Below, piece after piece: positions 1-64,000 of a stretch of DNA of 64,000 nucleotides. The position numbers and the translations under genes are program-made. How positions within the stretch are numbered: the first letter of the stretch is position 1; each line of letters begins with the position of its first letter. This DNA comes from Candidatus Poribacteria bacterium (GTDB taxonomy: Bacteria > Poribacteria > WGA-4E > PCPOR2b): contig OZ244587.1 of assembly GCA_965218095.1 (NCBI GenBank), positions 160,001 through 224,000 on the forward strand, read 5' to 3'. Under the pieces are notes generated by a model. The model was not told the origin of the DNA, ran no database searches, and saw only the letters and a program-made list of their open reading frames with translations.

Positions 1-929
1 TTAGACATCGCGGGGCTCGTAACATCCAGAAATAAATCCTCTAACCCGTATTCAGTTTTCTGGAAACGTAGAATCGTGACGCCCCCATGGATCAAATCCT
101 TCAGCAGGTTCGCAATCTCTGCCTCCTCCATCTGTGATTCAATCTGGATCCGCCTCTCCGTTACTTCCAGCGAAATGAGATCCGACCTTTCTTCGAGGAT
201 TGCTTGAGCCGCATCCATGCCCGACATAATCTCGATCTCCAGTCGGTGCTGATTTCCAAATCGGCGGGATATGTCGCCTACCTCCCCGAAAAACGCAAGT
301 CTGCCTTCATTCAGAATTCCAACGCGGTTACATGTTGTGGCCTTCACGTCTGCCAGATGATTTGTTGCCAGAATGATCGTTTTCCCCATTGCGCCAAGCT
401 CCTGGATTAACGCATCCATTTCGGTCTGCCCTCGCGCATCCAAGACCGAAATCGGCCCATCAAGCAACCAGATGAGCGGATCATGCAAAAAGGTTTTGGC
501 AAGACATAAGCGCCGTTTCTGTCCCAGCGAGAGGTGTTGGATTTTCTGCTCGCGCAAAGTTGTCAGATCCATCAGATCCAGAACATCCTGGATTGCTGCC
601 GAACGTTGCGTGCGTTCTAATTTGTATGCGGCGGCGAAAAACTCAAGATATTCCCAAACCGAGAGGTCGGGATAGCCATCGAAGGTTTCGGGGACGTAGC
701 CGATGAGCGGACGGATGGCATGAAGGTTGGCGATGGCATCGTATCCTGCGATTTCAATAGAACCAGAAGTCGGTTTAATCAGCGTCGCGATGAGCTTAAG
801 CAGGAGCGTCTTGCCTGAACCATTTGTACCCAACAGAGCGAGACGATCCCCTGCATCTAAATGAAAATTCAGATCTGTGAGAATCAGTTTCTGTTGAAAA
901 GATTTGCATAATCTTTGGACACGAATCAC
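1..929 (-). CDS. ABC transporter ATP-binding protein (3' end runs off window)
   Basis: Manual translation from GTG at 929 (not in the ORF track): Walker A GTNGSGKT, signature LSLGQKRR, Walker B variant WLLDGP, H-loop region ATNHL. Confidence 0.85.
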   Translation of the reverse strand, partial: MIRVQRLCKSFQQKLILTDLNFHLDAGDRLALLGTNGSGKTLLLKLIATLIKPTSGSIEIAGYDAIANLHAIRPLIGYVPETFDGYPDLSVWEYLEFFAAAYKLERTQRSAAIQDVLDLMDLTTLREQKIQHLSLGQKRRLCLAKTFLHDPLIWLLDGPISVLDARGQTEMDALIQELGAMGKTIILATNHLADVKATTCNRVGILNEGRLAFFGEVGDISRRFGNQHRLEIEIMSGMDAAQAILEERSDLISLEVTERRIQIESQMEEAEIANLLKDLIHGGVTILRFQKTEYGLEDLFLDVTSPAMS

Positions 930-965
930 GGTTTGAAAATCCTCAGGGTTAGTAAAAGAAGGCTT

Positions 966-1000
966 AACCTTTCAAAGGTTCAGAACCTTCTGAAAGGTTT
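966..1000. repeat. AACCTT..AAGGTT REP-like palindrome
   Basis: AACCTTTCAAAGGTTCAGAACCTTCTGAAAGGTT; related copies at ~4450, 25593, 38058, 49665. Confidence 0.65.
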
Positions 1001-1208
1001 ATTCACATTATAACATGCCGACCTCGATTTGAAAACCGGAATTCTGTTGGGGTTCCGGGGCAAAGTAACTGGTTTAGCAGCAAGATTCTTACAGGTGTTG
1101 CCTGCGGCAAATGGATGTGTTATAATCAGTACGAACAGGTGATGCAATTTGTATGGTTCTAATCCCTCAAGCACCAGCCAGCCTAGTTAATCTGAGGAAC
1201 AAATTACA

Positions 1209-2540
1209 ATGTCTACACATGGTAGAATTAGTCAACTGAGAACAGTTCTTTTGGAAAAAATACAACCGACGAGCATGTACTTCTACATCAACTTCGTCAT
1301 TCGGCTGGCAGTTCAGGTCTGGCGTCAACTTATCCATCATAAATGTCTCCAGCAAGCATCTTCATTGGCATTTACCACACTCATTTGCCTCGTCCCGCTA
1401 TCAGCAGTTGCTCTGTTCCTGCTGCAAAAACTCGGTGTAATTGAGGACTTCGTTGTCTATATCTGCAATAACTTCCTGCCGGGGTATCAAGCGGATGAGA
1501 TTGCATCAGGGATTTCTGGATTTGCCAAAGAGGCGCAAGGGAGTTTAGGCGCAGGAGGATTGCTGTTACTGCTGCTCATCTCAACAGCGCTGTTCAGCTC
1601 GGTGGAAAAAATCTTTAACGATATCTGGGACACCCGTAGACGGCTTTCCTTCTTCCAAAAATACGCAGTCTTCTATACGATCACCACAGTGGGCACGCTC
1701 TTGATGTGGTTTTCCATTTCAGTCTCCACGAATTGGCTATTTAAATATCTCCTGCCCTGGCTGTTTATGTATGCTGCCTTGTTATTGATATATAATGCTT
1801 TACCGAACACAGTTGTCCAGTGGAAATCAGCGCTGGTTGGCGCGTTGATTGCAGGCACGTTTTTCCAAAACGCGCGGGTAATTTTCGGATATTACCTTGC
1901 CAACATCGTCGGAAAGAACTACAGCATGATATATGGGGGTGCCCTGGCAATACCGATTCTGGCAGTCTGGATCTACATTGTGTGGGTAATTATTCTTCTC
2001 GGCGCAGAGATTACCCATGCCGTTCAACATCTGAAACATAGCAGATTCAGGCAGATAGGCGAAGGGCTAATCACACCAAACGTCAACGATGATAAGATTG
2101 TTTTTATGAACTCGATCTTAGTAATCAGGTTGTTTCTGACAGTTGCGGAACATTTTTATAAAGGCGAGGGGGCTTACCCAAAATCACAAATTATATTAAA
2201 ATACGGTCTTTCTGGTGATCTAATGAATCGAATCTTTACGCAATTCAGAGAGGAAGGGCTCATTTACGAGGTGGAAGGAAATACCAATGGATACATCCCG
2301 GCGCGTGCTTTGAGCGACATTACTTTGGATCAGGTCATCAGTGCTTTTGAGGGCAATATAGATGGGCTCACCCAGAATAGCGATGCGTTCTCTGAAGCTA
2401 CCGAACAGTTTTTGGATCAGGTTCGCACTGCACCTCAAGAGATTGCGCGAAGTCGAAGTATTGAGGAACTTGTTGCATCCACCGAACTAACGAAGATTTA
2501 TCGTGCTGAGAAACGAGACGATAAGACGGTAGGGATGTAA
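1209..2540 (+). CDS. YihY/BrkB family membrane protein with C-terminal Rrf2-like wHTH
   Basis: ASSLAFTTL..LVP, FNDIW, Y..IYG, WIYIVWVIILLGAE motifs; C-terminal GY.PAR....ITL..V. Confidence 0.85.
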   Translation: MSTHGRISQLRTVLLEKIQPTSMYFYINFVIRLAVQVWRQLIHHKCLQQASSLAFTTLICLVPLSAVALFLLQKLGVIEDFVVYICNNFLPGYQADEIASGISGFAKEAQGSLGAGGLLLLLLISTALFSSVEKIFNDIWDTRRRLSFFQKYAVFYTITTVGTLLMWFSISVSTNWLFKYLLPWLFMYAALLLIYNALPNTVVQWKSALVGALIAGTFFQNARVIFGYYLANIVGKNYSMIYGGALAIPILAVWIYIVWVIILLGAEITHAVQHLKHSRFRQIGEGLITPNVNDDKIVFMNSILVIRLFLTVAEHFYKGEGAYPKSQIILKYGLSGDLMNRIFTQFREEGLIYEVEGNTNGYIPARALSDITLDQVISAFEGNIDGLTQNSDAFSEATEQFLDQVRTAPQEIARSRSIEELVASTELTKIYRAEKRDDKTVGM

Positions 2541-2566
2541 GACAAGGAACCCATGAATTCACGCTC

Positions 2567-3154
2567 TTATTCGTCTGTTCGTTCACTTGCTTCAGGTTGT
2601 GGCATCGTACCGAACTTCACATTGGAAGCCTCCGCAGCATTCACAACCTCACGCACAATCTGCATTGTGAGATCCGCCAGGTTTTGTGCAAACACCTGGT
2701 TACTTTGCTTAGATTCTATCGAATCACGGTATCGTGTGCCGCGCCGTAGTTCAGCCAGCCGATGGTTGGCAATGCCAAGCGCGGTGGTAACGAGTTCGGC
2801 CGGCACATAAAGTGGCTCTGCCGAAGATATTTCTGTCACCGAACTAACAGGGTGGTCGGGTGTTGCTGTTTCGTCGAGGGAGTCGCCTGCCAAAAATGCC
2901 TCCTTGTGGGATTCTATTGATTCAAGGATCTGCTTGGCTGCTATATGTTCCGCCAACCGTTTAGATCCACGAATCGGATCTAGCGTCGTGTAGGTTGCCT
3001 CCCCATATTTAACAGTGACAACCCAACTCGGCTCGTTGGGCGTTCCCTCGTGAACCGTTTCGTACACTGGATTTCCTAGCGCACGTTTTTGGCAGTATTG
3101 TTGAAGTATGCCTTTATAGTTTTCAACCGTTGTGTTGATGACTGATTCTGACAT
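2567..3154 (-). CDS. Stand-alone double-stranded RNA-binding domain (dsRBD) protein
   Basis: N-terminal NYKGILQQYCQK...PVYE...GSKRLAEHIAAKQIL matches the dsRBD pattern; no RNase III catalytic domain. Confidence 0.75.
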   Translation of the reverse strand: MSESVINTTVENYKGILQQYCQKRALGNPVYETVHEGTPNEPSWVVTVKYGEATYTTLDPIRGSKRLAEHIAAKQILESIESHKEAFLAGDSLDETATPDHPVSSVTEISSAEPLYVPAELVTTALGIANHRLAELRRGTRYRDSIESKQSNQVFAQNLADLTMQIVREVVNAAEASNVKFGTMPQPEASERTDE

Positions 3155-3274
3155 TCAAACCTCCGGAGGAACAACTTTGATTCAAGTGCATTACTGAGTA
3201 GTGTATCAAAAATTGGGGGCAACGGCAAGGAATTTCCAGTTTGATTCGATTGGCGCGAAATTTAACAAGGAGGT

Positions 3275-4419
3275 GTGACTTTGGCAACACGAGAAGAACG
3301 TCGGGCATATCAGATGCGATTGAAGAAATTCAAGGAGGCAGCGGTGCGTAGCAATCTTGAGACCATGCGGGCAATTCTTGAGGAAGATTCCAAGGTTTTG
3401 GAGGAGGACACACCGATGCTGGATGCCTGTTTGTATGGTCAGCCGAAGGCAGTGAAATTCATGCTGGACCACGGCGCGCTTGCCGAGCCAGCGGGCGAGT
3501 ATGCGCCGCGGCGACCACTCATCCGGGCAATCGTCCGAACCAAATCGGTGTCGTGGACCCATGGCCACAGGCAGGTTGTCGAACTCTTGCTCAACCGCGA
3601 CGTGCACACGGGGCCAGAGCAGTCATGGAACGGGCAGACAGCCCTCAGCGCCGCGGCGTCGGTGGGCAACCGGGAAGCAATCGATATGCTGCTTGCCCGT
3701 AACCCAATAGTCGACATCTTCGATGCCGCCGCCCTCGCTGACAGCGACCGGGCCGATCAATTTCTCAGGGGAGATCCAGGACTAGCGAAAGCAAATTCAG
3801 CCGGTTATGCCACCGCCCTGCACTACTGTGCCTATTCGGCGCTCGGCGCTGATGATCCGGACGCGGCAAAACGACTCGCCAAGATCGCTGAAACGCTAAT
3901 TTCGCTTGGCTCGCCAATTGAGCCGGTCAAGGTGGAAGGCAACGTGACCTATTCCGCCCTGACGCTCGCGTGTCTTGTTGGCAATGAAGCCGTGGCTGGA
4001 GTTCTGCTGCAAAATGGAGCGGATGCCAACGAAGCGCTTGAACCGGCGCTCGGCCGACAGCATCTGAACATCCTTGATATGATGGTTAAGTACGCGGGCG
4101 AGCTCAACCTTAATCGCAGGACAGGCAATAAGCTGCGAAATCCACTTCTCAACGAACTGATTCGATGGGGCTCGCTCAAACCGCAGGTTGGTTGCTTGCT
4201 CAAGGTGTGAAGCCAACGGAGACTGATACGAATGGCTGGACGGCCTTGCACTACGCGTCCCGTCGTGGTGTAAACACAGACCTCCTTCAGGAACTGCTCA
4301 ATCACGGGACGGAAATCAACGCAAGAACCAAAGAGGACAAGACATCGCTTGGGATAGCGCGTGAACGCAAGAAACAGAAGATTGTCGCTTTCCTTGAAGA
4401 ATATGGCGCGACGGAATGA
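3275..4419 (+). pseudogene. Ankyrin-repeat protein, split by a frameshift near 4180
   Basis: Repeated GxTALxxAA motifs (GQTALSAAA, ATALHYCA, GWTALHYAS); ORFs 3275-4210 and 4165-4419 in different frames; AGGAGG RBS before GTG. Confidence 0.8.
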
Positions 4420-4749
4420 TTCTGGTATAAAAATCTTGCGAAGGAAAATCTTGCGAAGGTTTGAAACCTTCGCAGGGGTAATCTTCTTTAACTAGAAACT
4501 CCCCACGCATCGGCTCCAATCGAGTTTACCGAGGGGTTTACCAACTTTTCAGGCGCCGGCTGTGACATTCCAGTCAAAGTATATAATATTTATACGATGA
4601 GATCTATCCGCTGAAGACCTTACCTAAAGGGCAGGACAAACCCTATTCTGCTGTGAGGCGACGACAAGAAGCTTATTCCCAGGGGACGCCGCGAAAAATC
4701 GCTTGCCTCTGACACAACTTTCTGATACACTTTGATAATATGTTATACT

Positions 4750-4875
4750 TATACCGCAACAGGTTATGACTTACATCATCGGCGTCCTGTCCTGCATCTT
4801 GAATCTGGTACCCATCTAAGATGCAAGATTCAGGATTCAAGATACAAAAGCGTCATTATGCCCTTTTGCAGTATA
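4750..4875. mobile_element. Candidate MITE with TA ends, containing inverted heptamer repeats
   Basis: Imperfect terminal IRs TATACCGCAACAGG..TTATGAC / GTCATTA..CCTTTTGCAGTATA; internal GATGCAA/GATTCAA/GATACAA repeats. Confidence 0.45.
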
Positions 4876-4950
4876 TCACGACGTGCAAAATTAGACAAAT
4901 GAACACTGCCACGGGTTTAATCAAATTCCACTAACGCGAACAAAATTTAC

Positions 4951-5799
4951 ATGACGCTGAAGGAGATCCGCAATTATCTTGCTGGACGATTGCCCATCGA
5001 AAAAATCCCGTTAACCTGGGATGCAACCGGCTATACCTCCGAAGCCTTTAACCAATGGGTGAGTGATCCGACCTTTTCAGGATGGCCAGGCGAGCACCCC
5101 ACAGGAAAGGAAGTTCAAGTCATTGTCGAGCTCCTGAAGACTCGCCCCGGGGATTTTCTCCTGGATGTGGCTTGCGGCTACGGGCGGCATACCCTTCTGT
5201 TAGCAGATGAGTATCAACTGAAGGTCGCAGGAATTGATATGTCGCCGGGCCTCATCACCGCAGCGACACGATTTGCTAACGAGCAACAGTTGGACATTGT
5301 TTATGAAGTCAGGCATGGGGCAGACCTCCCCTGGCAGAATGAATTTGATAGCGCCATGATCGTGGATAGTTCATTCTCTCTTTTCTCACCGGAGGTCGCT
5401 CCGGTTGTTTTACGCGGTATCCATCGGGCCCTTTGCCCGACAGGTCGCCTTTTTCTAGATCTAGACAACAAGCCCTTCAACTGCCGGCATGGTGTCTCAG
5501 ACACGAATTGGCATACATGGCCTGGCGGTTTGACTTTGCGGGACATCTACTTTTATGAGGATAGTTCCGTGGAAGTCTGTCGCGATCTGATTTTGAAGCC
5601 GGATGTGAAAGAGGTAGACGAATTCATCATTTTCAAGCGCATCTATTCTCAGGCGGAAATTTTGAACCTGCTCTCATCCTGTGGCTTTCGAGTGGAGGGA
5701 GTCTATGGAGGCTGGGATCTATCGCCTTTGGAGCAGGGCAGTCCCAAGATGCTTTTAGTCGGTGAGAAAAGGATCCGTCCTCTTGTTCCCAAACTCTAG
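4951..5799 (+). CDS. Class I SAM-dependent methyltransferase
   Basis: LLDVACGYGRH motif I, GIDMS, C-terminal GF.V..VYG.W. Confidence 0.85.
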   Translation: MTLKEIRNYLAGRLPIEKIPLTWDATGYTSEAFNQWVSDPTFSGWPGEHPTGKEVQVIVELLKTRPGDFLLDVACGYGRHTLLLADEYQLKVAGIDMSPGLITAATRFANEQQLDIVYEVRHGADLPWQNEFDSAMIVDSSFSLFSPEVAPVVLRGIHRALCPTGRLFLDLDNKPFNCRHGVSDTNWHTWPGGLTLRDIYFYEDSSVEVCRDLILKPDVKEVDEFIIFKRIYSQAEILNLLSSCGFRVEGVYGGWDLSPLEQGSPKMLLVGEKRIRPLVPKL

Positions 5800-5911
5800 T
5801 CCCGATAGGATTGGCATCCAAAGCAACTTGGGAATGAGCCGATACCATGAATTCATTTACGTTTTATGCATTACGTTTTACGTTTCGTTTCACGAAAGGA
5901 GGTGAGATGAA

Positions 5912-6709
5912 ATGCCTGAAGGACAGCAAGAACAGCGAATTCTTGCCGTGTTTATTGATTTTGAGAACCTCGCTATCGGATTTGAAGAGAAACAAAAGGA
6001 ACGAAAGGGGCGCAACGGACAGTCGGATTTTGACGTTCAGAAGATTTTGGGGCGTCTGGTTGAAAAAGGGAATGTTGTTGTCAAAACAGCTTATGCTGAT
6101 TGGCACCGTTTCTTTAAGCACCGACAGCCACTCCACGAAGCAGGCATTGAGTTAATCGAGATTCCGAGGCGTTCAAGAGCCGGCAAGAATTCAGCGGATA
6201 TTCGGTTGTGCGTCGATGCCATCGATTTGTGCTATTCAAAGGAACATATCGATACTTTCGTCGTTATTTCGGGAGATAGTGACTTTGCACCACTCGTTTC
6301 CAAGCTCAAGGAAAACGGAAAGTATGTCATTGGGCTTGGCTTGAAAGAATCCACTTCAAATCTCTTGAGCGATAACTGCGACGAGTTTATCTACTACGAG
6401 GAACTTGAGAAAGACGAAACCACAGATCCGCGCGCGGAAAGGAATATCCCGAGGGAGTTACGGGATGTCTTTGATCTGCTATTCAGCACCATACGCGCAC
6501 TGATCCGTGAGAACCATGAAGTCTTGTGGTCTTCAATGATTAAAGATACGATGAAGCGGAAACGCCCTTCATTTAGCGAATCGTTATACGGATACAAATC
6601 CTTCAGCGAGCTCCTCGAAGATGCCCAACACAGGGGGTTTATTGTGTTGGAAAAGAACCTACGCAGCGGCACGTATGTAGTCGTCGGTTTTACGGAGAAG
6701 ATGAAGTAG
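5912..6709 (+). CDS. NYN (LabA/DUF88) domain ribonuclease with C-terminal OST-HTH/LOTUS domain
   Basis: FIDFEN, KNSADI, SGDSDF motifs; C-terminal FSESLYGYKSFSELLE. Confidence 0.9.
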   Translation: MPEGQQEQRILAVFIDFENLAIGFEEKQKERKGRNGQSDFDVQKILGRLVEKGNVVVKTAYADWHRFFKHRQPLHEAGIELIEIPRRSRAGKNSADIRLCVDAIDLCYSKEHIDTFVVISGDSDFAPLVSKLKENGKYVIGLGLKESTSNLLSDNCDEFIYYEELEKDETTDPRAERNIPRELRDVFDLLFSTIRALIRENHEVLWSSMIKDTMKRKRPSFSESLYGYKSFSELLEDAQHRGFIVLEKNLRSGTYVVVGFTEKMK

Positions 6710-6742
6710 CTGAACCTTAAAATGATTGAGGCAACCGCATAG

Positions 6743-8029
6743 TTGCTGTTTAATTCGACCATGAACTGTCCGCCAATACTTTCCAGAATATCACCTCGAA
6801 TCCGTTCCCTTTTGCGAGAGATTGGAGAGGTCAGGGCAGAAACTTTCCGGTCTGTCTGTATCATCGGGGGCTTTGTCCGCGATCGCCTCATCGGGCGTGA
6901 GGATTTAGACCTTGACATTGTATTGGAAGGGGATGCCATTGGATTTGCGCGTCAGCTTGCCGAGGCGTGGGGTGGTGAGGTACAGGCACATTGCAAATTC
7001 AGGACAGCAACAGTGACACGTCCTGACGGATTGAAGGTCGATTTTGTCAGTGCACGTACCGAAACTTATCCGTGTCCCGGTGCGTTACCATCGGTAAGAT
7101 ATGGTACAATCGAAGATGACCTCCGGCGGCGCGATTTCTCGATTAACGCCCTCGCCATCCAACTGAATCCCGACTTCTTTGGCGAGCTCGTTGATTGCAC
7201 GGACGGCCTACAGGACTTACGCGCCGGGCGCATTCGCGCGCTGCATGATCGGAGTTTCATTGACGATCCAACCCGGATCTTCCGGGCGATACGGTACGAG
7301 GGGCGTTACGGCTTTCAGATCGTCAAAGCCGATCAAGAGCGCATTCGTGATGCGATAGGCCAGAGCATCTTGGACCAAATCAGTGGACAGCGCATCCGAA
7401 ACGAAATCGACCGCATCCTGACGGAAGAAGCTGCACGGCAAATAATCCAGCGCATGCTCGAATTTGATCTCTTTCGCGTCATTCACCCGGTTTGGGAAAT
7501 CCCCCGGAATTTTGACGCGCTTTGGAACGCCGCTGGTCAAGCGATTGATTGGGTGGAAAGGCATCTCCCAAATGATCAGATCGATACGGAAGCAATACTC
7601 TGGATGACGTTGATGGGCGCGGCACACCATGTTCCTATATCTGCGATTGAAGCGATTAGCGATAGATTGGCATTGGAAAATCAGTTGCGGGCAAAGCTAA
7701 TCGCAACAGGACAATTGTGGTGTGCTTTAGACACGCTCTCAGCATCTTCCAAGTCGAGTGAAGTATATCAGTTATTAAACCTTTATCCACCGGAACCGCT
7801 CGCTTTTGCACTGATGCAGCCGAATCAACCCGATTGGCGCATGGAAGAGATCAGGAATTATCTGACACACTTGAGGGGCATTCAACCTTTAATCACCGGA
7901 GATGATCTGATCCAACTGGGCTTGAAGCCAGGCCGGGCATTTGCGGATGTGCTATGGAAGGCATTCGCTGCACAGTTAGATGGAAAGGTATCGACCAAAC
8001 AGGAAGCCTGCCAACATTTGGGGTATTAA
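6743..8029 (+). CDS. cca: CCA-adding tRNA nucleotidyltransferase (class II)
   Basis: GGFVRD, DLDIV, DL.RRDFSINA, DDPTRIFRA motifs; true start may be ATG 6761; CCA- versus A-adding specificity not resolved. Confidence 0.85.
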   Translation: MLFNSTMNCPPILSRISPRIRSLLREIGEVRAETFRSVCIIGGFVRDRLIGREDLDLDIVLEGDAIGFARQLAEAWGGEVQAHCKFRTATVTRPDGLKVDFVSARTETYPCPGALPSVRYGTIEDDLRRRDFSINALAIQLNPDFFGELVDCTDGLQDLRAGRIRALHDRSFIDDPTRIFRAIRYEGRYGFQIVKADQERIRDAIGQSILDQISGQRIRNEIDRILTEEAARQIIQRMLEFDLFRVIHPVWEIPRNFDALWNAAGQAIDWVERHLPNDQIDTEAILWMTLMGAAHHVPISAIEAISDRLALENQLRAKLIATGQLWCALDTLSASSKSSEVYQLLNLYPPEPLAFALMQPNQPDWRMEEIRNYLTHLRGIQPLITGDDLIQLGLKPGRAFADVLWKAFAAQLDGKVSTKQEACQHLGY

Positions 8030-8035
8030 AGTCTA

Positions 8036-8719
8036 ATGCACTTGGACCCATTTTTTGCAATCGTCACCGTTTCTCAATTTATCGTTTTACTCACTTTTCA
8101 TGAATGGGGGCATGCCAAATCTGCCAACATACTGGGCGATCCGACCGCCAAAGATGAAGGACGAATGTCGTTTAATCCCGCAGCACATATTGACCTAATC
8201 GGAACGATCATCCTGCCCTTGATTGGCACGCTATTTGGTGGAGGCTTTTTCGGTTGGGCAAAGCCTGTACCTGTGGATCCGCGCTATCTGAAAAATCCTA
8301 AACGGGATCTAATGATTATTGCCGCGGCGGGGCCGATCATGAATATTATCTGTACCATCGTCATCTTGGGGATCGTCAAGATCTTAGAGGTAACGATTGG
8401 ATTCCCTCAAAGCGGATCGGTCACACAATATCAAATCCGTCAAATCCTATTTATGCGGACCGCGATTATTAGTGTTTGGCTTGCAGTATTCAACATGCTT
8501 CCGTTGTTTCCACTCGATGGATTCAGCGTTGTACGTGGGCTTCTTCCTTGGAGACAGGCTCATGAATTTGAGAAACTACGTCCTTATGGTATGATGATTT
8601 TAATGGGAATCCTTTTTATACCGGGTCTGCTAAGAATTCCAAACCTTGTCTTTTTGGCGATGGGAAAGGTTGTGACCGTTATTTTCGCTACGATTGCAAT
8701 GCTGGTAGGTTTAAGATGA
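8036..8719 (+). CDS. Site-2 protease family (M50) membrane metalloprotease
   Basis: HEWGH, GWAKPVP, AGP, FNMLPLFPLDG. Confidence 0.9.
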   Translation: MHLDPFFAIVTVSQFIVLLTFHEWGHAKSANILGDPTAKDEGRMSFNPAAHIDLIGTIILPLIGTLFGGGFFGWAKPVPVDPRYLKNPKRDLMIIAAAGPIMNIICTIVILGIVKILEVTIGFPQSGSVTQYQIRQILFMRTAIISVWLAVFNMLPLFPLDGFSVVRGLLPWRQAHEFEKLRPYGMMILMGILFIPGLLRIPNLVFLAMGKVVTVIFATIAMLVGLR

Positions 8720-8775
8720 ATTTGGAGGGAATGTGGATTTAATAACAGATCGGAGTTAGAAGGGAAATCACAGAA

Positions 8776-9756
8776 ATGCAAAAAACACGCTTAGTGAGTG
8801 GGATTCGCCCAACGGGGCTGCTGCATATTGGGCATCTCGAAGGGATGTTGAAGAACACAGCAAGTCTGCAAAACAAATACGAGTGTTATCCGTTTATCGC
8901 GGATTGGCATTCGCTCACCGATGTGACTGACACATCGAACCTTTCCCAATACATATTGCAAGCAGCGATCGATTGGTTGAGCGCGGGGATCAATCCGGAC
9001 AAGAGCACCCTCTTCGTTCAATCGCACGTTCCCGAACATGCGGAGCTCTCCACCTTACTCACAATGGTTACGCCGGTGTCTTGGCTTGAACGGTGTCCAA
9101 CGTACAAAGACAAAATTCAAAACCTCAATCAACGCGAGGGACCTTCAACCGGCTTACTAGAATATCCGGTGTTGATGACGGCAGATGTGATTGTCTACAA
9201 GGCAGAGGTGGTAGCTGTTGGAGCGGATCAGGTTGCACACCTTGAAATCTCGCGGGAGATTGTTCGCCGATTCAACCATTTATTCGGGAAAGTTTTCCCA
9301 GAGCCGCAGCCGATGTTGACGGAAACCTCTGAGTTGCCAGGGCTTGATGGTCGCAAGATGAGTAAGAGCTATAGTAATGCTATTCAGTTGTCAGATCCAC
9401 CTCAGGCCACACAGACAAACATTATGAAGATGGTAACAGATCCGGGGCGTGTCCGTCGCACTGACCCCGGCGATCCCGATGTCTGCCCTGTTTTTGCATA
9501 CCATAAGGTCTACAATCTCGACGAGGCACCGCAGATTGATCAGGATTGTCGCTCCGCCGCGATCGGGTGTGTCAATTGTAAGCGGAATCTCAGCAATAAG
9601 CTGATCGCTGCCCTCGAACCGTTTTATGAAAAACGGGCTCAATGGGCATCAAAGCCGAAAGCGGTTCGTGAAGTCCTCGCGGAGGGAGCGAGCCGGGCCA
9701 AGGGAGTCGCTCAGGAAACAATGGCGGAAGTTCGATCCGCGATGAAGTTGGCGTAA
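8776..9756 (+). CDS. trpS: Tryptophan--tRNA ligase
   Basis: SGIRPTG.LHIGH, KMSKS, VGADQ. Confidence 0.97.
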   Translation: MQKTRLVSGIRPTGLLHIGHLEGMLKNTASLQNKYECYPFIADWHSLTDVTDTSNLSQYILQAAIDWLSAGINPDKSTLFVQSHVPEHAELSTLLTMVTPVSWLERCPTYKDKIQNLNQREGPSTGLLEYPVLMTADVIVYKAEVVAVGADQVAHLEISREIVRRFNHLFGKVFPEPQPMLTETSELPGLDGRKMSKSYSNAIQLSDPPQATQTNIMKMVTDPGRVRRTDPGDPDVCPVFAYHKVYNLDEAPQIDQDCRSAAIGCVNCKRNLSNKLIAALEPFYEKRAQWASKPKAVREVLAEGASRAKGVAQETMAEVRSAMKLA

Positions 9757-9824
9757 AACTTGACGCTAAAATAAAGGTACTGGCTGAAATATTCGCGCCA
9801 TAGAAAGGGAATAAGGTAGTCCGT

Positions 9825-10589
9825 ATGGGTCCTACAACCGCAACTGTGAATCCTCATCCCCCAAAAGCCATCTATGCAATCAAACTTGATGTCTTTGAAG
9901 GTCCCTTAGACCTGTTGCTCCATCTGATCCAAAAGAATGAGATGGAGATCACGGACATTCCAATCGCAGAGATTACCGAGCAGTATCTGGAATATCTCAA
10001 CTTCATGGAGATGCTAGATCTCGATGTTGCATCGGAATTCCTGGTCATGGCGGTAACATTGCTTCACCTCAAGTCCCAGAGTATTCTCCCTGCGGTGACC
10101 TCGGATGAATCCCAAACTTTCAAAGACCGGGAAGAACTGGTCAGACAGCTTTTGGAGTACAAGCAGTTTAAGGAAGCTGCCCAGGCGCTAGATTGCTACG
10201 CAACGAGCCGTGAGAAACTCTATGGCCGCAACGTCGACCCATACGCAGATGTAGAAGTAGAAGAATTGCGGGATGTGCAGATTAAAGCAACACTCTTCGA
10301 CCTCCTCTCCGCCTTCAAGCATGTAACCGAGCAACAATTTATAGTTGATGACTATTATGAGGAGATTCAGGAAGAACCGATCACCGTTGAGGAAAAGATG
10401 GAATTTTTGGAACGCAGACTTAGCGACGGCGAGCAGATTCGGTTCAACGACCTGTTTTCGGAGTTTGCAAACAAGCTGGAGCAAATCGTCACATTTTTAG
10501 CAGTCTTGGAGTTGATGCGCCTTCAGCAGGTCGTCACGGTGCAATCGGGCCACTTTGAGAACATTTATATCGTGAAGCGTGATGCGTAA
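9825..10589 (+). CDS. scpA: Segregation and condensation protein A
   Basis: FEGPLDLLLHLI and IVTFLAVLEL kleisin motifs. Confidence 0.95.
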   Translation: MGPTTATVNPHPPKAIYAIKLDVFEGPLDLLLHLIQKNEMEITDIPIAEITEQYLEYLNFMEMLDLDVASEFLVMAVTLLHLKSQSILPAVTSDESQTFKDREELVRQLLEYKQFKEAAQALDCYATSREKLYGRNVDPYADVEVEELRDVQIKATLFDLLSAFKHVTEQQFIVDDYYEEIQEEPITVEEKMEFLERRLSDGEQIRFNDLFSEFANKLEQIVTFLAVLELMRLQQVVTVQSGHFENIYIVKRDA

Positions 10590-10624
10590 AACGTGATATT
10601 TATCGCGTAAAGGCCGATCGTTCG

Positions 10625-11494
10625 ATGACAGCAATAAAAACAGACCTTTATCTTGGGGATTGCTTAGAGGTACTCGCCAATTTTGACACCGATTCATTCG
10701 ACCTGATTATGACCTCCCCCCCGTATGCGGACCGCCGATCCAAAACGTATGGCGGAATCAACCCCGATGAATATGTCAATTGGTTTCTGCCTCGAGCTGA
10801 AGCATTTTTAAGGGTCCTCAAGCCATCTGGCACATTCATCCTGAACATCAAAGAGAAAGCCGTTGACGGAGAACGGCATACTTATGTTATCGAGTTGATA
10901 CTTGAGATGAGGAAGCAGGGATGGTTGTGGACAGAGGAGTTTGTTTGGCACAAGAAAAATTGCTATCCGGGAAAATGGCCGAACCGGTTCAGAGATGCTT
11001 GGGAAAGATGTTTACAGTTTAATAAAACCAAGAAATTCAATATGTATCAAGAAGCGGTCATGGTGCCGATGGGAGATTGGGCGGAAAAAAGGTTGAAGCA
11101 TCTCAGCGAGACAGATCAGAGTCGGGATACGTCGAGAGCGGGGAGTGGTTTTGGCAAGAATGTTTCAAATTGGTTAGACCGGAAAATGGCTTATCCGACG
11201 AATGTTTTGCACTTGGCAACAGAAACGGGGAATCGAAAACATAGTGCCGTTTTTCCCAAGACGTTGCCCAAATGGTTTATCAAGCTGTTTACGAAAGAAA
11301 ATGATTGGGTGCTTGATCCGTTTGCAGGCGCCAGTACGACGTGTCAGGTCGCTCAAGTGCTGTCGAGGAATTCCGTCGGTATTGAAATTTTGCCCCAGTA
11401 TTATCAATTGGCAAAGGAGAATATCAAACCGGCGCAATATCTGTTCTTTGAAGCGGCTCAATATGAAACCCATTACACAACAGGAGATAACTGA
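10625..11494 (+). CDS. Site-specific DNA methyltransferase (beta class, probably N4-cytosine)
   Basis: TSPPY precedes HSAVFP...VLDPFAG (catalytic motif before SAM-binding motif). Confidence 0.9.
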   Translation: MTAIKTDLYLGDCLEVLANFDTDSFDLIMTSPPYADRRSKTYGGINPDEYVNWFLPRAEAFLRVLKPSGTFILNIKEKAVDGERHTYVIELILEMRKQGWLWTEEFVWHKKNCYPGKWPNRFRDAWERCLQFNKTKKFNMYQEAVMVPMGDWAEKRLKHLSETDQSRDTSRAGSGFGKNVSNWLDRKMAYPTNVLHLATETGNRKHSAVFPKTLPKWFIKLFTKENDWVLDPFAGASTTCQVAQVLSRNSVGIEILPQYYQLAKENIKPAQYLFFEAAQYETHYTTGDN

Positions 11495-12203
11495 TTATGT
11501 TGAGGCGAACATTCAAGTCTTTCACCAGAGAAGGTTAGATAATCTTCAAAAGTTGAAACTGATGAATGTCGTCAAACGAAAAAATCCCTATCTATTCAAG
11601 GCGAAAAACATTAACACGGCATCAGAATTCGTAAGGACCATCCTAGACGCTTTTCTATCTTCACAAGAAGAAGGGATTTTTGGTGGGTTTCTGGAGGAGC
11701 TTGCGATTTTTATTTGTGCACAGGTATATGGTGGCCAGAAATCCTCAGCAGAGGGGATTGATCTAGAATTTGATTGATACAATATAAGGTACATTGTATC
11801 AATCAAATCTGGACCAAATTGGGGAAATAGTAGCCAAATCACAAAACTGCGGGACAACTTCAGGAAGACTAAACGAATTCTCAGCACAAATACATCATCA
11901 GCGAATGTCGTTGCTGTCAATGGTTGCTGCTATGGAAAAGATCGAGTGCCAGATAAGGGTGACTATTTGAAGTTGTGCGGGCAACAATTTTGGGCATTTA
12001 TTTCAGGTGATGACAACCTGTACACTGACATCATTGAGCCTCTTGGCCATCAAGCAAAAGAAAAAAATGAGCAGTTTATGCAGGAATATGCCAAAGTACT
12101 CAATAAATTTACTTTCGAGTTCATCACGACATTTTGCAATGCTGACGGCAATATACTTTGGGAGAAAATCGTCAAGTTTAATTCAGCGGAGGCAATGCCT
12201 TGA
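11463..12203 (+). pseudogene. Type II restriction endonuclease (EcoO109I/PmeII-like), in-frame TGA at 11775-11777
   Basis: NPYLF..FG..LE..GIDLEFD*YNIRYIVSIKSGPNWGN..GCCYG..GQQFWAFISG; overlaps the MTase stop; both halves are in the same frame. Confidence 0.8.
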
Positions 12204-12270
12204 AAATCTTCCCACGTCATGATTTCCTGGATTCAATAGATTCGCGCCTGCTACTGAATATCTAACCATT

Positions 12271-12483
12271 ATGAACGAAGCCAACACGCTAGATCCCACT
12301 CCTGACAAAGTCAAATCAATCCTCGAAGCCATTCTGTTCGCTGCCAGCGAACAGATTTCGTTGGAGCAGTTCAGCCAATTGTTCGACGACGTATCTACTC
12401 GGCAAATCCGCCAACAACTCATGCTGTTGCGGGACGATGGAAATCACCTCAGATGCCAGCGCATTACGCACGCGCGGAGTTAG
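12271..12483 (+). pseudogene. scpB: Truncated segregation and condensation protein B
   Basis: KSILEAILFAASE.IS N-terminus only; downstream LETLAIIAY/QP motifs not found in frames examined. Confidence 0.8.
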
Positions 12484-12609
12484 CAGAGCAAGGCGCGATT
12501 GCACGGTTCAAATACGGAAAATGACAACTTCAAAGTTGCAATTACACTATGATGTGATATACTGTAATGCAAGTTGTTACCCATCTTTCCCTTCAGGGTA
12601 AGCGACTAT

Positions 12610-12639
12610 TGTAGGGAACAACGATCGTTGTTCCCTACA
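12610..12639. repeat. GTAG-type REP palindrome
   Basis: Perfect palindrome TGTAGGGAACAACGATCGTTGTTCCCTACA between convergent genes; related copy at ~59220. Confidence 0.75.
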
Positions 12640-12667
12640 GTGAAGAATCTGGTGTAGCACTTGGGGT

Positions 12668-14434
12668 TCAGGAACACTCTGCCTTATAGATGATTGCCTT
12701 GTTTACCAGATACATCAACTCGACAACTTGCTCACTATCGATTTCGGGGAAGGCATCTTTAACGACTTGATGTACCAGATCTAAGTTGCCATCCTTTGCC
12801 CAATAACTTTCTCGAAGGATTTCAGCAAATTCCGCCACAGCAGCGGCTAACCGAAACGTTGCAGAAGCCGCATCAAATGATTCGTGCAGTTGCGACACGA
12901 AGATGTCTTCGCTCACTTCGCTGACCCTATAATTATCTGCATCCGCATGCCGAATCGAAACGGTTGCCAGCTTTCCAGTTGTGGCCTGATGCAATTTAAC
13001 CTCATACAAGGCAGTTACCTGATGCCCCGATCCGACTTCTCCAGCATCAACAGTGTCATCGCGAAACTGATCATGAGAAAGGCGACGGTTTTCATAACCG
13101 AGCAACCGAAAGCGGCTGACAACTTCGGGATTAAAATCAATCTGAACCTTCGCGTCTTTCGCAATCAATTGTAGCGTCCCCGTCAAATTTTCAACGAATA
13201 TTCGCTTGGCTTCGGTGAGTGCATCAACATACGCATAGCTGCCGTCTCCTGTGTCGGCGAGCCGTTCCATGAGCACATCATTGTAGTTTCCCATGCCGAA
13301 GCCGACCATCGAGAGCGTAATTCCTCGTTGAACGTAAGTGTGTATTTCTTTAAGAATTTCATCGGGGCCCGTTTTGCCGACATTGGCAACCCCATCTGAG
13401 CAGAGAATCACCCGGTTGATGTGATTGACGCTCGCATTTCGCCAAGCCAGATCGTATCCGATTCGCAGACCTTCCTCGGCGTTGGTTGATCCGTTTGGCG
13501 CAAGGGAATTGATGGCTGCCAAGATTTTGCTACGTTGCTCGATTCCTGTATGCGGAAGCACGAGCCTGCCACGAGAGCCATAAACTACAATGCCCACTTT
13601 GTCGGTAGGACGGCAAGAGTCAACGAGCACAGTTAATGCTTTCTTTACCAATCCCAGACGGTTTTCCTGTGCCATTGAGCCCGACACATCAATGACAAAC
13701 GTGAGGTTGGCGTCTTTTCGATGCTCGTCTGGAATCACACGCCCTTGAAGTCCGATGCGCAACAGTTGAAGCCGTTTCCCTTCACCAAATTTTGACGGGG
13801 CGCCTTCGATGTGGATAGCAAACGCGCTATCCGTCAGCGGGTCGTAGTTGTAATCAAATGTGTTGACAAATTCTTCGACGCGCACGTCCTCCGGTGGGGG
13901 CAAGTGCCCATCCATCAGGTATCGGCGCGTTATTGAATAAGAACCCGTATCAACGTCCATTGCAAACGTCGAAAGGTGTTCGTCTTCGGTATCAAGAAAC
14001 GGATTGGTGCCAGCTCCCTTAAAAAACATATCATGATACACTTCACCATTTGGGGGATTCCATTGGGGTGATGTTGTAATGACCATCTTTCCACCATCTG
14101 ACTGCCCAACAACCTCGTTGGAAAACTCAACCACTGTTTGCGCTTGAACGGAAGATACGGAACGAGCAACAACCGCGGTCGTAACTCTCGGTTGAACCTG
14201 ACCCTGTTCCACAAGAAAAGACCTGTTTGTTGGAATGGTTGGCTTAATCACGGGTTTGATAACAGGTTTGCGAACTTGTGGTTTGGGGGGTTCCTTCGCT
14301 TGAAGGATTTCTGCAATCACTAAATCTTTGAACGGCTCAATCCGGGTTATGTAGAAGATACCAGCGATCAGCACGATGACGCCGTGAATCGCTAACGATA
14401 TCATCAACGCTCCTGAAATTCTCTTGGCGCTCAT
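12668..14434 (-). CDS. von Willebrand factor A domain protein (YfbK/DUF3520-like) with N-terminal membrane anchor
   Basis: STFAMDVDTGSY, VRVEEFVN.F, MIDAS DVSGSM, SDGVANVG, RLLGYENR. Confidence 0.9.
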   Translation of the reverse strand: MSAKRISGALMISLAIHGVIVLIAGIFYITRIEPFKDLVIAEILQAKEPPKPQVRKPVIKPVIKPTIPTNRSFLVEQGQVQPRVTTAVVARSVSSVQAQTVVEFSNEVVGQSDGGKMVITTSPQWNPPNGEVYHDMFFKGAGTNPFLDTEDEHLSTFAMDVDTGSYSITRRYLMDGHLPPPEDVRVEEFVNTFDYNYDPLTDSAFAIHIEGAPSKFGEGKRLQLLRIGLQGRVIPDEHRKDANLTFVIDVSGSMAQENRLGLVKKALTVLVDSCRPTDKVGIVVYGSRGRLVLPHTGIEQRSKILAAINSLAPNGSTNAEEGLRIGYDLAWRNASVNHINRVILCSDGVANVGKTGPDEILKEIHTYVQRGITLSMVGFGMGNYNDVLMERLADTGDGSYAYVDALTEAKRIFVENLTGTLQLIAKDAKVQIDFNPEVVSRFRLLGYENRRLSHDQFRDDTVDAGEVGSGHQVTALYEVKLHQATTGKLATVSIRHADADNYRVSEVSEDIFVSQLHESFDAASATFRLAAAVAEFAEILRESYWAKDGNLDLVHQVVKDAFPEIDSEQVVELMYLVNKAIIYKAECS

Positions 14435-14664
14435 TTTATTCCTCCAAAATTTGGTATTTATGATACCGGGACGAGTTGCCTATTGGACAAGCCCGCCGCA
14501 GTCTTGAGTTGATTCACGCCAGAGTGGCAAATGATGTGCCAACGCTGGTATAGCCTCTGAACGCGCCGTTTTCCGTAACCCTAGAATCTTTCCAATGCCC
14601 AGAACAGTTTAGACAACCCAAGCCCGTATGTACGAACTGGTGCAAAACCTCGGAGCGAAAATCA

Positions 14665-15873
14665 ATGCACCCAAACTACCTACAAAAGATTTTAGACCAT
14701 CACATCGGCATCCCCCTTTGCCTCCTGCTCGGTGGATTCCAATCTCGCGCCCCTGTCCGGCATCGCTCTCCCCGTCGGATTTTACTTATCCAACTTTCCG
14801 CCATTGGCGACACCATCCTGACAATCCCAACAATCCGGGCGATTCGCCAACGCTTCCCCGATACCCACCTAGCGATAATCTCTTCGTCAATCAACCTGCA
14901 ATATCTGGAAGGCTGCCCCTATATCGATCGACACATTTCCTGCCGCTTAGAAGAACTGATGAAATCGCCGTGGAACCTGATCGTGTTTATCGTGGCGCTG
15001 CGCTGTCAAAAGTTCGATTGGGCAATCGATTTTGAACATTGGCCCCGGCTCAGTGCGTTAATCGCTTACGGGAGTGGTGCATCGAGGCGAGTTGGGTTTC
15101 GGGCTGCCGGTCAGCATCGACACTACCCTTTTACGGATATCGTCGAGCATGTGCCGGGACAACACGAGGTGGTTAATTTTCTAAAGATAGCGAGGCTGTT
15201 GGGATGTCCGATTCAGAGAACACATTTGGATGTATGGGTGGGAAAAGAAGATTGGGATTGGGCGGAGACTTTCCTCAATGCGGTGGGTATCGATCGGAAC
15301 AGACCGGTTGTTGCAATTCATCCAGAAGCCGGCAGACGTGGTGAGCCGCGAAGGCGGTGGTCACACGATAGATTTGTTCAGCTTGCCGATGCGCTTGTCG
15401 AACGCTATCACGCGCAAATTATCTTGACAGGTGCTCCCTCAGAGGTTGAACTTTCACAGCGAATTGCTTCACAAACCCGGTCATCTTGTGCTGTCGCAGC
15501 CGGTCAAACCCAGATTAATCAACTAGCTGCGTTGTTTGCAAATATGGATCTTGTCATCTGTGGAAACTGTGGCCCCATGCACCTCGCTGCCGCCGCTGGA
15601 ACGCCGGTCCTTGCCCTGCATGGTCCCACGAATCCCTTGCAATGGGGCCCCTGGGGAAAAAATCACACCGTAATCAATGTCAATCTGCCGTGCAGCCCAT
15701 GTCTCAATCTCGGCTTCGAGTACGGCTGCTCCGCACTTTCTGACGGAACTTCGCCTTGCATGTATACGATACAGGTCCGCGAAGTCCTCAAAGCGTGCGA
15801 AAAGTATCTGGCGAAGGGACAAGAAGCAATCAAGCAAGGAGAGCATCCCCAACACGGAAAACGTAAAATGTAA
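14665..15873 (+). CDS. Glycosyltransferase family 9 (heptosyltransferase-like)
   Basis: LSAIGD, GNCGPMHLAAA.GTP.LALHGPT, C.PC. Confidence 0.9.
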   Translation: MHPNYLQKILDHHIGIPLCLLLGGFQSRAPVRHRSPRRILLIQLSAIGDTILTIPTIRAIRQRFPDTHLAIISSSINLQYLEGCPYIDRHISCRLEELMKSPWNLIVFIVALRCQKFDWAIDFEHWPRLSALIAYGSGASRRVGFRAAGQHRHYPFTDIVEHVPGQHEVVNFLKIARLLGCPIQRTHLDVWVGKEDWDWAETFLNAVGIDRNRPVVAIHPEAGRRGEPRRRWSHDRFVQLADALVERYHAQIILTGAPSEVELSQRIASQTRSSCAVAAGQTQINQLAALFANMDLVICGNCGPMHLAAAAGTPVLALHGPTNPLQWGPWGKNHTVINVNLPCSPCLNLGFEYGCSALSDGTSPCMYTIQVREVLKACEKYLAKGQEAIKQGEHPQHGKRKM

Positions 15874-15923
15874 TGCGTAAAACGTAAAGATCTCTTTTCA
15901 CGTTTTACGTTTCACGCTTCACG
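15858..15923. repeat. Inverted array of heptamer repeats (AAACGTA/TTTCACG), possible bidirectional terminator
   Basis: aaaacgtaaaatgtaatgcgtaaaacgtaa...ttttcacgttttacgtttcacgcttcacg between convergent genes; same family at ~5850, 10578, 46538, 50609, 52449. Confidence 0.6.
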
Positions 15924-17636
15924 CTACCGGCACGTCATCCGAATCACGCCCTCATAAGGAGTTGTGGGGGTAATCAGCAACCGTGCTGTTTCAAGGTTCA
16001 TCGTCCAGTCGTCATCAAAGCTATAGATCTGGTGCGCAGTAATACCGCCGTTGATTTCGATCTCATCCTCACCGTTGACAATCCGCGCCGGTTCTTTATC
16101 GAGAAACACAATCTCGGTTTGGCGGAGATCATATTCCATATCACCGATATATAAGTTCCCCTGTTTCCTCAATCCGAATTCAAGCTGGAGCGGAATTCGC
16201 GCTTCTCCTTCTGTCGTGATACGAAGCTCAAAGCCGTCTGAAATCCGTTCAATCTCCACGAAAATCTGTAGATTCAACGGAATGACCTCCCGTCTGCTCG
16301 GTGTGGGTTTGTATACATATTGGATGATTTCATTTTGGGTGAGGTATACGCCTTGATCGACCGCCAACCCCGCCGGTTCGTAATCGCGAAAGCCGTGGTA
16401 GATGTACTTAATCCGGAGGCCATCAATAATCGCTTCCCCGTTTTGGAGCGCAAACAAGATCTGCTTATCACCAATAATCGTCGCACTCATCTTGTCCGAT
16501 CGAATCCGCGCTATGTTCGACTGCTGATAGACATTTTCATACGGCTGCGGAAGTGGTAGCCGGGTAATCCAGTCGTTGTTTCGCTCAGATTCAATCGCAA
16601 GCAATTCCCCAATGTCAGCGGTCATAAAGAAACGCGAGCTGCCCGCTTTTTTGAAACGCCGATCAGGATGGTTAAGGTTGGGACGAATAAGGCCGTTATC
16701 GAGTCGACGAAGGTAAGCTGTCAATGTCAAATCGCCGGCGGTTGCATAATAGCCGTTGTGATCGATGATCGACATATTCTTCCAGACGTTATAGCCGGCC
16801 GGCATGCCGTTCTCTACTCCCTTTTGGTGGGAAAATTCAGTCGCCACTTCACCATTGGGGTGGAAAGTGTGAAGTAGAAAATTGAGGCTGCGGCGGACAT
16901 ACTCTAAGAGAGGCGGACGATTCAGCCTCTCGGCGAGAACTAGCAACATCGCATTTGATAGCATGCTATAAACGGGACTCCGATCGCCATAAACGCCGTC
17001 ACGGTTAATGTCGATACCATCTTGTAAATAACTCTCAGCTCTCGCTACGGCGGCGCTGTCTCCAAACTGCTTGTCAAATTCGACGAGCGCAGTAGCTGCG
17101 ACCCAGCAATCGTGCGAAGTAAATACAGGCTTGTTTATGATTGCTTCCACCCCTTTACGGAGAAACGCTTCAATCCGCTGAAGCAATTCTTCGTGTTGAG
17201 TCTCACGGGAAAGCCATCGGTATGCCTGCAAGAGTGCATGTGAGGCGAACGCGACAATGGGAGCCGCCCGTATATCACCGCAGAAATATCTGTCAATTGT
17301 GCCATCTGCATGCTGTGAACGGGTGATAAACTGCATCGCAAAATGCATACGCTCAAGCAACTCCGAGTTGTGATAGTATTGAGAATCCGGTGTCATGTAC
17401 AGGGTTGTTAGCGATGCAAACGTATTTGCTGCTGCTAAAGGCTCGCAGACCCAGTGTTCTGGGCAGCAAAATCCCCCGTAATCGCGCCCTGATGGATCCA
17501 AGACCTGCAACCGTAGCGCTTGTGCGGCAAACGCTTCCGCTGCCGCTAATACAGTTTCATAATGAATTCTTGTCGTCATCAATTTACCCTCTTCATCTGG
17601 TCTATTGTTATCGTTCTGAGCATTATGGGTATTCAC
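15924..17636 (-). CDS. Hypothetical protein, possibly helical-toroid plus beta-sandwich (heparinase II/III-like architecture)
   Basis: 570-aa intact ORF; helical N-terminal half (Q..DG, DI..DG.Y..RS..Y) and beta-rich C-terminal half; fold is inference. Confidence 0.55.
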   Translation of the reverse strand: MNTHNAQNDNNRPDEEGKLMTTRIHYETVLAAAEAFAAQALRLQVLDPSGRDYGGFCCPEHWVCEPLAAANTFASLTTLYMTPDSQYYHNSELLERMHFAMQFITRSQHADGTIDRYFCGDIRAAPIVAFASHALLQAYRWLSRETQHEELLQRIEAFLRKGVEAIINKPVFTSHDCWVAATALVEFDKQFGDSAAVARAESYLQDGIDINRDGVYGDRSPVYSMLSNAMLLVLAERLNRPPLLEYVRRSLNFLLHTFHPNGEVATEFSHQKGVENGMPAGYNVWKNMSIIDHNGYYATAGDLTLTAYLRRLDNGLIRPNLNHPDRRFKKAGSSRFFMTADIGELLAIESERNNDWITRLPLPQPYENVYQQSNIARIRSDKMSATIIGDKQILFALQNGEAIIDGLRIKYIYHGFRDYEPAGLAVDQGVYLTQNEIIQYVYKPTPSRREVIPLNLQIFVEIERISDGFELRITTEGEARIPLQLEFGLRKQGNLYIGDMEYDLRQTEIVFLDKEPARIVNGEDEIEINGGITAHQIYSFDDDWTMNLETARLLITPTTPYEGVIRMTCR

Positions 17637-17858
17637 CTTTCTTCAAGGTACAATATGAAAACATCAATGTATTTCTGAGAAGTAACACTGACATGGAATT
17701 TCCAAATGCGTGATGAGTGATGAGTGATAAGTGAAGATATGCGTGCGAAATAGTGTGGGTGAATAGACATTTACCATGTAATCATCTCTTTGGAAAGATG
17801 GAAGATTCGGTGCAAATAACGCAATTGCGTTCCTTGTGCTGTTCTTCGGATTTTACTA

Positions 17859-18690
17859 GGTTCTGTTGACATTTGAGTATAAGGTTGTGGCATAATAGAA
17901 GAATGACGCCAATAACCTTACCTGATGAACAATGGAATAAGATATACCGGTTTCTTCTAAGCTGTCCCACCATCTATGTTGGCGACGAAGCTGCTACACG
18001 CCGCTTCGTCGAAGCCGTCCTGTGGGTGACTCGTAGCGGGGCTGAATGGCGGATTCTACCAGACACCTATGGCAAATGGAACACCCGCTACAAGCGGTTT
18101 GCTCGATGGTGCGACAAAGGTATCTTCACACAGATGCACCCCCACTTCGCCTCTGACCCCGATATCGAGTCGCTTATTGTGGACAGTACTATCTGCCGCG
18201 CTCACCCGTCTGCGGCGGGCGCCTTAAAAAAAACGTTGGCACTGAAAACCAAGCATTAGGTCGGTCTCGGGGTGGTTTCAGTACAAAAAATCACATCACA
18301 GTTAACGGACTAGGCAATCCGCTAAGAATTCATCTGACCCCCGGTCAGAGACATGACATAGCTGAGGCGGAAGGGTTGATAATCGGATATAACAGTGAAT
18401 ATGTGATTGGAGACAAGGGGTACGATTCGGACGCTTTTATCGCGGTTATTGAGGCGAATGGAGCGATTGCGGTGATACCGCCAAAAAGTCATCGTGTTGA
18501 CCAAAGAACGTATGACAAACACTTATACAAAGAGAGACATCGGGTTGAATGTTTCATCAACAAGATAAAATGGTATCGTCGTATCTTCTCTCGGTTTGTC
18601 TCTCGGTTTGAGAAGCTAGCTGTCCGTTATTTTGGATTTCTCAGCTTTGTCTCCGCTCTTATATGGCTCCCTTGAAATGTCAACAGAACC
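17859..18690 (+). mobile_element. IS5-family (IS427-like) insertion sequence
   Basis: Perfect 16-bp IRs GGTTCTGTTGACATTT / AAATGTCAACAGAACC flanked by TA on both sides. Confidence 0.92.
17903..18675 (+). CDS. IS5-family transposase, two ORFs joined at A8 slippery site 18226-18233
   Basis: W..LP..YGKW.T.YKRF.RW, IVDST, GRSRGG, GDKGYD, YKERH.VE; 12-bp internal duplication giving SRFVSRF. Confidence 0.88.
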
Positions 18691-18891
18691 TAATTGCTGC
18701 ATTATAGTGGGCAAAGCGGTCTGGGTCATCATTGGGCGGTAGGCTAAAAAATGCCCCAATCAGCGTCGATAGACGCCGTGGGAGATTGCCGCAACCCGTT
18801 CATCGGATTCGGCGTAGATTGCTTGAAGATGAGTAATGAAGTTTCCAGCGTTAGTGAAGACGGTTATTGTCCCAAAAATTCTGCACGCCGC

Positions 18892-19647
18892 TTATTTAGA
18901 TATATGGAGTTGATTGATCAATGACGCACTGTATCCGCCTCCGAATCCATTGTCAATATTGACAACGGTTACGCCTGAAGCGCAACTATTCAGCATGCTC
19001 AACAATGCTGCGACGCCACCAAAACTGGCGCCATAACCCACGCTCGTGGGCACGGCGATGACAGGCTTATCGATCAACCCACCGACAACGCTCGCAAGTG
19101 CACCTTCCATTCCTGCCACGACGACGAGCACACGGGCTTGGATCAGCTTCTCGTGATTGTTGAGCAGGCGATGCAACCCAGCAACGCCGACATCGTACAA
19201 TCGCTCCACACGGTTGCCCATAATCTGTGCGGTTTCCACTGCTTCTTCAGCGACAGGAATATCAGAGGTGCCAGCGGATACGACCAGGATGCCATCGTGC
19301 AGATCGCCGGCAGATCGCCCGATCGTGATTGTGCGTCCGAGTTGATTGAAATGGGCCGATGGATCGAGGGCAACTAACGCTTCGTAAATTTCCGGGGTCG
19401 CACGAGTGGCGAGCAGGAGATGATTGGCAGTGAGAATCCGTTCGCTTATTTCTTTCACCTGATTAACGGTTTTTCCTTCGCAAAAAATGACCTCCGGGAA
19501 ACCTTGTCGTAGTTGCCGATGGTGGTCCACTTTGGAAAACCCAAGATCTTCAAACGGTAAGTGACGTAAAGATTGAATTGCCTTTTCAACTTCAACTTCG
19601 CCGTGCTTAACCTGTTCAAAGAGCACACGTAATCTGTCGAGATTCAT
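18892..19647 (-). CDS. larB: Nickel-pincer cofactor biosynthesis protein LarB
   Basis: [53 protein letters not shown]. Confidence 0.92.
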
Positions 19648-19736
19648 TTAATTTTTGGCTCCAGATAAAGAAACCACAGGCATCCGATGCTTCCACCTGT
19701 GGTTTCGGTTTCTAAAGAATATGCAATGTGTGAATC

Positions 19737-20117
19737 TTAACTAACCGATTCCCCTTCGTCGGCTTCGACCTCTGCCTCTTCGCTATCATTCGAGATGATA
19801 GTGGCAAGGTCTGCCTTCTTCTCGACGAAAGCAGCTTTTCCAGCCTCAACTGCCGCTTTCATACCCTCCGCTGCTTCGTCAATGCGCGTTCTCCCCTGAT
19901 CGACCAGGGCAGTTACCCTTTCCTTTGTCACTTCTCTTGCTCTATGGGCAGTTCCAACGGTTCGTGCTTTCGCATCCATGGAAGCATCGCGGATTTTTTC
20001 TCGTGTCTCTCTGCCGGGCATTGGCGCGAAGAGTAAACTGAGAATTGCACCGACTATCCCGCCCAGAAAGAAAGCAAACACAACGGCAAGCCCATTGCCT
20101 TGTTTTTCGTTATCCAT
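19737..20117 (-). CDS. YtxH domain protein
   Basis: FFLGGIVGAILSLLFAP.PGRETR. Confidence 0.85.
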   Translation of the reverse strand: MDNEKQGNGLAVVFAFFLGGIVGAILSLLFAPMPGRETREKIRDASMDAKARTVGTAHRAREVTKERVTALVDQGRTRIDEAAEGMKAAVEAGKAAFVEKKADLATIISNDSEEAEVEADEGESVS

Positions 20118-20147
20118 TTGAATGACCTCCTTCGCTGTTATGATTGA

Positions 20148-20395
20148 TTATTTTTCCAAAATTTCGCTAATCCGCTCTATCCCCTGATTAACGAAATCAC
20201 CGACCGCTTCTTTCGCTTTGTGAGTCGCTTCAACCGTTCGTTCTTTGGCATCAATAGAGGCTCTGCGAATCTGCTGTCTCGTTTTCCTGCCTAGCTGTGG
20301 CGCCAGCAGTAAACTGAGGGTCGCACCGACCAGGGGCTGCCTATGGACAAACCAACCACAAACCAGAGCGCGCTATTTCCTCTTTCGTTATCCAT
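20148..20395 (-). pseudogene. Second YtxH paralogue, frameshifted near 20335
   Basis: Manual translation MDNERGNSALWFVVGLSIG / LVGATLSLLLAPQLGRKTRQQIRRASIDAK, paralogous to the adjacent gene. Confidence 0.75.
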
Positions 20396-20464
20396 TTCGA
20401 TTACTCCTTTCGCCAACAGGGTATAGTTTGCTTGCACTCGTTCTTAACATGAGCCAATAGCGAT

Positions 20465-21034
20465 TTACTCGCTTTGTTCCTGTTGGGTTGTATCTTCCGA
20501 ATCTGATGTGCGTGACTTCCGAAACTGATGGAATACCTCCCAGCCCGCTTTAATCCCGCTCCATCCACTGATAATGTCTGTGACAGGGACGGAAAGTTGA
20601 TCGCGATAGTATTTCGCACGCTTAACTGTTGTTTGCGAAAAATCCGTTAAGACGTTGATCAATTCGTCAATTTTCGCAACGTTTCGGTTTATCGTTTCCG
20701 TCATTTCCTGGATGCTATGCGTCGTCGGTTGGATCTCGGATTCGCTAATCTGCTGGATGGAAGCCGTGATACCATTAACATTCTCAAGCAACTGTGGAAG
20801 TTCGCGGTTCAATTCCGTAACCGTTTGATCCAAAGATTCGAGTAAGGTGCTGACCTCTTTATGTACACCTACCAGGTTTTCGGTAGATTTGAGTAAGTTG
20901 CTGACCTCTTTGTCTACCAGATTCTCTATGGACTTCAAAGCTCTTCCAATACTATACGCCAGCGACACAAACAACCAAGCTAGTGCTAATAGCGCCAAAG
21001 CTAAAGGAATTTGCCATAAAAGCGAAGTGTTCAT
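20465..21034 (-). CDS. DUF948/YtxG-like membrane-anchored coiled-coil protein
   Basis: N-terminal TM helix followed by heptad-like repeats; upstream of ytxH-like genes. Confidence 0.65.
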   Translation of the reverse strand: MNTSLLWQIPLALALLALAWLFVSLAYSIGRALKSIENLVDKEVSNLLKSTENLVGVHKEVSTLLESLDQTVTELNRELPQLLENVNGITASIQQISESEIQPTTHSIQEMTETINRNVAKIDELINVLTDFSQTTVKRAKYYRDQLSVPVTDIISGWSGIKAGWEVFHQFRKSRTSDSEDTTQQEQSE

Positions 21035-21093
21035 ATTTTATTCCTTACAATGCTATATCCGACCCCGATCTTCATCGCGGTTTCAGCCGATAT

Positions 21094-23748
21094 TTAATTC
21101 TGACTCGCCACAATTTTCACGATCGCATCAATTGCACTTTTCATCTTGCTGGGATTTTTGCCCCCGCCCTGAGCAAGTTCAGGATGGCCGCCACCACGAC
21201 CATCAGCAAGACGAGTGACTTTCTGGATAATCTTCCCGGCTTGCAAGCCGCGATCTTTCACAAGATCTGGCGTGACACCGGCGACAAACACGACGTCGTT
21301 ACCGGTGGCCGAAGCAAGCACGACAACACCGGATCCAATGCGGCTCTTCAGATCATCAACGAGCTGACGAAGCCCGTTCCGATCCGTGTTTTCAAGGGTG
21401 GCAGCAATCACACGAAAACCATCGACGGTGGCAGCGTTATTCACCAAACCGGCGACCTGCGATTGGGCAATCTTCGATTGAAGCTCCTGGATCTGCCGTT
21501 CAAGTTCTCGATTCGTTTGCAGGAGTGCTTCAACACGTTCAGGTATGAGCTGCTTTTGGGTTTTGAGCATATTTGCGACAGCGGCAAGTGTGTCATCTTC
21601 GGAGCAGATGTGTTGATAAGCCAGCGTCCCTGTCAGCGCCTCAACGCGACGAATGCCAGCAGCGATGCTGCTTTCACTGATGATTTTCACAAGCCCGATC
21701 TCGCCAGTCGCGTGGATGTGCGTTCCGCCGCACAGTTCCTTGCTGTAGTCACCAATTTGAACAAAGCGCACGATCTCGCCATACTTATCGCCAAAGAAGG
21801 CAAGCGCCCCGCGGTCTTTGGCTTCCTGCAGCGGAAGGTAGTCGGTTGAAACAACATCATTCCAGCGAACCTTGTCGTTGAGGTCGCTTTCGATCTCGTG
21901 CAGTTGTTCCGGCGTGACGGCCTCGTAGTGCGTGAAGTCGAAGCGCAATCGTCCTGACTCAACGAGCGAACCCGCCTGACCAACGTGCGTTCCGAGAACA
22001 GTCCGCAATGCGTCGTGGAGGATATGCGTTGCAGTGTGGCTGACAGCGATGTGCTGCCGTCGTGTCGCATCTATCTTAGCCTCCACAGTCGTCTGTGGAG
22101 TGATTTCCCCTTCGACCACCTTGCATTTGTGAACGCACAGATCGGGAGCCGGCTTCATGGTGTCGATGACTTCAAGTTTCGCGTTTTCGCTCTTGATGGC
22201 GCCAATATCGCCCACTTGACCGCCCGATTCTCCGTAGAAAGGTGTCCGATTAAGGATGACGGAAACGTCCTCGTCCCCATGTACGCCCGACACCAATTCA
22301 TCTCCTCGGATCAACGCGACGACTTTCGCCTCCGCCTGGATGTGGTCATAGCCCAAAAACTCGGTTTCGCCGGATTCCTTGAGGATGTCCACATAGATTG
22401 CCTCACCTTTGTCTTCGCCCCCCGCAGTTTTCCAATCCGCACGGCTGCGCTCTCGCTGCCGTGACATGCTTTCGGCAAACCCTTCTTCATCAACGGAAAA
22501 ATCCCGTTCTCGCGCAAGGATCTGCGTGAGGTCTAGCGGAAATCCAAATGTGTCGTATAGCTCAAAGGCTCGCTTACCCGGAAGCACAAATTGGTTCTGC
22601 GCTTGGAGTTCATCGAGCGAACTTGTGAGAATTTCGAGACCACGATCGAGGGTTTGATGGAAGCGTCCTTCTTCGCCCTGAATAATTCGCTTGACAAAGT
22701 CGTGGCGCGGTAGGACATCGGAGAAAACAGGACCCAGCAAATCAATGACCTTATCCACAAGGTTATAAATGAAAGGCTCATCCATGCCCAACCGTTTGCC
22801 ATAAAGGACAGCACGACGGAGAATTCGGCGAATTACATAGCCACGCCCTTCGTTGGAAGGCATCACCCCATCGCTGATGGCGAAGGTGAGACACCGAATG
22901 TGATCTGCGATGACGCGGTGTGGAACGCCGCGCATATCGTCAAAATATTCTTTGTCCGTGATATTGGAAATATCTTCAAGGATTGGAATAAACAGATCCG
23001 TTTTATAATTAGAATCGACGTCTTGCAGGATGGCGACCATCCGCTCGAAACCCATACCGGTATCGACATGCTTATCGGGGAGCGGTTCGAGTGTTCTGTC
23101 TGCCAGTCGATTGTATTGCATAAAGACCAGATTCCAGATTTCGCAGTATCGCTTGCAAACACCCGGCACACATTCCCCTTTGCATTGCTCAGGAGTCGGA
23201 CATCCCTCTGGCCCAAGATCGAATAGTAATTCGGAATTCGGACCACAGGGGCCGGTATCCGCCATTTCCCAGAAATTGTCCTTCTCACCAAACCGCAGGA
23301 CACGTTCAATAGGCACATCCGTCAATTCAGCCCAGAGTTCCATCGACTCATCATCCTCACGAAAGACCGTCGCCCAGAGTTTTTGCTTGGGCAGTTTCCA
23401 GATCTCTGTGATGAGTTCCCACGCAAACGCAATCGCCTCACGTTTATAGTAATCTCCAAAGGACCAATTCCCTAACATCTCAAAGAAGGTTTGGTGTTGC
23501 CTGGAGTAGCCGACCTCTTCCAGATCATTGTGCTTGCCGCTGACGCGGATACATTTTTGGGTATCGACAGCCCTTTTGTATTCGCGGCTACCGATTCCTA
23601 AGAACATATCCTTAAACTGGACCATGCCGCAGTTTGTGAACATCAGGGTCGGATCCTCAGCCGGGATGACCGGTGCGCTAGGAACAATCGTGTGGCCCCG
23701 TTTTTGGAAATACTCTAAAAAACCTGATCGAATTTCGTCTGATGTCAT
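21094..23748 (-). CDS. alaS: Alanine--tRNA ligase
   Basis: HQTFFEMLGNWSFGDYYK, DTGMGFER, HTATH, ELCGGTH, GGG.P..AQGG. Confidence 0.98.
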   Translation of the reverse strand: MTSDEIRSGFLEYFQKRGHTIVPSAPVIPAEDPTLMFTNCGMVQFKDMFLGIGSREYKRAVDTQKCIRVSGKHNDLEEVGYSRQHQTFFEMLGNWSFGDYYKREAIAFAWELITEIWKLPKQKLWATVFREDDESMELWAELTDVPIERVLRFGEKDNFWEMADTGPCGPNSELLFDLGPEGCPTPEQCKGECVPGVCKRYCEIWNLVFMQYNRLADRTLEPLPDKHVDTGMGFERMVAILQDVDSNYKTDLFIPILEDISNITDKEYFDDMRGVPHRVIADHIRCLTFAISDGVMPSNEGRGYVIRRILRRAVLYGKRLGMDEPFIYNLVDKVIDLLGPVFSDVLPRHDFVKRIIQGEEGRFHQTLDRGLEILTSSLDELQAQNQFVLPGKRAFELYDTFGFPLDLTQILARERDFSVDEEGFAESMSRQRERSRADWKTAGGEDKGEAIYVDILKESGETEFLGYDHIQAEAKVVALIRGDELVSGVHGDEDVSVILNRTPFYGESGGQVGDIGAIKSENAKLEVIDTMKPAPDLCVHKCKVVEGEITPQTTVEAKIDATRRQHIAVSHTATHILHDALRTVLGTHVGQAGSLVESGRLRFDFTHYEAVTPEQLHEIESDLNDKVRWNDVVSTDYLPLQEAKDRGALAFFGDKYGEIVRFVQIGDYSKELCGGTHIHATGEIGLVKIISESSIAAGIRRVEALTGTLAYQHICSEDDTLAAVANMLKTQKQLIPERVEALLQTNRELERQIQELQSKIAQSQVAGLVNNAATVDGFRVIAATLENTDRNGLRQLVDDLKSRIGSGVVVLASATGNDVVFVAGVTPDLVKDRGLQAGKIIQKVTRLADGRGGGHPELAQGGGKNPSKMKSAIDAIVKIVASQN

Positions 23749-23755
23749 GATTCAT

Positions 23756-24385
23756 CTACCCTTTTAACACTTGGTCGATTGCTCTTTGAATCGTTTCATA
23801 GTCAAACCCACGTCTCAATAGAAAACCGTGCAGCCGCCGTTTGGCAACATGCTGCGGAAGGGATTTGTAATGCTTCACCTGTTTTTGCGCCAATTGAAGC
23901 GTCAGGTTCGCTTCCTCCTCATTGTCAATGTCCTCAAGAACACGGTCTACGGTGGTTTTGTCGATTCCCTTATTGGTCAACTCACGCTGCAACATCTTTT
24001 TGCTTCGTGGCTTTGAACGCTGACGGCGGCTCACCCAATTCTTAGCGAATTTTTCATCCTTGATATAGCCGAGATGCTCCAGGTCTTCCAACGTTGTGTC
24101 GATTGCCCTCTGGCCAAAGCCTTTCTGCCCAAGTTGCTCAATCATCTGCTCCTTGCCGTAGCTCTGGCTGAGTAGAAGATCAAAAGCGTAGTTCTTTGCT
24201 CGCATCCCTTCGTCCGCTTCGATCAGCTTTTGAAGCACCTCATCCTCAATCTCCAGCCCGATTCGCAGGCCGAACCTGGTGATCAGACTTGGATCGACGC
24301 TGCAAAACGGTTCATCCTCGAGAAAGAGGGTTCGGCGAGCGGAGTGCTTCCCTTCAATCTGAATGTCGGTGATTTTCTTTTTCAT
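23756..24385 (-). CDS. recX: Regulatory protein RecX
   Basis: GY..DE.FA, EL..KGI, FL.RRGF repeats; directly upstream of alaS. Confidence 0.9.
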   Translation of the reverse strand: MKKKITDIQIEGKHSARRTLFLEDEPFCSVDPSLITRFGLRIGLEIEDEVLQKLIEADEGMRAKNYAFDLLLSQSYGKEQMIEQLGQKGFGQRAIDTTLEDLEHLGYIKDEKFAKNWVSRRQRSKPRSKKMLQRELTNKGIDKTTVDRVLEDIDNEEEANLTLQLAQKQVKHYKSLPQHVAKRRLHGFLLRRGFDYETIQRAIDQVLKG

Positions 24386-24413
24386 TGTGTTTCCGTTGCA
24401 ATCGGTTCACGTT

Positions 24414-25043
24414 TCATTCCTCTGGCGTTCCCGCCCAGAGTGCACCCCGTTGCAAAAGTATCGGGAACTTCTCATGTCGGCAGGCTTTGGGGTCGTGTCC
24501 CAAGGCGAGATAGAACACGCGACCCTTCCCCCAACTTTTCGTCCATGCCACAGGCACCGCAGCTCCTTGCCACAGCGCAGAGGCAAGCACATGCACACGC
24601 GGATCGTAGTCGAGGATATACTGCTCATCAGTTACCATAAATTCGTCGAGCCCTTCCGTGATTGGATGTTCTGTATCCACGATGCTGACTTGATAATCCC
24701 GATAGCGCGGATGGGTGACGAAATATCCACCAACCATTGCTCGGTACTCTGGACACCCCCTGAACGAGTCGGTTGCGGAGTGAACTCCGACATAACCCTT
24801 GCCCGAAGCGATGTGGTTCAGCAGGCCATTCTTCTGTGCATCCGTGATTTCTCCAATAGTGTAGTAAAAAACAATCAGATCATAGGGGTCAAGATTGGGG
24901 GCAATCAACGCATCAAGGTCTTCTTCGACTTTGGTGATTTCAAACTGGTCTCGTTGCGAGAGTGCGTCAATAATCACTTCGCTGCACCCTTTCCAATCGT
25001 GCACCGCCCCGCCAGCAAATACCAGAGTATTGATTTTTCCCAT
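24414..25043 (-). CDS. ThuA-like domain protein
   Basis: G.GYVGVHSA.D, GG.F..HP, DEQY, W.K.WGKGRVFY.ALGH. Confidence 0.88.
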   Translation of the reverse strand: MGKINTLVFAGGAVHDWKGCSEVIIDALSQRDQFEITKVEEDLDALIAPNLDPYDLIVFYYTIGEITDAQKNGLLNHIASGKGYVGVHSATDSFRGCPEYRAMVGGYFVTHPRYRDYQVSIVDTEHPITEGLDEFMVTDEQYILDYDPRVHVLASALWQGAAVPVAWTKSWGKGRVFYLALGHDPKACRHEKFPILLQRGALWAGTPEE

Positions 25044-25284
25044 TGCACTTCCTCCTTTATAATGTTAACAACGACTGACCTTTCGCATAATACGGAAGTA
25101 AGTTTTTTTAATTTCGGAATATGAACCCGCACATAGAGCGGATCCGATGATCGACCGTTTCGATTACAAAACCGGGGCGAGCCCGTGATGCATTAATCGA
25201 TCGAATCAGGATGCCGGGGCCCCTTGCTACAACTGGATCGAAAAATCAAAAAAACTTGCCGAAAATAATGCGAAAGGTCAGACC

Positions 25285-25373
25285 AAGTTCAGGTTGCAAA
25301 CCAAGCGATTCGTAAATCCGCCCATCACGGTCACTGAATTCGACTTCAAACGTTTCACCAAAGGATTCATCAT
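25285..25373 (-). pseudogene. DUF4926-like remnant
   Basis: Manual minus-strand translation ..ETFEVEFSDRDGRIYESLGLQPE..; no intact start. Confidence 0.45.
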
Positions 25374-25622
25374 CTTTATGTTTTACTCAATATGACTTCT
25401 GAGACATTTTTATTTAGAAACGGTATGATATTCCCCTTTTGGTAAGGTAAGAACGATGATGGGATTATAATATCATAAGTCTGCGGAAAACACAAGCCAA
25501 CATTCAAAGGAAATAGAAAGTTCCGATGAGAAACCCCGATCGAAGATCGGGGTTCGGCGACGAATTTGACCGCAAATTGACGCGGTGCAATCAACCTTCC
25601 GAAGGTTGTTTTGACCCATTTT

Positions 25623-26040
25623 CTATGCGAGGGAAATTTCTATCAAGGTCTTTGAATCGGTCAGGTTGCCATTGCTGACGCTCACGGTAATGGTACATTC
25701 ACCGGTTTGACCGGTATCCGGGGTGGAGGTGAACACTCCGGCACCCGCATTCAGAATTGAATTGGACGTTAATATCGAAAAAGGTGTCGTTGTCCATGCC
25801 GCTCGGCGGGCTAAGGATGTTTGCCGTATGGATAACGGCATCGACATTAGCGACCAGTTTTGAAGATAGTTCCTGATCACGGAGGTCGCCATCGACGAGC
25901 TTAACCTCAAAGCCGTTGAGTTTGAACTGTTTCGGATCATCGGGAATCACAAGGGCTTTGACAGCGTAGCCGCGGTCGAGCAACTGTTGGGTGAGATTGG
26001 CGCCGAGCCGCCCCGTTGCACCTGTGACGAGAATTTTCAT
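25623..26040 (-). pseudogene. Truncated NAD-dependent epimerase/dehydratase joined to an Ig-like domain fragment
   Basis: MKILVTGATGRLG...DINV then abrupt switch to GVFTSTP..GQTG..TITVSVSNG..TDS; YxxxK motif absent. Confidence 0.7.
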
Positions 26041-26140
26041 AGTGCCTACCTTGTTTCCGAAGTCTGATGTCCGACTTGGCGTTCAAAAGTTCCAAAGTTC
26101 AGGGGTACAAACGAACTAATGAACATCTGAACCCATTTCC

Positions 26141-27037
26141 TCATTCGTTTTTGAGGTTCACGAAAATTAGGGCGAAAATCGTCGCAACCACACCAATCAT
26201 CGACTTCCGGTCCAGCCGCTCGCCAAGCAGCAAAACCCCAATCACCATGGTAAACAACACGGTCCCTGAACCTGAAACCGGGAAAGCAATCAGGGCGTCA
26301 ATCCGGTCTAGCGCGTTCAGAAACGCCCAACTGCCGGCCATGTTGCAGACACCGAGGAGAGCGCCGTAGAAAGTCTCCCATCGCGTCGGTGCGATCTTAT
26401 GATAGAAGGAGGCGCCGGCGTAAGCGATTGCGGTTGCGCCGAAGAGAAAGAGCAGATACATCGGCTTCTGGTCAATTGGACACATTTCGTTGAACGCTTT
26501 CATTGTCAGCCGCGAGACGCTAGAGTTGATAAAGAGGAGCATCACAACGAATAAACCTAACCCTCCACCTGCTGTCCCGACTTCCCTCCTTCCTTTCTTC
26601 CATTCCTTTCTTTCATGCCTTCCAGTCTCCTTTTCCTGTTTCGTGCCAAGGAGTGGCAGCGCACAACACGCGAGTGTGATACCAACCGCCTGCCAAACGT
26701 TAGGGATTTCACCCCAGAACAAGATCGCGAACACAATGGGTACCACGAGCGACAAACGCACAACGGCAATTGTCACGATGATTCCGCTTAAACGCATACC
26801 GAGTATGACCAGCCCCAGTCCGGTAGAGTAAGCGATACCATTTGTCAAACCGAAGGCAAAAGTCAGTTCGGTGAATTCAAAGCTACCCACTTGAGCCGCT
26901 GACCATACGCTCATCAGAAACGCGATTAGATAGTTCACAAAGCCGATTGGCGTAAGGCGATGTCCACGATTTTGGGCGTGCTTCAGGATAAGCCCAAACC
27001 CGGAGATTAGTACAATATGCAGGATGAGGAACAGCAT
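26141..27037 (-). CDS. EamA/DMT family transporter
   Basis: About 10 TM helices in two repeats, each with GE.(P/L); purine-rich insert in the central loop. Confidence 0.85.
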   Translation of the reverse strand: MLFLILHIVLISGFGLILKHAQNRGHRLTPIGFVNYLIAFLMSVWSAAQVGSFEFTELTFAFGLTNGIAYSTGLGLVILGMRLSGIIVTIAVVRLSLVVPIVFAILFWGEIPNVWQAVGITLACCALPLLGTKQEKETGRHERKEWKKGRREVGTAGGGLGLFVVMLLFINSSVSRLTMKAFNEMCPIDQKPMYLLFLFGATAIAYAGASFYHKIAPTRWETFYGALLGVCNMAGSWAFLNALDRIDALIAFPVSGSGTVLFTMVIGVLLLGERLDRKSMIGVVATIFALIFVNLKNE

Positions 27038-28020
27038 TATCCCTCCTGCATCGGCAAGACGACCTTGATCTTCTTTTTTGCTGAGCGGTAAGTTGCTAGG
27101 ACAACCTCAACGGCATGGCGTCCGGCCCTGCCATCAACCAAGGGTGTTGTACCGTCACGGATACAATCGACGAAATGGGTCAATTCGCCGGCGACGCCAT
27201 GGGGCACGGTGCGATCGGGGGTGAGCGCCTTCCACTCCGATTCGCCGAATTTTTTGAGGTGCGCGACGTCGGCTCCCATATCGAGCCGAAGCGAGCCTTT
27301 CGATCCGTCAATGATGGTGTCGTTTGTGCCGCGTGCGCCCATGAATCCGCCCCAACGCAATATACCAACTGCGCCGGCATCGTACCGAATTAGTGAGATG
27401 GTGTAGTCTTCCCAATCGTCATGTCCAGAAAAACTGCCCACTTCTGCTGCAACCGTCACGGCCGTTCCACCAAACCAGTTGATGAGATCGGACTTGTGGA
27501 TGCCATTCTCAAGAAGACCACCGACGCTACCGTACCAGGTTGACGGACGTTTACGCGGCCCGCGATAGGTGCCGCTGTAATCCGTTTCGATATAGACCAC
27601 ATCCCCAATTTCGCCATCATCAACCAACTGCTTGCCGAGAACATGCACCGGATAGAAACGGAGGACTTGACCAACCATCAGATGTGTACGCGCCTTGTCC
27701 GCCGCCTCAATCATCGCGTCGGCATCAGCGAGGGTGAGAGAGAGTGGCTTTTCACAAAAAGTATGGACACCCGCCGCCGCCGCCGCAACGATCACCTCCC
27801 GATGTGCCACAGGCGGCGTTGCGACCACGACCCCATCCACAATTTCTAGCAGTTCGCGGTAATCCTGAAACGCACGGATCTGATGCTGTTTGGCGACAGC
27901 CTGCGCTGCCTCAAGTCGAATATCCGCGACACCGACAAATCCACAATTTTCAACCTTGGGCAGCGAATTGCAATGGGCGCTGCCCATGCCTCCTGTACCG
28001 ATAACGCCAATGCGTGTCAT
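27037..28020 (-). CDS. Gfo/Idh/MocA family oxidoreductase
   Basis: IG.GGMG, CEKP, GG.L.NGIH..D. Confidence 0.92.
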   Translation of the reverse strand: MTRIGVIGTGGMGSAHCNSLPKVENCGFVGVADIRLEAAQAVAKQHQIRAFQDYRELLEIVDGVVVATPPVAHREVIVAAAAAGVHTFCEKPLSLTLADADAMIEAADKARTHLMVGQVLRFYPVHVLGKQLVDDGEIGDVVYIETDYSGTYRGPRKRPSTWYGSVGGLLENGIHKSDLINWFGGTAVTVAAEVGSFSGHDDWEDYTISLIRYDAGAVGILRWGGFMGARGTNDTIIDGSKGSLRLDMGADVAHLKKFGESEWKALTPDRTVPHGVAGELTHFVDCIRDGTTPLVDGRAGRHAVEVVLATYRSAKKKIKVVLPMQEG

Positions 28021-28033
28021 GCTTTTCTCCTAA

Positions 28034-29344
28034 TCAGACGCTGGTACGCCCCTCTTTTTGCAGAATATCTCCTGCGATCGCGTATGTCATTCCGTGCATA
28101 GCAATAACTACCAGTCCAAGGCCCGCCGCCAGATAGCCACCCATATAGAGGTTCGGGATATTGACCACCTCGGCGTTATGCGGGTGCGTCGCTACCTGGT
28201 GCAATTGAAAGCGGTAATTATCATATTTTTCCACCAGTTTCAATGGCTCAAACCCTGCAAACAGGGAATAGTCCACAATACCGCCAATCTCCAGGATAAC
28301 ATGCTCGGCATCGATTATCTTTGTCCCTCCTTGGCCATCCACTGTTACCAAACCCCTAGACTGACCCTCCTCAATCTTGCAGACGTGGGTTCGATACAGC
28401 GTCTGAAAACGCGGGTCTCGACTCTCCATGATCTCCGCAAGGCGGGCGTAATAAGGCAGCCCGTAGCGGTTATCGCTGATTAACCGCCAATGTCCATCAA
28501 ACGGCTGACGCATCACATAGTAGACCTGTTTGCCCGCATCGTAAAGTTCCGTCGCCGCCCAATCCGCGGATCGGCCGCCACCGACAACGACTACCCGCTC
28601 GCCGAAGAAATCCTCCGGTCGATCGTAGCTTTTCACTACAAACGGGAGATCTTCTCCAGGGACGTCAAGCCGCCGGAGGATGCACCGCTGTCCCACAGCG
28701 TAAACCAGGTATGTGCAAGTATACTGATGGATTGTCTCCGTCCCGACATCCTTGCTCGTGACCAGGAAGCCGCGTTCATGCAGCTCAATCCGTATCACCT
28801 TCTCGTAGGTATCGATGCGGTCGGTTTGTGCAAATCGGGCGGGAATGGTGTGATAGTAATGCAGCAGGTCGCCCTTGATGATCAGATCATTGACATTTAA
28901 GTCAATTTCCTGTTCTTCGACATGTTGCGCCAGCGGATAGAATGCAAATTCCATCCACTGCCCCGGGGAAAGAGTCAAGAGATTCTGTGGCACATTGTTC
29001 CACAGCCCGCCGACCTCTTCTTGGGTAATGAGCAAGTAATCTATCGGCTCTGCCTGCCGAAATTCGACTGCAATCTGCGCAAGTTCCTCAAACAACTGTC
29101 GCGGATGATGGAGCAGTCGGAAGAGATCCACTGGTGGGATGCCGTTTCTGGACAACGCCTTAAAATCCAACCCTAGAAGGGGCCCTTTGATGCGCGTTAG
29201 CTCCTCGGCCAACTGTGGGTAGCGCAGGCTGAACATACGGCTCCTGCGATAGTAGGGATGCCAGCCCCCCAACACGACGGCAAGCGCAAGTCCGGCGGGT
29301 CCCCCGCCCACGATAATTACGGTATAATGTTCTATATGCTGCAA
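28034..29344 (-). CDS. FAD/NAD(P)-dependent oxidoreductase resembling eukaryotic OSGIN1/2
   Basis: GGGPAG and GGGRSAD dinucleotide motifs; L.GW.PY, LF..L.HP and GG.W......LT.S.G.WME motifs recalled from OSGIN proteins. Confidence 0.7.
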   Translation of the reverse strand: MQHIEHYTVIIVGGGPAGLALAVVLGGWHPYYRRSRMFSLRYPQLAEELTRIKGPLLGLDFKALSRNGIPPVDLFRLLHHPRQLFEELAQIAVEFRQAEPIDYLLITQEEVGGLWNNVPQNLLTLSPGQWMEFAFYPLAQHVEEQEIDLNVNDLIIKGDLLHYYHTIPARFAQTDRIDTYEKVIRIELHERGFLVTSKDVGTETIHQYTCTYLVYAVGQRCILRRLDVPGEDLPFVVKSYDRPEDFFGERVVVVGGGRSADWAATELYDAGKQVYYVMRQPFDGHWRLISDNRYGLPYYARLAEIMESRDPRFQTLYRTHVCKIEEGQSRGLVTVDGQGGTKIIDAEHVILEIGGIVDYSLFAGFEPLKLVEKYDNYRFQLHQVATHPHNAEVVNIPNLYMGGYLAAGLGLVVIAMHGMTYAIAGDILQKEGRTSV

Positions 29345-29454
29345 TCACTCACCTCTAAGAACATCTGAGCTCCCACTGGTGCTTCCGGGTCATCTTCGTT
29401 AAATATCGAATCATCGTATCAACCAACTTATCCGGGTGGCCATCGTCTCCTTTT

Positions 29455-30354
29455 TTATTTTCTCACGTCTGCACATAAGACCTGATTAGCCAGCCCCAAC
29501 TGACCCGCAAGATCATTGATGAATTGACAGGCGACACGCCCCGATCGCCCACTCGATGAGGCTTCCCACTCCAACGCTCTGCGATGTAGCTCCTCTATCG
29601 GGACGGACAAACCACGCTTTTTCGCATAATGAGAGACGATCTGTAGATAGGTTGCTTGAGAGATTCGGTAGAAGGCAAGGCGCAGTCCAAATCGATCACT
29701 GAGTGAAACCTTCTCTTCGGTTGTCTCACGCGGATACAACTCGTCCTCATCACTCTGAGGATACTGATTTTCGCCGATTTGGCGCGGCATCAAGTGACGG
29801 CGATTTGATGTGGCGTAGATGAGAGTGTTATCAGGACGCGCAGCAATTCCACCCTCAAGCATCGCTTTCAGTTCTCTGTATTCGGCTTCCCCCTCACTGA
29901 AGGAGAGGTCATCGCAAAAGAGGATATACCGTTCGGGGCGTTCCCAAAGCAGGCCCGCAATCTCTTGAAGGTGAAGAAGCCCCTCTTTGCTTACCTCGAT
30001 TAGCCGCAAACCCTCCGGCGCATATCGATGGAGTATACCTTTGATGAGCGATGATTTGCCCGTGCCGCGATCGCCCCACAATAAAATATGGTTCGCCGGC
30101 AAACCACGTAGAAACTGCCGCGTATTCCGATCTAATTCGTCAATTTGCCGGTCAACCCCGATCAGGTCCGCGATGTCTACAAGGTCAGGGTGTCTGACGG
30201 GAATTAAACGTTGATTCCGCCACCGAAAGGCAATATGTCCATTGAGTTGTTCGAGAGGGCTGTCGATAGCGGCGACTATTTGTGTCAATAGTGCTTCCGC
30301 TTTGTCGAGCAGTTGTTCTACGCGAGGAATAATCGCTTTCCAATCTTGTGTCAT
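29455..30354 (-). CDS. DUF815 family AAA+ ATPase
   Basis: LWGDRGTGKSS, FCDDLSF, YATSNRRHL, SLSDRFGL, RSGR.A; likely start MTQDWK (ORF track extends to 30435). Confidence 0.9.
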   Translation of the reverse strand: MTQDWKAIIPRVEQLLDKAEALLTQIVAAIDSPLEQLNGHIAFRWRNQRLIPVRHPDLVDIADLIGVDRQIDELDRNTRQFLRGLPANHILLWGDRGTGKSSLIKGILHRYAPEGLRLIEVSKEGLLHLQEIAGLLWERPERYILFCDDLSFSEGEAEYRELKAMLEGGIAARPDNTLIYATSNRRHLMPRQIGENQYPQSDEDELYPRETTEEKVSLSDRFGLRLAFYRISQATYLQIVSHYAKKRGLSVPIEELHRRALEWEASSSGRSGRVACQFINDLAGQLGLANQVLCADVRK

Positions 30355-30412
30355 ATCGCTGATAATTCGAGTCTCTTTTCTGAGACGCCCCATACTTGCG
30401 ATCGTACAAAGT

Positions 30413-30870
30413 CTAGGGGTTTGCCGGATTGACAACGGTTAATCCTTCAGCGGCAGCTACGTTGCATAGATTGGTATCCGCACAAATGAAGGAATCAAGG
30501 ACTTGCTGTCCTCGAAGACCAGCGTCACGGCAAGCTGGATCGCATCCAGTGTTCGGAGGTTGCTTACCGTTGCGTGAGTCGAGAGTAGCAGTTCTGCTTC
30601 CTGAAAATGATACGTGAGAATGGGAATGACCTAGTATACACCACTTGCAACATCTGTAAGAACTTGACTGCAAACCAAATGGAAATCCGGGGTTGAAAGG
30701 TTCTCCATGCGAACTTTTTTGGCAAACACAGATCGAAGTTCAACGACACCCAACCGTGAGATGAAATGAATTGCATCCGGTTCAGCAAGGATTGCATCAA
30801 CTTGTGCCATACCAACTTCAACATAATAGTGCTTGGCAATAGTACTCGTATCTCAATAATGATAGGTCAT
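30413..30870 (-). pseudogene. VapC-like PIN-domain toxin, two stops and a frameshift
   Basis: MTYHY*DTSTIAKHY..E...VY*V..LRTLDAIQLA / FICAD..L...AAAEGL.V.NP. Confidence 0.8.
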
Positions 30871-30872
30871 CC

Positions 30873-31166
30873 TCACTCTCCACGTTCTGCAATAATTTCT
30901 GCACTTTGCAATAATTTCTGCACTTAATGAGCCGCCGGACTTCGCTAAGATCTTTTGCACTCTTTCGAGAGAAATGGAATCATCCGCCTGACTCCGGGCG
31001 TACTCAAGGAATTCCTTATCGACTAAATCGTCCGTTTTTTTTCAAATCGGGCAGTCACCTCTGCCTCAAGCATACGGAGTTTATCCTCATCGAGTTGGTC
31101 TAATGTCGCAAGTAGGGTGTCAAAAGAGATTTGAACATTTATTGGATCGGTTCGTTCCGTTTTCAT
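30873..31166 (-). pseudogene. Putative antitoxin, frameshifted
   Basis: Small ORF directly upstream of the PIN gene; C-terminal SLE.V..IL.K..GSLSAEIIAERGE; frameshift at a T-run near 31035 and a 19-bp duplication. Confidence 0.55.
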
Positions 31167-31320
31167 CGAAGGTTTCCTTTCATTCAGTGTGAAGTTTGAA
31201 AAGATTTTATCAGAAACTGAAATTGAATGCAAGGTTATTGAGACAAAACAAAAAAGCCCCGCTGATTGAGCAGGACTCGTATTATGCAGATCTTCACTCA
31301 GGAATGCCTAATTCACTCAG

Positions 31321-33357
31321 TCAAATGTCCAACTCGCCACACTTTTTCTCCTTGCGAAAGATCAAGATGAACTGATGCAACTGGTTGGAAACGTAGGCAT
31401 ACGGATAGCCGAAGGGATACAATTTCAGCGACTTATCGTACCAGATCTTGTAGCCGCGAAACCGCAGGTTTTCCACGTCAGCGAGCGCGTTGACAACATC
31501 AGCGTGAATCATATTGTGGTGGGTCTCCATCGGCTGGAGGTCTTTGCAGAAAATCACGACGTACCCTTTCGGTTTGAGGAAACCCATCACCGCTTGGACT
31601 ACCTCCCTCAACGATGCGTAAAATTGAGCGGGTGGCATGTTCCCCAAATCTTCTGTGTCTTCTGTGAAGGGAGTTGCACTGTCATCGCCTGTCTTCTTCT
31701 TTCGTTCGCCGGTACGTTTTCGAGAGAGCATGTCACCATAAGGCGGATCAGTCAGGATTAGATTAAACGGTTTTTCGTCCTTCAAAATCTTCGCTAAGTT
31801 CCGCGCATCGCCGCAAAAGACCGGTTGCGGTTCGAGGTTAAGTTCAGCCGATGCCTGATGATAAAGATCCAAGTACTCCTGCGAGAGGTCGATGCCGCCC
31901 CCCTGTCGTCCTGTCATTGCACACGCCAATAGCGTGCCGCCGACTCCGACAAACGGATCCAGGACTCGCTCGCTTTTCTTCGTAAAAAACTCAATCAGAC
32001 GTTTCATCAGTTGGGGCGGCTTGGGTGATGGATGGCCCTTGCGAATATGGTGAGCGTAAGATTCGGAGCCACTGGTCGGATAGTGGGTATCCCAAACAGG
32101 GGCAAGCGCAACTGCCCACTCCTCCTCAGGCAGATCATTGAGTTTGCCGACGTTGTGCTCCTCACCTTCCAGTTCTACTGAATTGAGGAAGTATGTCCAT
32201 TCCCCCCCGCTAAGATTATTGAGTTTATTTCGCGGGTCATAACGCCTTCGAGGTATCGCTTTCGATTTGGACTTTTTGGGAGGCGTCATAACCTTGACAT
32301 GGAACAGCAATTCATCGACATCGTTGCTTGATGCGGAATTGTCTCCACGAGAGTTGCTTTTGAACCGTCGATAATCAATGGGAGAATCGAGGTGGGGTTC
32401 GCCCCGAAGCGAAAGGATAGACATAATTTCATCTTGAGACAGGATGCCCTCGTTGTTGTAACTCACCAGGATGTACTTCGCGTCTGCTTTTTCGATCAGA
32501 TCCTGAAATGCTTCCAGACAGTCCACTTTGGAGCAATACGCCGATTTTTCCGTCTCGTCATAATCACGCAGTCCCGTTTTTCCGTGGATTTGGGGATTAT
32601 CATAACGGGCAATTGTTTCCAGCAGGTGATAGTTGGTAATGTATTGGCGGGTGTTGTACGGCGGGTCAATGTACAGCACGTCGCACGCAATTTCCTCAAT
32701 CAGGTCGTTGGCGTCCCGGCGGAAGACTTGATGCGGCAGATCCGATGGGATAATCTCCGTCGGCACAAGGATCAGGTCGTTGTAAGTCCGGGGGTCCCAA
32801 CCCTTGAGATAAGCCCCGTAGGTTCCTGAGATATTGGCAATCTTCGATGTCGCCTCTAGCAGTGGTAACAGCAGTAGACAAAATTCATTCTCGGTGATGT
32901 CACCGTCATCACGCCACTTTTGGATTTGTTGGCGGGTAGCGTCAATCTTCTGACCGTTGAGATCAGACAGATACTGCCGACCATATTCATTATTCCCCGA
33001 TGGACAGTAGGTGCGAAAGATAAATCCTTTTTTACCCGGCAGGCAATTCAACCACGCGATCACCTTGTGGTAAGGTGAAAGACTGGTGAAGAGGCTATCG
33101 CTCGGCACGTCACCAAGCGTCGGGGCAATTCGGGCGAATACAGGTTCTTCGTTGTTTGCGACTAACGCTCGCTGAAATGTGTGAGAGAGTTCGAGGAGAT
33201 CGTTGGAAATAATCTGAAACCCTCGTCGTTTGAAATGTGCGGCGACACTTGCTGTTCCGGCGAAAAGATCGCAAAAAATTCTGTTTTGAATTCCCAGATC
33301 TGCAACGACCTTTTCAATATGAGATAACAGGTTCAATTTACAGCCGATATAACGCAT
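31321..33357 (-). CDS. Fusion of two DNA amino-methyltransferases (M.NlaIII-like D12 domain plus second N4/N6 domain)
   Basis: Domain 1: MRYIGCK, DLFAGT, YIDPPYN.RQY, VSYNNEG; domain 2: HPSPKP, LDPFVGVG, LTDPPY; continuous ORF. Confidence 0.88.
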   Translation of the reverse strand: MRYIGCKLNLLSHIEKVVADLGIQNRIFCDLFAGTASVAAHFKRRGFQIISNDLLELSHTFQRALVANNEEPVFARIAPTLGDVPSDSLFTSLSPYHKVIAWLNCLPGKKGFIFRTYCPSGNNEYGRQYLSDLNGQKIDATRQQIQKWRDDGDITENEFCLLLLPLLEATSKIANISGTYGAYLKGWDPRTYNDLILVPTEIIPSDLPHQVFRRDANDLIEEIACDVLYIDPPYNTRQYITNYHLLETIARYDNPQIHGKTGLRDYDETEKSAYCSKVDCLEAFQDLIEKADAKYILVSYNNEGILSQDEIMSILSLRGEPHLDSPIDYRRFKSNSRGDNSASSNDVDELLFHVKVMTPPKKSKSKAIPRRRYDPRNKLNNLSGGEWTYFLNSVELEGEEHNVGKLNDLPEEEWAVALAPVWDTHYPTSGSESYAHHIRKGHPSPKPPQLMKRLIEFFTKKSERVLDPFVGVGGTLLACAMTGRQGGGIDLSQEYLDLYHQASAELNLEPQPVFCGDARNLAKILKDEKPFNLILTDPPYGDMLSRKRTGERKKKTGDDSATPFTEDTEDLGNMPPAQFYASLREVVQAVMGFLKPKGYVVIFCKDLQPMETHHNMIHADVVNALADVENLRFRGYKIWYDKSLKLYPFGYPYAYVSNQLHQFILIFRKEKKCGELDI

Positions 33358-33403
33358 AATTTTCCTGTGTTGAGCAGATTCCCAAGGGTGATGCAACCGC
33401 TGA

Positions 33404-34723
33404 TCACCCTGTGTGTGCAATCTGTTCAAACGCTTGACGCATTAACTGCAATCCCGCTTTCGCTTCCGATTCAGCGATTACCAACGGCGGCGAAATCCGC
33501 AATACATTCCCCGCTAAGTACCCCATCAGGTGCAGCCCCTGTCGATAGCACTGGAAAACGCATTCGTTCGCAATTTTGTTCGCCGATTTGCCAGCGTAGC
33601 TATCGACTTCCAGTCCCCATACTAGTCCTTCGCCACGTACATAAGTTGCAAATTCAAAATCATCCGTGAGTCGATAAAGCCCCTCCTCAATCACCTTGCT
33701 GACCTGACGGCAATTCTCGATGATCGGAAATTTCTCAAACGTATCCAGTGCAGCGAGAATGGCGGCACATGCACGCGGGGCACCGCTGTATGAGTCGTGG
33801 GCTTCGCCACAGTCTAGCGAATCGAGGATTTCGGCTCTGCCTACGACCGCTGTCACCGGTTCACCGTTGCCGAGCCCTTTTCCCAACACGACCAGGTCTG
33901 GATGGAGTTCGTAGGTCTGGAAGGCGTACATATTTCCGGTGCGTCCGTTGCAAGATTGGACTTCGTCGAGAATGAAGGTGACGCCGTTTTGATTGCACCA
34001 GTCGTTAAGCTGGCGGAGGTACGATTCCGGTGGGTGGAAAGACCCTTTTGCGCCGAGATACGGCTCGGTGATCAGCATACAGATCTGATTAGGATACTCA
34101 CGCTTCAGGGCATCCAACTCTGCCGCGACTTTCGGCATTAGCACCTCTGGCGACCACGCGGGGTTACTGGTGTGTCGTTTGTCCATAACCATCGGAAACG
34201 AGAGCCACCGCACATTTGGATTCGCGCTTTTCTCGTCCGTGACATCTCCCGCTAGCCCCTCTTGTCCGTGGAAGCCGGGCCGGGTCGCAAGGATAATATG
34301 CTTATCAGGCTGATAGCGTTGCGCCGCCCACATCGCCTTGATGACGCTAGCAGCACCGGAATCTGCCCATAAGACACGCTGCATCTTTTCAATACCCAAA
34401 TTGGCAATGAGCCTCTGGGCGGCCCGTACTTCCAATTCAGTCAGGGCGTTATAGGCAGTTCGTGGGAGATCTTCGATATGGTGTCGGTATTGGTCTTCAA
34501 AGTACGGGTGGTTGTGCCCAAGATTAGCGACCAAAACGCCTGAGGTGAAATCGATGAATCGCCCATCCTCCGAATTCCAAAGATAGACGCCCTGCGCCCA
34601 TCGGATGACCAGTTGTGTTGGGGTGTAAGTTTTATGCCCTTTCGCAATTAGTCTGGCTGCTAACCTTCGGTGATCATCGGATCGGAATTCTTCTTCAAGC
34701 TGGATGGGTGAAGGTATTGTCAT
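33404..34723 (-). CDS. Class III PLP-dependent aminotransferase
   Basis: DF.SG....NLGH, ILDEVQS..GRTG, PDLV.LGKGLGNG. Confidence 0.92.
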   Translation of the reverse strand: MTIPSPIQLEEEFRSDDHRRLAARLIAKGHKTYTPTQLVIRWAQGVYLWNSEDGRFIDFTSGVLVANLGHNHPYFEDQYRHHIEDLPRTAYNALTELEVRAAQRLIANLGIEKMQRVLWADSGAASVIKAMWAAQRYQPDKHIILATRPGFHGQEGLAGDVTDEKSANPNVRWLSFPMVMDKRHTSNPAWSPEVLMPKVAAELDALKREYPNQICMLITEPYLGAKGSFHPPESYLRQLNDWCNQNGVTFILDEVQSCNGRTGNMYAFQTYELHPDLVVLGKGLGNGEPVTAVVGRAEILDSLDCGEAHDSYSGAPRACAAILAALDTFEKFPIIENCRQVSKVIEEGLYRLTDDFEFATYVRGEGLVWGLEVDSYAGKSANKIANECVFQCYRQGLHLMGYLAGNVLRISPPLVIAESEAKAGLQLMRQAFEQIAHTG

Positions 34724-35622
34724 GATTTCCCGCCTTTTTCAAGGTAGCCAGCCAGGATCGAGATCATCTTCAAGAGATCTGGGAAAGCATCCTGATCTTC
34801 GGGAGCAAGATCGGCGAGGTGCGTCTCCCCAACGAATCGGTACATATCCACTGCTCCCGCTAAAATTTTCGGCGTCAAACCGACGTGTGCAAACGTTGAT
34901 GAAATCTCTTCCATCTCACCAATCCAACGTCTGGACTTTGGGGGCATCCCCGGTAGGTTTCGCTCCATGCGGTCATAGAGGGCGGATTGGCTCATCTGAA
35001 ATTCGGCTTTGAGGGCTTCCGAAACACCCATGATTTCCGCGGCGGTCAAGAGTTCCGTGCAAAGCGCAGTCAGTCCCTTTGTCAACGAGGCATAGCACAT
35101 CTTGATCGCCGAACCCAAGCCGATTTCCTCACCAAGCGGACGGACATCAAGCCCAAACTGACTCAATTCTTCAAAAGCATAAACGTGGGGACCTGAAGCA
35201 TAAAAGCGTGTCGCACCTGGATTTCTGGGCGGTGGACCGATAATTGAGGCATCGACAAAACACCCGCCGGCATCAGTGATGATTTCCCCCATCTGATGAG
35301 TAGTCTGTGGGGCAATTGCGTTACAATCGGCGTAGATGAGGTCCGCTTTGGTTTCGATGAGCGTGTCTGCAACTGCTTGGGCAGCGTGCTTGGCTTGCGC
35401 CGGTACCATGATTGATAGAATGATGTCAGCTTCATCCACAAGGGCTTGATACGTCGGCACATCTTCAATCTTCACACTCTCTGCCAGCGATCGGGTGCGC
35501 TCACTTCTTCCCGTCAAACAGGTAATCACGCGCAAGCCGTGCACACCAAGGACACGGCCGACAGTATGTCCCATCTCGCCAGGGCTTAGGATTCCAACGG
35601 TTTTTAACGGCATAATGTCCAT
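34720..35622 (-). CDS. NAD(P)-dependent dehydrogenase, DUF1932 family
   Basis: GILSPGEMG, DCNAIAP, DASIIG.PP, A.KMCYA.LTKG, RW.GEMEEI. Confidence 0.88.
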   Translation of the reverse strand: MDIMPLKTVGILSPGEMGHTVGRVLGVHGLRVITCLTGRSERTRSLAESVKIEDVPTYQALVDEADIILSIMVPAQAKHAAQAVADTLIETKADLIYADCNAIAPQTTHQMGEIITDAGGCFVDASIIGPPPRNPGATRFYASGPHVYAFEELSQFGLDVRPLGEEIGLGSAIKMCYASLTKGLTALCTELLTAAEIMGVSEALKAEFQMSQSALYDRMERNLPGMPPKSRRWIGEMEEISSTFAHVGLTPKILAGAVDMYRFVGETHLADLAPEDQDAFPDLLKMISILAGYLEKGGKS

Positions 35623-35629
35623 CTCCTTT

Positions 35630-35867
35630 TCAGTCTGCGGTCATTTTGATTGGTGTTTGCTGTGCAGATGTTTCTACTTTCTGAGCTAGGTACTCCTCAA
35701 TTTCTCGTTTGATTTTTTCGATCATAAAGCCGGTGCTATCTTCGCACATTTGACGGATGTCGGGATTCGTGATCATTTTAATGCCTGTTAAGGCACGCTA
35801 AAGCTGTACAACCGCTTCACGAGAAACTTGAAGCTGGTGGTCGTTCTCAATTTTACTCTTAACTCAT
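35630..35867 (-). pseudogene. Small disrupted hypothetical gene
   Basis: KIENDHQLQVSREAVVQL*RAL...IEKIKREIEEYL with in-frame TAG; family not identified. Confidence 0.4.
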
Positions 35868-36451
35868 GGTAATTCACCCCTGAGTAGCGGATCTCGCAGA
35901 TTTCCATTCATTGCAAAGGAGTCCATACAAATACATATCGAAGCGTCTGTCATCACGCTAGAGGTATTCCCGGTATTTCCCCTTATGCTGAAAACCCAAC
36001 TTTTCATACAGCACAATGACGCGTTCGTTGTAGCTGAATACTGTGAGTTGTACGCGGTGCAGGTTGAGCTCATCAAAGGCGAATCGGAGGACGAGTTGCA
36101 TCGCCTCGTATCCATAGCCCTTTCCCCAATGGCAATGCTGACCCCGCTCACTTGATGCGTCCACAGAATGCCGTCGAGTTCAATGTAGCCAATCAATTCA
36201 TCCCCATCAAGCAGACGAATGGCAAACAGAAAAGCATCAGTCGCTTTGTGGGTATCTTCCAGCCACTGCGCTAATGCAGACTCGGTCTTGGGATAAGCGG
36301 GGAGTGCGTCAAATAGGCGCAGGAATTCGGCATCCTGATACCAGCGGGCGATGGTCGGGAAGTCGTCTGGCGTTAACGCCGTCAGGCGCACTTTGGTTCC
36401 ACACAAGAGATTTGAGGGCGTCACGCTTGCATTCCCCGGCGGATTAGGCAT
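35864..36451 (-). pseudogene. GNAT (RimL/RimJ-like) N-acetyltransferase, disrupted
   Basis: SIAIG / WGKGYG.EAM..FAFDELNLHRV.L.V..YN..YEKLGF; frameshifting deletion near 36125 and in-frame TAG at 35958-35960. Confidence 0.85.
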
Positions 36452-36454
36452 GTA

Positions 36455-36910
36455 TCACGGTGTCGATTCCGTCTCCTCTGACGGGTCATCGGATGGCGGC
36501 GGCAATGTCGAGGGGTCTGCTTCCGACAAATCCTCCGTCTCGTCGGCATCCTCTGGCGCAACGGTCTCCTCCGATAGCTGGTTTTCCGTTTTGTGGTCAA
36601 CGCTATTCAGCATCGCCATGAGCCCTTCGAGGCGATCTCGGATTTCCGCTTTCTCCTCATCTATCTCGTGGCGTTCCTGCACGCGCTCTTCCTGAAGCAC
36701 CTTCAACTCAGATTCAAAATGCCGTAATTCAGCATTCTGTTTTTCGAGTTCTTGAACCCTTGCGTCTCGCTGCTTCAGTTCAGCGTGCAGCTCATTGGTC
36801 CGAGATTCCAGCGCTCCCTTTTCTTCTCTCAGACGGTGGATGGTGTCAATTGCGCGTTCAACGCGCTCCTCCAACAAAGCAAGTACATTTTCTCGTAAAT
36901 CTTCGAGCAT
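36455..36910 (-). CDS. ZapB-like coiled-coil cell-division protein
   Basis: L.LLEERV..A..TI..LR.EK coiled coil, ..IR.RLEGL, acidic tail; AGGAGG RBS. Confidence 0.6.
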   Translation of the reverse strand: MLEDLRENVLALLEERVERAIDTIHRLREEKGALESRTNELHAELKQRDARVQELEKQNAELRHFESELKVLQEERVQERHEIDEEKAEIRDRLEGLMAMLNSVDHKTENQLSEETVAPEDADETEDLSEADPSTLPPPSDDPSEETESTP

Positions 36911-36911
36911 G

Positions 36912-37049
36912 TCAACCTCCTGTTTGTTGTTCGTGTGATGTAAAAATGTCGGGAACGAGACCCCCCGGCTCAAGCGGTAAGTCGGGATTGACTGCGTTGT
37001 ACGTTTCCGTCAGGTTCTTCGCAGGTCGGAAAGGCTTTTGTTTTGCCAT
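36912..37049 (-). pseudogene. N-terminal remnant, possibly of a P-loop ATPase gene
   Basis: MAKQKPFRPAKNLTETYNAVNPDLPLEPG then stop; similarity recalled from memory only. Confidence 0.35.
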
Positions 37050-37060
37050 TGGTCATCACT

Positions 37061-37100
37061 CCGTGAAACGTAAATGAACCCCGTGAAACGTAAATGAACC
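37061..37100. repeat. Perfect 20-bp tandem duplication
   Basis: CCGTGAAACGTAAATGAACC x2. Confidence 0.9.
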
Positions 37101-37139
37101 CCTGAACTAATGAACTCCTGAACTCATTTTCTGATTCAG

Positions 37140-38009
37140 CTAGCAGCACACTCTACGCCTCATTTCTTCTAGTCCGATGGTTCGAGCGTGATGAAAAAGG
37201 TACTGTTGCGCGTAGCCGAGATATTCACCGAAATAGCTTTGGGCGAACTCACGGATTTCGCGGATTGAGGCTTTGCGTTTCAAGTAGATCTGCTCCATAA
37301 TCCGCTTCATCCACACATCAATGGGGAGGGCTTCAATATGCCCTAACGAAAACAGGCAGATGCAGTCGGCGACCTTCTCACCGATTCCCTTGAATCGCAT
37401 GAGTTCTCGTTTCGTATCGGCATAAGGCATATTTTTCACGGTCTCAAGATTGAATTCGCCTTCAACGATTGCTGATGAAACCGCCCACAGATATGGGGCG
37501 CGGTAGCCCATTCGACAATCAAACAGCGCATCAACACCGGCTTCGGTGAGGGCTTGCGGTGTCGGGAACGAATAATCGACCTGATCATCAAGAGCGACTG
37601 TTTCACCAAATCGTGCGGAGATTGTGCGGATAATCCCCTTAATCCGAGGCACGTTGTTGTTCTGAGACAAGATGAACGACGCGAGACACTCCCACAGATC
37701 CTGGTTCAGGATGCGCATTCCCCAGTAGGTTTTGATGGCGCGATGGATGTACGGGTCGATGTCTACAGCGTTTAGAATCGCCGGCAGGTCACGGTTGAGA
37801 TCCAGATAGTAGCAGAGAAGGGCTTCAAGCTGGCCCATACCCTCGTTAGTGGAGCTCTCGACGATTAGAGACTTATCTTCCTGACGTATCTTCAGAAGCC
37901 TGCCATCAACGACGCCGTAATACCAACCGTTGATTGGCTGCCAGCGGAATGATTGCCCGCACTCCAGCGTGTGCGTCAGATTAAAATCTGCGGCCGGTTT
38001 GATTCGGAT
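37140..38009 (-). CDS. ogg: 8-oxoguanine DNA glycosylase (HhH-GPD); start codon reads ATC
   Basis: DFNL.HTLECGQSFRW, G.RIL.QD.WE.L.SFI.SQNN, GIG.KVADC..LF, P.DVW; GAGGAG RBS 7 nt before ATC at 38009. Confidence 0.85.
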   Translation of the reverse strand: MRIKPAADFNLTHTLECGQSFRWQPINGWYYGVVDGRLLKIRQEDKSLIVESSTNEGMGQLEALLCYYLDLNRDLPAILNAVDIDPYIHRAIKTYWGMRILNQDLWECLASFILSQNNNVPRIKGIIRTISARFGETVALDDQVDYSFPTPQALTEAGVDALFDCRMGYRAPYLWAVSSAIVEGEFNLETVKNMPYADTKRELMRFKGIGEKVADCICLFSLGHIEALPIDVWMKRIMEQIYLKRKASIREIREFAQSYFGEYLGYAQQYLFHHARTIGLEEMRRRVCC

Positions 38010-38420
38010 AGCACTGCTCCTCAGTGGTTCATTTCATAAGCCTGTATAGGGTCTTATCCTTGCGAAGGTTTCAAACCTTCACAAGGTTAGGATGCTCAAA
38101 CCCTACATGAATTTAAGAAATCGACTACCTAGTGCGATCTTTGAATTCTTGTGATCTCAGCTATCAAGGTTATTATACAATTGTGGCTATTATACAACGA
38201 ATTCATAAATGATACAAGTGTTTTGATGATACGCCGCACTCGCTCTGATTAACAAATGCTCTCTGACCTTTCACCACATCTTCCCCAAGGGAGGAAAACC
38301 GTCTGTGCGTTTAGAGATCACACTCTCCGGGAGGGGGCACCTGCATGAGAAACCGGATCGGAAGGCGAAGATCGCGCTCGAATAACAAATCCGCGCCGTT
38401 CAGAGCGAATCTAACTCGAT

Positions 38421-38524
38421 TAGGAGTTACGCAGTTGAACATACGAAGCATCATAAACGCGCAATGAATTGCGCGACTACGAACCAGGTGCGACCTCTAA
38501 TCAATCTTAACGGAAAAACTCGTA
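38421..38524. mobile_element. Candidate MITE with TA ends
   Basis: TAGGAGTTACGCAGTT ... AACGGAAAAACTCGTA imperfect IRs; internal CGCGCAATGAATTGCGCG palindrome; similar ends at ~41850 and ~63697. Confidence 0.45.
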
Positions 38525-38871
38525 GATTCACATTCTATTACCTTTGGTGCTAGTTGGTGATGATGTAGTCTCCACAAGGGTTGTAGAATTTATATATATT
38601 TGACCTCGCAAAGAATGGATTGTTGCTATGACTGGACCTTTGGTTTCAACCGGTTCATTATCTGATGATTTCGCCGATTGTGGAGGGGAAATCCATGAAA
38701 ATTCGCGACGATTCACGGATAAAATTTCTGCTTGTTTAGCGGAATGTGTGATGTCAGGATATACTACAAGATATTGTGTGATTAAATTCGAGAACACACA
38801 AAAAAATTTACGCAAAAAAGCGTATATTGCAAAAAAAAACGACAAAATCCGCGTCAGCACTGCATTTTTTC

Positions 38872-38900
38872 TTGACATACTAATATATGTATAGTACAAT
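38872..38900 (+). promoter_or_regulatory. Sigma70-type promoter of hup
   Basis: TTGACA-17 bp-TACAAT, AT-rich upstream tract, AGGAGG RBS before ATG 38960. Confidence 0.8.
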
Positions 38901-38959
38901 TATTTTGAGTTTCAGTCATAATGCGGCTTTTAGGCATTTTCAATGATTAGGAGGATAAT

Positions 38960-39241
38960 ATGGCCAAGCTTACGAAGCAAGATGTTGTTGGCAACATCGC
39001 CGACACCACAGGGTTAAGTAAAAAAGATGCAAATGCGGCCCTTGATGCTGTTCTTTCGTGTATCCGGGATGCATTGGCCGGAGGGGATTCCGTTGGGCTC
39101 ATCGGTTTTGGCACTTATGAGGTCAAGACAAGAGCTGCCCGTGAAGGTCGAAATCCCCAAACGGGTGATCCAATCAGCATTCCAGAAAAGAATGTTCCCA
39201 CCTTTAAACCTGGAAAACAGCTAAGAGAAGCCGTTGGTTAA
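38960..39241 (+). CDS. hup: HU family DNA-binding protein
   Basis: GFGT.EV..RAAREGRNPQTG..I.I, P.FKPGK.L. Confidence 0.96.
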   Translation: MAKLTKQDVVGNIADTTGLSKKDANAALDAVLSCIRDALAGGDSVGLIGFGTYEVKTRAAREGRNPQTGDPISIPEKNVPTFKPGKQLREAVG

Positions 39242-39850
39242 TCCATGATGGTAGCGATCAGCATGGCCGTCTTGAGGCATGTTGGTCACTACCCATCCCC
39301 GCCATTCCCCCATTATACTTCCATCCAATCTCTCATTTCAAGCCAAACCCTTCGAAAATTAGAAATTAGATACCCTCATCAAGTGTGCCGAAGTGTGCAC
39401 AACCGCAACCGGTAGAAGTGGGCACCTGCTTTCCTGATGCAAACCCAACCCGGAACAGTGTATCTGTCAGAAATTCAAGGACGTGAGAGTTATGATCATC
39501 AATCTCAACATTGATTTCGATGGATGATGAAGGTTAAAAGCGGAATAACAGCTTGACACCACCTTATGAAATGCGCTACACTTAATAGATAAATGCAAGA
39601 TGCCTTGATTCCCAGATCTGGGCGCAAACAGAAGTCCATCAACAACGTTCAAGTGGACTGATGGTCTGTCAAGTCGAAATTGATGGATAGAACCATTTGA
39701 TTGACAAGTGGTTTTCACCCCTCGCTCCCGCTTAACAAGGGGGAATTACGGGGGGTTGAAAATGACCACCAGATTAAAGTTGACAGACCACGAATAATTC
39801 TAACGAAAATCAAAGAAAAGCAACCCCGGATTCTACCAATTCAGACATTT

Positions 39851-40888
39851 ATGGAGAATAGACGTTTGCATAACCACAATCCTGTTGATGTGTTGGATAC
39901 AGATTTAGAAGCGGCCGAATTTCTGAAAAATGCGCGAGAATTGATTTTGAATGAACTCCAGAAGCGGATCGTCGGCCAACAAGAAGTCATTGATGAATTG
40001 TTGACTGCGCTCTTTTCTCAAGGACATTGTTTACTGGTCGGCGTGCCCGGTCTGGCAAAGACCCTTCTTATCAATAGTCTGGCTCAGATTTTAGACCTTG
40101 AATTTAATCGCATTCAATTTACGCCAGATCTCATGCCCTCTGACATCATCGGCACCGACATCATTCAGGACGATGTGGAAACAGGCAGGCGATTCCTTCG
40201 CTTTATCAAGGGACCTGTTTTTGCCAACATTGTCCTCGCAGACGAGATTAATCGCACACCACCCAAGACCCAGGCGGCGTTGCTGCAAGCGATGCAGGAG
40301 TACAAAGTCTCCGCAGGCGGCACGACTTATGAATTGGATCTCCCTTTTTTTGTTCTAGCTACGCAGAATCCGATCGAGCAGGAGGGAACATATCCCCTCC
40401 CTGAGGCGCAGCTAGATCGCTTTATGTTCAATATCTACATCGACTATCCCGATCCTTCTGCTGAAAAGCAGATAGTCATGACAACCACTTCTGCATACGA
40501 ACCACAGTTAGCGCACGCTATTACAGGTGAAGAAATTCTGCGTTTGCAAAAGATTGTCCGGAAGGTTCCCATCGCGGAATCCATCGTTGATTATGCTGTT
40601 GGATTAAGTCATCGTTCTCGCCCAAACACGCCAGACGCGCCGGAGTTCATCAAGGATTGGGTCAACTGGGGCGCGGGTCCCAGAGCTTCCCAATACCTCG
40701 TCTTAGGAGCGAAAGCGCGGGCGATTATGCACGGTCGCTATCATGTTTCTTATGACGACATACAGGCGGTTGCGAAACCGGTGCTGCGACACCGCATTCT
40801 GACGAACTTCAATGCTGAAGCCGATGGAATTTCTAGCCTTGATATTATCGATCGGTTACTGGAGCTCATTGAGCCTTCAGAGTCTTAG
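39851..40888 (+). CDS. MoxR family AAA+ ATPase
   Basis: GVPGLAKT, RIQFTPDLMPSD, DEINRTPPKTQ, ATQNPIEQEGTYPLPEAQLDRF. Confidence 0.95.
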   Translation: MENRRLHNHNPVDVLDTDLEAAEFLKNARELILNELQKRIVGQQEVIDELLTALFSQGHCLLVGVPGLAKTLLINSLAQILDLEFNRIQFTPDLMPSDIIGTDIIQDDVETGRRFLRFIKGPVFANIVLADEINRTPPKTQAALLQAMQEYKVSAGGTTYELDLPFFVLATQNPIEQEGTYPLPEAQLDRFMFNIYIDYPDPSAEKQIVMTTTSAYEPQLAHAITGEEILRLQKIVRKVPIAESIVDYAVGLSHRSRPNTPDAPEFIKDWVNWGAGPRASQYLVLGAKARAIMHGRYHVSYDDIQAVAKPVLRHRILTNFNAEADGISSLDIIDRLLELIEPSES

Positions 40889-41042
40889 AAGATTAACAAA
40901 TGAGCAAATCAGCAAATCAATCAAGTCATTGAGTTTCCTCCCCACTTCACTCATTCCCACTTCACTCATTTTCATGTATTTAGGGTGAAAATGTTCATAG
41001 AAGCTACACCACACATTAAACCATATATTGGAGGCAACTAAC

Positions 41043-41828
41043 ATGCGACGTAACAAGCTACGAGAGTTGTTGAACGCTGGCCAACCGACCATTGGCACCC
41101 ATATCCACACCACTTGGCCCTCCATTGTTGAGGCCCTCGGACATACCGGTATATATGATTACGTTGAGTTTGTGGCAGAGTATGGTCCCTTTGATCTGCA
41201 TGACCTCGACAACCTGTGTCGGGCGGCTGAGTTACACGACATGTCCAGCATGATTAAAGTTGACCAAGAACCCCGGGGCTTCATCGCCCAGCGTGCGATT
41301 GGGTCCGGTTTCCAGAGTGTTTTGTTCGCCGATTCTCGGTCGGTCGAAGATGTGCATGAGTGTGTGCGCATTGTCCGCGCCGATACGCCCGAGGATGGCG
41401 GTACGCATGGTGTTGCGACGCGCCGTTTCACATATATGGGCTACGGTAACGCACCTGACTACGTTCAGGCGCTCAGGGATGTCGTTGTGGTGATTATGAT
41501 TGAGAAGAAGGGGACTGTTGAGCAGTTGGAGGAAGTTCTGTCGGTTGAGGGGGTCGATATGATTCAGTGGGGCCCGGGCGACTATTCGATGAATATCGGC
41601 CGGATCGGTGAAAAGGACTCGCCGGAGATCAAAGCCGCTGAACGCAAAGTGTTTGAAACCGCGCTGAACATGGGCGTACCCCCACGAGCTGAGATTGGTA
41701 GCGTCGATCAGGCGAGATACTACCTCGACATGGGCGTGCGGCATTTCTGCATCGGAACGGATATTTCGATTCTTCACAGTTGGTGGCAGACACATGGCGA
41801 TGCGCTACGGAAGGCAATTGAGGAATAG
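41043..41828 (+). CDS. HpcH/HpaI aldolase family protein
   Basis: YD.VE..AE, MIE, GP.D.S motifs. Confidence 0.85.
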   Translation: MRRNKLRELLNAGQPTIGTHIHTTWPSIVEALGHTGIYDYVEFVAEYGPFDLHDLDNLCRAAELHDMSSMIKVDQEPRGFIAQRAIGSGFQSVLFADSRSVEDVHECVRIVRADTPEDGGTHGVATRRFTYMGYGNAPDYVQALRDVVVVIMIEKKGTVEQLEEVLSVEGVDMIQWGPGDYSMNIGRIGEKDSPEIKAAERKVFETALNMGVPPRAEIGSVDQARYYLDMGVRHFCIGTDISILHSWWQTHGDALRKAIEE

Positions 41829-42027
41829 ATGGGCAGCGACATCTTAGCACGAATTTTTCAGTTAGTAATTGTAGAACGTGCAGTGCTCGTCCGAGAATCG
41901 GACATGGTATACTTCACCCATAAGTGAAAAATCCGTATCTTGCGCACGGTACAAGGTCACCCAGCACTGCCAATGACTTTATCATTCGGAGACAAAGGAG
42001 GCGTGGCTTTTCCGCCACGAAGATTTT

Positions 42028-42615
42028 GTGAAACGCGAGGCTGAAGTTGTCCGCGAAACGCGGGAAACACAGATTCGGCTCAAGCTCAATATTGATGGCG
42101 CTGGGGAATCCAATATCAGCACCGGCGTTGGGTTTCTCGACCACATGCTTGAACTCTTCGTCAAACACGGTTTTTTCGATCTCGACGTGAATGCCACAGG
42201 CGATCTCCATGTCGATGAGCACCACACCGTTGAAGATGTGGGCATCTGTTTAGGAGAGGCCTTCAAAAAGGCACTCGGAGATAAAGTTGGGATGCGCCGC
42301 TTTGGCAATTTTACCGTCCCGATGTATGAAGCCCTTGCACAGGTAAATTTAGATCTCTGCGGCCGTCCGTACTTGCACTATCAGACGCCCCTCACCCATG
42401 GCAAGGTGGGGACATTTGATGTGGAACTTGCTGAGGAGTTTTTTCATGGATTTGTCAACTACAGCGGGATGACACTGCACATTAACGTCCCCTACGGAAC
42501 AAATCACCATCATATCATTGAGGCGATTTTCAAGGCGGTTGCGAAGGCGTTTGATATTGCAACCAGTATCGATGATCGTGTCAGTGGCGTACTTTCAACT
42601 AAGGGAACGCTTTAG
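42028..42615 (+). CDS. hisB: Imidazoleglycerol-phosphate dehydratase
   Basis: [33 protein letters not shown]. Confidence 0.97.
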
Positions 42616-43606
42616 ATTTCGATACGCTACGCTGCTCAATCCAGGGATTCAGAATCGCTCTGTTTGCGCGGCGTTGAACGCAGGTGATATGCTGCGCCGT
42701 GATTGAATGGAGATAAAGTTATGGCAGATAACGTTCTCGCAGTTATCCTCGGTGGTGGGGCCAGCGCACGACTCTTCCCTCTTACCAGAGATTGAGCAAA
42801 ACCAAGCGTGCCAATCGCCGGTAAATTCCGTTTGGTTAATGTCCCAATCAGCAACTGCCTTCATTCAGGCGTAGAACGGATCTATGTCCTCACTCAGTTC
42901 AATTCGGTGTCCTTGAATCGCTACATCGCTCAGGCATACCGCTTCGATTCGTATCGGAGTGGTTTCGTGCAGATTTTAGCCGCCCAGCAAACACTTGATG
43001 GTGGTGATTGGTATCAAGGCACAGCAGATGCCATTCGACGCAACGAATCGTACATCATCAGCCCGACATTTCCGGATGAGCACATTCTGATTCTCGCCGG
43101 TGATCACCTCTACCGCATGGACTATCGAAAGATGCTGGAAGTTCACGTCAACTCGCAGGCGGATATTATGATCTCTGTCATTCCGGTTCACCAAGACGTC
43201 GTGAGTGGGCTTGGGTTTTACAGGTTGATGGGGAGGGACGAATTATCGATTTTGGGCAGGACATCATCCCTAAGAGTATTCACACAAAACGGGTGTTTGC
43301 TTACTTCTTTGATGGTTACTAGGAGGATATTGGGACGATCAAGGCTTTTTACCATGCCAACCTGGGGCTCACCGATCTCTTCCCCAAATTTAACTTCTAT
43401 GATGAACACGCCCCTATCTATACGCGCCGTCACCACCTCCCGAGCACCAAAGTCAACGACAGTCGTATTAGCTCTTCAATCCTCTCGGAAGGCTCGATTA
43501 TTGACGAGTCCGAAATCGACAGATCCATCATCGGCATTCGGAGCATCATCTCCGGTAACTCTCGAATCTACCAGTCGATTCTGATGAGAGTAGACTATTA
43601 GAGTTA

Positions 43607-44544
43607 ACCCAAGTTGCGGACTATTCATCGAATATGTGAGTGAACTCAGAGTTGATTGATATTGCTGGCCAGTACAAACAACACCACTTTCAATTCAAAT
43701 CCTTGTGGCGTGACGGCATGGATACAACGCGGGAGCAATCTCTCAATTAAACTCCCACCCGTCTCAACAGACTTACGATAGTAAGTAGCCAGATAGGTCT
43801 CCCATGGCGGATATGCTCGCTTTGAATTCTTCTTGCGTATCGGCTTCAACTCCACTTCGACCGCTGCAACAATATCTTCTATTTCATAGTTATTGTACGC
43901 TTTGTCTCAGTAGACCCGGCTACCCGGTGGCAAGTCGAAGTCAAAACAGTGTAACCCTTCGACGTCGCCGATGCGCGCTGGAGTCACAAAGAATTCAATG
44001 GGCTGTTGGGCAGCGGTAACTAGCAGATGAACCTTCAAGATATCGGCGTTTAGCTGCTTGATAGCCTCGAAATGCCTCATCTGTGTAGATTTTCGACCAA
44101 CGAATGCGAATATTGTCACAGACAACAATTGGCACCGTATCCATCACATAAAGTTTCTGTTGATTGAGTTGCAAAAGCTTTCAGCCAAGATTTTGAACCA
44201 TGTGATGAACATCGGTTTAATTCGGTGAAGTTGTCGATTGAACCGATTCTTTGACAGCATCTTTGGGATATATCGATGAGTCTGGAGAAAGTCACGAACC
44301 GTTTGGAAGTTGGTGCCGAAAAAGAGTGCAGCGACGATGGCGGTGGTCATGCCTTCGGCGTCAGACATCTGAGTTTGTGGATTGGGTTGATGGTCGAATG
44401 CTTCTAAGAGCTTGTCACACAGATAGAAAACGGTTGCCATCTGGATATCCATGGGTTTCTCCTTTGAGGTTATGGTTGAACACCTCAACTTTAACGGAAA
44501 ACCCATGGATTTGCAATAGGTTTAGGTTAGATAGCAACTTAGGT
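43607..44544 (-). mobile_element. IS982-family element with fragmented transposase
   Basis: MSDAE.MTTAIVAALFF..N, MLSK.RFNR.LHRI, IHAVT.QGFELKV.LF in three broken ORFs; inner end GCAACTTAGGT at 44534-44544. Confidence 0.85.
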
Positions 44545-44568
44545 TATCCATATCATTAAAAAAAACAG

Positions 44569-45888
44569 ATGCCTACAAAATCGAAATCAGGTCAGTGGAA
44601 ACAGTATCGCCCCGCCAAGAAGGTCGGCAAATTATGTTATCACAATTGTACAATGGACTCCGAGTTTCCATTGCGTAATGTTCTAGGCAAATCCACAGAA
44701 CCCAACTATGAAATGGCGACCTACAATTGGTGCGCCTGCTGTAACCAACCAGCCGTTCGCACTGCTGTCCAATGTGGTCTATCACACCTCCTGTTTATTA
44801 CGAAGTATAAGGGCAGGAATGAATGCTACAGGGATCGCTATTTTATCGTCGGCTACTACGAACTGGGGTGGACAGCAGAGATCAACGGGTGCACTGCCAT
44901 TCGAGCGAAAAACCTCTGTTTTGTACCGGTTGAGCACGCCTACGAAATTACAGATGGGCGGTGGCAATGTATCAATCCTCACGGCGAGACGACACGCTTG
45001 ACGAATTTGCGGTGGGCGACGCAACGTATCAGTGAAATCTGCCTCGACAAAATTGTGCAACATCTTGATAAACACAACCGGGTGGCTGATTATCTGTTAG
45101 AGGTTGCCCGACTGAAAGCAAAATACAATCCATTTCAGGATGTTCCCAAAGGGCGCATTTTCATCATAAACGTTGGGGCGAATACCAGCCATCGGCAACA
45201 AAGCCCACTGTTTAATGACAGAACGTTTGAGTTTATACCCATTCCCGGAGGGCACGATGAGGGGTTGACCTACGCCGATCTCCGTCAATTCAACGATCCC
45301 GATATGCCGTTGTTCGATCGATTTGCTGACTCTGCCATCTCACCATCGAAGAAGGTTCACAACGATCCCGAATTTGCCACCTTTACCTACGGCGACAATC
45401 TTCGCAAAAAGGGCGGGTTGCGTCAGTTGCAAGCGGGTGATTTCCTCTTCTTTTTGGCGCGTTTGGTGCCGTATGCGGCGCGGCAATTTGATGAAAAAAA
45501 TGCCAGATTTGCGTTGATCGGCTACCTCGAGATTGAGGAGCGTTTCGATAACCCCGATGATCTAATGTTCACTAGTCCGGCGCTCAATAAGAATGCACAC
45601 GTCATGCGATGGGTGAACAACCCGGCAAGCTTTACCAACTATGCCGTTTTCAAAGGGTCGATCAACTCCCGACGCTTCCACACCGCTGTACCTTTTGACC
45701 GCAAATTTGTCGAACATATCCCTATCCTAAAAAAGAATCGAACAGCTTGGAAGTGGGGGAAACAGACTGACCTCGGCGTTATCGGCTCAAATACTAGAGC
45801 AGTACGCATGCACATCGATCCGAAAAAAGATAAAAAACGTGCGAAACGATTTTGGAAACGTATTTGGAAATTGCAAAGTTGGTCTTGA
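44569..45888 (+). CDS. Two-domain protein: uncharacterised N-terminal domain plus Nmad3-like (nucleotide-modification-associated) domain
   Basis: C-terminal half: INVGAN..SPLF.D.TFEFIPIP, Y.DL, VH.DPEF.TFTYGD, L..GD.LFF...L, IGY..I, NAH; intact 439-aa ORF. Confidence 0.7.
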   Translation: MPTKSKSGQWKQYRPAKKVGKLCYHNCTMDSEFPLRNVLGKSTEPNYEMATYNWCACCNQPAVRTAVQCGLSHLLFITKYKGRNECYRDRYFIVGYYELGWTAEINGCTAIRAKNLCFVPVEHAYEITDGRWQCINPHGETTRLTNLRWATQRISEICLDKIVQHLDKHNRVADYLLEVARLKAKYNPFQDVPKGRIFIINVGANTSHRQQSPLFNDRTFEFIPIPGGHDEGLTYADLRQFNDPDMPLFDRFADSAISPSKKVHNDPEFATFTYGDNLRKKGGLRQLQAGDFLFFLARLVPYAARQFDEKNARFALIGYLEIEERFDNPDDLMFTSPALNKNAHVMRWVNNPASFTNYAVFKGSINSRRFHTAVPFDRKFVEHIPILKKNRTAWKWGKQTDLGVIGSNTRAVRMHIDPKKDKKRAKRFWKRIWKLQSWS

Positions 45889-46042
45889 CGTAAGTCATCC
45901 TGAATTTTTTTTCAATCCCAGTGCCTCTGCGAATCTCCTAAGCTTTGGAAATGAGGAATGGAATGTAAAACGTAGTTACTTGAGGATAACCATTTTTCGC
46001 AACGACGAAACACCGTCCCCATGTAGCTGGTAGAAATAGATA

Positions 46043-46194
46043 ACCCGAGTTGCCACCTTGATAAGAAAAGGGGCAGAAACCGAGTTTTTTACGATGAATC
46101 AATACGAGTTGTGCGAAAACGGGCCCAATTTGCTCAGCATGTGGGAAACGGCCGCCAAAAACTCGGTTTCTCTGGAATAGGTCGCAACTTGGGT
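46043..46194. mobile_element. IS982-derived MITE
   Basis: Ends ACCCGAGTTGCC / CGCAACTTGGGT; internal inverted AGAAACCGAGTTTTT / AAAAACTCGGTTTCT. Confidence 0.75.
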
Positions 46195-46748
46195 TAGAGT
46201 TAATTGGAAATAAGCCGATTCTACAATATGTTGGGTAATAAACGACAATTTACTGCTAAATATTGTGGCTTGTCGTTATTTCCAAATATGTCTATTATGA
46301 AACAGAGAAACAGAAGAGGCAGAATCAGGAAAATGGCATTCTAGCTGTTGGCGTTGGAAGAAACTACCTGATTCAAGGTGCCATTGTTGACAAAAACGCC
46401 AGAATTGGAGAAAACTCAACGATTGCCAACACCGAGAATAAGGAACACTTTGACGGTGATAATTACTATATTCACGACGGTATTGTGATTATCCTTGACG
46501 ATGCGGTGATCATGCCAGGAACGGTAATCTGAGACATGAAACGTGATGCGTAAAACGTAAAGCGTAATATACCACGATAGGTCGTGCGCCTTACATCTTG
46601 AATCCCCGATGGATCGGGATAAACTGCGCGGAGATTCAGGCGACGAAAGCGTCATTTGTGACTGTCCGCAGTATAATTCATTGCCTTATCCATTTCATTC
46701 CCACCCTTCCATTCTTCCTTTCCTTCCAGCCTTCCTCATTCCTTCTTC

Positions 46749-48113
46749 TTATTTCTTCATTGACCCGTTTACCAATTCCCGAATCGCCTCCTTGACCGCT
46801 TCCTCAACTGCTGGCGCAAATGGGGCGCTCTGTCGCCATCGCTTGTAGGCGTTCGGCTCGTAGCCGCCCTCGGAGAGGGCTCGGGCAGTTGGCACATAAG
46901 TTTGACAGCCCTGCGTGTAGCCGAGCGTGAACGTCCGCTTTCCCCTCAACAATTCCCGTGCATACAATCCGTATTCTAGGAAAAACTCACCCGAAAACGC
47001 CATCCAGTGAACATCACCAATGTCCCACCGCGAGAAGGTGTAGTCCACCGTTGTTGGCGCGCGATTCTCCGCTAGTTCAAGCCGAACCTGCTACACCCAT
47101 TGTCGCATCGCAAGTTGGTAACCGGTATTCCACGATGAACCTCTCGCCTTTTCTGCTTCGCTCGCCTGTGCGGATCTGACCGCCTGGGCAACGACCTCAT
47201 CGAGCTCGCAACGCAATGGGGGATCGGTGAGCGGTAGCGCTCGCCGGATGCGCCAAGTACGAATGGAGTTCGGAGGAACTGGTTCACGAACCTTTAAGGC
47301 TTCATCTACGGCATCGGCAAGCTCACTCCCACAACGCATCGCATCGCTTGATGTCCCTCCCCGGAATCTGCCATTTTCATCTACGAGATTTGGACGTACA
47401 TTTCCGAATATACCCGGTAGGTAAAGCGCAACGACTTCACGATGCCGGGCTTCCAACGCCAACTGAGCTTGACCCGGATAATCCCCCGAGACTTTCGGCC
47501 CGAGTAGAATCGTTGGGTGACAACAGTAGCTGAAAAATACCCCAGCCAGCGATCCATCTTCTCGATGACATGCAAGGATGGGCACGCTTTTATCGACCAC
47601 TCCATCGGGGTTTGGCTGCATGATGCATGTTCCCGCCGCGGTAATCCGCCGTCGATTCACATTAAAATCACAAATCGACTTCCCAAACGAGAGTGTGACA
47701 GGCTCCATGCAGAATAGCAAATCTTTTGCCAATTGGGTCACATGATCACGTACGCCGTCAAAATAAGGGCTAAAGCCACCGCGGAGGTCAATAGGACACA
47801 AGATCGGCGCCGAGTGGCTGTGGCTGCTGGTTATCAGGATACGATCGGACGGAATGCTTGTTGTGTCAGTGATTGCGTTCTCAAGCTCCGCAATTTCAGC
47901 GACGCCCAGTCCCAGCGTGTCGGTGGCGAGGACGAGTACGGGGAGCCCGGCAGCTTGGATCACCGCGATACGCGCATAGATGTCGTCCAAAACGCCTGTC
48001 GGTATGCCAAAGAAGAAATCTGGATAAACGTCATTGATTGGCGGCGTTATTGAAACCTTCCCAAAAGCAGCCCCGATTTTATCGGGATGTTCCACTTTCA
48101 TCTGACCTCCCAT
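46749..48113 (-). pseudogene. Neutral/alkaline ceramidase-like protein, in-frame TAG at 47091-47093
   Basis: D.IYAR, SHSHSAP, NRR, G.VD, Y.CHPT, SGDYPG, GE.F, YVPT...EGGYE; both halves in the same frame. Confidence 0.8.
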
Positions 48114-48286
48114 CGTTTTTGGATTCTATTTGTTCTTGCGAAGATTTATCGATTCAGTTGCGTATGCACGCGAATTTTACGATGTGTGAATTGTCAAAAT
48201 TCCCTGTCAGTTTATCAAAAACTGTTTCTGAGATCAACGCAAAACTTACTCTCGAAACCTGATTAGATCGCCACTTCCATGAAGAC

Positions 48287-49547
48287 TATAATGGATCCCG
48301 AAATCTGTACCACCAATTAAGTCAGAAATTCGTCGAATGAATACTCATTCAAAATGGAGGGTCCAATATGTCTACGAAAAGAATTCGGCACACCGCCAAG
48401 TTCAAGTTTACTATTGCTATTGAGGCGATAAGGGCAGACAAAAGTATCAATCAACTGGCAAGTGAACACCAACTGCACCCCAGCCAAATCAGTCAGTGGA
48501 AAAAACAACTCCTTGACCAAGGGAGCCAAATTTTATCTAACATCGCTGCCAAACATCAACTCAAGCAGCACCAAAGGGAGTCAGACCTATATGAACAAAT
48601 CGGTCGGCTGAATATGGAACTCGACTGGTTGAAAAAAAAGCGACCCCATCGAGTTGAACAAAAACGCGCATGGATTGAAGCGAACCATCCTAAGCTGAGT
48701 ATTCGTCGCCAGTGTGAGTTGCTTGGTTTTTCCCGCTCAACGCTCTACTACCAACCCGCACAAGAATCGGAGGAAAATCTCAGGTTGATGTAGCTGATTG
48801 ATGAGCAGTATATGAAGACACCCTTTTACGGTAGCCGCCGAATGACCCAATATCTCAAACGCCTTGGCATAGATGTCAATCGCAAGCAGGTTCAGCGACT
48901 GATGAAGATACTGGGCATAGAAGCGATTTATCCCAAACTCAAGTCCTCAGCCATCAACAGCAAGCATCGGATTTACCCATACCTGTTGCGTGATTATGTG
49001 GTTGAAACTCCCAATGAGGTCTGGTTAGCAGACATCACATATCTACCGATGAATAAAGGGTTTATGTATCTGGTTGCGATACTCGACTGGTATAGTCGTT
49101 ACGTCATTACTTGGGAGCTATCCAATCGTCTAGAAGGTCAGTTCTGCCTCGACGCCTTGCATCGCGTATTAGCTTGGGCAACCCCTACCATCTTCAATAC
49201 CGACCAAGGCGTCCAGTTTACCGCCAATGCTTTCACCAATACTATTGAAACTGCTGGTATTGCTATGAGTATGGATGGCGTGGGTCGAGCCATTGACAAC
49301 ATTTACATCGAGCGGTTTTCGTGCTCCGTCAAGTACGAAGATGTTTACCAGAAACTCTACCAGACGGGACAAGCCCTTTTTGATGGATTAGCTAACTATA
49401 TCCGTTTCTATAATGAGCAACGACCGCACCAGAGTCTTGATTATGCAACGCCGGCTGAGGTGTATCTCGGCTAAAACAGCGTCGGTATATCTCAAACATC
49501 TTACTTATTTTTCCATTACTTTGGCCTTGAGCATGGGGTCCACTTTA
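48287..49547 (+). mobile_element. IS3-family insertion sequence; transposase has in-frame TAG at 48791-48793
   Basis: Imperfect IRs TATAATGGATCCC / GGGGTCCACTTTA with GAC TSD; OrfA HTH, W.ADITY, NTDQG.QF, DN..IERF. Confidence 0.88.
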
Positions 49548-49736
49548 GACTCAAGGAGAGGAAAAGGAATATCGGCTCACTTGAACAAATCAGGAGTGAA
49601 GGATAATTTGGAGCTTTCAATTAATCGATAGATGTGCTAAAATATATTTGAATCTTTCAGAGCCTTAAACCTTTGAAAGGTTGTTCGTTTCTGTTTTCAT
49701 ATCTACTCCGAACCAAATCTGTAGAGAGGTACACAA

Positions 49737-50606
49737 ATGGCGAGAGTCAACCGAGCAATCGAACTGCTCGAACAAGGACAGCCGATTTATTATAGTGGGG
49801 CTAACGAGATCAGTTACGAAGGGGGCATCAAAGCCGCCCAAACGTGGGCTGATTATCTTATCGTTGAGATGGAACATGGACTTTTTAACCTTCCCGCGCT
49901 GGATCAGTTTATGCAGGGGTTGGTTGCAGGTGGTCCCACAAAAAGTGGCCATCGCACACCGGCAATAATTACCACCCTGCCAACAGATGGAACCGATGAA
50001 CATGTGATGCGTGCAAATGCCTGGATGATCAAACAGATACTTGCGAGAGGCGTTCACGGCATCCTGCTATGCCACGCCGAAACGCCTGGTGCAGTGAAGG
50101 CATTTGTCGAATCTGCACGCTATCCATTCCAGACAATCGGTGTTGGAGAAGGACTGGATGTGGGGCGTCGGGGCTCTGGTGGACAAGGCTGTGGGGTATC
50201 GATTTGGGGTATATCGACTTTGGAATACCTGAAGACAGCCGATGTTTGGCCCCTCAACCCCAAAGGTGAAATTATGCTCGGCTTGAAGATCGAAAACAAG
50301 CGGGCGCTTAGCAATGTTGAGGCAACCGTACGTATCCCCGGCATTGCCTTCGCCGAGTGGGGGCCGGGGGACATGGGGATGTCACACGGTTATGCTGATG
50401 CGCACGATCCGCCTTATGCAGAGGAAATGGCAAAAGCACGAGCGCGGGTAAAAGCTGCCTGCGAAGCCGAAAATATTGCGTTTCTTGATGGCGTCAACCC
50501 AGACAGTGTGATCGAGAAGATCGCAGAAGGCGTTAGGATTGGTTCAGGAGGCGAGGAAGCCGCGGATATTGGCCGAAGACATACCAATCGTACCATGCCG
50601 TGGTAA
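49737..50606 (+). CDS. HpcH/HpaI-like aldolase/citrate lyase family protein
   Basis: EMEHG, LKIEN, EWGPGD motifs. Confidence 0.8.
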   Translation: MARVNRAIELLEQGQPIYYSGANEISYEGGIKAAQTWADYLIVEMEHGLFNLPALDQFMQGLVAGGPTKSGHRTPAIITTLPTDGTDEHVMRANAWMIKQILARGVHGILLCHAETPGAVKAFVESARYPFQTIGVGEGLDVGRRGSGGQGCGVSIWGISTLEYLKTADVWPLNPKGEIMLGLKIENKRALSNVEATVRIPGIAFAEWGPGDMGMSHGYADAHDPPYAEEMAKARARVKAACEAENIAFLDGVNPDSVIEKIAEGVRIGSGGEEAADIGRRHTNRTMPW

Positions 50607-50999
50607 AAGTGAAACGTGGTGCGTATTGCGTAAAAAACTGTATTAGTCAATGATATGTCGCAGCTATAGGTTGGGGGCCCCGTTGCGCGGGATCTTGCTG
50701 TGCTAGAGACTTACCCCAACTCATTCGCCGCTGCCTTGGTGGGGCAAGCCCCACACTACAAATCCGTATCTGTGTTTCCGACTTTTCATCACTGCGCAAG
50801 ACACCGTTGACCAATGAGGAGGATAAGCAGGCAATAGAGAAAGTGAAACGCAAGCGGGCCGTCAGAGAGGTGATGCAAAATGCCAAAAAAAAATGGTTCT
50901 CGAAGGTAGATGCGGAACGTCGGGAACAGATAGGAATGCACACCGTAAGCGCAAGCGTGCCGCACAGTTCAGTTACCTACCACTAGGCTTCAATTTTCG

Positions 51000-51210
51000 C
51001 TTTCCGCTTAAAAAACCTAACGGCAGATCAACAGCAAAAAATAGAACTCATCCATCTCAAGTCGGAGCAGGAGCGGATTCGGAAGGAAGCCGAGATTCGC
51101 GTGAAAGAGATTGATTTACACATTGAAATGCAGAAGCTAGTCGCCGATCGGCAGACTATCAAAGCGATTGTCAAGGAAATTGCCGATCTGCAAACTGATT
51201 CGACTCGCAG
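51000..51210 (+). pseudogene. Spy/CpxP-like periplasmic protein remnant
   Basis: L(T)ADQQQKI..I......IR.EAEIRVKEIDL..EM....DR..I.A.VKEIA.LQ in broken frames. Confidence 0.45.
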
Positions 51211-51330
51211 AGGTTGGTGCGATGTTCGATGTCTTTGGAGTTCTCACCCTCGATTAACTCAAGAAGGCCCGCAAGATGATGAGGAAATGGAAGGAAGGGA
51301 AGGAAGGGAAGGAAGAATTCGTTGCACCCA

Positions 51331-52446
51331 TCACGTATCATGCTTCCCTGTATCCTTGTATCTCTGAGTTTTGAAGAGTTGCTTCACTGCTGATGCAGCA
51401 ATCTGCGTATCCTGTAACGGCTCAATGGGTGTTTCATCCGTCAATGCCCGTTGAAGGTTTATTTCCAGATCGCCGATGTCAGACCATGTGACTGAGGAAC
51501 GACGCATAATTTCTGGATAAACTCGGCATCGCCTGGGGCGATGGCGGGTCTTGTGATCAACCTCCAGAATAATCACCCGTTTACCGCTACTTGCGGCTTC
51601 GCAGACCATCGAAAAGCTATCTTCAGTGACGATAATCACATCCGACAGTGCGAAGATTGTCCCGACTGGATCAGCAAGTGGAACCTCCCGATCTGATCGA
51701 GGCGAATTTTCTCGGTGAGCTAAAACAAGGATTGGACACAGTTGGGGGACTGAAAGGCTTTCACCAATTAGATTTTCGACAGCAAGTGGGGTTCGGCGGG
51801 AGGTCGTCAACAAGATCTGGCTGTCGCACTTCGCAGCGAACCGCTGCAAGGTTTCGATGAGGGAAGCGGTTGTTCCCTCGGTAAGCGTGTCGTAACGGTC
51901 TTCACCTCCAATGAGAACACCGATTCGCCCCTGATCTGAAAGCCCCAGATCTGCCCGGAGTTGTTTACGCTGTGCGTCTAATTTTGCTGGACAGATCCGA
52001 TTGGGAACGCCGATCGTTTTACAGACGTTACTTTTGTTACGGCGGGGCCAATACATCCTGGGAAGAATAGCGAGGTCAAAGAAGGTGATGCCCACCGGCG
52101 AAGGACGACGGCAAGTGACTGTCTTTGCGTTGAAAAGTTGTCCGATAAGCAGGTTGGGAGCGGCAACAGATGAACTAGTTGATAGAATGAGGTCGGCGCT
52201 ATCAATGGCGAAAATCTCATCAAGCGTTCGTTGCTCGATTGCCATACGCAGGCAAGCCTTGATGAGCCAGCGCGGCAGTCTGAACCCACCGAATAGGCGC
52301 ATAAACACACGCAAGAGATTATCCCTTTGCTTACTGCGAAAACTGACGTCGATCCAGTGATGGTTGCACTCAGGAATCCGTTGAATCACGCCTAAAGACT
52401 GATTGTAATGACCGGGTTTGCCGTCACTCAAAACGATGGCTTGCAT
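51331..52446 (-). CDS. ELM1/DUF1022 family (mitochondrial fission ELM1-like) protein
   Basis: SDGKPGH.NQS.G, FD.AI.P, TTSRRTP, VTEDS.SM..EA.SSGK. Confidence 0.88.
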   Translation of the reverse strand: MQAIVLSDGKPGHYNQSLGVIQRIPECNHHWIDVSFRSKQRDNLLRVFMRLFGGFRLPRWLIKACLRMAIEQRTLDEIFAIDSADLILSTSSSVAAPNLLIGQLFNAKTVTCRRPSPVGITFFDLAILPRMYWPRRNKSNVCKTIGVPNRICPAKLDAQRKQLRADLGLSDQGRIGVLIGGEDRYDTLTEGTTASLIETLQRFAAKCDSQILLTTSRRTPLAVENLIGESLSVPQLCPILVLAHRENSPRSDREVPLADPVGTIFALSDVIIVTEDSFSMVCEAASSGKRVIILEVDHKTRHRPRRCRVYPEIMRRSSVTWSDIGDLEINLQRALTDETPIEPLQDTQIAASAVKQLFKTQRYKDTGKHDT

Positions 52447-52673
52447 GAGCGTAATACGTGATGCGTAAGGAGTGTCAAGTCAGAAAAGTGTGCTTCTGCA
52501 CATGCTTGCGAGGACCTGAGACCCATAGGCCCATAGATCTGAACTTATAGCGAGTAAAACGCGCGCTTCTCCCGTCATCTTCAACAAAGGGAAGCATCTC
52601 TTGCACCTTAACGAGGAGATTCTTCGCTGCGCTTTATTAGACTTCCAAGAAACTACCCGCAATGAGTTCCCTA

Positions 52674-53018
52674 TTAAAAATCAGCCAACGCTTCTTTCTC
52701 TGAAGCAAAGACGTCAATACTTCGGAGCAGGCCAATCACTTCAAAGATTTTCCGTATCTGGTCTGATGGATGAGCAACACGTAGAATTTGTCCCTTGTTG
52801 CGCATTTTCCAAATCAGCTTGACAATGAGCCCAAAGCCGCTGCTCGTGATAAAGCTCTGTTGGTCAAAGTTGAGCAGGATTTTCGTTGTGTTTTCGGGCT
52901 TAACCTGCTCACAAGCCGTATGAATACCTGCCTCTGAGTCTTCCGTAAGATAACCTGTGACATCAAATACGGCGATTTCTCCAACGTACCTGACTAATAT
53001 TTGAGTTTCTGATCGCAT
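52674..53018 (-). CDS. STAS domain anti-sigma factor antagonist
   Basis: FITSSGFG phosphoserine motif, IFE.IGL. Confidence 0.88.
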   Translation of the reverse strand: MRSETQILVRYVGEIAVFDVTGYLTEDSEAGIHTACEQVKPENTTKILLNFDQQSFITSSGFGLIVKLIWKMRNKGQILRVAHPSDQIRKIFEVIGLLRSIDVFASEKEALADF

Positions 53019-53137
53019 GGATTCTCCCTTCGGCGTTCAAGGCAGACCGAACTGATATCAAGTCACTCGCGCGTATGACTATTTTAGCCAATCTGAGAAA
53101 TCCTGTCAATAGGGTAGTAGAATTGCAATCAACAATC

Positions 53138-53247
53138 AAGTCTCTAGGGCAGCGAGATCCCCCAATGGGATCGGGACAAATGGCCTGACGAGAGACTTCA
53201 AATTTTTGCGAATTTCCTCAATGGATCCAAAAGGGCCCCTATTGAGG
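53138..53247 (+). promoter_or_regulatory. Structured leader upstream of acnA (candidate cis-regulatory RNA)
   Basis: Nested stems AAGTCTCT/AGAGACTT and GATCCC/GGGATC, then hairpin CCTCAATGG/CTATTGAGG; TAGAAT just upstream. Confidence 0.35.
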
Positions 53248-53314
53248 TAACATCTATACCAAGTTTCCACGTGCTTTGGAAATTTCTACCTTTTTCAAAT
53301 TAAGGAGCGATAAC

Positions 53315-56023
53315 ATGCCTGAATCAATGCACAATTTATTTAACACGCTTCAAACCTTTGAAGTCGATGGACGACAGGTCCATTACTACTCACTTCCGGT
53401 TTTAGAAACACAAGGAATAGGGAACGTTTCTAAGCTGCCCGTCAGTATACGGATTCTGCTGGAATCGTTGCTGAGGAATTATGATGAGCAGCAGGTCACG
53501 GAGCAGGACGTCGTTGATCTGGCGAACTGGAATGCGAAACAGCCCAAATCAGTTGAGCTCCATTTTAAGCCAGTCCGTGTGGTGGCTCAGGACTTCACAG
53601 GCGTACCACTTCTCGTGGATATTGCAGCCATGCGGTCTGCGGTAGAGGAGATCGGCGGCGATCCGCGGATGATTGAGCTGCTTGTTCCCGTCGATTTGGT
53701 CATCGATCACTCCGTTCAGGTGGATGCTTACGGGACAGCGAATGCGTTGCAGATCAACACCCGAAGGGAATTTGAACGGAATAAAGAACGATACGAATTC
53801 CTGAAATGGGGACAGCAGGCTTTTGAAAAATTCAAAGTCATCCCACCTTCGATTGGCATCGTCCACCAGGTGAATCTGGAGTATCTTGCCAAAGTTGTCG
53901 TTCCAGATTCAGTCAATGGCGATACGATTGCTTATCCGGACACATTAGTGGGGACCGATTCTCACACCACCATGATCAACGGACTCGGAATTGTCGGCTG
54001 GGGGGTCGGCGGGATCGAAGCGGAAGCTGCGATGCTCGGTCAGCCAGTTTACATTTTGACACCCGAGGTCATAGGGGTACACATGAAGGGCGCACTCAAA
54101 GAGGGCGTAACGGCGACCGATCTTGTTTTGACGGTCACGCAGCGATTGCGTGAAACGAACGTTGTTGGCAAATTTGTCGAATTCTTCGGTGAAGGCGTCG
54201 AGGTTCTCTCGCTGCCAGACCGAGCGACAATCTCCAATATGTGTCCTGAATATGGCGCCACGATCGGCTTCTTTCCACCGGACGAAGAAGCGATTCGCTA
54301 TCTCGGGGCGACTGGAAGGGATGAAGCCCACCTCGAACTGGTCACGGAATACCTCAAAAATCAGGGGATATTCGGCATCCCGGAAGAAGGGGAGATTGAG
54401 TATTCCGACGTGCTGGAAATCGACCTTGATGCGATTGAGCCGGGCATTGCGGGTCCCAAGCGACCGCAAGATCGGATTGAACTCTCAAAGGTCAGAGAGA
54501 CCTTTTCGCGCCTGTTGACGACGTCAACTACAGATGGAGGTTATGGGCTTTCCCAGGCAGACATTGATCAGGACCATGAGAAGGCGACGGTAACGGGGAG
54601 CGTTACACACGGCGATATCGTAATCGCTGCCATCACAAGCTGCACCAACACCAGCAACCCATCGGTGATGATTGGCGCCGGCTTAGTCGCGAAAAAGGCT
54701 GTTGAACGCGGACTCAGCGTGCCGGATTATGTTAAAACCAGTTTAGCCCCCGGATCGCGGGTTGTCACGGAGTATCTCCGGGAAACGGGACTGCTGCCCT
54801 ATCTGGAGAAGTTAGGGTTTAACGTCGTCGGATACGGCTGTACCACCTGCATCGGGAATAGCGGTCCCCTGAACAAGGAAATCCAGGACGCAATTTATGA
54901 ACGAAATCTTGTCTCCGTCAGCGTTCTCAGTGGGAATCGAAATTTTGAGGCACGGGTTCACCGCGATGTCAAAGCGAGTTTTCTGATGTCTCCGCCGCTG
55001 GTTGTTGCTCACGCCCTTGCCGGACGAATCGATGTCGATCTCACGAGCGAACCGCTAGGGTATAGCGATGACAGCGAGCCTGTCTATCTGAAAGATGTGT
55101 GGCCTACACGACAGGAGATTGCGGATTTGATGGCGCGATCGCTAGATGCCAGTACCTTCAAACGCCTCTACGCAGAGATCGCCAGTCAAGCCCCGGAATG
55201 GGATGAGTTGGCAATTCCCACGGGAGGACTTTATCGCTGGAGTGAGGAAAGCACTTATATCCAGAAGCCGCCATTCTTTGAAGGGTTCAAGTTGGAACCG
55301 GATTCAATCACTGATGTTAAAGGCGCAAGGGGTCTCGCAATTCTTGGGGATTCAGTTACAACAGACCATATCTCTCCTGCCGGTGCAATTGGTGAAAGCA
55401 GTCCTGCCGGACAGTACCTGATTAGCCGTGGGGTCGAGAAAAGGGACTTTAACTCTTACGGTTCACGGCGCGGTAACGATCGAGTGATGAGTCGTGGGAC
55501 ATTCGCCAACAATCGGATCAAGAATCTAATACTCCCCGGCGTTGAAGGCGGCTACACCATCACATATCCCGCCGGAGAACAGACAACGATCTATGAGGCT
55601 GCCCAATACTATGCCAAACAAGGGACACCGCTCGTTGTCTTCGCGGGTAAGGAGTACGGCTGCGGTAGCTCTCGGGATTGGGCGGCGAAGGGCCCAAAGC
55701 TGTTGGGCGCAAAAGCCGTCGTTGCCGAGAGTTATGAGCGCATCCACCGCAGCAACCTGATCGGCATGGGCATTTTACCCTTGCAGTTCAAGGACGGTGA
55801 GAGTGCAGAGTCGCTCGACTTGAAGGGGAGTGAGCTCATCAACATCACCGGCGTCGCAGACGACCTGCAACCGGGGCAAACTGCCACGATGGAGTGGACT
55901 GACGAATCCGGCGCGAAGCGAACAACGGAATTGCTGGTCCGGATCGATGCCCCAATCGAAGTAGAGTACTACAAACACGGTGGCATCCTGGATTATGTCA
56001 TCAGAAATTTGATGACTCGATAG
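53315..56023 (+). CDS. acnA: Aconitate hydratase A
   Basis: [61 protein letters not shown]. Confidence 0.98.
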
Positions 56024-56074
56024 AGCGATTGTTAAGGGAGCCACAGCAGAGATCCGATTGATTGCGCAAAAACG

Positions 56075-56500
56075 ATGAAAAGATACGAATATTTGGATCA
56101 CACCGGCGATATCGGAATTCGCGCTTACGGAGCGACCCTGAAGGATCTGTTCACCCACGCGGCGGAAGGTCTTCTTGAGGCTATCGCAGATCTTAACACG
56201 GTTGACGAGGCGGCGCAAACTGAGATTGAAGTGTCGGCGGAGTCGGTTGAAGATCTGTTGGTGGCGTGGCTGGATGAACTAAATTTTCGACATGAGGTCG
56301 AGGAAACCTTCTTTCGACGGGTTAAGATTCAACGAATCTCTGAAGAGCCGTGGGTACTGTCTGCGATTGCCTATGGCGAACCGGTGGATTTTACAAAACA
56401 TGTCGTCTATACGGAGATTAAGAGTGTGACTTACCATCAGTTGCTTGTCAATCAAACTCCGAAGGGTGATTGGGTTGCCCAGGTGATTTTTGATCTGTAG
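56075..56500 (+). CDS. Archease
   Basis: DHTGDIG..AYG, EIKSVTYH, V.FDL. Confidence 0.92.
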   Translation: MKRYEYLDHTGDIGIRAYGATLKDLFTHAAEGLLEAIADLNTVDEAAQTEIEVSAESVEDLLVAWLDELNFRHEVEETFFRRVKIQRISEEPWVLSAIAYGEPVDFTKHVVYTEIKSVTYHQLLVNQTPKGDWVAQVIFDL

Positions 56501-56884
56501 CGATGGATCAAAGTTGAATATGGACTCTTTCCATGATCAAAAATTTGGGCCAATTCGCACATCATGTGGCGTCGCTTATTCGCTCAACCGGTCATCAAGC
56601 ACGTCAGGTAGTTTTGTGAATTTTCTATTGCGGAGAAAGTTGGATCATGGTAATATTGGAGTGTTACTGTCTATAAGGAACGATGAAGATGAACAGAAAG
56701 GTCTGGTAGAAGTGGAACTTCGATGATACAAAATTCAATGAGCTCGAAGTCTGTAAATGTCGCCTGCTCAAGTTACAAACTCCGGCTAACAGATTGAAGC
56801 TCAACCGAATAAAAGCCCGCGTGCCAAAAAACTGGAGTTGATCCTCGGGGGACGATTGAACAACTCTAACAAGAGATTGATGGT

Positions 56885-58072
56885 ATGAAGCCTCTTATAA
56901 AGATTGTGCTTGCAGATGTGGATGGCTCTCTTACAGAGAGGGAGTTACTCTTTGCCGGCGCATTAAGTACGTTCAATGACAAAAGTCTTGAAATTATAAA
57001 GGACTCTTTTACGGGGGAAAGATTTAAAGAGTTTGCAAGCGAAGCACTGGAGTGGGTAAATGCACAAGGCAAGTCTTTGGTAGAAGCGGGGGACATCACG
57101 ACCAAAGAGTTAAAGCAAAATTTTTTCCTGCCGATAGCGGCGGAGGATAGTTTTGAGGCTACTTTAAAACGTGCTTTTACGGCAGCAAATAGGCTGGCAC
57201 ACAGTCAATCAAACAACAGACAAGACCCCGAATTATTGTTTCGCAACTCCGTAATCCGCCTGTGGGCAAAAGGACAGTTAGACGAGGAAGTATCCAAGGC
57301 AGATGTAAATAGCTATATTCTCGAGCAGTTTTTCCCTGCTCTAAAAGCTGCAACTGAGGCTTATGTAAGCGGCGTAAAGCTGATGCCCGGCGTTAAGGAG
57401 GCTATTGAAATACTTGCTGAAAAAAAGGTGAGAATGGTGCTAGTAACAAATAGCTCAGAAAGTCCAACAAGGTATGTCTATACAGAGATAGCCAGACAGG
57501 TTCCCAGATTTAGAGAAATATGCCAGGAAATACAGTGCCAGGCGGATGTTTGGGGAGGGTTTTTCGGAAAAGGTAAAGAAGATTTGAGTGCCAGGGTCCA
57601 TGCAATGCGGTTTCCAGGGGTTGACAAACAAGACACAACCGTGAAAATAGAGTACGTACCTGCGAAACCCGCTCCACCGGCTGTTGATGCAATATTGGTG
57701 GAATATGGAATTCGGTATGATCAGGCTGTTTTTATAGGGGATAAGGAACTGGGTGATGGTGTAACAGGCTTCAAAACCCACTTTGTCCACTTAAAATATG
57801 ACAAAAAACCAGAACCCTATGAAGCAGCAGCTATTATCTTTAAAGAAAACTATCTTTCCACACCTATTAGATCCCCGGATAAGCAGCGTCAAAAATTAGG
57901 TGAAGCTTATGTAAGACACGGTATAGCAGATTCAAGTGCCGACGTGTCTTCGTATAAAGAAATCCTTGAAAAGTTTAGTTTTGCCGCAACACCGGCGAAA
58001 CCAAAGAAGCCATCTATGCCGGCACAATCTACTCGGGTTAACTGGAGAGGGATTACGAAGACCAAACACTGA
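56885..58072 (+). CDS. HAD-superfamily hydrolase with large cap, atypical composition
   Basis: DVDGSL, LVTNS, KPAP, FIGD...D motifs; visibly AT-richer than neighbours. Confidence 0.75.
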   Translation: MKPLIKIVLADVDGSLTERELLFAGALSTFNDKSLEIIKDSFTGERFKEFASEALEWVNAQGKSLVEAGDITTKELKQNFFLPIAAEDSFEATLKRAFTAANRLAHSQSNNRQDPELLFRNSVIRLWAKGQLDEEVSKADVNSYILEQFFPALKAATEAYVSGVKLMPGVKEAIEILAEKKVRMVLVTNSSESPTRYVYTEIARQVPRFREICQEIQCQADVWGGFFGKGKEDLSARVHAMRFPGVDKQDTTVKIEYVPAKPAPPAVDAILVEYGIRYDQAVFIGDKELGDGVTGFKTHFVHLKYDKKPEPYEAAAIIFKENYLSTPIRSPDKQRQKLGEAYVRHGIADSSADVSSYKEILEKFSFAATPAKPKKPSMPAQSTRVNWRGITKTKH

Positions 58073-58150
58073 CCTTATTCTGCAGAAGATAGAGGGGACG
58101 CTGCAAAACGGCACAGAATTAGTGCCATTACTCATCCGGTGCGCGAGAAC

Positions 58151-59197
58151 ATGACCCACATTCCGCTGATTACAACGACTGGACGGACAGATCCAAATCC
58201 GGGCGATACCTTCATCGGCGTGGGACTTCAATATCTATTTGAACAGGTCCTGGGCCCTCAGGTGTGGGTGCTCATCGATCGCTTCAGTCCGAAAGGCTTC
58301 CAAGGCTATGCAGATGTCATCCGAAACACCCCTTTTCTTGTCTACGGTGGAATGTCGCAATATAATAATTACGACGACTGGAAGCACTGGTACGATGATG
58401 CGATGTGGCGGGATTTCATCATTCGTTGGGGACTGAAAATCTTTACAATGGCCGGCGGGGCTGGTTTTTCTCATCCGAACATCAGCATTGATGAATATGT
58501 CGCACACTGCATGCGGAGTAAAAAAACACAGCGGATTATTCGTCAGCGGGTTGACCCGAGCCTCTGCTTCACTGTCCGCGATGCGTATGCGCACGCCCTG
58601 CTAAATGCGCTTGACATACCGAACACTTACCTTCCCTGCTCTTCAATCTGGGCAAGTCAGATGTGGAACATTGGGCCTGCGAAAAATCGTCCTTATCTGC
58701 TACTTGTGCCGCCATTGCCCCGCGAATAGCTGCATTCCCCGTCGGCGAAGAATGCAGCTATTCGCGGGGCAGTGGAAAAACTTCTATACAACGCTCAAAC
58801 AGAGCGGTCACAACGTTAAGATTCTCTGTCATGCTTATAGAGAATATACTGCCCTCCGTGATTCGATTCCTTCCGAAGATCTCTCTGGTATCATGGTGAC
58901 CCCTACACGCTGCTGCGACAATATGCCACCGCTCATACCGTTGTCTCTGTGCGGCTTCATGGTAGTCTGCCCGCCTACGGGATTTGCGGAACGGGGGTAT
59001 TAAACATTTCCGTGGACGTGCGCGGTGCCGTCACCAAGGTTTTTCCCAAAATACGAAACCTCCCGATCAGCGAAGCCAACTCTGACACGCTTCTGTCCGC
59101 GATCGACAAACGTGAACCTTCTACCCCAGTAGATCTTCATTCTTCAGAGGAGGTGTATCGGACTCTCATTCAACTTTCGCTGCCGAGTAAAATATAG
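58151..59197 (+). pseudogene. Polysaccharide pyruvyl transferase family protein, disrupted
   Basis: NPGD, TVRD, RLHG motifs; TAG at 58727-58729 plus frameshifts. Confidence 0.65.
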
Positions 59198-59267
59198 TCA
59201 TGACAAGGCCGAAGATGAAGTAGGGGCGAGTTTGGAACCCGCTCCTACTATGAACACAAAGTTTCGA

Positions 59268-59313
59268 TTTTCACTTATTTTCTGTAACAATTTTCACTTA
59301 TTTTCTGTAACAA
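59268..59313. repeat. Perfect 23-bp tandem duplication
   Basis: TTTTCACTTATTTTCTGTAACAA x2. Confidence 0.9.
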
Positions 59314-59330
59314 TACGAATCGAACGGTCC

Positions 59331-59771
59331 TTACCCTGTCAAGGCAGCATGCAACTCTGTCCAATCATCGAGATTGTTGAGGTTCACGGCGTCTAAGATA
59401 GACCCATCATCTCCAACCCCGGCTGCGCTGAGAATGGACCCGCGCGTTTCGTCATCGTGGTTGTAGCCCTTAATTGCTGCGTTCAGTTCATCAACAGCAG
59501 CCTGATCAAGGCTTCCACCTTTTTTCTCAAGAATCCATTTCTCGAAATCGGTGTAGCTAGGCTTCTCATCGTAGAGGTACTGCAATGTTTCTTGCTGATC
59601 GAGTCCGAGACCATCAAGAACCATCGAATCGAAGCCCGCACCGCATGCTGGATAGTCAGAATGAAGTTGATCTGCTGCATCCAACATCACTTTGCTCCAA
59701 AATCTTGGTAGGTGGAGTACACCTAGCGGCCCTGCAACGCCTGAGCTGATTTGCGGAATAACTCCTGCCAT
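59331..59771 (-). CDS. DUF5069-like hypothetical protein
   Basis: GPLGV.HLPR.W.K, G.D..VL..LG, ..NLDDW; start ATG 59771 after GGAG. Confidence 0.65.
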   Translation of the reverse strand: MAGVIPQISSGVAGPLGVLHLPRFWSKVMLDAADQLHSDYPACGAGFDSMVLDGLGLDQQETLQYLYDEKPSYTDFEKWILEKKGGSLDQAAVDELNAAIKGYNHDDETRGSILSAAGVGDDGSILDAVNLNNLDDWTELHAALTG

Positions 59772-60177
59772 TTTGTCTTCTCCTTCTTTTTCACTGTAAT
59801 GATGATAAGATAAATCTAGACCACCTAGATTTATCTGTTTAATTATAGCACATCTTAAAAAGACTGAAAAGTATAAAATTGCATTTGGAACGGACCTGTC
59901 GCAAACTCCAGCAGATATGCTTGCTGCTGCTGCCCTGCTGCTCACTCCAACGAGTAGGAAGTCAACCGCCGGTATGTGGCGACCATAGCATTCCGAACCC
60001 CCCTGACCTTCTGCGACGAACTTCGTCTGTTGTCAAGCAAATAGACCATTTTTCTGGTGTTGGTAAGTCCTTCCGCAGATGGTATTATTCTCCAAAGAAT
60101 AATTCTTCGGAGAATAATCGTGCAATCTAGTCGCATTGGGTTTGAGGTCATCATTCAGTGAAAATTGGCATATTGAT

Positions 60178-62001
60178 TCAAAGGTGGCAACTCGGGTTAT
60201 TACGTCTCACCTCTTCCGCATTACGTGCCGGCAATTCGATCTGAACCATTGTGCCAACCCCTTCTTTGCTTTCGACGAAGATTTCTCCATCGTGATCGGT
60301 GATAATGCGTTGAACAATCGCCATGCTGAGTCCCGTGCCTGCTTCCTTCGTTGTGTAATATGGCGTAAAGATCTCCGCCTGTGTCTCTGCTGACATACCA
60401 ATACCGGTGTCCTGAATCCCGATCTGGATCTTCCTGTCCTTCACCAATCGGGTCGCAACACTCAGTGTTCCACCGTCGGGCATCGCTTCAATCGCGTTTT
60501 TGATCAGATTACCTAGCGCCTGTGCAATCTGCTCCGGATCAACGGAGGCAGGGGGAAGATTCGGATCAAGATGACTGTCCATCTGGATGTGTGCAGCGGA
60601 TTCCGTCCCGATTCTTGGGATTTTGCTTCGCTCAACATACAGGTTTAACACATTCTGCACAATTTGATTGAGATCGGACGACTTCTGCTCAGGCACAGGC
60701 ATGCGTGCGAATTGATGGAACTCATCCACCATTCGCTGTAGCCGTCCCACCTCTTCGATAACTGTGTCGGTGCACTCATCAAAAATCTCATTAAAGACCG
60801 CGGGCCCCAGCTCCGCCGAGGATTCCGCGATGCGAAACTTAGATCGATACGATCGCTGAAGGTTTTCAACCGAAAGCCGAATCGGGAACAGCGGATTCTT
60901 GATCTCGTGGGCAATGCGACGGGCGACATCCCGCTAGGCGGCGACGCGTTCGGCAGCAAGCCGTCTATCCAGATTTGCCTTCAGATCCGCCGCCATCTGG
61001 TTGAAAGCGCCTGCCAATCCACCGATTTCATCTCGACTCTGAACGGTGGCCTGGTGCTTGAGGTTACCTGATGCGATTTCCGCTGCTCCTGCCGCCAACT
61101 GATTGATCGGTTTTGTCACTTGAAGCCCGATCACATAACTCACCATGTAGACGAAAATTAGTCCAACCCCACCCGTGATGAGCAGGATAAACACGAGTTG
61201 CTGCCGCGATTCGATTTCATTTCGGTGGGAGTATGCAACAATCAATTCCACTGGCGCCCCCGTATTCCCTTCTAAAGCCGGAAAATGATCTACGGTATGC
61301 GGAACACCAATCAGCTTCATCTCCTGATACCCTTCGTCGGTGCGACGGAAGAGCGACAGGAGAGCGTCCTGTTCAGCTTTCGGAATTGTACTACCGGGTG
61401 CATTCAGCGTAACCAGGCGATCACCTTCTTTGAGAAAAATTGGATGAAGTGCTTGATCTTTCAGGGATTGACTCAGACGTTCACGAAAAAAATAGCCACC
61501 GGTGACAAATCCCAAAAACTTGCCTTCCGCCTGGATGGGTAATGTGACCTCAATTGCCGCTTGTTCTTCAGGCGTTCGGATCCGAATTGCAGCCTGTGAT
61601 TTCAAGTTTCGTGCGCGATTCAACGCATCCGGATCTTTTTCGCCACGACGCAGATCTGGGGTTCCTTTACTCGCGGTGATCAATCCATCCTGTGTCCCAT
61701 ACTCTAAAATATCAAGGACTGTATCCGCGATACCGGGTGGGGCCGGCTCATTTTTCCGGATAGCCTGAACCACACGCCAATTCCCAATTTCGTGTTGAAC
61801 CTTCTCGTGAATATCCTGAATGAGCAGATCTATTGTATCTGAGATTCGCGTTTTGAATGTCCGGGCGTCTTCCCGGATCTGCTAATCAAAAGTTCTCCCG
61901 ATAAAACCGCGCGTGATCACAAAGATTCCGCCGATTGTAAGGAGGAAGACAGAACTATAAGCAAAGAAGATTTTGTGATGAAGCCTGCTTATGACGATCA
62001 C
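60178..62001 (-). pseudogene. NtrY-like HAMP sensor histidine kinase with two in-frame TAG stops
   Basis: HAMP DEIG.LA.AFN.M, AA*RDVARRIAHEIKNPL, NL.KNA, D.G.G, F.PY.TTK; TAGs at 60934-60936 and 61882-61884, no frameshift. Confidence 0.88.
60181..60197 (-). mobile_element. Orphan IS982-family end
   Basis: AAGGTGGCAACTCGGGT is the exact reverse complement of 46043-46059. Confidence 0.7.
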
Positions 62002-62414
62002 CCTTTGCAGTTGGTCAGTGAGTACGGTTCGGGCTGTTGGGCGCAATCGCACCACGATAGGGAAGTTCAGATTCGGCGGCACAATCCCGTCCCAACAAGA
62101 TTCCATTTTATCAAGAATTGTCCAAACTTTAGTAAACTTTATTAAGTGTAGCAAAATTTATCCTTGAGATCAAGGGTGAATCTTTCTTGATGGGATAGTG
62201 CATAATTTTTCCCTTGATCGATAAAGACCAATCTTGATAAAATGATAAGGAGGATGGAGGAGCAAAGGGGCAGAAACATAGGAATAGATCTGAATCCTTG
62301 AATTCCTGCATCTCTGTTGTACATTGTCTAGAATCTTCATGAGAGGGCTATGTTCTGACCTCACTAGTGGGGCACTATCCACCAAATCCACCAACCCAAC
62401 GTGAGAAACACATA

Positions 62415-63586
62415 ATGCAATAAAAACGCACGAAAATCGTCTCTACCATTGGTCCTGCCAGCAATTCCCCAGAAAAGTTGCGAGCACTGATTGAAGCAGG
62501 AATGGGTGTCGCGAGGCTTTCGTTTTCACACGGTTCACACGCCGATTACGCGCAAACCATCACCCGCTTGAAAGCGGGTGATTTCGACCACAAGCACGGA
62601 TATCACCTGTGAAGTTGCTGGTGGGGAACTTCGATTAAACAAAGGCATCAGCGTACCTGGAGTTTCATTGAAGACACCTATTCCAACCCCAAAGGACATC
62701 AAAGATCTCTTCTTTGGGATTCAGTATGGTATCGATTGGGTCGCACAATCTTTCATCAGAAGCGCTGCGGATCTTCGCAACCTCAGATCAATCCTGCAAC
62801 AACAGATGTGCTAATCATTGCCAAATTTGAGAAGCGTGAGGCGTTGAACGATCTGGATCAGGTTCTCGCTGAAGCGGACGCCGTGATGATTGCTAGAGGA
62901 GATTTGGGACTGGAGATTCCACTTCAAGAGGTGCCGCTGATTCAAAAGGAGATCATCAGACAGGCAAACCTCGCGGGTAAGCCAGTCATCACGGCGACTC
63001 AGATGCTCGAATCAATGATCTCCAATCCCCGACCGACAAGGGCGGAAGTCACAGACATTGCGAATGCTATCTTTGATGGTACGGATGCTTTAATGCTTTC
63101 AGGGGAAACCGCTATCGGCAAATACCCCGCTGCGGCTGTAAAACTATGGTTGAAGTCGCTATAGCAACTGAAGCCAGGGTTGACCATGTGGAACAATTTA
63201 AATGCCAGCCAATAACTCTTGAGAAGGCCGTGCCAGATGCGATTGCACACGCCGCATGACATATCGCCTTAGAAATTAGTGCAAAGGCAATTATCTATTG
63301 TACACGATCCGGTCGGACAGCAAGGCTGGTGGCAAAATACCGTCCCCGCTCAACAATCGCAGTGGACAGTCCTTATGAAAACACACTACGACGAACAATG
63401 CTGTTTTGGGGTACGGCGCCGGTCTCGATTAAGTTGGCGCCAGACACGGATACGATGATTGCAAGGGCAAAAAGAGCCGTACTAGAATCAGAGTTTGCCC
63501 GGCCAGGGGATAGGGTTGTTATCATTGCTGGAATACCGGTGGATGTGCCCGGAACGACGAACATGATTAAAACAGATGTAATTTGA
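62415..63586 (+). pseudogene. pyk: Pyruvate kinase, multiply disrupted
   Basis: MQ*KRTKIV.TIGPA, FSHG, internal deletion, [15 protein letters not shown]...PRPTRAE, MLSGETA, KYRP, GTTN; several stops and frameshifts. Confidence 0.92.
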
Positions 63587-63746
63587 TCCAGGACAAAAGG
63601 AAGGGCTGGAATCTCTGTATTCCTGAATCTCTGATTCGTTCCCTGAACCTCGTAGGGAAGGGGGCCGGGGGATTAGGTTTGATGGCGATCCGGTGCTAAC
63701 TGAAAAACTCGTATTATATTACAGTAGCAAATCATTGGAGGTATAG

Positions 63747-64000
63747 ATGCAAACAAGGATTGAAACAGACAGCATGGGAAAGATTGAAGTTCCTACGGAT
63801 CGGTACTGGGGTGCGCAGACCCAGCGATCGCTGCAGAATTTTAAGATCGGCGGAGAACGGTTTCCCCGCGAGATGATCTGGGCACTCGGTATTGTCAAAC
63901 AATCCGTTGCTGAAGTGAATGCTGAACTCGGGCACATTGAGCCGGATCAAGCGGATATTATCATCAAAGCGGCGCAGGAAGTGATTGATGGCGTGCTTGA
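63747..64000 (+). CDS. fumC: Class II fumarate hydratase (5' part, runs off window)
   Basis: [32 protein letters not shown]; GGAGG RBS. Confidence 0.9.

Follow-up and report, generated by a model that had tools for sequence, protein, structure and literature searches.

A bacterial flavoprotein clade, probably sister to the eukaryotic OSGIN1/2 proteins, with a predicted YpdA-type fold

In the window, by which we mean the whole stretch of 64,000 nucleotides analysed from contig OZ244587.1 of Candidatus Poribacteria bacterium, one gene codes for a flavoprotein that recalls OSGIN1/2, and this raises the question of whether the likeness is a specific relationship and whether the adjacent genes can point to a substrate. 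OSGIN1/2 are stress-induced flavoproteins controlling cytokinesis, and we know of no physiological substrate for either of them. In the accessible text of the reports, OSGIN1/OSGIN2 (OKL38) and C. elegans OSGN-1 are described as FAD- and NADPH-dependent monooxygenases regulating RhoA in cytokinesis (PMC10945809; bioRxiv 10.64898/2026.09.08.750123). As for prokaryotes, the accessible part of a 2025 review regards OSGIN genes as apparently confined to Eukarya with prokaryotic orthologs unidentified, its mention of bacteria being limited to 81 bacterial InterPro 'OKL38 family' entries (PMC11940746), and our literature search for a bacterial OSGIN relative found no paper. The gene and its features are as follows.

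28034..29344, minus strand: gene for a 436-aa FAD/NAD(P)H flavoprotein (predicted cofactors), TTG start, member of the clade here called BF
29350..29355, minus strand: Shine-Dalgarno-like GAGGTG, 5 nt 5' of the flavoprotein TTG, read directly
29291..29308, minus strand: putative FAD-binding GxGxxG motif, GGGPAG, residues 13-18, from alignment and regular expression
29045..29266, minus strand: OSGIN-type insert, residues 27-100, placed after the FAD helix and before strand beta-2, carrying GWHPYY and LFRLLHHP
28949..28975, minus strand: TLSPGQWME motif, residues 124-132, common to OSGINs and aligned with the FFST segment of YpdA
28565..28582, minus strand: second dinucleotide motif GGGRSA, residues 255-260, putative NAD(P)H site

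The translation of 28034-29344 contains GGGPAG (residues 13-18), LGGWHPY, LFRLLHHP and GGLWNNVPQNLLTLSPGQWME, so that every motif quoted in the initial annotation is present by exact match. The TTG start is backed by the GAGGTG site 5 nt upstream and by the homologues, which begin at the same residue, and the N-terminus enters the Rossmann motif directly without a leader. Pfam assigns the protein to Pyr_redox_3 (3.3e-25). Across the 24 BF members both dinucleotide motifs are invariant, with G13, G14, G15, P16 and G18 unchanged in 24/24, and a pattern search found CxxC in none of them; moreover, in alignments GGGRSA corresponds to the motif in the NADPH domain of YpdA, and an invariant R279 stands farther downstream in BF.

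A specific affinity to OSGIN1/2, as the initial annotation had proposed, is supported by profile ranking, by pairwise and profile-profile alignments running end to end, by the insert, by the TLSxGxWME motif and by the maximum-likelihood (ML) tree. When the BF-family profile was searched against 1.84 billion proteins, the first full-length matches outside the family were OSGIN1/2-like (profile positions 3-429, with E from 2.6e-28 to about 1e-17, the animal ones lying at 1e-28 to 1e-22). They came from mantis shrimp, bedbug, bichir, tick, barnacle and priapulid, and nematode, sponge and Euglena proteins were also among them, while true YpdA proteins ranked lower at about 1e-15 and matched only positions 155-365, in the last two thirds. 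By BLASTP the flavoprotein aligned end to end with OSGIN-like proteins at 22-25% identity (E 4e-17 and 3e-26), hhalign of BF with OSGIN covered 427 columns at E 9e-46, and in the ESM Atlas OSGIN1 clusters appeared from rank 3 onward (0.98). The consensus of 18 retrieved OSGIN-like proteins reads LAGxWPYY, LFDxLxxP and GGxWQ...LTLSLGxWME, which agrees in outline with the animal motifs given in the initial annotation.

OSGINs and BF carry the same insert of about 75 residues, marked by W-P-Y and L-F..L..P, after the FAD helix, and in hhalign the BF insert alone matched the OSGIN insert with P 3.9e-6 (prob 87%, 67 columns), fell at the same location when compared with the whole OSGIN alignment (P 3e-5), and gave no match to YpdA (P 0.23). 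A plain HMM of the BF insert run on 183 retrieved proteins gave OSGINs 11.7 bits at best, insignificant at library scale; the insert homology is significant only in profile-profile comparison. The pattern S-x-x-x-W-[MLI]-[ED], which spans the second shared element, occurs in 24/24 BF, 16/18 OSGIN-like and 1/13 YpdA sequences.

OSGINs and BF are furthermore alike in having two Rossmann motifs collinear end to end, in sharing GGxW together with TLSxGxWME, and in lacking both CxxC and the classical FMO motif. The full-length collinear homology, the insert and TLSxGxWME together support an assignment of the flavoprotein as OSGIN-type in the broad sense. A strict OSGIN1/2 ortholog is rejected, as BF forms its own clade (100* and 99*) with a long stem outside all eukaryotic sequences; in comparison with OSGIN the protein is bacterial, only 22-25% identical, 436 aa against about 480-550 aa, without the eukaryotic extensions, and the cytokinesis/RhoA role is not applicable to it. 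In the ML tree, built from core columns only with thioredoxin reductases (TrxR) as outgroup, BF is placed next to a group made up of OSGIN and a small clade 'BI' (P0137, P0151, P0155), and this BF+(BI+OSGIN) grouping has an SH-aLRT of 87; for BI, which lies beside the eukaryotic OSGINs, the homolog search returned only 5 proteins and the metagenome scan none. Although the tree thus favours the OSGIN side, the AU test on the same columns leaves a BF+YpdA clade unrejected (p 0.356, delta lnL 2.2), and core phylogeny alone therefore does not settle the placement. Taking the alignments, the insert and the motifs together, we judge it quite probable that BF and the eukaryotic OSGIN1/2 proteins are sister groups, and a grouping with YpdA, TrxB or FMO proteins devoid of OSGIN affinity, which had been named as the refuting outcome, was not what we found.

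As for the core, it appears from the profile comparisons at least as YpdA-like as OSGIN-like: residues 99-433 align with YpdA at 29% identity (profile-profile E 5e-42) and with OSGIN at 22%, and the YpdA alignments begin only at residues 99-156. An AF2 model of the flavoprotein (pLDDT 81.3, pTM 0.83) has as its best solved neighbour in Foldseek the YpdA/Bdr structure 7a76 (E 5e-22, TM 0.82 per target), with SidA and FMO structures also among the matches and no OSGIN among the solved structures; the insert is modelled as short helices and a hairpin at pLDDT 54-90. The model gives a YpdA fold of two Rossmann domains with no CxxC, and YpdA/Bdr (TIGR04018; PDB 7a76, 7a7b, 7apr) is accordingly the nearest solved fold. 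YpdA/Bdr uses FAD and NADPH and has no redox-active cysteine pair, as is predicted for the flavoprotein. In the accessible text of a study of YpdA, a Phe is stacked on the re-face of the flavin and a gating Tyr lies in ATGYY (bioRxiv 10.1101/2020.12.02.408641). These substrate-channel residues are not matched in the BF alignment, where the FFST of YpdA aligns with TLSP, a mapping of the flavin-stacking Phe that is approximate as it comes from alignment, and the gating Tyr aligns with Q219-R220. As this Gln-Arg, which follows the ATG-type strand, is invariant in BF and variable in OSGINs, the pockets may differ. The flavoprotein differs from YpdA also in the insert and in a GxGxxG motif (GGGPAG) without Cys. 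The YpdA/Bdr equivalog itself is rejected, with a TIGR04018 score of 76.1 bits under the curated cut-off of 339.9, against 442.9 for the control YpdA P0220.

Other names given by some sources were dropped in the same way, all being under curated cut-offs. Class B FMO, ArsO and the SidA/PvdA N-hydroxylases belong to the same two-dinucleotide-binding superfamily and give weak matches, and each is rejected by score: PF00743 16.8 bits against 22 for class B FMO, PF13434 15.6 against 21.3 for SidA/IucD/PvdA, and 29.6 against 425 for ArsO. The FxGxxxHxxx[YF] motif was found in 0/24 BF and 0/18 OSGIN-like sequences, so that the sequence gives no guarantee of oxygenase chemistry. Low-Mr thioredoxin reductase (TIGR01292) is of the same fold class and its name stands on some family members in some sources; it is rejected at 26.8 bits against 343.45 and by the lack of CxxC, and the genome carries its own TrxR elsewhere.

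How might such a protein work? It would be a cytoplasmic flavoenzyme in which GGGPAG holds the FAD and GGGRSA the NAD(P)H, presumably NADPH by preference, that supplies the electrons, and since a redox-active cysteine pair is missing, it would have to be the reduced flavin that reacts with the substrate. By analogy with OSGN-1/OSGIN1, for which the accessible text reports FAD binding and methimazole oxidation with NADPH (PMC10945809), we propose that the NADPH-reduced FAD reacts with O2 and may oxygenate a small soft-nucleophile substrate, probably a sulfur-containing one, and that the protein probably acts by itself, in a redox or detoxification role, without being a step in a local operon. 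This explanation as a whole, a stand-alone NADPH/FAD oxygenase acting on a small and probably sulfur-containing substrate, we hold with evenly divided confidence, and the oxygenase chemistry of the bacterial protein, taken by itself, remains tentative, somewhat short of that.

The main competitor is a NADPH-dependent, cysteine-independent reductase like YpdA/Bdr, in which the reduced FAD would reduce a low-molecular-weight disulfide other than that of bacillithiol, for example cystine or one of Cys-Gly type or glutathione type, and we regard it as rather unlikely. The nearest solved fold, the core similarity and the AU test given above all speak for it, as does the genome, which has no true YpdA and in which the flavoprotein is the best TIGR04018 match (67.7 bits); moreover YpdA reduces its disulfide with no need of an active-site cysteine, as stated in the accessible text (bioRxiv 10.1101/2020.12.02.408641). 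Enzymes of gamma-glutamyl and Cys-Gly breakdown are also found nearby, GGT lying directly upstream of the flavoprotein in 5 loci and an M19 dipeptidase near it in 13 loci of two neighbourhood types; however, the three genomes checked have 4-10 copies of each, so that the adjacency is weak evidence and is kept as a weak lead only. Against the reductase are also the score of 76 bits where 339.9 is required, the replacement of FFST and the gating Tyr by TLSPGQWME and the invariant Q219-R220, and the fact that the closest characterised relatives bearing the insert behave like monooxygenases in vitro, according to the accessible text (PMC10945809).

An evolutionary scenario which we put forward as possible, though on balance doubtful, would place the beginning of the OSGIN family outside eukaryotes: a bacterial low-molecular-weight disulfide reductase with a YpdA-type scaffold would have gained the defining insert and the TLSxGxWME pocket, with BF as the surviving bacterial sister lineage. 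If true, OSGIN1/2 may have inherited from YpdA a native flavin chemistry centred on thiols and disulfides, in place of generic FMO activity, and a highly conserved soluble bacterial enzyme would offer a practical route to the structure and substrate of OSGIN. With its OSGIN-specific insert and pocket motif on a predicted YpdA fold, the BF clade links a bacterial thiol-disulfide reductase to OSGINs as an evolutionary bridge, and it provides a simple protein for studies of structure and substrate.

Substrate information had also been expected from the genes that follow the flavoprotein, as listed here.

27037..28020, minus strand: Gfo/Idh/MocA NAD(P)-dependent oxidoreductase (GFO), Pfam GFO_IDH_MocA 3.7e-27, under every NCBIfam cut-off
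26141..27037, minus strand: EamA/DMT-family membrane transporter, Pfam EamA 1.2e-11
25699..26040, minus strand: truncated SDR/epimerase stub, 113 aa, N-terminal, Pfam Epimerase 1.9e-12 over only the first 94 of 240 profile positions

The arrangement described in the initial annotation is real, and Pfam confirms the names of the three neighbours: 13 bp (28021-28033) separate the flavoprotein from GFO, base 27037 is common to GFO and EamA as a 1-bp overlap, and 100 bp lie between EamA and the epimerase stub. The last residues of the stub before its stop are unrelated ones, and the next 650 bp or so hold no long ORF, so that the stub has been truncated rather than simply frameshifted, and it reads as a pseudogene remnant. 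In a scan of 24900-30600 for promoters and terminators, the counts were not above shuffles (7 vs 4.7±2.3 and 8 vs 5.9±2.4).

The corresponding reading, a sugar or aminosugar tailoring enzyme in a flavoprotein-GFO-EamA-epimerase operon whose neighbours would point to the substrate, has in its favour the tight spacing, which suggests co-transcription here, and the recurrence of GFO, whose ortholog lies directly downstream in 18/19 loci where the flavoprotein is at least 81% identical; we nevertheless find it improbable. In a tblastn search of 80 related loci with the neighbours of the window, EamA and the SDR remnant were recovered in none, and the GFO ortholog adjoined the flavoprotein in 18. 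Surveying Pfam domains on 91 neighbour ORFs from 18 loci, together with tblastn of 19 neighbour proteins (the ORFs of L034, L041, L071 and L081 being partly uninformative owing to misfires of the greedy ORF caller), we found four lineage-specific neighbourhoods around the flavoprotein and, in the surveyed loci, no universal partner, so that the operon, which was to be checked for conservation, is not conserved. A GFO-family gene does lie within about three genes of the flavoprotein in 3/4 neighbourhood types, but those of the other types are different paralogs, 26-36% identical, in a family that gives 130 matches in 6.35 Mb. Of 151 genomes sampled from the phylum, 138 have the GFO ortholog, among them 115 of the 127 that have no flavoprotein, against 24 with the flavoprotein; in the largest sampled family GFO is found in 99/100 and the flavoprotein in 0/100, and in G056, G066 and G143 the two are both present on different contigs. 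Co-occurrence with GFO is for these reasons rejected as evidence of coupling: GFO is widely conserved across the phylum and not a dedicated partner. The gene neighbourhood constitutes no conserved pathway and gives no substrate, and the hope placed in it was not delivered.

BF is a well defined and tightly conserved clade, whose members, at 60-83% identity, come from MAGs labelled Poribacteria, Latescibacterota, Gemmatimonadota and Handelsmanbacteria, and the BF-bearing records include groundwater and lake ones by their titles. The phylum Poribacteria is known for including sponge symbionts that have eukaryote-like proteins. The suggestion of a host-derived, eukaryote-like factor interfering with OSGIN/RhoA signalling of the sponge, which the Candidatus Poribacteria label of the nearest genomes and the resemblance to OSGIN might recommend, is highly improbable and is set aside, as the protein has an N-terminal Rossmann strand and no leader, was found in 0/100 genomes of the largest family sampled from the phylum, shows only 22-25% identity to OSGIN, lies in the tree outside the eukaryotic OSGIN-like sequences as a whole instead of nesting within them, and is conserved across the several bacterial phylum labels just given, groundwater and lake records included.

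The reading frames concerned are the following.

28034-29344 (-): flavoprotein ORF, 436 aa, TTG start
27037-28020 (-): Gfo/Idh/MocA oxidoreductase (GFO), Pfam family confirmed
26141-27037 (-): EamA transporter, Pfam family confirmed
25699-26040 (-): SDR/epimerase stub, 113 aa, Pfam Epimerase profile positions 1-94 of 240 only

All the strings quoted in the initial annotation (GGGPAG, LGGWHPY, LFRLLHHP and GGLWNNVPQNLLTLSPGQWME) are found in the flavoprotein translation, and the 13-bp gap between flavoprotein and GFO as well as the 1-bp overlap of GFO and EamA are exact in the ORF listing. The epimerase is indeed truncated, its profile match being followed by unrelated residues and a stop. Past the stub, in 25044-25760 (-), another frame encodes an Ig-like-looking tail (…TITVSVSNGNLTDSKTLIEISLA), and from there to the ThuA gene come roughly 650 bp lacking any long ORF; the stretch looks like a deletion or rearrangement scar. 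Upstream of the flavoprotein, in 29455-33429 (-), lie a gene for a DUF815 AAA-ATPase (5e-101) and an ORF of 702 aa, taken from its translation alone for a putative DNA methyltransferase. In close relatives this place is occupied by BNR and HhH-GPD genes, which suggests an insertion or rearrangement in the window's genome. As to the start site, a GAGGTG site is read in the sequence 5 nt 5' of the TTG, and this start agrees with those of the homologues in the alignment of the bacterial clade containing the flavoprotein (BF hereafter). The public gene call P0001 has 400 aa, is 100% identical and covers 92% of the flavoprotein query; by inference it appears to start at Met37 (region 29236-29344 (-)), so that the FAD-binding GGGPAG motif is missing from it. 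The TTG with its GAGGTG site is a better call than the start of P0001. The gene is single-copy in the window's genome (6.35 Mb, one contig).

The matches of the flavoprotein in curated libraries are either generic or below threshold. The generic one is Pyr_redox_3 in Pfam (3.3e-25), and those below their cut-offs are FMO-like (16.8 bits, cut-off 22) and Lys_Orn_oxgnase (15.6 against 21.3) in Pfam, the bacillithiol-disulfide reductase YpdA/Bdr (TIGR04018, 76 bits against 339.9) and TrxR (26.8 bits against 343). The best solved relatives by sequence are YpdA/Bdr 7a76 and 7a7b, matched over flavoprotein residues 152-412 only. The window's genome has no true YpdA, and its best TIGR04018 match is the flavoprotein gene itself (67.7 bits). 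A homologue search with the flavoprotein gave 689 matches among the candidates scored, the best 120 of which are each at least 59% identical, and representative prokaryotic genomes contain 138 loci with a BF gene. Among the 80 of these 138 loci used for related-locus comparisons, identity to the window protein is 81-83% at loci titled Candidatus Poribacteria and 61-77% under Latescibacterota, Gemmatimonadota and Handelsmanbacteria titles. BF is a large, very conserved and well-defined family. An extra Pro/Asp/Arg-rich loop of about 25 residues between two FAD-domain strands is seen in P0082, P0090, P0102, P0107, P0114 and P0120 (columns 224-248 of A1, the 24-sequence BF alignment) and is absent from the window protein.

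That the flavoprotein is OSGIN-like is supported, with a caveat on the core phylogeny. A feature search of the ESM Atlas, which serves as a lead only, ranked two bacterial clusters first, directly followed by OSGIN1 clusters (rank 3 onward, 0.98). When the BF profile (A1, 24 sequences) was searched against 1.84 billion representatives, 1737 proteins were obtained at E<=0.001 and 25 at E<=1e-30, and the next full-length matches past BF and its fragments were proteins of 400-660 aa aligned over profile positions ~3-430. Thirty of the BF-profile matches were looked up by name or organism: six are clusters with an OSGIN1/2 name (mantis shrimp, bedbug, bichir, tick, barnacle, priapulid), four are eukaryotic by organism (nematode, sponge, Euglena, Prymnesium), one is bacterial (Spongorhabdus), one is called 'thioredoxin reductase', two 'hypothetical protein', and 16 are unnamed. 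Further down the ranking, proteins of ~330 aa match at ~1e-15 over positions 155-365 only; all 13 of those aligned match TIGR04018, the one shown in full with 442.9 bits against the cut-off of 339.9, and these are therefore true YpdAs. By BLASTP the window protein has 22% identity to a fish OSGIN1-like protein (E 4e-17, residues 9-436 against 17-483) and 25% to a bedbug protein (3e-26).

Profile-profile comparison of BF, OSGIN and YpdA
BF vs OSGIN: E 9e-46, 427 columns, 22% identity
BF vs YpdA: E 5e-42, 297 columns (BF residues 99-433 only), 29% identity
OSGIN vs YpdA: E 3e-41, 296 columns, 19% identity

These three matches indicate that BF, OSGIN and YpdA are mutually related, and the OSGIN-YpdA link was published before (Ong et al. 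2004 and a CDD assignment, both cited in excerpts of the review PMC11940746). Judging from the aligned sequences, the core of BF is nearer to YpdA than the OSGIN core is. What links BF specifically to OSGIN is an OSGIN-type insert, which follows the FAD helix, precedes strand beta-2 and spans BF residues 27-100. With hhalign, the BF insert matches the OSGIN insert (P 3.9e-6, prob 87%, 67 columns) and the same location in the whole OSGIN alignment, and has no match to YpdA; a plain HMM of the insert found nothing significant (best 11.7 bits). Moreover, the segment TLSxGxWME is present in 24/24 BF, 16/18 OSGIN-like and 1/13 YpdA sequences, and GGxW past strand beta-2 is common to BF and OSGIN.

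A tree of 70 rows rooted on YpdA recovers BF as a clade (support 100) that is sister to all OSGIN-like sequences. In the tree with TrxR as outgroup, built from core columns only (51 rows, 328 columns), the grouping of BF with OSGIN and BI, a rare clade of three proteins, has an SH-aLRT of 87, with 99 for BI plus OSGIN and 99 for BF. The alternative grouping of BF with YpdA is not rejected by the AU test (p 0.356), and hence the specific OSGIN affinity put forward in the initial annotation is supported by the shared insert and motifs (TLSxGxWME, GGxW), the order of the profile scores and an ML branch of moderate support rather than by a decisive phylogenetic test. The further suggestion of a eukaryote-like host-interaction factor finds no support, since BF is not nested within the eukaryotes and its position outside their clade makes a recent acquisition from a host unlikely. 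According to excerpts of the 2025 review PMC11940746, Osgin genes are seemingly confined to Eukarya and no database identifies prokaryotic orthologs; 81 bacterial InterPro 'OKL38 family' proteins are mentioned there as well. Among the top-ranked matches of our literature search, none deals with a family of OSGIN-like proteins in bacteria. The flavoprotein family is a new, well-defined bacterial addition to already known flavoproteins.

As for its chemistry, the AF2 model of the flavoprotein (pLDDT 81.3, pTM 0.83; insert less confident, 54-90) has two Rossmann-type domains. The two dinucleotide motifs and R279 do not vary among the 24 BF members, Cys210 is kept in 23 of them, and neither CxxC nor the classical FMO motif occurs in any. 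By analogy with the animal proteins, flavin-hydroperoxide oxygenation of a small soft nucleophile would be favoured: for C. elegans OSGN-1 and for OSGIN1, FAD binding and an NADPH-dependent oxidation of methimazole, measured in a DTNB-methimazole assay, are described (excerpts of PMC10945809), and the same behaviour is reported for OSGIN2 (bioRxiv 10.64898/2026.09.08.750123). Human cells deleted for OSGIN1, in which binucleation occurs, are rescued by the worm enzyme, and osgn-1 worms show bridge instability. The main rival is direct disulfide reduction as in YpdA. The nearest solved structures to the model are YpdA/Bdr chains (E 5e-22, TM 0.82 per target), ranked before TrxR, FNR, SidA and a putative FMO, and B. 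cereus YpdA is described as reducing disulfide without a cysteine, with the Tyr of ATGYY and a Phe gating a channel at the flavin re-face (excerpts of bioRxiv 10.1101/2020.12.02.408641). In the HMMER alignment, however, the position of this gating Tyr is the invariant Q219-R220 in BF, and the FFST segment of YpdA aligns to TLSP, so that the pocket would be of the OSGIN/BF type and not of the YpdA type.

The reading of the operon as a pointer to the substrate does not hold up across genomes: the EamA gene and the SDR stub occur at 0 of the 80 related loci (of 138), and GFO is widespread without the flavoprotein. A GFO ortholog (85-89% identity) lies downstream of the flavoprotein in 18 of the 80 loci. 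A flavoprotein of at least 81% identity is encoded at 19 loci, and all 18 belong to these. The flavoprotein is present in 24 of 151 sampled genomes of the phylum, with 20/25 in one family (besides the window's own genome) and 0/100 in another, whereas the GFO ortholog is present in 138 of the 151, including 99/100 of the latter family and 115 of the 127 without the flavoprotein. In three genomes (G056, G066, G143) the two genes are on different contigs. The genes in the window are indeed tightly arranged, but this is a local, recent juxtaposition beside a GFO that is widely conserved in the phylum, together with a transporter specific to this genome and a dead epimerase gene, and it does not identify the substrate. 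Across its 6.35 Mb, the window's genome matches the GFO_IDH_MocA NAD-binding domain 130 times, which is a very large expansion of this family.

Neighbourhood types of the BF gene (number of loci in brackets)
Poribacteria-labelled: BNR and HhH-GPD upstream, sulfatase beyond GFO (17 each)
Second: divergent class-III aminotransferase (16), enolase-superfamily gene (18), short GFO-like gene (17), M19 dipeptidase nearby (13)
Third: PhyH dioxygenases (7), another GFO paralog (10), ECF sigma factor (9)
Fourth: GGT upstream (5), amidohydrolase downstream (3)

The GGT and M19 dipeptidase neighbours hint at thiol-peptide metabolism, but both belong to multi-copy families. The second type also contains a conserved 520-aa protein without a Pfam match (L024:2549-4111 (-), with orthologs in 18 loci), flanked by the class-III aminotransferase and an aldo/keto reductase at loci titled Latescibacterota or Gemmatimonadota. 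In one Poribacteria MAG, the place of GFO downstream of the flavoprotein is taken by a 1863-aa ORF in which a UvrA-type architecture is duplicated (L016:4448-10039 (+)). Elsewhere in the window's genome, a protein of 413 aa combines an N-terminal glutaredoxin-3 domain with the genome's thioredoxin reductase:

L083:1396-2637 (-), that is G000:C1 about 6073909-6075150 in the window's genome: Grx-TrxR fusion, Grx 1-82, TrxR 105-402

Most relatives in the phylum have an unfused TrxR of ~320-330 aa, and in two other genomes (G014 and G011) the open frame is long, with 420 and 448 aa.

Follow-up and report, generated by a model that had tools for sequence, protein, structure and literature searches.

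Why would a single gene carrying a domain named for nucleotide modification travel on a transposon, away from any modification enzyme, and what might its product do there? This question is raised by a gene in a 64,000-nucleotide stretch of a Candidatus Poribacteria genome (contig OZ244587.1, positions 160,001–224,000; hereafter the window). The initial annotation had described its product as a mobile tandem-domain Nmad3-like protein that might read hypermodified (e.g., phage) DNA or act as a single-gene defence system. The open reading frame on which that description rested is real (i.e., 439 aa, with no internal stops), it is present as a single copy in a 6.35-Mb genome that is probably that of a sponge symbiont, and its product has 269 homologues, about 85 of which are full length. 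The gene and its two halves are laid out as follows (coordinates are those of the window):

44569..45888, plus strand: fused N-like + Nmad3 gene, 439 aa, including the stop codon (stop-free ORF)
44569..45144, plus strand: N-terminal "N-like" domain, residues 1–192, with a predicted PUA/YTH-like fold, a putative degenerate paralogue of the Nmad3 core (hhalign, structure match)
45145..45885, plus strand: C-terminal Nmad3 domain, residues 193–439, with a predicted PUA/EVE-like fold (Pfam PF18754, E 5e-21)

The C-terminal half is indeed of the Nmad3 type, since residues 196–347 match positions 1–164 of the 247-position PF18754 profile with 75.9 bits (cut-off 27). In a 19-sequence alignment including canonical Pseudomonadota members, G203, H264, D266, P267, G275, D291, F295 and H344 are invariant throughout Nmad3, and the same residues are kept in 39/39 fused homologues. 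Five aromatic residues (F269, W394, W396, F428 and W429) are invariant in the fused family, whereas the invariants of Nmad3 at large are His, Asp and Gly and not aromatics of this kind. Stand-alone Nmad3 proteins (ca. 250 aa) have the H-x-D-P, G-D and (N/H)-x-H motifs and the predicted PUA/EVE-like fold in common with the C half, but are without the extra N-terminal domain of the window protein.

The name Nmad3 ("Nucleotide modification associated domain 3") derives from predicted links to DNA-modification clusters, and the Nmad names reportedly go back to a 2013 paper. To our knowledge, no Nmad3 or N-like protein has an experimentally established function, and a literature search on "Nmad3" returned one unrelated match and no paper on the family. 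In contrast to what the name implies, the window gene adjoins no such enzymes, which makes it less likely to belong to a modification cluster while leaving its domain membership unaffected.

The N-terminal half, on the other hand, is without any Pfam or NCBIfam match. A profile built from it retrieved 215 relatives (E ≤ 1e-3), the majority of them ca. 200-aa proteins that stand alone, and 34/34 relatives inspected were without a credible Pfam match (one had a weak, sub-threshold match). The N half thus belongs to an unannotated family of ca. 200-aa proteins, referred to here as N-like. Within the fused homologues, E44-P45-N46-Y47-E48 and C58 are invariant, while across the N-like family only P45, T78 and G95 are fully kept and P34, R36, E48 and C58 are nearly so. 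The WCACC region that had been singled out as a Cys cluster is not conserved as a cluster, as cysteines of the N half are kept in very different numbers of the 39 homologues (C58 in 39, C27 in 37, C23 in 33, C55 in 29 and C57 in 5).

A parallel series of motifs in the two halves had also been pointed out, and this likeness turned out to be real and in the proposed register, although it is weak between two single sequences. With BLASTP, the N half matched the C half at an E-value of 0.047, placing EMATY..LLFITK..RYFIVGYYEL on EFATFTY..FLFFLARL..RFALIGYLEI, and hhalign gave 0.012 when the halves were compared across 39 homologues. Comparison of family profiles (37 N-like vs. 18 Nmad3 sequences) brought this to 6.2e-5 over 94 columns, or 1.2e-4 when restricted to stand-alone proteins. 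Moreover, when the N-half HMM was run against 8,433 ORFs, the top matches were all stand-alone Nmad3 proteins (17/17) in one register, with a best E-value of 0.0054. On these alignments, the N half is best described as a divergent copy of the Nmad3 core that has lost the invariant His and Asp residues.

Nmad2 was considered as an identity for the N half and rejected: the Nmad2 and Nmad3 HMMs gave no match at E ≤ 10 in 10/10 N halves of homologues, PF18753 (Nmad2) was likewise without a match among 44 relatives at E ≤ 0.01, and hhalign of the N half against two Nmad2 proteins gave E-values of only 0.35–0.66. The Nmad2-Nmad3 pairs and fusions of Pseudomonadota are alike in layout, with a ca. 200-aa part directly upstream of, or N-terminally fused to, Nmad3; such pairs occur at 2 of 10 Pseudomonadota Nmad3 loci, adjoining an AbiEii toxin and a transposase, and one Atlas cluster of ca. 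451-aa proteins has Nmad3 in 98% and Nmad2 in 83% of its members. The N half differs from Nmad2 in being a separate family without a Pfam model.

The relation between the two families extends to gene order. Using the stand-alone N-like family alone, 73 metagenome loci were retrieved, 55 of which could be assessed, and Nmad3 was adjacent to or fused with N-like in 40 of these 55 (i.e., co-directional and immediately downstream in 30, upstream in 2, fused in 3, adjacent otherwise in 5), with no Nmad3 in the remaining 15. One protein (P0191) even has the reverse order, with Nmad3 (2–221) preceding N-like (255–410). To judge by this adjacency and fusion, N-like and Nmad3 form a conserved two-gene module, and the 439-aa protein is therefore its single-chain form, in which Nmad3 is joined to its degenerate paralogue. 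Fusion and adjacency also imply that the two parts may bind each other. No conserved third gene was found beside the split module, and the 16 loci of fused homologues showed neither a conserved partner nor an adjoining DNA-modification enzyme; the proposal that the gene moves without modification enzymes therefore stands, for the window as well as for these loci. The N-terminal 176 aa of a 418-aa ORF at one further locus (L129) were rejected as a candidate partner domain, since this stretch is Arg/Gly-rich and resembles a spurious extension at the upstream end.

Cells and their defence systems sense modified bases mainly by means of PUA-fold domains, and the PUA/EVE/YTH-type fold in other proteins holds a modified base or nucleotide. 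An AlphaFold2 model of the 439-aa protein (pLDDT 86.7, pTM 0.87) resembles this fold twice. In VIA comparisons, the N half matched YTH domain 7nh2 (Z 8.4, 130/150 residues aligned) and the C half matched 2p5d (Z 8.3, 138/145 aligned), PH1033 (Z 8.2) and ASCH (Z 7.8), values near 8 being moderate only and the assignment resting on predicted models. A Foldseek-independent search of 48,161 PDB chains placed PUA-superfamily domains at all of ranks 1–24 (YTH, EVE including VcaM4I and THYN1, ASCH, McrB-N), with a best Z of 8.2 for each half vs. 2.6 at rank 50. A model of a canonical stand-alone Nmad3 (pLDDT 86.1) yielded an identical list of neighbours (PH1033 at Z 7.3, 139/143 aligned). Foldseek by itself gave weak matches, the best at E 0.028. 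In the predicted models, then, both halves look like PUA/EVE/YTH/ASCH-type domains, and together with the profile-profile paralogy this agrees with the earlier suggestion of two divergent PUA/EVE-like folds in one protein.

Such a fold could mean that the role of both domains is confined to binding a modified base, thereby shielding, marking or sequestering DNA, RNA or nucleotides. In keeping with this, the structural neighbours are all binding domains (YTH, EVE, McrB-N), the chain holds no recognisable effector domain, and the aromatic residues named above are invariant in the fused family. Nevertheless, we regard a purely binding role as unlikely, as the residues invariant throughout Nmad3 are His, Asp and Gly, in contrast to the aromatic cage of EVE/YTH-type domains, and the asymmetric loss of these residues from the N half of the tandem is more in line with one catalytic and one non-catalytic subunit than with two equal readers. 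The PUA fold can, moreover, be catalytic: the ASCH ac4C amidohydrolases (YqfB, EOLA1) are reported to be enzymes of this fold acting on a modified nucleoside. The likeness to YqfB is weak (Z 2.2–2.7) and its catalytic residues are different. The PUA-Cal-HAD system reportedly senses a free modified nucleotide (m6-dAMP), and one N-like relative is a fusion with both a HAD phosphatase and a methyltransferase; the window protein itself shares no partner domains with either the catalytic PUA-fold proteins or PUA-Cal-HAD.

The EVE/YTH/ASCH/McrB-N domains, including that of the EVE-HNH enzyme VcaM4I, are the closest structural neighbours of both halves and the only consistent ones, albeit with no similarity at the sequence level (a PDB search with the family profile gave 0 matches at E ≤ 10). 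EVE-type modification-dependent restriction enzymes place this fold in mobile, defence-rich contexts, much like the window module, but the window protein is without their fused nuclease or GTPase. The reader-effector layout of Type IV systems is likewise absent, as the two PUA-like domains fill the chain, no Pfam nuclease or NTPase is found, and no effector is conserved next to it. In an EVE/DCD survey (PMC7641849), a term search met neither Nmad nor queuosine nor tandem EVE.

The claim that the gene is mobile could be examined directly from its surroundings, which consist of the following features:

42721..43598, plus strand: glgC pseudogene, 5′ part (aa 14–178 and 247–364 of an intact relative; tblastn, Pfam, NCBIfam)
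43599..43606, unstranded: target-site duplication TAGAGTTA, left copy, 8 bp (sequence)
43607..46194, unstranded: composite transposable unit (IS + passenger gene + MITE), 2,588 bp, with ends ACCCAAGTTGC ... GCAACTTGGGT (22-nt inverted repeat, 91% complementary)
43607..44544, minus strand: IS982-like IS with its transposase broken into three ORFs (genomic copies; weak NCBIfam match)
46041..46194, unstranded: MITE derived from the IS982-like IS, ca. 155 bp, IRL-like TAACCCGAGTTGCC ... IRR (sequence)
46195..46202, unstranded: target-site duplication TAGAGTTA, right copy, 8 bp (sequence)
46195..46294, unstranded: MITE-like element, ca. 100 bp, with its own inverted repeats (inverted repeat I1)
46293..46532, plus strand: glgC pseudogene, 3′ part (aa 364–442; tblastn, Pfam, NCBIfam)

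A composite transposon, built from an IS982-like IS, the fused gene and a MITE and carrying no other cargo, sits in a dead glgC gene. When aligned by tblastn with the intact 442-aa GlgC of a related genome, glgC reading resumes at the identical residue on either side of the unit, and both junctions of the 2.6-kb unit are bridged by DNA contigs of two other studies. With its inverted repeats, its target-site duplication and the gene it interrupts, the unit bears out the description "mobile" for this genome. The IS occurs in at least 32 genomic copies at 77–86% identity, and among 19 copies whose ends were compared, duplications of a like style (7–9 bp) were found and 2 hold an intact transposase of 293 aa. 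Its assignment to IS982 by NCBIfam, using the broken transposase fragments only, reached E 5.8e-5 (22.8 bits vs. a cut-off of 130). The distal end of the unit is supplied by the ca. 155-bp MITE, which has matches at 4 other genomic places. The ca. 100-bp MITE-like element was an earlier insertion in glgC that served as the target of the 2.6-kb unit, and a 97-bp copy with 99% identity lies elsewhere; a supposed second glgC or empty site at ca. 2.17 Mb was rejected, its 100% match being a 97-bp repeat. The 5′ part of glgC also carries an internal deletion and a frameshift.

The right inverted repeat of the IS itself (GCAACTTAGGT) has degenerated, follows an 11-bp insert and stops ca. 24 bp short of the start codon (ATG) of the fused gene. 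A promoter scan of the region gave 3 sites where 3.3 were expected; the one that falls within the IS end, 13 bp upstream of this ATG, is not taken as evidence. The IS end motif was absent near homologues in other genomes (L022–L037), so the transposon setting is particular to this lineage. Several fused orthologues (L023/L031 and L024/L025) share housekeeping-type contexts, from which it follows that the gene is often inherited vertically.

With the transposase of the unit broken and the unit lying inside a pseudogene, the gene could be a captured passenger that is decaying for want of a current function. This we consider highly improbable, as its frame is intact, the motif residues are retained throughout the 39 homologues, and dN/dS against five orthologues is 0.15–0.32 (0.13–0.19 for the C half and 0.26–0.51 for the N half). 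Exact-match fragments of the gene in two sponge metatranscriptome runs also argue against decay, but only weakly and non-specifically, because parts of the IS and the pseudogene are covered there at equally low depth.

The loci of relatives offered a further view on function. The neighbours of the split module, up to two genes away, include BREX genes (PglZ and BrxL), LeoA/LeoBC, BrxHII, KwaB, HerA and SIR2, as well as restriction-type nucleases, a WYL regulator, a terminase, an integrase and transposases. The fused homologues are found beside Uma2, DUF4268, Abi_C, SocA/Panacea, PIN and a Type ISP enzyme, with transposases at 4/16 loci. However, at E ≤ 1e-5 PADLOC matched 22/133 neighbours of the split module (17/39 loci) and 15/132 neighbours of stand-alone Dehalococcoidia Nmad3 (14/34 loci), the latter serving as control and its matches being mostly generic ABC-ATPase cross-matches, and an enrichment at this cut-off was rejected as indistinguishable from the control. 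Only at E ≤ 1e-50 did the two sets separate (7 proteins in 4 loci vs. 1 protein). After the control, the defence-island context is only suggestive.

These data bear on whether the protein is a complete anti-phage defence in itself, with detection of hypermodified phage DNA and its destruction or blockage united in one chain. The predicted fold is that of modified-base sensors, the gene is mobile and self-contained, BREX, Leo, Kiwa and restriction-type genes lie beside some loci, and a multi-gene system containing Nmad2, which is a different family, has been validated as defensive (PMC13092281). On the other side, PF18754 did not occur in the searched supplement files of PMC13092281, none of the families in PADLOC-DB 2.0 matched the 439-aa protein at E ≤ 1, and the chain contains no nuclease, NTPase or membrane effector. 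No homologue was found among 50,697 phage records, none of 71 pattern matches in viral contigs was confirmed as a relative, and 72,556 plasmids gave one partial match covering 29% of the query. With the neighbourhood signal weakened by its control and counter-defence explaining the same data equally well, the hypermodified-phage-DNA reader or single-gene defence system put forward at first is not borne out, and we rate a self-sufficient defence protein as decidedly improbable.

A different direction is indicated by the stand-alone Nmad3 proteins of Dehalococcoidia/SAR202, which directly adjoin queG in 48/60 loci (35 on the same strand, 13 on the opposite strand) and do so across two different surrounding contexts. 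This adjacency points to tRNA biology, and the Nmad3 domain in question is ca. 40% identical to the C half of the window protein. The latter could accordingly be a housekeeping factor in tRNA or rRNA modification, e.g., in queuosine-related chemistry, for which the transposon location would be incidental; the genome encodes both queG and tgt, and some fused orthologues are syntenic among relatives. Still, the queG-linked proteins have no N-like domain and no N-like gene nearby, and the window gene is not near queG, which lies about 1.9 Mb away. Likewise, no queuosine gene adjoins the 16 fused loci, the 39 split loci (Pfam-annotated neighbours) or the 10 Pseudomonadota Nmad3 loci, and the occurrence of Nmad3 in 12/401 sampled Pseudomonadota genomes and 0/14 control genomes is patchy for a housekeeping factor. 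We therefore hold such an RNA-directed role to be quite unlikely.

We instead favour, at somewhat less than an even chance, an enzyme-like Nmad3 with a degenerate partner that acts on modified nucleotides in conflict between hosts and mobile elements. The first part of this reading is suggested by the His and Asp residues being invariant in Nmad3 and lost from the N half. The Nmad3 half would hold the working pocket, in which the invariant polar residues H264, D266, D291 and H344, together with G203 and G275, may form a metal- or phosphate-binding catalytic site instead of an aromatic reader cage, catalysis being our guess from the conserved residues alone. The N-like half, which keeps the predicted fold and the [DE]-P..[EF] turn without the Nmad3 His/Asp residues, might be a non-catalytic partner that helps to hold the substrate, analogous to the inactive subunit of many two-subunit nucleic-acid-modifying enzymes. 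The substrate would then be a nucleotide, or a base within DNA or RNA, that carries a modification.

The second part, i.e., the setting in host-mobile-element conflict, is suggested by the self-contained nature of the module, by its ever-changing and often defence- or mobility-related neighbourhoods, and by the transposon that carries it here. Its role in such conflict might be defence or counter-defence, and the evidence fits either. More speculatively, and with little likelihood in its full form, N-like and Nmad3 may constitute a new, autonomous module of two components that serves immunity or counter-immunity in bacteria and archaea. In this PUA-fold pseudo-dimer, Nmad3 would attack or remove a hypermodified base or nucleotide (e.g., of the 7-deazaguanine or hydroxymethyl-pyrimidine type) that the degenerate subunit recognises, and the fused form would have been spread by the IS/MITE transposon.

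While the Nmad3 family itself was already named, the N-half family, the two-gene module, the mobility of the unit and the selection on the gene are new. Nmad3 hereby gains a predicted fold and a partner, in the form of an unannotated family with hundreds of members, and in the window the capture of one gene by an IS together with its MITE can be seen in a clean, natural case. Defined as adjacent, fused or reverse-fused, the module lends itself to cloning and testing in the form of one gene or two. If its His/Asp pocket is catalytic, it would represent a new class of enzyme on the PUA scaffold, and an effect of the module on the fate of phages or plasmids, if there is one, would make it a new and compact system of defence or anti-defence.

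The open reading frame at 44569..45888 (+ strand) is uninterrupted, encodes 439 amino acids and is present as a single copy in its own genome (6.35 Mb, single contig). Its C-terminal half (residues 193–439) had been annotated as Nmad3-type, and was indeed matched by the Pfam Nmad3 profile (PF18754; residues 196–347, profile positions 1–164 of 247, E-value of 5e-21, 75.9 bits vs. a cut-off of 27). The Nmad names reportedly stem from a 2013 paper. No Pfam family was found in residues 1–195, and the protein yielded neither an NCBIfam match nor a PADLOC match at E<=1, and a single weak match in PHROGs (phrog_34025, E-value of 6e-5). Nmad2 was rejected as the identity of the N-terminal half (residues 1–192), which was negative for it in every test run. 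A large protein collection contained 269 homologues, of which ~85 were full-length (38–85% identity) and the remainder mostly proteins of ~250 amino acids aligning to the C-terminal half alone.

The two halves are paralogues. The parallel motif series described in the initial annotation was recovered by BLASTP, which aligned the same motif pairs, although the pairwise match was weak (E-value of 0.047). Comparison of the N-half and C-half profiles (39 homologues) gave an E-value of 0.012, and when the N-half HMM was run against 8,433 ORFs from stand-alone Nmad3 gene loci, its top 17 matches were all Nmad3 ORFs (best E-value of 0.0054), aligned in a single register at HMM positions of about 43–108. 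With hhalign, 37 sequences of the N-half family (referred to as N-like) matched 18 Nmad3 sequences with an E-value of 6.2e-5 over 94 columns, or 1.2e-4 after all fused-protein sequences were dropped. The hhalign register places K/T-x-E-P-x-x-E of N-like opposite H-x-D-P-E-F of Nmad3, Y-L-F-F-x-T opposite G-D-x-L-F-F, and F-I-V-G-Y opposite L-I-G-Y-L.

A claim of two PUA/EVE-like folds in one chain agreed with an AF2 model of the protein (39-sequence alignment; pLDDT 86.7, pTM 0.87). While Foldseek on its own gave weak matches (best E-value of 0.028, all YTH/EVE/ASCH/McrB-N), VIA aligned residues 15–179 to the YTH domain 7nh2 (Z 8.4, 130/150 aligned) and residues 193–437 to the EVE-type 2p5d (Z 8.3, 138/145 aligned), PH1033 (Z 8.2) and ASCH (Z 7.8), so that either half alone spans almost a complete reference domain. 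In a Foldseek-independent search of 48,161 chains, ranks 1–24 were exclusively PUA-superfamily domains (Z 2.6 at rank 50), and a separate model of a canonical stand-alone Nmad3 (pLDDT 86.1) returned an identical list of structural matches. As modelled, both halves are thereby shown to be of the PUA superfamily.

Ten residues (G203, D217, I225, H264, D266, P267, G275, D291, F295 and H344, in the numbering of this protein) are invariant in 19 Nmad3 sequences ranging from this protein to canonical members, and are, as far as sequence can tell, mostly small or polar and of catalytic type. The N-like family retains only P45, T78 and G95, while P34, R36, E48 and C58 are close to invariant. When the two profiles are aligned, N-like shows K/T opposite H264 and E opposite D266, and the segment bearing H344 is missing from it. 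The previously noted Cys cluster did not hold up as such, with only C58 (39/39) and C27 (37/39) kept. Between the paired PUA-type folds and this invariant Nmad3 set, a tandem reader operating without catalysis appears unlikely, if credible.

A profile of 14 N-terminal halves, searched against 1.84 billion representatives (E<=1e-3), recovered 215 proteins, mostly of 180–250 amino acids. Among 44 that were scanned, 34 stand-alone N-like proteins of ~200 amino acids had no credible Pfam family (one weak sub-threshold match). Metagenome contigs were then scanned with stand-alone N-like patterns only, i.e., with Nmad3 not in the query, and from the resulting 73 loci, 8 without a callable N-like ORF and 10 with a contig end <400 bp away were set aside. 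In 30 of the 55 assessable loci, Nmad3 was the next gene downstream and shared the strand (often with an overlap of a few bases); it was directly upstream in 2, in a fused ORF in 3 and otherwise adjacent in 5, with no adjacent Nmad3 in 15. Based on these positions, N-like and Nmad3 constitute a conserved two-gene module, of which the protein studied here is the fused form. The module has been fused in two domain orders, since P0191 (a 432-amino-acid protein) carries Nmad3 at 2–221 followed by N-like at 255–410. A 950-amino-acid protein (source label Elusimicrobiota) combines N-like, a HAD phosphatase and a methyltransferase in one chain. Many stand-alone N-like proteins have a Cys-rich C-terminal tail (C211, C229 and C237 invariant in the 8 sequences of one alignment), absent from the fused protein, that may be a zinc ribbon.

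Among 144 ORFs scanned at 16 loci of fused homologues, no partner gene was conserved and none of the adjacent genes coded for a DNA-modification enzyme, in line with the suggestion that the gene travels without such enzymes. Transposases were near 4 of these loci, and Uma2, DUF4268, Abi_C, SocA/Panacea, PIN and a Type ISP enzyme near one locus each. Two syntenic pairs of fused homologues (L023/L031 and L024/L025) sit in metabolic contexts. Among the 133 proteins encoded no more than two genes away from the split module (39 loci), Pfam identified PglZ with BrxL, KwaB, MvaI/BcnI and REase-ARP nucleases, an SNF2 helicase, DUF1156, SIR2, HerA, HEPN, WYL, a dynamin-like GTPase, UDG, a terminase, an integrase and transposases of three kinds; 84 proteins had no Pfam family. 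No conserved third gene was found, the biggest neighbour cluster covering 4 loci. On one metagenome contig (L139, 2357-10050), a split N-like and canonical Nmad3 pair directly follows BREX PglZ and BrxL and precedes a PDC-S18 candidate defence gene.

The expected defence-island neighbourhood was borne out only in part. At E<=1e-5, PADLOC matched 22/133 split-module neighbours (17/39 loci) vs. 15/132 proteins (14/34 loci) around queG-linked Dehalococcoidia Nmad3 genes taken as control, so raw rates do not separate the two. The control matches were nearly all generic (9 ABC ATPases, 2 PrmC-type methyltransferases, 2 proteases, 1 HEAT protein and 1 RecQ-like helicase), and at E<=1e-50 the split module had 7 proteins in 4 loci vs. 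1 for the control, an excess that is at most suggestive. Searches of phage records and viral contigs returned no homologue, and plasmids gave one partial match. The originally proposed complete single-gene defence system seems improbable.

Nmad3 also occurs in other company. It was present in 12 of 401 sampled Pseudomonadota genomes, with a Pfam Nmad2 gene directly upstream at 2 of 10 loci examined, and an ESM Atlas cluster of ~451-amino-acid proteins carries Nmad3 on 98% and Nmad2 on 83% of its members. In Dehalococcoidia/SAR202, stand-alone Nmad3 directly adjoins queG in 48 of 60 loci (same strand 35, opposite strand 13), with no N-like gene near these queG-linked loci. A housekeeping role linked to tRNA or queuosine, on which this pairing bears, is in our view improbable for the module. 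Its own genome has queG at about 2.127 Mb and, besides canonical tgt, four weak TGT-family paralogues (E-values of 1e-14 to 1e-16; at about 1273509, 3554616, 288453 and 678095) that may be DpdA-like 7-deazaguanine DNA-modification genes.

The gene is carried by a transposon, as its description as mobile had implied, within an interrupted glgC (glucose-1-phosphate adenylyltransferase) whose reading frame was judged against the intact 442-amino-acid GlgC of a related genome.

Features of the interrupted glgC locus
42721-43215: glgC pseudogene, amino acids 14–178
43245-43598: glgC pseudogene, amino acids 247–364
43607-46194: composite unit, 2,588 bp, with the 8-bp repeat TAGAGTTA on both flanks
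43607-44544, - strand: IS982-like IS of the unit, transposase broken
46041-46194: IS-derived MITE, ~155 bp, IRL-like start and clean IRR
46195-46294: MITE-like element, ~100 bp, own inverted repeats, unrelated to the IS-derived MITE
46293-46529 (46293-46532 as feature): glgC pseudogene, amino acids 364–442

The insertion is nested, the ~100-bp MITE-like element (with a 97-bp copy of 99% identity near genome position 2.17 Mb) having itself been struck by the 2,588-bp unit. Because glgC has also lost ~68 internal codons and shifted frame near 43215-43245, it is dead twice over, by that deletion and by the 2.7-kb insertion. An intact GlgC query found a match in only 6 of 13 genomes (own and 12 relatives).

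The gene is the only one in the unit's 1.5 kb of passenger DNA. The IS982-like IS has at least 32 genome copies (77–86% identity), and the MITE derived from it has relatives at 4 other genome places. The 19 other copies end alike, i.e., ACCCAAGTTGC...GCAACTTGGGT, and those read through show target duplications of 7–9 bp starting with TA; the right repeat of the IS in the unit is degenerate and ends ~24 bp before the ATG of the gene. Of the 19 copies examined, 2 encode an intact 293-amino-acid transposase and 15 have a longest ORF of just 169 amino acids; most copies may be broken or may rely on a frameshift. Compared with orthologues from other genomes, similarity at the DNA level is lost within 25–60 bp of the ORF ends, and IS ends were absent from those orthologue loci. 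Public contigs from two further studies span the left junction (43400-43650, 0–2 differences) as well as the IS-to-gene junction (44492-44782, 0–1 differences), and in one of these studies a contig extends from the gene across the IRR and on into the MITE-like element (45830-46260, 3 differences); this shows the arrangement to be real and shared. In contigs of runs X3 and X4, 44550 is joined to 46040 with 30 other letters replacing the 1.5-kb passenger, at about 10 times single-copy depth, indicating that an IS-next-to-MITE arrangement lacking the gene exists, either in multiple copies or in a relative that is abundant. A separate IS3-family element (HTH_Tnp_1 ORF, then rve integrase-core ORF) lies at 48368-49474.

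The gene is under purifying selection, with dN/dS of 0.15–0.32 against five orthologues (C-terminal half 0.13–0.19; N-terminal half 0.26–0.51). Two metatranscriptome runs of one study contained contigs matching the ORF with 0–1 differences (44636-44805, 44879-45151, 44821-45043 and 45165-45347), a weak hint of expression at a depth of ~2.5, with IS and glgC-remnant pieces in the same libraries. These libraries are sponge metatranscriptomes, and the host is by inference a Poribacteria-type sponge symbiont. Though lodged in a dead glgC beside a broken transposase, the gene is, given this selection, very improbable as a mere dead passenger.

Nmad3 is a named Pfam family for which no experimental work was found in the literature searched. 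In the validated system of PMC13092281, as far as the available part of that paper goes, the NMAD domain is Nmad2, and PF18754 is absent from its searched supplement files; in a term search of the EVE/DCD survey (PMC7641849), neither Nmad nor queuosine nor tandem EVE came up. Set against these sources, the new findings are the N-like family, its homology with Nmad3, the module in its two-gene and fused forms, and the capture by IS and MITE. For the module as a whole, we tentatively favour a joint reading in which the Nmad3 half would form the working pocket, probably catalytic or metal-binding, with the N-like half as its degenerate partner, in which the substrate would be a modified nucleotide or base, and in which the module would have its place in conflict between hosts and mobile elements.
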